In this document: piece after piece, positions 1-20,000 of the stretch
How the letters are laid out: each line of letters starts with the position of its first letter
Position numbering within the stretch: position 1 is the first letter of the stretch
DNA from: Chiloscyllium plagiosum
Lineage: Eukaryota
Length of the DNA stretch: 20,000 bases
NCBI RefSeq assembly: GCF_004010195.1
Contig: NC_057754.1
Span: 11,100,508 to 11,120,507, forward strand
Reading direction: 5' to 3'
Translations under genes and position numbers: made by a program
Notes under the pieces: model-generated
What the model saw: the letters and a program-made list of their open reading frames with translations, nothing else
The model's database searches: none
What the model was told of the DNA's origin: nothing

Positions 1-99
1 TATTCCATTTTCATCCCTATGTTTATTCAATGACTATTTAAATGCCCTTAACGTTGGCAAGTCTACCACTGTTGCAGGCAGTGCGCTCCACGCCCCTAC
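1..99 (-). mobile_element. 3' end fragment of a CR1/HER1-type LINE
   Basis: Reverse complement translates VGAWSALPATVVDLPTLRAFK*SLNKHRDENGI, the typical CR1 ORF2 C-terminus; compare VVNAWNALSVVEVEAESLGTFK near 12660-12730. Confidence 0.8.
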
Positions 100-820
100 A
101 TGGAACGACAGTGGATGATAGAACAGTTAAAAGAAAATCTTGATCAGGTTTGACACGGACAGGTTCCATCCTGGATCAGCAACGAACAGATACAGCATTT
201 TATTCAGGGGAAAGAAACACCCCAAATTATCAGACTGCCAACTGAGGCAACTGACCAAAGTCTGGTTCAACGATGACTGTAAAGGAACTCTTGGGAAAGC
301 TTTAGGGATGATATTAGGACTCCCAATAATCACCGATGACAGAATTGGACTAGGGGTGTTCAAAGTAGAAAACATAGGCACTATTCAGGAGGGCATATGG
401 ATAGGATTTGATGGCACCTTACCGTACACAATGATAACAGGCCCGTATCCAATTTATTTGAATGCCCCATAGAAGCTCGCAATCTGGGCATTGACATAAC
501 TCAGGGTAGCCTACAGAGGAGAAGGAGAATACTGCCTCACAACCCCATTTAGCACATCAACATATCCGAATGGGACAGCCCAATGTCACCAACACCACCT
601 ATTGTATTGGGCCACACATACTTGACAGGATAGGCCTAACTCAGCTGATAAATACACACAAAGGGAGAGAGGGGAATTTAATGCAAGTGAGAAACTTCGG
701 CAAACTCTGGGGGAATATCTGGAGAAGTGTGACACTGAGCCCAAACCCTGCCGGCAATGTTACACCTAATTCAGACCCAGTTGACCACAGCATGTAGAAC
801 CCGTAGAACCTTCACCAAAA
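100..820 (+). pseudogene. Degenerate env/fusion-glycoprotein-like gene of an endogenous LTR retroelement (ectodomain part)
   Basis: Stitching frames gives MERQWMIEQLKENLDQV*HGQVPSWISNEQIQHFI / KLSDCQLRQLTKVWFNDDCKGTLGKALGMILGLPIITDDRIGLGVFKVENIGTIQEGIWIGF / ECPIEARNLGIDIT / RVAYRGEGEYCLTTPF / PNVTNTTYCIGP / EKLRQTLGEYLEK / LHLIQTQLTTACRT. It has Cys residues and N-glycosylation sequons (NVT, NTT), and is followed by a TM segment, PPT and LTR. Confidence 0.7.
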
Positions 821-1230
821 ACCCAGCCTGCAGGAATTCACAAAGGCAGCTTTTGAAAACCCAAAATGTACCATTATACTGTGAGACTCCATGCCGTCAC
901 TTTTGCGTTCAGAATCTCTCTTCCCCTGACTCCTCCCCTGCTTTCCTCTTCCCTCATTCCTTTTTGTTTCTCCATCAATCTATCTTTACTTAAGAGCCCA
1001 CATAAGTCCAAGCAGTGATCTCAGTCATAACAACCAGGAATCAAATCAACTTGTTTGGAGGTAAAGACCTTAGTGTTGCATTGTCAGGTACCCAATGTGG
1101 AACCATGAGTCTGGGATTTATCAAATAAGCCCAATGTGTGACCTCTAGATTATTTAAATCGAAATATAACAATGCAGCACACTATACTATATATATTAGC
1201 AAACTGAGCTCAGTTCAATCATTGACACTT

Positions 1231-1523
1231 GGGGGTGCCACGATGGCTCAGTGGTTAGCACTGCTGCCTCACAATGATAGGGACCTGAGTTCAATTCCAA
1301 CCTTGGGTGAATGTCTGTGTGGAGTTTGCACATTCTCCCTGTGAGTGTGTAGGTTTCCTCTGGGTGCTCTGGTTTCCTTCCACAGTCCAAATGATGTCCT
1401 GGCCAGATGGGATTAGCCTTGGGAAATGCAGGGTTACAGAGATGGGGTAGTTCTGGGTCGGAGGGCCAGTGTGGACCTGATGGGCCAAAACGCCTGCTTC
1501 CGTACTGTAGCAATTCTATGATT
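1231..1523 (+). mobile_element. HE1-type tRNA-derived V-SINE
   Basis: A box TGGCTCAGTGG at 1244-1254, B box GAGTTCAATTCC at 1287-1298, V-domain TGTGTGGAGTTTGCACATTCTCCC...GGTTTCCT, and LINE-derived tail GGACCTGATGGGCCAAA...ATTCTATGATT. Confidence 0.92.
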
Positions 1524-1533
1524 AAAGGTATGA

Positions 1534-1749
1534 CAGCAGATAAATGATGTCAAAGAGCGAATAAAGGAAATTAAATTAAAAACTTGGTGGGAGGATTTCT
1601 GGATCTGGGCCTCGCACCTACAAATCCATCCCTCGGTCTGTATTGTGTCACATCTGTCTGTGTTGTTAATTCTGGTTACCCTGGTATACCTCATCATCCT
1701 CACTGTCAATATGAACCTGGAGAGCTCACTCAACTTCTGGTCTCCCTAA
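1534..1749 (+). pseudogene. C-terminal part of the env-like gene: heptad repeat, Trp-rich membrane-proximal region, TM helix, short tail
   Basis: Open frame absent from the ORF track: QQINDVKERIKEIKLKTWWEDFWIWASHLQIHPSVCIVSHLSVLLILVTLVYLIILTVNMNLESSLNFWSP*. Confidence 0.75.
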
Positions 1750-2039
1750 GCTTATTGAACATTATATCAACATTGTAAATGTTTTGCTAAGCCTAGTAGA
1801 TATTAGTTATCACCTTGTTTGTGTGAAATGTCCTATCCCATTGTTTATGTAAAATATTCTTCAGTTTAATTATGTTCATTCGATTTTTGTTATGAATTTC
1901 TTTTCGTATTTGCCCATTTCGCCAATGTCTTATTTATTTTAATTTACTTCTTTTGCTTGATCATCATTGGGTATGAATTTTTGATGTTCCATTTAAATAT
2001 AGTTTGGTGATGTTTGCTTGATCTTAGGCATTCAGGATC

Positions 2040-2049
2040 AAGAAGAGGG
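2040..2049 (+). promoter_or_regulatory. Polypurine tract preceding the 3' LTR
   Basis: AAGAAGAGGG, then 2 nt, then TGT; lies ~290 bp after the env-like stop codon. Confidence 0.6.
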
Positions 2050-2051
2050 TC

Positions 2052-2960
2052 TGTGGGCGGACAAGCTGCTCAAAATAATTAATTTATTATGGATTTATAA
2101 AGATTTCGACAATAACTAAGGCATACTGCGAAAACTGAGGCAAGCCTTGCCCAGAGTGACTGTGCTAATAAACATGTTGCAAAATCCAGACAGGCTGCAG
2201 CTACCAACAGGTAGTATGTAACTGACCTGGTAGCTGCAGACGACACAATACATATCCAAATTTGGGTTGGAACAGTTGACCAGAATGCGATCGAAATTAC
2301 TATTAGGTCTGAGAACTGAGATTTACATACTAATAAACCAAAGCCTGCAACCCATTCTAAAAAATGAAAGACTTGACAGCAATCTAGGTTTGTTCAATAT
2401 TTTGTGTCAGTTGCATGCATGACATTGTGACCTTTTGCTATAAATTCTGTATCTTATAATCCTGCTCCACAGCTACCTGATGAAGGAACAGCGCTCCGAA
2501 AGCGAGTACTTACAAATAATTCTGTTGGAATATAACCTGGTGTTGTGTGATTTTTAAACTTTGTCCACCCCAGTCCAACATCGGCACGTCCACATCAATC
2601 TATTGGAGGACATTAAAGACCCTCCCAATAGGGCTGAAACAATTACCAAGTACGAGAATTGCCACAACACCACCCTCGGGAGCGGTAACGTGGGATCAAC
2701 CACCAAGTTGCGAAGACACCCCTGAGACTATCTGGAGAAGACCAGATGACTATCATCATGTGGATCAAGGCCAAGATCTTGTGTGGTGGTATATGATCAC
2801 CCAGAGTGAAGTAAAGCACAAGATAGATTTGTAGTGTCAATCATTAGTTTATAGTGTATTTTGTTGTGATACAATTAATAGTGTCAAATAAAATGAATAT
2901 TACTGTTCATTATTATTGAGTCGACTCGCAGTTCTTTTGCTGGATATAAGAGTTAAAACA
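2052..2960 (+). mobile_element. Putative 3' LTR, interrupted by a PLE-derived insertion at ~2310-2598
   Basis: Starts TGT right after the PPT, TATA-like GTATATGA near 2789, AATAAA at 2887-2892, ends ...AAAACA at 2960. No second LTR in the window to confirm it. Confidence 0.55.
2310..2598 (+). mobile_element. Penelope-like terminal fragment with hammerhead core
   Basis: CTGATGA (2477-2483), stem GGAAC/GCTCC, GAAA (2498-2501); the tail TGTCCACCCCAGTCCAACA...TCCACATCA is shared with 9849-9960. Confidence 0.7.
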
Positions 2961-3059
2961 TACTGTGTGGCAGGCACGACAGAAGGATGGACAATGCTCC
3001 TGCAGTCTGCTTCAGGGAGGGGAGTTTAAAGGATCATAACTAGCATTGAGACTCCAATA

Positions 3060-4020
3060 GTACCCACACTCATTCTCTCTCACACAGATAGAAACAGTCT
3101 AATACTCAACTCCTGCACCATCCACTTGGCAAAGGAACTATGGCTGCCAGTAGCTAGTTTAAATACCCTCAGGTCTGACCCATCATTCAGCTCATCCTAT
3201 CAGCTCCTTCGACTTGGGAGTACAACTGCCCATGTTTGCACCACTGAAAGAGGCATTTTTGTGGTATTAGAGAGAGGACATGTGAGAGAAAGCAGCTCAG
3301 TAATTTAGCCCAGACTGCCTCTGTCTATCCCTCTCCTCCCCCACTTCCTAACTTCACACAAACTGGTCCCAAATTTAAAATCCATAAAGAGACAAAGCTG
3401 CAGTATCAAAACAGCAGCAACTACAATGCAGGTTAATAAAGACAATAGGATACAGGCTTCTGCAACCAATGGATACAGATTTATTTCACAAGGGAACACA
3501 GGATTTTCACACAGATCAATACAAGGTATGAGTGGGACTGAAAAGAACAAGCTTCCAGGTTTACTTTTAAGTAGTTTGTGAATTCTACAAATCAATCAAC
3601 TCATTTTCCAAATAAGCAGTGATTACACAGATGTGCTCTCACCCCCCCAACCACCACCCACCCAGTGATTTCTTTAACTGAGCTGGAGTTCATTACTTTC
3701 AGCAGAAACAGACCCCAGTGGATATGGTTCAATAATCAATTAAAAAATAAGAAAATAATCAAACTGCTCTGGCACAACTTAATAGCAGGTATGGGACTTG
3801 AAACCAGAGCTTCTGTTTCAAGGTGAGGGACACTAAAAGGGTGACAAGTCACATCAAAAGAGCAGAGTAAAATACTTGGAACTTTGAACTTCATAAACTA
3901 AATATATCGAGCAGAAAAAATAAGGAAAATATGCTGACCTTTTGACAAACTGCCTCTAGGACTCAATTAGAGTCCACTTCTAGCCACTATGCTTTGTGTT
4001 TTTGACAGGTTTAGCTGAAG
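3060..4020. repeat. Copy 1 of a ~1 kb duplicated non-coding block (paralogous to 14510-15515, same orientation)
   Basis: Collinear shared anchors: CCCTCAGGTCTG, CCAGACTGCCTCTG, AAGCTGCAGT, TTCACACAGATCAA, TTTAACTGAGCTGGA, TTCAGCAGAAACAGAC, GGGACTTGAAACCA, TGTTTTTGACAGGTTTAG. Confidence 0.85.
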
Positions 4021-4108
4021 GAAAGAAATAAGAAATGGTGGCCCAACGTTGATGGAAGCTATAGTTAAGGTTTTAGGAAAGAGATGCAGAGGTGATGTGA
4101 GAAAAACT

Positions 4109-4114
4109 TTTATT
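4109..4114 (-). terminator. Candidate polyadenylation signal of the ZNF gene
   Basis: AATAAA on the minus strand ~50 nt after the ORF stop. Confidence 0.5.
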
Positions 4115-4163
4115 AAGGACAACAACAGCAACAGATGCAGTCACTTCGGAACTCGCTGGTGTT

Positions 4164-5168
4164 TCACCAGGTGAGATGACTGAGGAAGTCCTTTCCTACA
4201 GAGGGTGCAGGTAACAACTTGTCACCAGTATGTAATCGCTGGTGTTTCAGAAGGTTTTTTGAATGGACAAATCGTTTTCCACATTCGGAGCAGTGGAATG
4301 GTCTCTCTCCAGTATGAATGCGTTGGTGTATTAGCACTGCATATCTGCTTTTAAAGCTCTTCACACAGTGCAAACATTTGAAAGGTTTGTCATCACTGTG
4401 AACCAGTTGGTGTGCCTTGAGTTTGGATAAATGAGAGAATGCCTTCCCACATTCAGAGCAGGGGAATGGTTTCTCCCCAGTGTGAATGCGCTCATGTGTC
4501 AGCAGGTTGGACGAGTCACTGAATCCCTTCCCACATTTAGAGCAAATAATTGGCTTCTCCCCTGAATGAAATCGCAGATGTCTGGACAAATTGGATGACT
4601 GACTGAATCCCTTCCCACACTCGGGGCAGATAAATGGCCTCTCCCCAGTGTGAGTGCATTCATGTTTCTGAAGGTCAGATGACTGAGTAAATCCCTTCCC
4701 ACAAACAGAGCAGGCGTATGGCCTCTCCCCAGTGTGAGTGCGTTCATGTTTATGAAGGTCAGACGACTGAATAAATCCCTTCCCACAAACAGAGCAAGTG
4801 TATGGCCTCTCTCCAGTGTGAGTGTATTCATGTCGTAGAAGTTCAGATGACTGGGTGAATCGCTTCCCACACACAGAACAAATAAATAGCCGCTCCCCGG
4901 TGTGAACTCGCTGATGTGTCTGCAGGTTGGATGACTCACTGAATCCCTTCCCACATTCAGGGCAGATGAATGGCCTCGCCCCAGTGTGAGTGCGTTCATG
5001 TCTTAGACGGTCTGATGACTGAGCAAATGCCTTCCCACAAACAGAGCAGCTGTATGGCCTTTCCCCTGTATGACTGCGTCGATGGGCTTCCAGCAAGCAT
5101 GGATATCTGAATCCTTTCCCACAGTCTGCACATTTCCATGGTTTCTCCAAAGGACAGGTGTCTGCCAT
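4164..5168 (-). CDS. Tandem C2H2 zinc-finger protein with 11 complete fingers; no effector domain seen in this exon
   Basis: 334-aa ORF with 11 CxxC-x12-HxxxH units and TGE(R/K)P-type linkers. In-frame TAG three codons upstream of the ATG; candidate splice acceptor TTTTACAG at ~5484-5491. Confidence 0.93.
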   Translation of the reverse strand: MADTCPLEKPWKCADCGKGFRYPCLLEAHRRSHTGERPYSCSVCGKAFAQSSDRLRHERTHTGARPFICPECGKGFSESSNLQTHQRVHTGERLFICSVCGKRFTQSSELLRHEYTHTGERPYTCSVCGKGFIQSSDLHKHERTHTGERPYACSVCGKGFTQSSDLQKHECTHTGERPFICPECGKGFSQSSNLSRHLRFHSGEKPIICSKCGKGFSDSSNLLTHERIHTGEKPFPCSECGKAFSHLSKLKAHQLVHSDDKPFKCLHCVKSFKSRYAVLIHQRIHTGERPFHCSECGKRFVHSKNLLKHQRLHTGDKLLPAPSVGKDFLSHLTW

Positions 5169-5624
5169 ATCTCTCTATATGTGAAGATCAGCTGACTTCT
5201 CCTCTCCTGACAGGACAGGGCTACAGTTTCTCCCCACTGACAATCGTGTGATGTTATTCAGTCTGTGTAAATGTTCAAGACCTGTCCACAGTTAGTTCAC
5301 TGAAAGACTCACTTGGGTGGATGCGTCTTGGTGCATTTCCAGTCACATCGATGTTTGAAATCTTTTCCCACAAACAGAAAAGATAAACGTTGAAAATCTA
5401 ATGGATTTCAAGTCTTGATGAATTGACTCACTCTCTGATCCTGATGGAATGTTTGTTTTGAATTCTTACTGATAAACGTGCCTCTGTAAAACAAATTTAA
5501 ATCAGAAAAAGGTGAGTCTGAGAAAGAGAACTGTTTAAAACACGAAAGGAGGTTGTGAAAGGGAGTATATTGAATCTGGTAATTTGTGTGCAAGACACTC
5601 CGAATCGGTGACCATGAAAAGTTA

Positions 5625-5985
5625 CTGGATTGTCATAAAAACTCAACTAGTGCACAAATGTCCTTCAGGGAAGGGACCCACTTCCTATCCTGGACCTTCA
5701 CAGATTCAGCCCTCAATGGGAAGTGAGACAGTGAGAGCAATGGGATACTTAATGGCACTGCTTCCTCCCTCGACATGTCAGGAATAACTTTGAAAGATTC
5801 GCCCTCGAGGAAGGTCAACAGCAATGTGTATGGAGATCCATGACCTATAAATTGCCCTTCCAGGAATGCACTGTCCTCTTGTGGATACAGGGCAATGTTT
5901 CTTTATAGTAGCTGCCTGAGAATCCTGCAACCCCTCACTGAATAGCAATGTGGGAGAACTGTCACAGCAGTGAATGCTCATGTCC
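5625..5985 (+). mobile_element. Old, diverged SINE/LINE 3' fragments (L2/CR1-group-like)
   Basis: Resembles common shark repeat motifs (AATGTCCTTCAGGGAAGG; AATCCTGCAACCCCTC..AATAGCAATGTGGGAGAAC); recalled from memory only. Confidence 0.35.
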
Positions 5986-6081
5986 TAGTCATAAAATTAG
6001 ATATAAATTGAATTTGAACTGTTGTTGAGAATCTTCTGGCAAAAATATACTTTATACATAAAAACGGAAGTCTTTATATAT

Positions 6082-6803
6082 TGTTGTGAAGTTTAAGGCA
6101 TGTACTGTACCTTTAAGAGAGAATGACTGCAGGCACCTGTCACATAACTGACTAGCAGTCTCAGAGTGTACTGGAAACTTGAAAATACGTAACATTTGGC
6201 TGCTTTCACAACAGTTTGAATTTAATCAATTTAAGTTATGCCCCAAGATACTTAAAACCCAACTGAATTTGAATTTTACTGTTTTGACAACATCAAATCA
6301 ATGAAACAATCCGATGTTTGGGGTACAAAAAAATCAGACACTTTGAAATCCATAGACAACGATCAACTGCTATTGTCAGACTGACTGCCCAAAAAACACT
6401 CTTTATTAAAGGTACCTTTTTCATATGAAACATCTTTGCAGCAGAAGACTGAAGATGACCCAGGGAGATCTTCAAACAGAGGAAGACCGATACTGGACAT
6501 GATAGCCACTATCTGGTTTTGAAAATTACGTTGCGGTAAATTTAATAGGGGTTCTTATTGGATCAGTATTTTGTTAGAGACTGGGAGGTAGATAACAAAC
6601 CTTTAAGAGAAAGGAGACTTAGAGTTGTAAATTGTTGTTGTAAATATTCACTTTCAGAGTTAAAGAATACATTGATATATTTTCCTTTAAATAGTGGAAT
6701 TTGGGTAATTGTCTGTCACTCATACTTTAGCAGTTTACGAGGGGAGGTGAACTTTTCTGTGTGTTTAGTTTAATTATCAGAAGGGTTCACCGCCGTGTCT
6801 ACA
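6082..6803 (+). mobile_element. Solo LTR (Gypsy/ERV-like)
   Basis: TGT...ACA termini with near-identical 4-bp flanks ATAT (6078-6081) and ATAC (6804-6807); non-coding; inserted in an AT-rich tract. Confidence 0.55.
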
Positions 6804-6951
6804 ATACCTACACAATATTAAAGCAGTTCAGATCTATACAGTTTTTGCATACACAGAAGAAAACAAACATTGGGGTTTGACGTCTTGTTAGTTACAACTA
6901 ATCTAAATGCATTTCTGAATTATGCTGGATACTGGGACTTTTTACATGATT

Positions 6952-7070
6952 GAGGGAGAAAGTGAGGACTGCAGATGCTGGGGATCTTCAGGAAGGGCTT
7001 ATGCCCGAAACGTCAATTCTCCTTCTCCTTTGATGCTGCCTGACCTGCTGCGCTTTTCCAGCAACACAGT
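6952..7070. mobile_element. Short inverted PLE terminus with partial hammerhead
   Basis: Left arm GGAGAAAGTGAGGACTGCAGATGCTGG is the reverse of the PLE tail; right arm AAGGGCTTATGCCCGAAACGTC...GATGCTGCCTGACCTGCTG; TCTTCAGG (inverted CCTGAAGA) sits at the junction. Confidence 0.75.
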
Positions 7071-7079
7071 TTTATGATT

Positions 7080-7252
7080 CGGAGGGAACTGACTCCAGAG
7101 CACAGAACCCTGTGTCACAGAGCTGCTTGGGACGAACCCTGACAAAAACCATTACATCTCTCTCCAGATTTGCTTTGCGATGGCACATCTCCAGGAGATG
7201 TGTCACAGTCTCATTCTCCCTGTAGTCAGTTCGAGGGCAGCGTGTTTTTACA
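7080..7252 (-). mobile_element. Tx1/L1-clade LINE fragment (C-terminal zf-RVT/CCHC region)
   Basis: With one frameshift: RCPRTDYRENETVTHLLE / CAIAKQIWREM*WFLSGFVPSSSVTQGSVLW, matching the C..ET..HL..C....VW motif. Confidence 0.75.
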
Positions 7253-7626
7253 TGGCCCACTGACACATAATGACTCTTCGATAAACCCTGAAAACCACAG
7301 CCAGATATAACAGTGACTGTATTTCCTTTTTGTAAAGCAATCCACCAAGCAGAGGGACCACAGCTGCAGCTGTAAGTCTGTCGGGTTGTTCATTTCCCAA
7401 CAAGCATCATTTGATGTGTTAAGTGAAATTTACCATTATAACTATCTACCCTCTACACTTATAGTAATCTAAAATACCATACTTATATTTACCAAAATTA
7501 AAACCATGAAACAATCCTAAAATCTCAAATATTAAAACCTTAAACATCAAGTATAAAACGAAACTTCAAATCTAAGACCCATCTAAAACTATTTACCAAG
7601 AGCAATTAGAAAGCCATTTAAAATTC

Positions 7627-7945
7627 TTAAAAATCTGTAAATATTAGAAGCTGTCCTCGAGTCAATGACATTGTCAAGGTAGAGGTTTCCTGGGCAAATA
7701 CGTTAAATTTCTTCAAATCCCAAATCAGTTTATTATTCGTATCAGTCCATTTGCCCCTTGTTCCCAGAACAAAACTAAGAAAGGAAAATCGCTCACTCTT
7801 AGTTAATTCTTTAACCTGGTCCTGAAGATGTTTATATTTGCTTGATTTTTCATCCCAAATTTTCTCCAAAGAATCATTTTCAAAATGTAAAAGGACACCT
7901 ACTACTATGATTTCTTGTTCTTTTTGAAATATCAGATCCGGTATG
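7627..7945 (-). mobile_element. R2-superfamily non-LTR retrotransposon, restriction-like endonuclease domain relic
   Basis: IPDLIFQKEQEIIVVGVLLHFENDSLEKIWDEKSSKYKHLQDQVKELT...FVLGTRGKW shows the PD, EKxxKY and LGxRGKW motifs. The upstream HLRNDTNS continues at 8262-8285 beyond the SINE. Confidence 0.8.
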
Positions 7946-8261
7946 ATTAGATTCAATTAGATTAGATTTCCTATGGTATGGAAACAGGCCCTTCAGCTCA
8001 ACCAGTCCACATCGATCCTCTGAAAAGTAATCTACCCAGACCCAATCCCCTTTGACTAATGCACCTAACACTACGGGCAATTTAGCATGGACAATTCACC
8101 TGAACTGCACATCTTTGGACTGTGGGAGGAAACTGGAGCACTCGGAGGAAACCCACGCAGACACGGGGAGAATGTGCAAACTCCACATAGTCAGTCGCCT
8201 GAGGCAGGAATTGAACCCAGGTCTCTGGAGCAGTGTTAACCACTGTGCCAACGTGCCGCCC
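7946..8261 (-). mobile_element. HE1-type V-SINE inserted in the R2-like relic
   Basis: Reverse strand has A box TGGCACAGTGG, B box GGTTCAATTCC, the V-domain and an (AATCT)n tail. Confidence 0.92.
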
Positions 8262-8816
8262 ACTATTTGTATCATTTCTGAGATGTATTAGCTGACCGTG
8301 GATCCAGTAAAACCCATACATCTGACCATAAAACAAGCTAAAAACCAAATATCATGAAACCAGTTAAAACCACAGTATAAGACACGAGTTAAAACCAGAA
8401 TCTAAAATTAGTTCAAAGCGAGCAATCCGGCCAGACAAGACTGGGCTTCCTCATCCAAGATTGTTACCAGAGGGAACCTTGAGGTTCAACCTTACTTTGT
8501 AGACGACAAGCTATGTACCATCGCCTACAAAGGTAACTACACAAGTAGGCTTGTTGGAAGACCCACCAAAGAAACAAGCTGTAGTTACACCCCTCCATCT
8601 CCCCCACCAAAGGATTGTACTGGTAGTGTCCTTCTCACCACCAGCCAAGTGACATCTTGGTGATTGTTCAAAAGTTCTGATGAGGAGGCATTCTGCCAAA
8701 TGACTTTGACAGTCTGTTCAGGGAACCACGCGCAGGATCCGCCCTCTCCCTTTCCTTCAGGGTCTCGAGGACGCTATGTGCTGATGACTTCCTGATGGTC
8801 AAAGAAGGTTTTCTTT

Positions 8817-9248
8817 AGTGAGTTTTGAGAAGATTTATAGCTCAGGTTGAAGTTCTGGATGTAAGAGCTCTGGAAGAGCCGGATGGTTCATTTTCAGATA
8901 TTTCATCACCATACTAGGTAACATCATTAGTAAGCCTCTGGTGAAGCACTGGCGTTATGTCCCACTTTCAATTTGTGTGTTTAGGTTTCCTTGGGTTGGT
9001 GATGGCATTTCTGGTTCTTTTTCTCAGAGGGTGATAGATGAGTCCAAATCTCAGAGACATGCACAAGAATTCTGAGAAGCATGGCACTCCCACTGGAACT
9101 CCATCAATGAACACATCGATTTGGACCCCAAAGAACTGGAAATAAAACCAGCACATCACCGTAGGCTCACTGAGGTTGTTTTCTAGTACGGTGACAAAAC
9201 ATCTGAAAACGAACCTTTCAGCTCAGCGAGCAAACTTACATTCGGTGC
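8817..9248. mobile_element. Second-family PLE fragment with inverted termini
   Basis: Plus strand 9055-9129 encodes RHAQEF*EAWHSHWNSINEHIDLDP (GIY-YIG C-terminus). Decayed hammerhead-like segments are inverted at ~8895-8935 and ~9165-9205. TTTTCTTT flanks both sides (8809-8816, 9249-9256). Confidence 0.75.
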
Positions 9249-9667
9249 TTTTCTTTGCAAAGGACAGGTGATAAGGAACAGTCCACCTACTTGGAGCATT
9301 CCACGGCAGAGAGGCCAGTCCAAGGGTACATTCACAGCTTGATGCAGCTGCACACAAAGGAGGCCATCTGGATGAGAGCAACATTGGGTATATTCTCCAC
9401 CCTGCAGACCCAGTCTATCTTAGACTGCTCCTCCTAAAACAAATTCCTGAACTTTGAATAGACACCTTCAGTTCAATAACTAACCCCTGGAATACTTCCC
9501 GTGACAGCCTATTGGATCCGGTGAGTGTCAGCAGAGCTAGGGGGTTAAACCCAGCAGCTTTTCCTGGCTACCACAATCCCTCCGATGACACAAGAATGTG
9601 CAGCAGCTGGAAATCTGGAAGAAAGTGGAAGTGTTGCAAATTTTCAGCAGCTCAGGCAGTATTTCTG

Positions 9668-9716
9668 GACAGACACAGACAGACAGAGAGAGAGAGAGAG
9701 CAAGAGAGAGAGCGAG
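9668..9716. repeat. (GACA)n/(GA)n microsatellite
   Basis: GACAGACACAGACAGACAGAGAGAGAGAGAGAGCAAGAGAGAGAGCGAG. Confidence 0.9.
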
Positions 9717-9848
9717 AAAATTCCAGCTGACTGAACTTTGGTCTTCAATAATTGATACTCCTTACCCCCCGGGCTGTAGTCGCTTGTCCTCTGGTGCAGA
9801 GGGCTCTGACTTTGGCTCTGGGAGCCGCCAAGACTCAGTGTCACTGAG

Positions 9849-9960
9849 GCTGATGAAGGAGCAGCACTCCGAAAGCTACTGCTTCCAATAAACCTGTTGG
9901 ATGATAACCTGCTATTGTGTGATTTGTCCACCCCAGTCCAACACCAGCTCCTCCACATCA
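9849..9960 (+). mobile_element. PLE terminal fragment with well-preserved hammerhead core
   Basis: CTGATGA (9850-9856), stem GGAG/CTCC, GAAA (9871-9874), then GCTA; same family as 2470-2598. Confidence 0.75.
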
Positions 9961-9967
9961 AATAAAT

Positions 9968-10602
9968 AGCTGGAGATCAGAGCGGGTCAGGCAGCATCCA
10001 CAGAGAGTCAAAACGTGTGGCTCTGGAAAAGCACATCAGGTCAGACAATTTTCAGCGCCACAGTTTTAGACTCTGATCTCCAGTCCTCACTTTCTCCCAG
10101 CATCCACAGACAGACCGAGCAAGCTGCTCTGAGGTGTGGAGGGCCCAGCATTCACGCAATAGTGGGTGTAATGCTCCAGCGAATCACAGCGCAATCTATA
10201 GGAACAACATTTCATCTTTAGACAAGGCACCTTACGACCATCTAGATTTAAGATTGAGTTCAACACTTCCAAATTGTGAACTCACTCCTATTCCTTTCCT
10301 TTCTTTTAAATTCTCTTGTTACATTCTCTGTCACCATGCCCTCTCTCCCCTCCCCCTACTCCAGTGGGCCTGTCTGCTTTTTCCATTCTGGCAGTTAGAC
10401 ACACCGTTCTGCCATTCTCACATTCTATCCGAACTATCAACACCCTTTTTCCCCAGCATTTTACCCCCGCATTAGTGTAAATACTGCCCCATCCACACTT
10501 CACGTTAGCTCTGAAGAGTCACCTAGACTCAAATAGTTAGCTTGCTCTCTCTCCATGGATGCTGCCTGACCTACTGTGATTTCCAGCACTTTTTGTTTTC
10601 AG
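9968..10602. mobile_element. Cluster of PLE fragments including a GIY-YIG C-terminus and a decayed hammerhead
   Basis: ~10188-10265 reads QRNL*EQHFIFRQGTLRPSRFKIEFN. A pyrimidine-rich 3' region follows, then CTGAAGAGTCACCTAGACTC at 10511-10530 and a GATGCTGCCTGACC tail. Confidence 0.7.
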
Positions 10603-10845
10603 AACAGATAATCACGAGTGTATTAATACATCGAATCTCATCGTGGGGTTTGGGGTGGTTTATGGCTGGAATCACAGATACCCGGGAGTGAGTTAAAGAC
10701 TAGAATCTAATCGAGGGGATCAGAGATACCTTTTATGTGGAAAAATAGATACCCCAAAGTGAGTGAGAGACTATAATCTGAGGCAATACCAGGTACACGA
10801 GTGAAATACAGACTGGAATCTAATTGAGGAGTTCTGGGTGGTTTA
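10600..10845. repeat. ~70-bp minisatellite, left part
   Basis: Recurrent AGATACCCGGGAGTGAGTTA.AGACT.GAATCTAAT.GAGG units at ~10605, 10675, 10746 and 10789. Confidence 0.8.
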
Positions 10846-12868
10846 ATGGACTGAGGAGAACCAGGAGGCGGCACAAAAAAGGCTTGGCATATAGGATTAG
10901 GGAGAACCCAAAGGCATTTTACTCATACCTGAGAAATAAGTGATTGATCAGGGAGAAAGTAGGGCTGATCAGGGATAGCGTAGGGAACTTGTGCGTGGAG
11001 TCTGAGCAGATAGGGGGGTAGCCGTAAATGAGTATTTTGCTTCAGTTTTCTCGAAGGAAAGGGACCTTGTGAACGACAACTTTGAGGAGCTGGGATACAG
11101 GCTTGACGAGATCGAGATTGAAGACGTCGATGTGCTGGAAATTTTGGGAAACATTAAGATTGATAAGTCTCCAGGGCCAGACCAGATTTATCCAAAGCTG
11201 CTCCGGGAAGCGAGAAAGGAGATTGCTCAGCCGCTGGCGAAGATCTTTGACTCCTCACTCTCCACAGGAGTCGTACCGGAGGATTGGAAGGAGGCGAATG
11301 TTGTTCCTCTTTTCAAGAAGGGTAACAGGGAAACCTGGCAATTACAGAACAGTCAGTCTTACGTTTGTGGTCAGCAAAGGTTTGGAAAGAATTCTGAGGG
11401 ATAGGATCTATGAATATCTGGCAAAGCATAGTGTGATTAAAGGCAGTCAGCACGGCTTTGTGAGGGGCAGGTCATGCCTCTCAAATTTTATTGAGTTCTT
11501 TGAGATGACAAGACAGGTTGACGAAGGTCGAGCAGTGGATGTGGTGTATATGGACTTCAAGGCATTTGATAAGGTTCCCCATGGTAGGCTTATTCATAAA
11601 GTCAGGAAGTATGGGATACAAGAGGATTTGGCTACCTGGATTCAGAATTGGTTGGCTAACAGAAGGCAAAGAGTGATTGTAGATGGAAAGTATTCTGCCT
11701 GGAGGTCAGTGTTGAGTGGGGTCCCACAGGGCTCTGTTCTTGGGCCTCTACTCTTCGTAGTTTTTATAAATGAGTTGGACGAGGAGGTTGAGGAGGTTGT
11801 AAATTTGCAGATGACACAAAGGTTGGAGGCATCGTTGATAGTATCGAGGGTTATTGCAGACTGCAGTGCGACATGGACAGGATGCAGAGCTGGGCTGGGA
11901 AATGGCAGATGGAGTTCAACCAGGATAAATGCGAAGTGATGCATTTTGGAAGGTCAAACTCGAATGCTGAATATAGGATTAAAGACAGGATTTTTGATAC
12001 TGGAGGAACAGAGGGATCTGGGTGTGCAAGTACATAGATCCCTCAAAGTTGCCACCCAAGTGGATAGGGTTGTTAAGAAAGCATATGGTATTTTGGCTTT
12101 CATTAATAGGGGGATTGAGTTTAAGAATCGTGAGGTTTTGCTACAGCTCTATAGCTCCTTGAAAGTGGAGTCACAGGTAGATAGGGTAGTGAAGAAGGCG
12201 TTTGGTATGTTTTCCTTTATTGGTCAGAGTATCGAGTACAGGAGTTGGGAGATCATGTTGCGTCTGTACACTGTTGGAAAACTGCGTGCAATTCTGGTCT
12301 CCTTCCTATCAGAAAGATTAGATTAGATTACTTACAGTGTGGAAACAGGCCCTTCGGCCCAACAAGCCCTACTACAGGAAAGATACAGAGACTTTGGAGA
12401 GGGTGCAAAGAAGGTTTACCAGGATGCTGCCTGGACTGGAGGGCTTGCCTTATGAAGAAAGGTTGAAAAGGCTCGGACTTTTCTCTCTGGAGAGAAGGAA
12501 GAAGAAAGGAGACCTGATCGAGGAATACAAGATAATGAGAGCAATAGAGAGAGTCAGCAGACTTTTCTCCAGGGCAGGATTGACAGGTACGAGGGGTCAT
12601 AGTTTTAAAATGTTAGAGGAAAGGTATAGAGGAGATGTCAGAGGTAGGTTCTTTACACAGAGAGTTGTGAATGCATGGAATGCATTGTCAGTGGTGGAAG
12701 TGGAAGCAGAGTCATTAGGGACATTTAAGGACTGCTGGACAGGCACATGGAGAGTAGTGAGTTGAGGGGTGCGTAGGTTAAGTTATTATATTTTACATTA
12801 GGATTAAACCTTGGCACAACATCGAGGGCCAAAGGGCCTGTTCTGTGCTGTACCCTTCTATGTTCTGA
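10846..12868 (+). mobile_element. 5'-truncated CR1/HER1 LINE, ORF2 reverse transcriptase with frameshifts
   Basis: [46 protein letters not shown] (shifted frame), ERVQRRFTRM, and a 3' tail GGGCCTGTTCTGTGCTGTAC..TTCTATGTTCT. Confidence 0.96.
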
Positions 12869-13125
12869 TATAGAGAATAACCGAATCATGAGTGTGTTTT
12901 GGGGCTAGAAATTAATGAAGGGTTTCAGGATGGTTCTAAGATAGAATAGCAGATACCCTGGAGTGAGTTACAGACTGGAATGCAATTGCGGAGTTCAGCA
13001 TCATTTCTGTACAGTCACAGATACATAAGAGCGGATTACATGTTAGAATCTTATTGAGGTGGTTTTTAATGTAGAATAACAGATACACTGGAGTGAGTTA
13101 GAGACTGGAAATTAACTGAAGGGTT
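12869..13125. repeat. ~70-bp minisatellite, right part
   Basis: AGAATA.CAGATAC.CTGGAGTGAGTTA.AGACTGGAA at ~12944 and ~13073, plus two diverged units. Confidence 0.8.
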
Positions 13126-13129
13126 TTGG

Positions 13130-14165
13130 TCATTGACAAATTAGGTGCAAACTTGAGGGGTGTAAAATTAGTTGTGTGGGGGTGGGGAGGCTGTAATTGG
13201 ATCGGGGCAAAAATGGGAGGGTGTGCAATGGGGGTAGAGGTAGCATAAAACGTGGAGTGGGTGTAAATTGGTAACAGGCATAAATATGGGGCAGGGACAA
13301 TATTTGGGAGAAGGTCAAAAGTTTGGAAGGGAGGTGGTGAGTGCCAAATCTGCAGGGAGGACATTGGAGGAGGTGCAAAATTTGGGGGCACGATTGAAGG
13401 GGAACTTAAGATTTGCAAAATATGTGGAAGGGCTGCAAATTATGGGGGGCACAAAATTGACATGGATGCAACACTTGAGGTGCATAATTTGTGGAAACCT
13501 GTAAAACATGGGGGTGCACATATGGAGGCATAAAATAGGGAGTGGGGTTAGGAAGGGCTACATAGTATGATGTGGGAGCTGCAAACAAGGGAGTGCAATA
13601 TCATGAGGGTAAATATTTGGGATGCAAAATTTGGCAGGGGCACAAAACTTAGGGGAGTGAAAAAATTGGGACAGGATGCAAACATTTTGGAGGGCTGTGT
13701 AAAATAGTGGATGTTATGTGATTGGGGGCAGTTGAAGACATGGTGGGGTGCCAAATGAGGCAGTGCATAAACTGTGGGGGAAATTGTGGGCACTCAAGAA
13801 GGAACAATACCAGGTGGTGTAAAAGTGGAGAGGTAGGCACAAGATTGGGGACACAAAATTGGGGATGGCGCACAAAGTCTGAGGGATCACAATATTTCAG
13901 AAGGGGCAAAATGTGCAGGGTATACATTCAGGTTTTGTTGGGGGCGGGGGGGAGAAAAGGTGGTTGCAATTTCTGGGTGGAAGGCACAATGAGGTGTCCA
14001 TTTTTGAGGGAATGCAAACCATAGGGGAAGGGTGTACACAATTTGTGTGAGGGTGCAAATTTGGGCACTACAAATTTGGTGGGGCCAGAAAACTTGGGGC
14101 AAGGACTGTATAATTTGGTGAGTATAAAATTTGTGGAGAGGCTGCAAAACATGGCAGAGATCTGC
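13130..14165. repeat. Degenerate G-rich short-period tandem repeat
   Basis: Dozens of variants of GGGGTGCAAAATTTG / GGGCACAAAATT with strong G-versus-C strand skew. Confidence 0.85.
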
Positions 14166-14352
14166 AAAGAGACAGGGAAAAGAGAAAAAGAAACTGGAGT
14201 GGGAAAGAAGAGTCAGAAATAGAAAAGAATGAAAAAGAAAATGTAAGACAGAGGGAATAAAAGACAGGTAAAGAGAGAAAGAGAGACAGACAGGAGACGA
14301 AGAAAAGACAGAGAAAAGGGAATAAAAAAATGTGAGGAGAGAATGGGGAGGG
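14166..14352. repeat. Polypurine (GA-rich) low-complexity tract
   Basis: Almost entirely A/G on the plus strand. Confidence 0.85.
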
Positions 14353-14509
14353 GATATTCACCATTCCAGTGGGTCCCCGTTCTCTCTTAAGGGTTTCTCA
14401 CACTTCCTCTCTCCCATGGAGGACAGACCCTGGAGTTCCCTTCAACCTGACTGGTTCAGGGAGGGATTGGGGAATAACGTATCAAAATTGGCATTGACAT
14501 TCCAATTTC

Positions 14510-15515
14510 CACGCTGTCTCTCACAAGAGCAAGGTCAGACAGAAACCCTTATACTCACCCCGTTCCATTCACACGGCTGCCAGGACCGACATAAAGCACC
14601 CTCAGGTCTGCCACTCAAAGGTGACTCTCTGACCAAATCTCGACTCATCTAGTCAGCTCCCAGCTCTCTCCACCTGCAAAACACCTCCCCCCAGGTATGA
14701 AACACTCCAAGAGGCATCCGTGTGAGGTTAGACAGGGGAAAGAGGAGGTGTGAGAAAAAGCAGCAACTCAAAAGTTTAGTCCAGACTGCCTCTGCCTTGT
14801 CCCTCTCCTCCTCAACCTCCTCACCTCATGCACACTGGCCTCAGACTTGAAATTCACACAGAGACAAGCTGCAGTTTCAAACTGGCAGCAGCCACAACAC
14901 AGGGCCATTTAGACAATGGAATACAGGCATCTACAAACAATGAACACAAATTTATTTCACACAGATCAACACAAGGTGTAAGCGGAATGGAAATAAACAA
15001 GTTAGCCAGTTTACTTTTAATAATATTTTGAGAATTCTTCAAAAGAATCAATCTATTTTACAATGATTACACAGGTCTACTGCGCAAATTAATGTGTTTA
15101 TAGTACAAATGAACTTGAGTTTATTATTCCGCTCTTATTATTCCATTCCCTGCAAACTCCAGATGTTACCTTTAACTGAGCTGGACTTAATTATCTTCAG
15201 CAGAAACAGACAGCAATGGACATGGTTCACTCATCAATGAAGAAATAAGAAGAAAAATTCAAACCACTCTGACACAGCTGATTAGTAGATGGGACTTGAA
15301 ACCACAGCTTCTGTCTGACTGGGAGGGTCACTATACAGACGACAGGACACATTGAGAGTGTGGTGAGCAAAACGTTCAGAACACTGAATTGCATAAATCA
15401 AGATAGCAAGGAGAAAATCAGGGAAACTACGCTGACATTTCAAAAGGCTTAAAACTGAAGTTTAGTTCCAGTACCATGCTTCAAGTGTTCATGTTTTTGA
15501 CAGGTTTAGTTGGAG
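14510..15515. repeat. Copy 2 of the duplicated block; candidate promoter/first-exon region
   Basis: Collinear with 3060-4020; contains a minus-strand donor-like G|GTGAGT at 14553-14559. Confidence 0.8.
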
Positions 15516-15569
15516 AGGAACTAAAGCATTGTTTCATTCTGTGATGGTCCAAGGATAAGGGGAGCTAGA

Positions 15570-15680
15570 GTTAAGTTCGAAGGAAGGGTCACTTGACCCA
15601 AATGGTTAACTCTGATTTCTCTCCACAGATGCTGCCACACACCTCCTGAGCTTTTCCAGCAATTTTTATTTTTTGGCTCG
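15570..15680 (+). mobile_element. Decayed PLE terminus
   Basis: GAAGGGTCACTTGACCC stem followed by CTCTCCACAGATGCTGCC...TTTTCCAGCAATTT. Confidence 0.6.
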
Positions 15681-16279
15681 GATTTAATACCACAGTCAGA
15701 TTTGGACCCAAGGATGACACCTGCTAATCTGTCAGGATGTTTAAGATTAATGTTTTAACACACAAGTTATAATTGAAGTAAACTATTGCACTCTCCGGTT
15801 ACACATAATTGCAAAACAATATGGAAAAGAATTATCCAAGATTTTATTTGGATCTCTGCACAGGCAGGAGGGAAATTTCGTGGGATCAAGATTTTGGGGA
15901 AATAAGAAGAAACATTATTCTACAAAAACTGGAATTATTTGTTCTGAATTTCTATCCTGTACTGACAGTGATAATCTTTTACAAACTCCTTTCTAAGGCA
16001 TGAGGAGAGGATTGGAAACAACCAAATCAAATATTGCATCAAGATCTGATAGAGTCACTAGATTAATCAGGAGCTGAATATGATCATGATTTGAATGTGT
16101 TCATCTGGTCTGTCAGTTGGAAAAGATTTCAAACATCAGAGTGACTGGAAAACCACCAAGACAAATAGACACGAGTCAGATTGTTCCAGTGAGCTGACTG
16201 GAAACAGCATTAACCTAAAAGAAATCACATATTTCACAGGAGAAACTGTACAGATTGTGAACAAGAGAGAGGCACTGGC

Positions 16280-17003
<724 letters not shown>

Positions 17004-17522
17004 CTGCAGGGAATGGGCTCTGCTCTGAACGATAATGAGGACTTTCATTCTGACAGTTTGGTTTTGTTTCTGCTGGTGTTGTATCTGGATCTGGATAACA
17101 TTCTGGATCGATCGCTTATGGTATTCTTGGGACTACAATGTCCTTTTAAGAACCACTATCTGTGATCTTTCTCCATATTTAGCAAATACAATATTCTGAA
17201 CTTTGACTTCAATTCTAATTTTAGTTAGGAACAAATCATACAATTCAGTTTTTGAAAGGTTCTACTGATTAACATCTCCAATGAGAAATTGCTGATGATT
17301 CCTTGCTGAGAATTCTCAGTGAGCTGTGCATTCCACACAGTGGCCTCTCCATTATCCACGCGGAAGAAAGAGAATGGGAATTGATGGATAATAGTGGCTT
17401 AGTGGTTAGTATTGCTGCCTCACAGCAGGACCCAGGTTCAATTCCAGCCTCGGGTGACTGTCTGTGTGGAGTTTGCACGTTCTCCCAGTGTCTGCGTGGG
17501 TTTCCTCCCACAGTCCAAAGAT

Positions 17523-18122
17523 ACGTCATCTACTATGTCTCTTGGTCTCCTCTACATTGGGGCGACAGAACGCCAACTTGCAGAAAGTTTCAGCGAACAT
17601 CTCTGGGACACACATACTCAACAACCCCAATGCCCTGTGGGTGAACAGTTTACCTCCTGCCCCCACTCCGCCAAGGACATGCAAGTCCTGGGCCTCCTCC
17701 ACCACCAAACTCTAGCCACATGACGCCTGGAGGAAGAACACCTCATCTTCCACCTTAGGACCCTCCAACCACAAGGGATCAATATGGATTTTATCAGTTT
17801 CCTCATTTCACCTTCCCCACCTTATCCCAGATCCAACCTTCCAACTTGGCACTGCCCTCTTGAACTGGCCTACTTGTCCACTTTCCTTCCCACCTATCTG
17901 CTTCACCCTCCTCTCCAACCTATCACCTTCACCCATACCTTCATCTACCTCTCGCATTCCCATCTACATTCCTGCCAGCCTCACCGGCCCCCCTCACTTA
18001 TCTCTCAGCCTTCTTGGGCAACCCACTCATTCCTGATGAAAAGCTTATGCTCGAAACATCGACTCTCCTGCTCTTCAGATGCTGCCTGACTGGCTGTGCT
18101 TTTCCAGCACCACCATCTTCAA
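17523..18122 (+). mobile_element. Penelope-like element 3' part: GIY-YIG endonuclease, UTR and hammerhead core
   Basis: VIYYVS / GLLYIGATERQLAESFSEHL...VLGLLHHQTLAT*RLEEEHLIFHLRTLQPQGINMDF; CTGATGA at 18033-18039 and GAAAC at 18053-18057; flanks CACAGTCCAAAGAT / CACAGAGCAAAGAT. Confidence 0.9.
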
Positions 18123-18203
18123 CACAGAGCAAAGATGTGCAGGCTAAGCAAATAGGCCATGCTAAACTGTCCATAGTGTTTAAGGATGTGTAGGTTAGGT
18201 GCA

Positions 18204-18396
18204 TTAGAGTGGTGCTGGAAAAGCACAGCAGGTCAGGCAGCAGGAAAATTAATGTTTCGGGCAAAAGCTCTTCATCAGTCCTGATGAAGAGCTTTTGCCC
18301 GAAACGTCGATTTTCCTGCTTCTGACCTGCTGTGTTTTTCCAGCACCACTCCAATCTTGACTCTAATCTCCAGCATCTGCAGTATCCACTTCCGCT
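18204..18396. mobile_element. Palindromic PLE-derived mini-element with two divergent hammerhead cores
   Basis: Perfect 25-bp inverted repeat 18254-18278 / 18281-18305 inside ~74-bp arms; TSD TAGGTTAGGTGCA at 18191-18203 and 18397-18409. Confidence 0.88.
18281..18312 (+). ncRNA. Minimal hammerhead ribozyme motif
   Basis: CTGATGA-A-GAGC-TTTT-GCCC-GAAAC-GTC: full catalytic core, palindromic ACGT stem III and GUC cleavage triplet; one mismatch in stem II. Confidence 0.7.
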
Positions 18397-18617
18397 TAGG
18401 TTAGGTGCAATAGTCAGGGGAAATGTAAAGTGATAGAATAAGGGAGTGGGTTTGGATGGGATACCCTTTGCAGGGTCAGCATGGACTTGTTGGGCCAAAT
18501 GGCTTGTTTCTACAGTGTAGGAATGCTATGAAATGTTCCCCTTCTGTCTGGTACAGAAATGCCCTCAGCACAGGAATGGACACAAATCCAATCAGTGATA
18601 TAGGCTAGTAGCAATCA

Positions 18618-18742
18618 GCGAGGAGAAAGTGAGGTCTGCAGACGCTGGAGATCAAAGCTGAAACTTTATTGCTGGAACAGCACAGCACGTCAGGCAGCAC
18701 CCAGGGAACAGAAGATTCGACGTCTCGGGCACATGCCCTTCC
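18618..18742 (-). mobile_element. PLE terminal fragment with mutated hammerhead
   Basis: Reverse strand reads GAAGGGCATGTGCCCGAGACGTCGAATC...TGCTGCCTGAC...CTCACTTTCTCC. Confidence 0.8.
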
Positions 18743-19093
18743 TTTATTGATGATGGAGAGTAGGCTGATTGTGCAGTAATTGGCCGGGTTGGATTTGTCC
18801 AGCTTTTTATGTACAGAAAATAAGCTGCGCAATTTTCCACATTGTTGGGTAGATGCCAGTGTTGTAACTGTACTTGAAGAGCTTGGCAAGGGGAGCGGCA
18901 AGTTCTGGAGCAAGCGTCTTCAGTACTATTACCAGAATGTTATCAGAGCCCATTGCCTTTGCAGAATTGAGTACCTCCAGCCATTTCTTGATATCATGTG
19001 GAGTGAATTGAATTGGCTGGAGACTGGTATCTGTGATGCAGGGGACCACTGGAGGAGCCTGAGATGGATCATCCACTCGGCACTTCTGACTGA
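18743..19093 (-). mobile_element. LINE (CR1/L2 group) fragment, N-terminal to RT core
   Basis: KAMGSDNI...LKTLAPELAAPLAKLFKYSYNTGIYPTMWKIAQ / VHKKLDKSNPANYCTISLLSIINK. Confidence 0.88.
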
Positions 19094-19284
19094 AGAACTT
19101 ATTAATTTATTGAAATAGCCCCACTCACTTTCTCATATAAAGGAATCTTCCATTTTAGCTTGCTGGCTGACAGGCCTGTTATGTCCATGGAGACCATGCA
19201 CCCAACGCATGCCCTGAGGCAGCCAAATCAGGAGGGCAAAAAGGATACCTGAGATTGCATTCTCCTTAACCTTATTTGCCAAAG

Positions 19285-19801
19285 CTAGGGGTTATTACAA
19301 ATACATTAAGGACAAAAGGGTAACTAGGGAGGGAATAGGACCCCTCAAAGATCAGCAAGGCAGACTTTGTGTGGAGCCACAGGAGATGGGAGAGATACTA
19401 AACGAATATTTTGCATCAGTGTTTACTGTGGAGGACATCGAAGATATAGAATGTCAGGAAATAGATGGTGACATCTTGAAAAATGTCCATATTACAGAGG
19501 AGGAAGTGCTGGATGTCTTCAAATGCATAAAAGTGGATATATTCCCAGGACTTGATCAGGTCTACCCTAGAACTCTATGGAAACCTAGGGAAGTGATTGC
19601 TGGACTCCTTGCTGAGACTTTTGTATCATTAATAGTCACAGGTGAGGTGCTGCAAGACTGGAGATAGGCTAATGTGGTGCCACTGTTTAAGAAGGGTGGT
19701 AAGGACAAGCCAGGGAACTATAGACCGGTGGGTCTGACATCAGTGGTGGGCAAGTTATTGGAGGGAATCTTGGGGGACAAGATTTATATACATTTGGAAA
19801 G
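19285..19801 (+). mobile_element. CR1/HER1 LINE ORF2 fragment
   Basis: YKYIKDKRVTREGIGPLKDQQGRLCVEPQEMGEILNEYFASVFT...[34 protein letters not shown]. Confidence 0.93.
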
Positions 19802-19802
19802 C

Positions 19803-20000
19803 TGAAAATGTGTTGCTGGAAAAGCGCAGGTCAGGTAGCATCCAAGGAGCAAGAGAATCGACGTTTCGGGCATGAGCCCTTTTTCAGGAATGAGGAGAGT
19901 GTGCCAAGCAGGCTAAGATAAAAGGTAGGGACGAGGGACTTGGGGGAGGGGCGTTGGAAATGCGATAGGTGGAAGGAGGTTAAGGTGAGGGTGATAGGCC
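19803..20000 (-). mobile_element. PLE 3' terminus running off the window
   Basis: Reverse strand reads CCTGAAAAAGGGCTCATGCCCGAAACGTCGATTCTC...CTTTTCCAGCAACACA. Confidence 0.85.

Follow-up and report, generated by a model that had tools for sequence, protein, structure and literature searches.

Orthoretroviral Env proteins have been assigned to class Ia of the fusion proteins, and foamy virus Env to class Ib (Fernandez et al., PMC11468914). Lokiretroviruses are reported to be absent from cartilaginous fishes, none of six chondrichthyan genomes having been positive (PMC7947760 and its supplement). Wang and Han weighed four scenarios for how retroviruses obtained env; seeing no similarity between the Envs of lokiretroviruses and of canonical retroviruses, they favoured independent gains (PMC7947760, PMC9040795). 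Endogenous retroviruses (ERVs) resembling snakehead retrovirus (SnRV), or clade Huo, have been described (PMC4422223, PMC6001957), and the SnRV-related ERV lineage I (CmiERV) occurs in the elephant shark genome (PMC4422223). The accessible sections of PMC4422223 and PMC6001957 contain no description of the Env fold of SnRV or clade Huo. Within the accessible open-access literature searched (including PMC12583693, PMC11521997, PMC4977317, PMC10435555, PMC8922424, PMC12440569, PMC13709493 and PMC8278194; bioRxiv supplements, Repbase/Dfam and Calcraft 2024 (Cell) lay outside this scope), we found no description of an F-fold Env in SnRV-like ERVs or of the Env superfamily discussed below. The authors of bioRxiv 10.1101/2023.10.26.564294 have announced an analysis of vertebrate ERVs for a separate report.

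The locus described here is very probably what is left of the 3′ end of a shark ERV: env, polypurine tract (PPT) and 3′ LTR, all decayed, with the integrase lying a short way upstream of the window. The ERV is old and multi-copy and likely belongs to the SnRV-like grade (clade Huo/class III); for its Env, a fusion protein of the paramyxovirus-F/foamy type (class Ib) is predicted. The interest lies in the Env superfamily to which it points, rather than in the locus itself.

The window carries the 3′ end of a decayed provirus

The window, the whole stretch of 20,000 nucleotides that was analysed (G000:C45:11100508-11120507), holds between positions 107 and 2981 the decayed env, PPT and 3′ LTR of a provirus. 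This provirus continues upstream of the window in the same orientation, with an RNase H piece at −3388, the integrase at about −3140 to −2065 and the N-terminal part of env at about −800 to −110. The features within the window are the following.

1..106, strand not applicable: part of an unrelated repeat inserted in env; in four sibling copies the match to the window starts at 107
107..819, plus strand: decayed env with the F-like core, reaching from the end of the first heptad region through beta-rich domains to the start of the second heptad; identified by tblastn with P0001 and P0008 and by the own-genome search
820..1232, strand not applicable: insertion, piece 1, unmatched among the loci compared
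1233..1524, plus strand: insertion, piece 2, a dispersed short repeat (81 BLAST rows among the loci compared, self-matches included)
1525..1749, plus strand: env C-terminus with heptad, Trp-rich membrane-proximal stretch (1588-1611), transmembrane helix (about 1633-1704) and shortened tail, from ORF reading and tblastn
1750..2039, plus strand: untranslated region from env to the PPT, common to sibling copies
2040..2049, plus strand: PPT, 2 nt 5′ of the LTR, position identical in siblings
2052..2981, plus strand: 3′ LTR, TGT...ACA, bounds from sibling LTR ends
2280..2593, strand not applicable: repeat insertion in the LTR, bounds approximate (alignment gap 2275-2594 against the sibling C27 LTR), matching dispersed repeats
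2887..2892, plus strand: AATAAA, likely the LTR polyadenylation signal, from sequence reading

The sole match of the window ORF among 59 candidates was P0001, a natural 311-aa protein without a stop, derived from contig sequence. It aligned with 242-745 (45% over 204 columns) and with 1525-1713 (56% over 63 columns). Since P0001 spans both stretches without a gap of its own, the approximately 700 bp at 820-1524 are a later insertion, as a first-pass annotation of the sequence had proposed. Piece 1, of about 410 nt, is the unique part of this insertion, and piece 2 is a dispersed SINE-like part, probably a tRNA-derived SINE; further copies of it are present in the window at 8109-8261 and 17395-17507. 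Upstream of the insertion, the env pieces were found where they had been placed: one env-like frame covers 109-213 and, after a frame change, another covers 227-748. Stops interrupt the reading frame at 470, 497 and 623, and tblastn showed two internal deletions relative to the natural relative.

Two boundaries had to be shifted. The first-pass annotation had the env ectodomain start at position 100, but positions 1-106 belong to an unrelated repeat that reaches about 84 nt upstream of the window, and the env match begins at 107; positions 1-99 match another repeat in opposite orientation. Likewise, the proposed TG...CA LTR with AATAAA was recovered, but its end lies at 2981 according to the sibling ends, 21 nt farther than the 2960 first given; the sibling LTRs are about 800 nt long. 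The ORF at 1534-1749 with the heptad, WWEDFWIW and the hydrophobic helix, and the PPT at 2040-2049, stood as read.

Pfam returned nothing meaningful for five window pieces, the ESM Atlas had no match at 0.9 for the 113-aa window ORF, and Rfam found a single chance-level match in 1-3200. No 5′ LTR, gag or family RT of this copy was detected within 80 kb upstream. A weak 28% pol match at −76 kb was considered as part of the copy and rejected, being taken as another ERV. With its 5′ half absent over this distance, three later insertions, stops and frame changes, the copy is dead; it is unable to encode a product and is one ordinary dead fragment among hundreds.

Sibling copies and a younger shark family

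The env piece matched the shark's own genome at all 150 loci scored (405 candidates) and the LTR piece at all 40 scored (560 candidates), counts far above chance; the family is multi-copy. The genome-wide search with LTR and env, which the first-pass annotation had suggested, led to other copies with paired LTRs and pol. The siblings have the architecture LTR-gag-pol-env-LTR. Among 16 hand-picked regions that were mapped, pol and env lay in one orientation in six, two LTRs surrounded gag/pol in seven, and seven were without env. So many env-less siblings suggest that later spread may have taken place inside cells. The pol order PR-RT-tether-RNase H-integrase is present in sibling L042, where Pfam gave RVT_1, RT_RNaseH, a weak second RNase_H (E 0.033), Integrase_H2C2 and rve.

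A second, younger and GC-richer family was found in the shark (L048-L065, L110-L119), with about 33% env identity to the family of the window, long env frames and LTR pairs that are mostly 93-99% alike. Named sources of its homologues are Mustelus, Heterodontus, Pristiophorus and Chiloscyllium. The two families share the env type, and L058 of the younger family has the same pol order with a second RNase H at E 6e-8.

A primer site was recognisable in six of eight leaders of the window's family, the best of them matching 17 of 18 nt of the 3′ end of a genomic tRNA-Arg(CCT); ARAGORN called tRNA-Arg(CCT) at all four loci examined, out of five pattern matches. Duplications of 4 bp were seen by eye at the flanks of four readable insertions (one exact, three with one mismatch; other flanks were unreadable), and 4-bp target duplications are likely in this family. 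The former virus would have primed reverse transcription with tRNA-Arg(CCT) and integrated with a 4-bp duplication. The gag piece of L025 gave weak matches to coiled-coil families (E 0.005-0.012).

For seven LTR pairs, K2P distances of 0.12-0.32 over 215-755 sites were obtained, from which we conclude that the family is old; the C3 pair was left out because it compares a duplicated segment. Absolute dating was tried and abandoned, as these distances correspond to about 28-73 My with a mammalian rate versus hundreds of My with the shark rate assumed in PMC4422223. A stretch of about 1 kb between integrase and env is kept among family copies (L023:8000-8900 and siblings) and may have held a small accessory frame. 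One sibling copy also contains, nested in opposite orientation, the epsilon-like ERV pol of a different element (L026:449-2535, minus strand).

A probable placement of the family near SnRV from its RT

The window copy lacks an RT and is placed through siblings that share its LTR, env and integrase. The RTs of both shark families carry LPQGFHNSP and LLQYVDD, as SnRV does, and not the PFGYxNSP and xYVDD of lokiretroviruses; the published RT alignment has separate motif sets for its loki and SnRV rows (PMC9040795, supplement 2). P0047 and contig L120, both matching the SnRV row of this alignment, served as SnRV anchor, and two contigs found by the loki RT motif and matching its Loki rows served as loki anchors. 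In a tree of 43 RT rows, built without foamy or Odin RT and without named ERV-L/S references, the seven family rows grouped together (100/100) within a 14-row clade of frog, coelacanth and other pol proteins (100/99), and the two lokiretrovirus-type elements were separated from the family at 100/100. When the loki rows were left out, one branch with a support of 97 joined the family with SnRV. With loki as outgroup, SnRV, the window's family and the younger family formed a grade and not one clade. The AU test, on partial, stop-bearing RT rows, did not reject a clade of family and loki (p 0.088). The RT of the family is 40-44% identical to that of SnRV and 33-35% to that of loki, and the nearest pol proteins are named NYNRIN-like. 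The filing under lokiretroviruses or Gypsy-like elements that had first been given does not fit these RT motifs, the position in the tree or the grouping with frog and coelacanth ERVs; judged from RT, the family is likely of the SnRV-like grade (SnRV, clade Huo/class III) together with those ERVs.

The other pol domains gave a different ranking. The window integrase is 41-42% identical to loki (97 bits) versus 30% to SnRV (60 bits), and 44-55% to pol proteins that are NYNRIN-like-named or unnamed; the tether scored 52 bits with loki versus 39 bits with SnRV. RT and RNase H are thus nearer SnRV, tether and integrase nearer loki, and the frog/coelacanth group was best in every domain. The integrase tree was poorly resolved, the window integrase having no supported position in it.

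Two other readings draw on these scores. In the first, the family would be a divergent lokiretrovirus that earlier shark RT screens missed, and the integrase and tether scores, the dual RNase H of L042 and the homology of its Env to loki env (see below) all point in this direction, as does the AU result above. To our knowledge, the dual RNase H is a feature of all retroviruses and of Odin and is therefore not diagnostic of a lokiretrovirus. The family lacks the loki RT signature, of which no exact match was found in the shark's own genome (exact matching only), and the RT separation at 100/100, the long branch of loki env in the env tree and the negative chondrichthyan genomes cited above likewise argue against this reading, which we regard as quite improbable.

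In the second, an SnRV-type RT backbone would have received integrase and env from a loki-like donor, and the shared Env would reflect a swap and not ancestry. The disagreement among domain scores, with RT and RNase H favouring SnRV and tether, integrase and env favouring loki, speaks for this reading, and domain shuffling has been documented (PMC7947760). Against it, the same frog, coelacanth and unnamed pol proteins were best in every domain tested, SnRV's own Env falls within the superfamily, and the scores of SnRV are lowered by its long branch; frogs, coelacanth and eel also have the env family, which would put any swap far back in time. A recombinant origin is rated as unlikely, though less so than lokiretrovirus membership, and placement in the SnRV-like grade is preferred.

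The family shares with SnRV and clade Huo the RT motif type, an arginine-tRNA primer site and the tether plus RNase H. On the weak gag matches of L025, it may also have the coiled-coil type of Gag N-terminal part described as an SnRV feature (PMC2717909). It differs from SnRV in several respects: the primer site of SnRV matches tRNA-Arg(ACG) and that of the family Arg(CCT), the window integrase is only 30% identical, and in the loki-rooted tree the two are not sisters. The family Env is also shorter, with an apparent signal peptide of its own in the env frame, where a signal-like stretch is present in the younger family and a decayed hydrophobic stretch in the family of the window. In SnRV, the Env signal peptide is encoded on an exon upstream of gag.

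Env homologues and the predicted F-type fold

A natural 578-aa env frame of the younger family was used as query for homologues and returned 13 proteins, 12 of them named from sharks, including the full-length P0008 (714 aa, Mustelus). An env profile search among 1.84 billion representatives gave 68 matches; names were looked up for 18 of these, among which were sharks, a skate, frogs, coelacanth and eel. The long members P0176, P0192, P0159, P0197, P0223, P0188 and P0226 are from frogs, coelacanth and eel, several of them full-length, and the frog members include 16 near-identical Mantella proteins. N-terminal Ig V-set domains were seen on some members (P0204 at E 1e-5, P0173 weakly).

P0008 opens with a signal-like stretch and has an N-domain rich in Cys, a linker of Pro/Thr type, RSKR followed by a Gly-rich hydrophobic stretch, heptads and a transmembrane helix, and P0001 aligns with it at 29% over 301 aa (E 2e-54). 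CX6CC is absent from P0001 and P0008, and P0008 has no TLV_coat Pfam match, which agrees with the non-gamma env that had been read from the window.

The fold was modelled for P0008, a relative 29% identical, and not for the window's own env pieces. The AlphaFold2 model (50 sequences) had a mean pLDDT of 68.6, with 80-96 in the core, and a pTM of 0.46; the N-domain was poorly modelled. The best 40 Foldseek matches listed were all paramyxo/pneumovirus F proteins (hPIV3, RSV, henipavirus), with a best E of 4.9e-10. VIA aligned residues of about 174-565 with F at Z 11.6, a range that covers both sides of the cleavage site; TM-scores were low (0.30 by query). From this model, a three-domain class Ib core built from both subunits is predicted for the family Env. 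Foamy Env was absent among the Foldseek PDB matches listed. In BFVD, baculovirus F, fish filovirus GP and feline foamy Env (rank 19) were also matched. The top BFVD match was the glycoprotein of a fish filovirus (thamnovirus; E 3e-12, model mb813aec4ce68), which suggests that this glycoprotein may have an F-type fold as well.

In a comparison by sequence alone, the env profile A3 matched foamy Env best in the PDB (E 0.0027), ahead of Langya F (0.011) and HERV-K TM (0.013). The A3 alignment leaves out P0179 and P0193 (Calx-beta proteins, false matches) and P0167, P0168 and P0178 (partial matches in longer chimeric-looking proteins). Top matches in the ESM Atlas were Baculo_F/Gypsy env and Fusion_gly (0.91-0.94). 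Searches of 50 env members with Pfam F families at E 0.5 gave no match among the 25 of 55 families listed, and phmmer of P0002 and profile A2 against the PDB gave nothing under E 0.4. The ESM Atlas, profile A3 and the P0008 model with Foldseek and VIA bear out the first description, that of a shark endogenous retroelement which had an envelope and whose env is F-protein-like, and the structural comparison with class I fusion proteins that had been proposed as a check led to paramyxo/pneumovirus F.

The top ESM Atlas match, which has Baculo_F/Gypsy env families on under half its members, and the baculovirus F in BFVD could also be taken to indicate an errantivirus-like member of Ty3/Gypsy whose env is of the baculovirus-F type, or the pseudogene of a cellular membrane protein. 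The RT of the younger family, however, matched retroviral RTs in the PDB at E 1e-45 to 3e-39 versus 4e-25 for Ty3, and the RT homologue search returned retroviral pol proteins, so that on these matches the RT would not fall within Metaviridae. Together with the second RNase H, the LTR, PPT and primer-site context and the hundreds of decayed copies, RT and architecture largely refute this reading, for which we see hardly any probability.

For the retroviral Env preferred here, the layout would comprise a signal peptide, an N-terminal Cys-rich attachment-like domain and a furin-type cleavage site before the fusion peptide, followed by heptad A, beta-rich domains, heptad B and the transmembrane helix. 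By analogy with what is known of class Ib proteins, the basic site would be cut to expose the fusion peptide, the variable N-domain would bind a receptor, and the heptads would refold to a six-helix bundle in an F-like membrane merger. The predicted three-domain core would be common to foamy Env and paramyxo/pneumovirus F, and foamy Env TM was the top PDB match of the family profile, whereas identity is only about 10-14%. Foamy Env also differs in having an extra domain inserted between the subunits, while that of the family sits N-terminal to the core, spike-like.

An Env superfamily including lokiretroviruses and SnRV

Scored against the family profile, loki env reached 73 and 64 bits (best of 200 shuffles, 5.8) and SnRV env 15 bits (best of 200 shuffles, 1.0). 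HHalign gave a probability of 98.6 for loki env (E 8e-16, 375 columns) and of 94.7 over 272 columns for SnRV env. A model of SnRV Env (pLDDT 65.9) matched F proteins with a best E of 3e-7; its alignment consisted of family members and the model is thus open to bias, so that the SnRV Env core, alignable with that of the family, can be called predicted F-like. In the env tree the deep order was not resolved and long-branch warnings were raised, with loki env on its own long branch (2.26) apart from the family. These profile comparisons argue that one Env superfamily joins lokiretroviruses, SnRV and the shark, frog, eel and coelacanth elements.

The family and lokiretroviruses both have an F-related Env that carries a basic cleavage site, a fusion peptide, heptads and a transmembrane helix (for lokiretroviruses, PMC7947760 and PMC9040795), and both have the dual RNase H; a NYNRIN/CGIN1-like integrase may be a further common trait. 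The family differs in RT signature and tree position, and its Env carries an extra N-terminal domain of about 150 aa that loki Env is without.

An F-type env combined with an RT that is more of the snakehead than of the loki type suggests that such envelopes are likely older and wider among retroviruses than reported. We tentatively extend this, at somewhat less than even probability, to an F-fold Env superfamily across lokiretroviruses, SnRV, foamy viruses and a large unnamed grade of ERVs from sharks, rays, coelacanth, eel and frogs. On the same reading, the first retroviral envelope would have been a class Ib fusogen of the F type whose N-terminal attachment domains, Cys-rich or Ig-like, could be exchanged, and gamma/beta-type Env would have come later. 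If true, this would overturn the published view, in which it is preferred that lokiretroviruses and canonical retroviruses gained Env independently, and the family, with its SnRV-type RT and loki-leaning integrase and env, would be a bridge between the two. An ERV grade that includes SnRV, is neither foamy nor loki and has an F-fold Env related to that of loki would fill a gap in the picture of independent gains and of classes Ia and Ib, and would make the question testable through Env-core phylogeny. These Envs all stay below the Pfam envelope cut-offs and would therefore escape ERV surveys that rely on motifs. The suggestion that the element was possibly undescribed can be kept for the env type but not for the lineage, since SnRV-related ERVs had already been reported in a chimaera genome (PMC4422223).

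A candidate domesticated env and other elements

A single intact ORF of 739 codons of the same Env superfamily was found at G000:C6:90924374-90926590 (plus strand; L125). It was the sole match at E<1e-40 in a strict first pass (61 of 349 candidates scored), is 99% identical to P0150, a protein of Chiloscyllium punctatum named for an Ig-like domain, and is preceded by a splice-acceptor-like site and a signal-like stretch. Three queries gave no pol match, and no LTR-like pair was present around it within 20 kb. On its sequence, L125 is a candidate domesticated F-type env.

Elsewhere in the window, the purine-skewed stretch at 11073-14300 (plus strand) with a 288-aa frame is likely a CR1-type LINE remnant, judging from its sequence. 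Two C2H2 zinc-finger arrays with an 84-nt period lie in opposite orientation at 4167-5174 (minus strand) and about 16300-16980 (plus strand) and are flanked by duplicated blocks near 3395-3758 and 14866-15256, which we read as a zinc-finger gene cluster.
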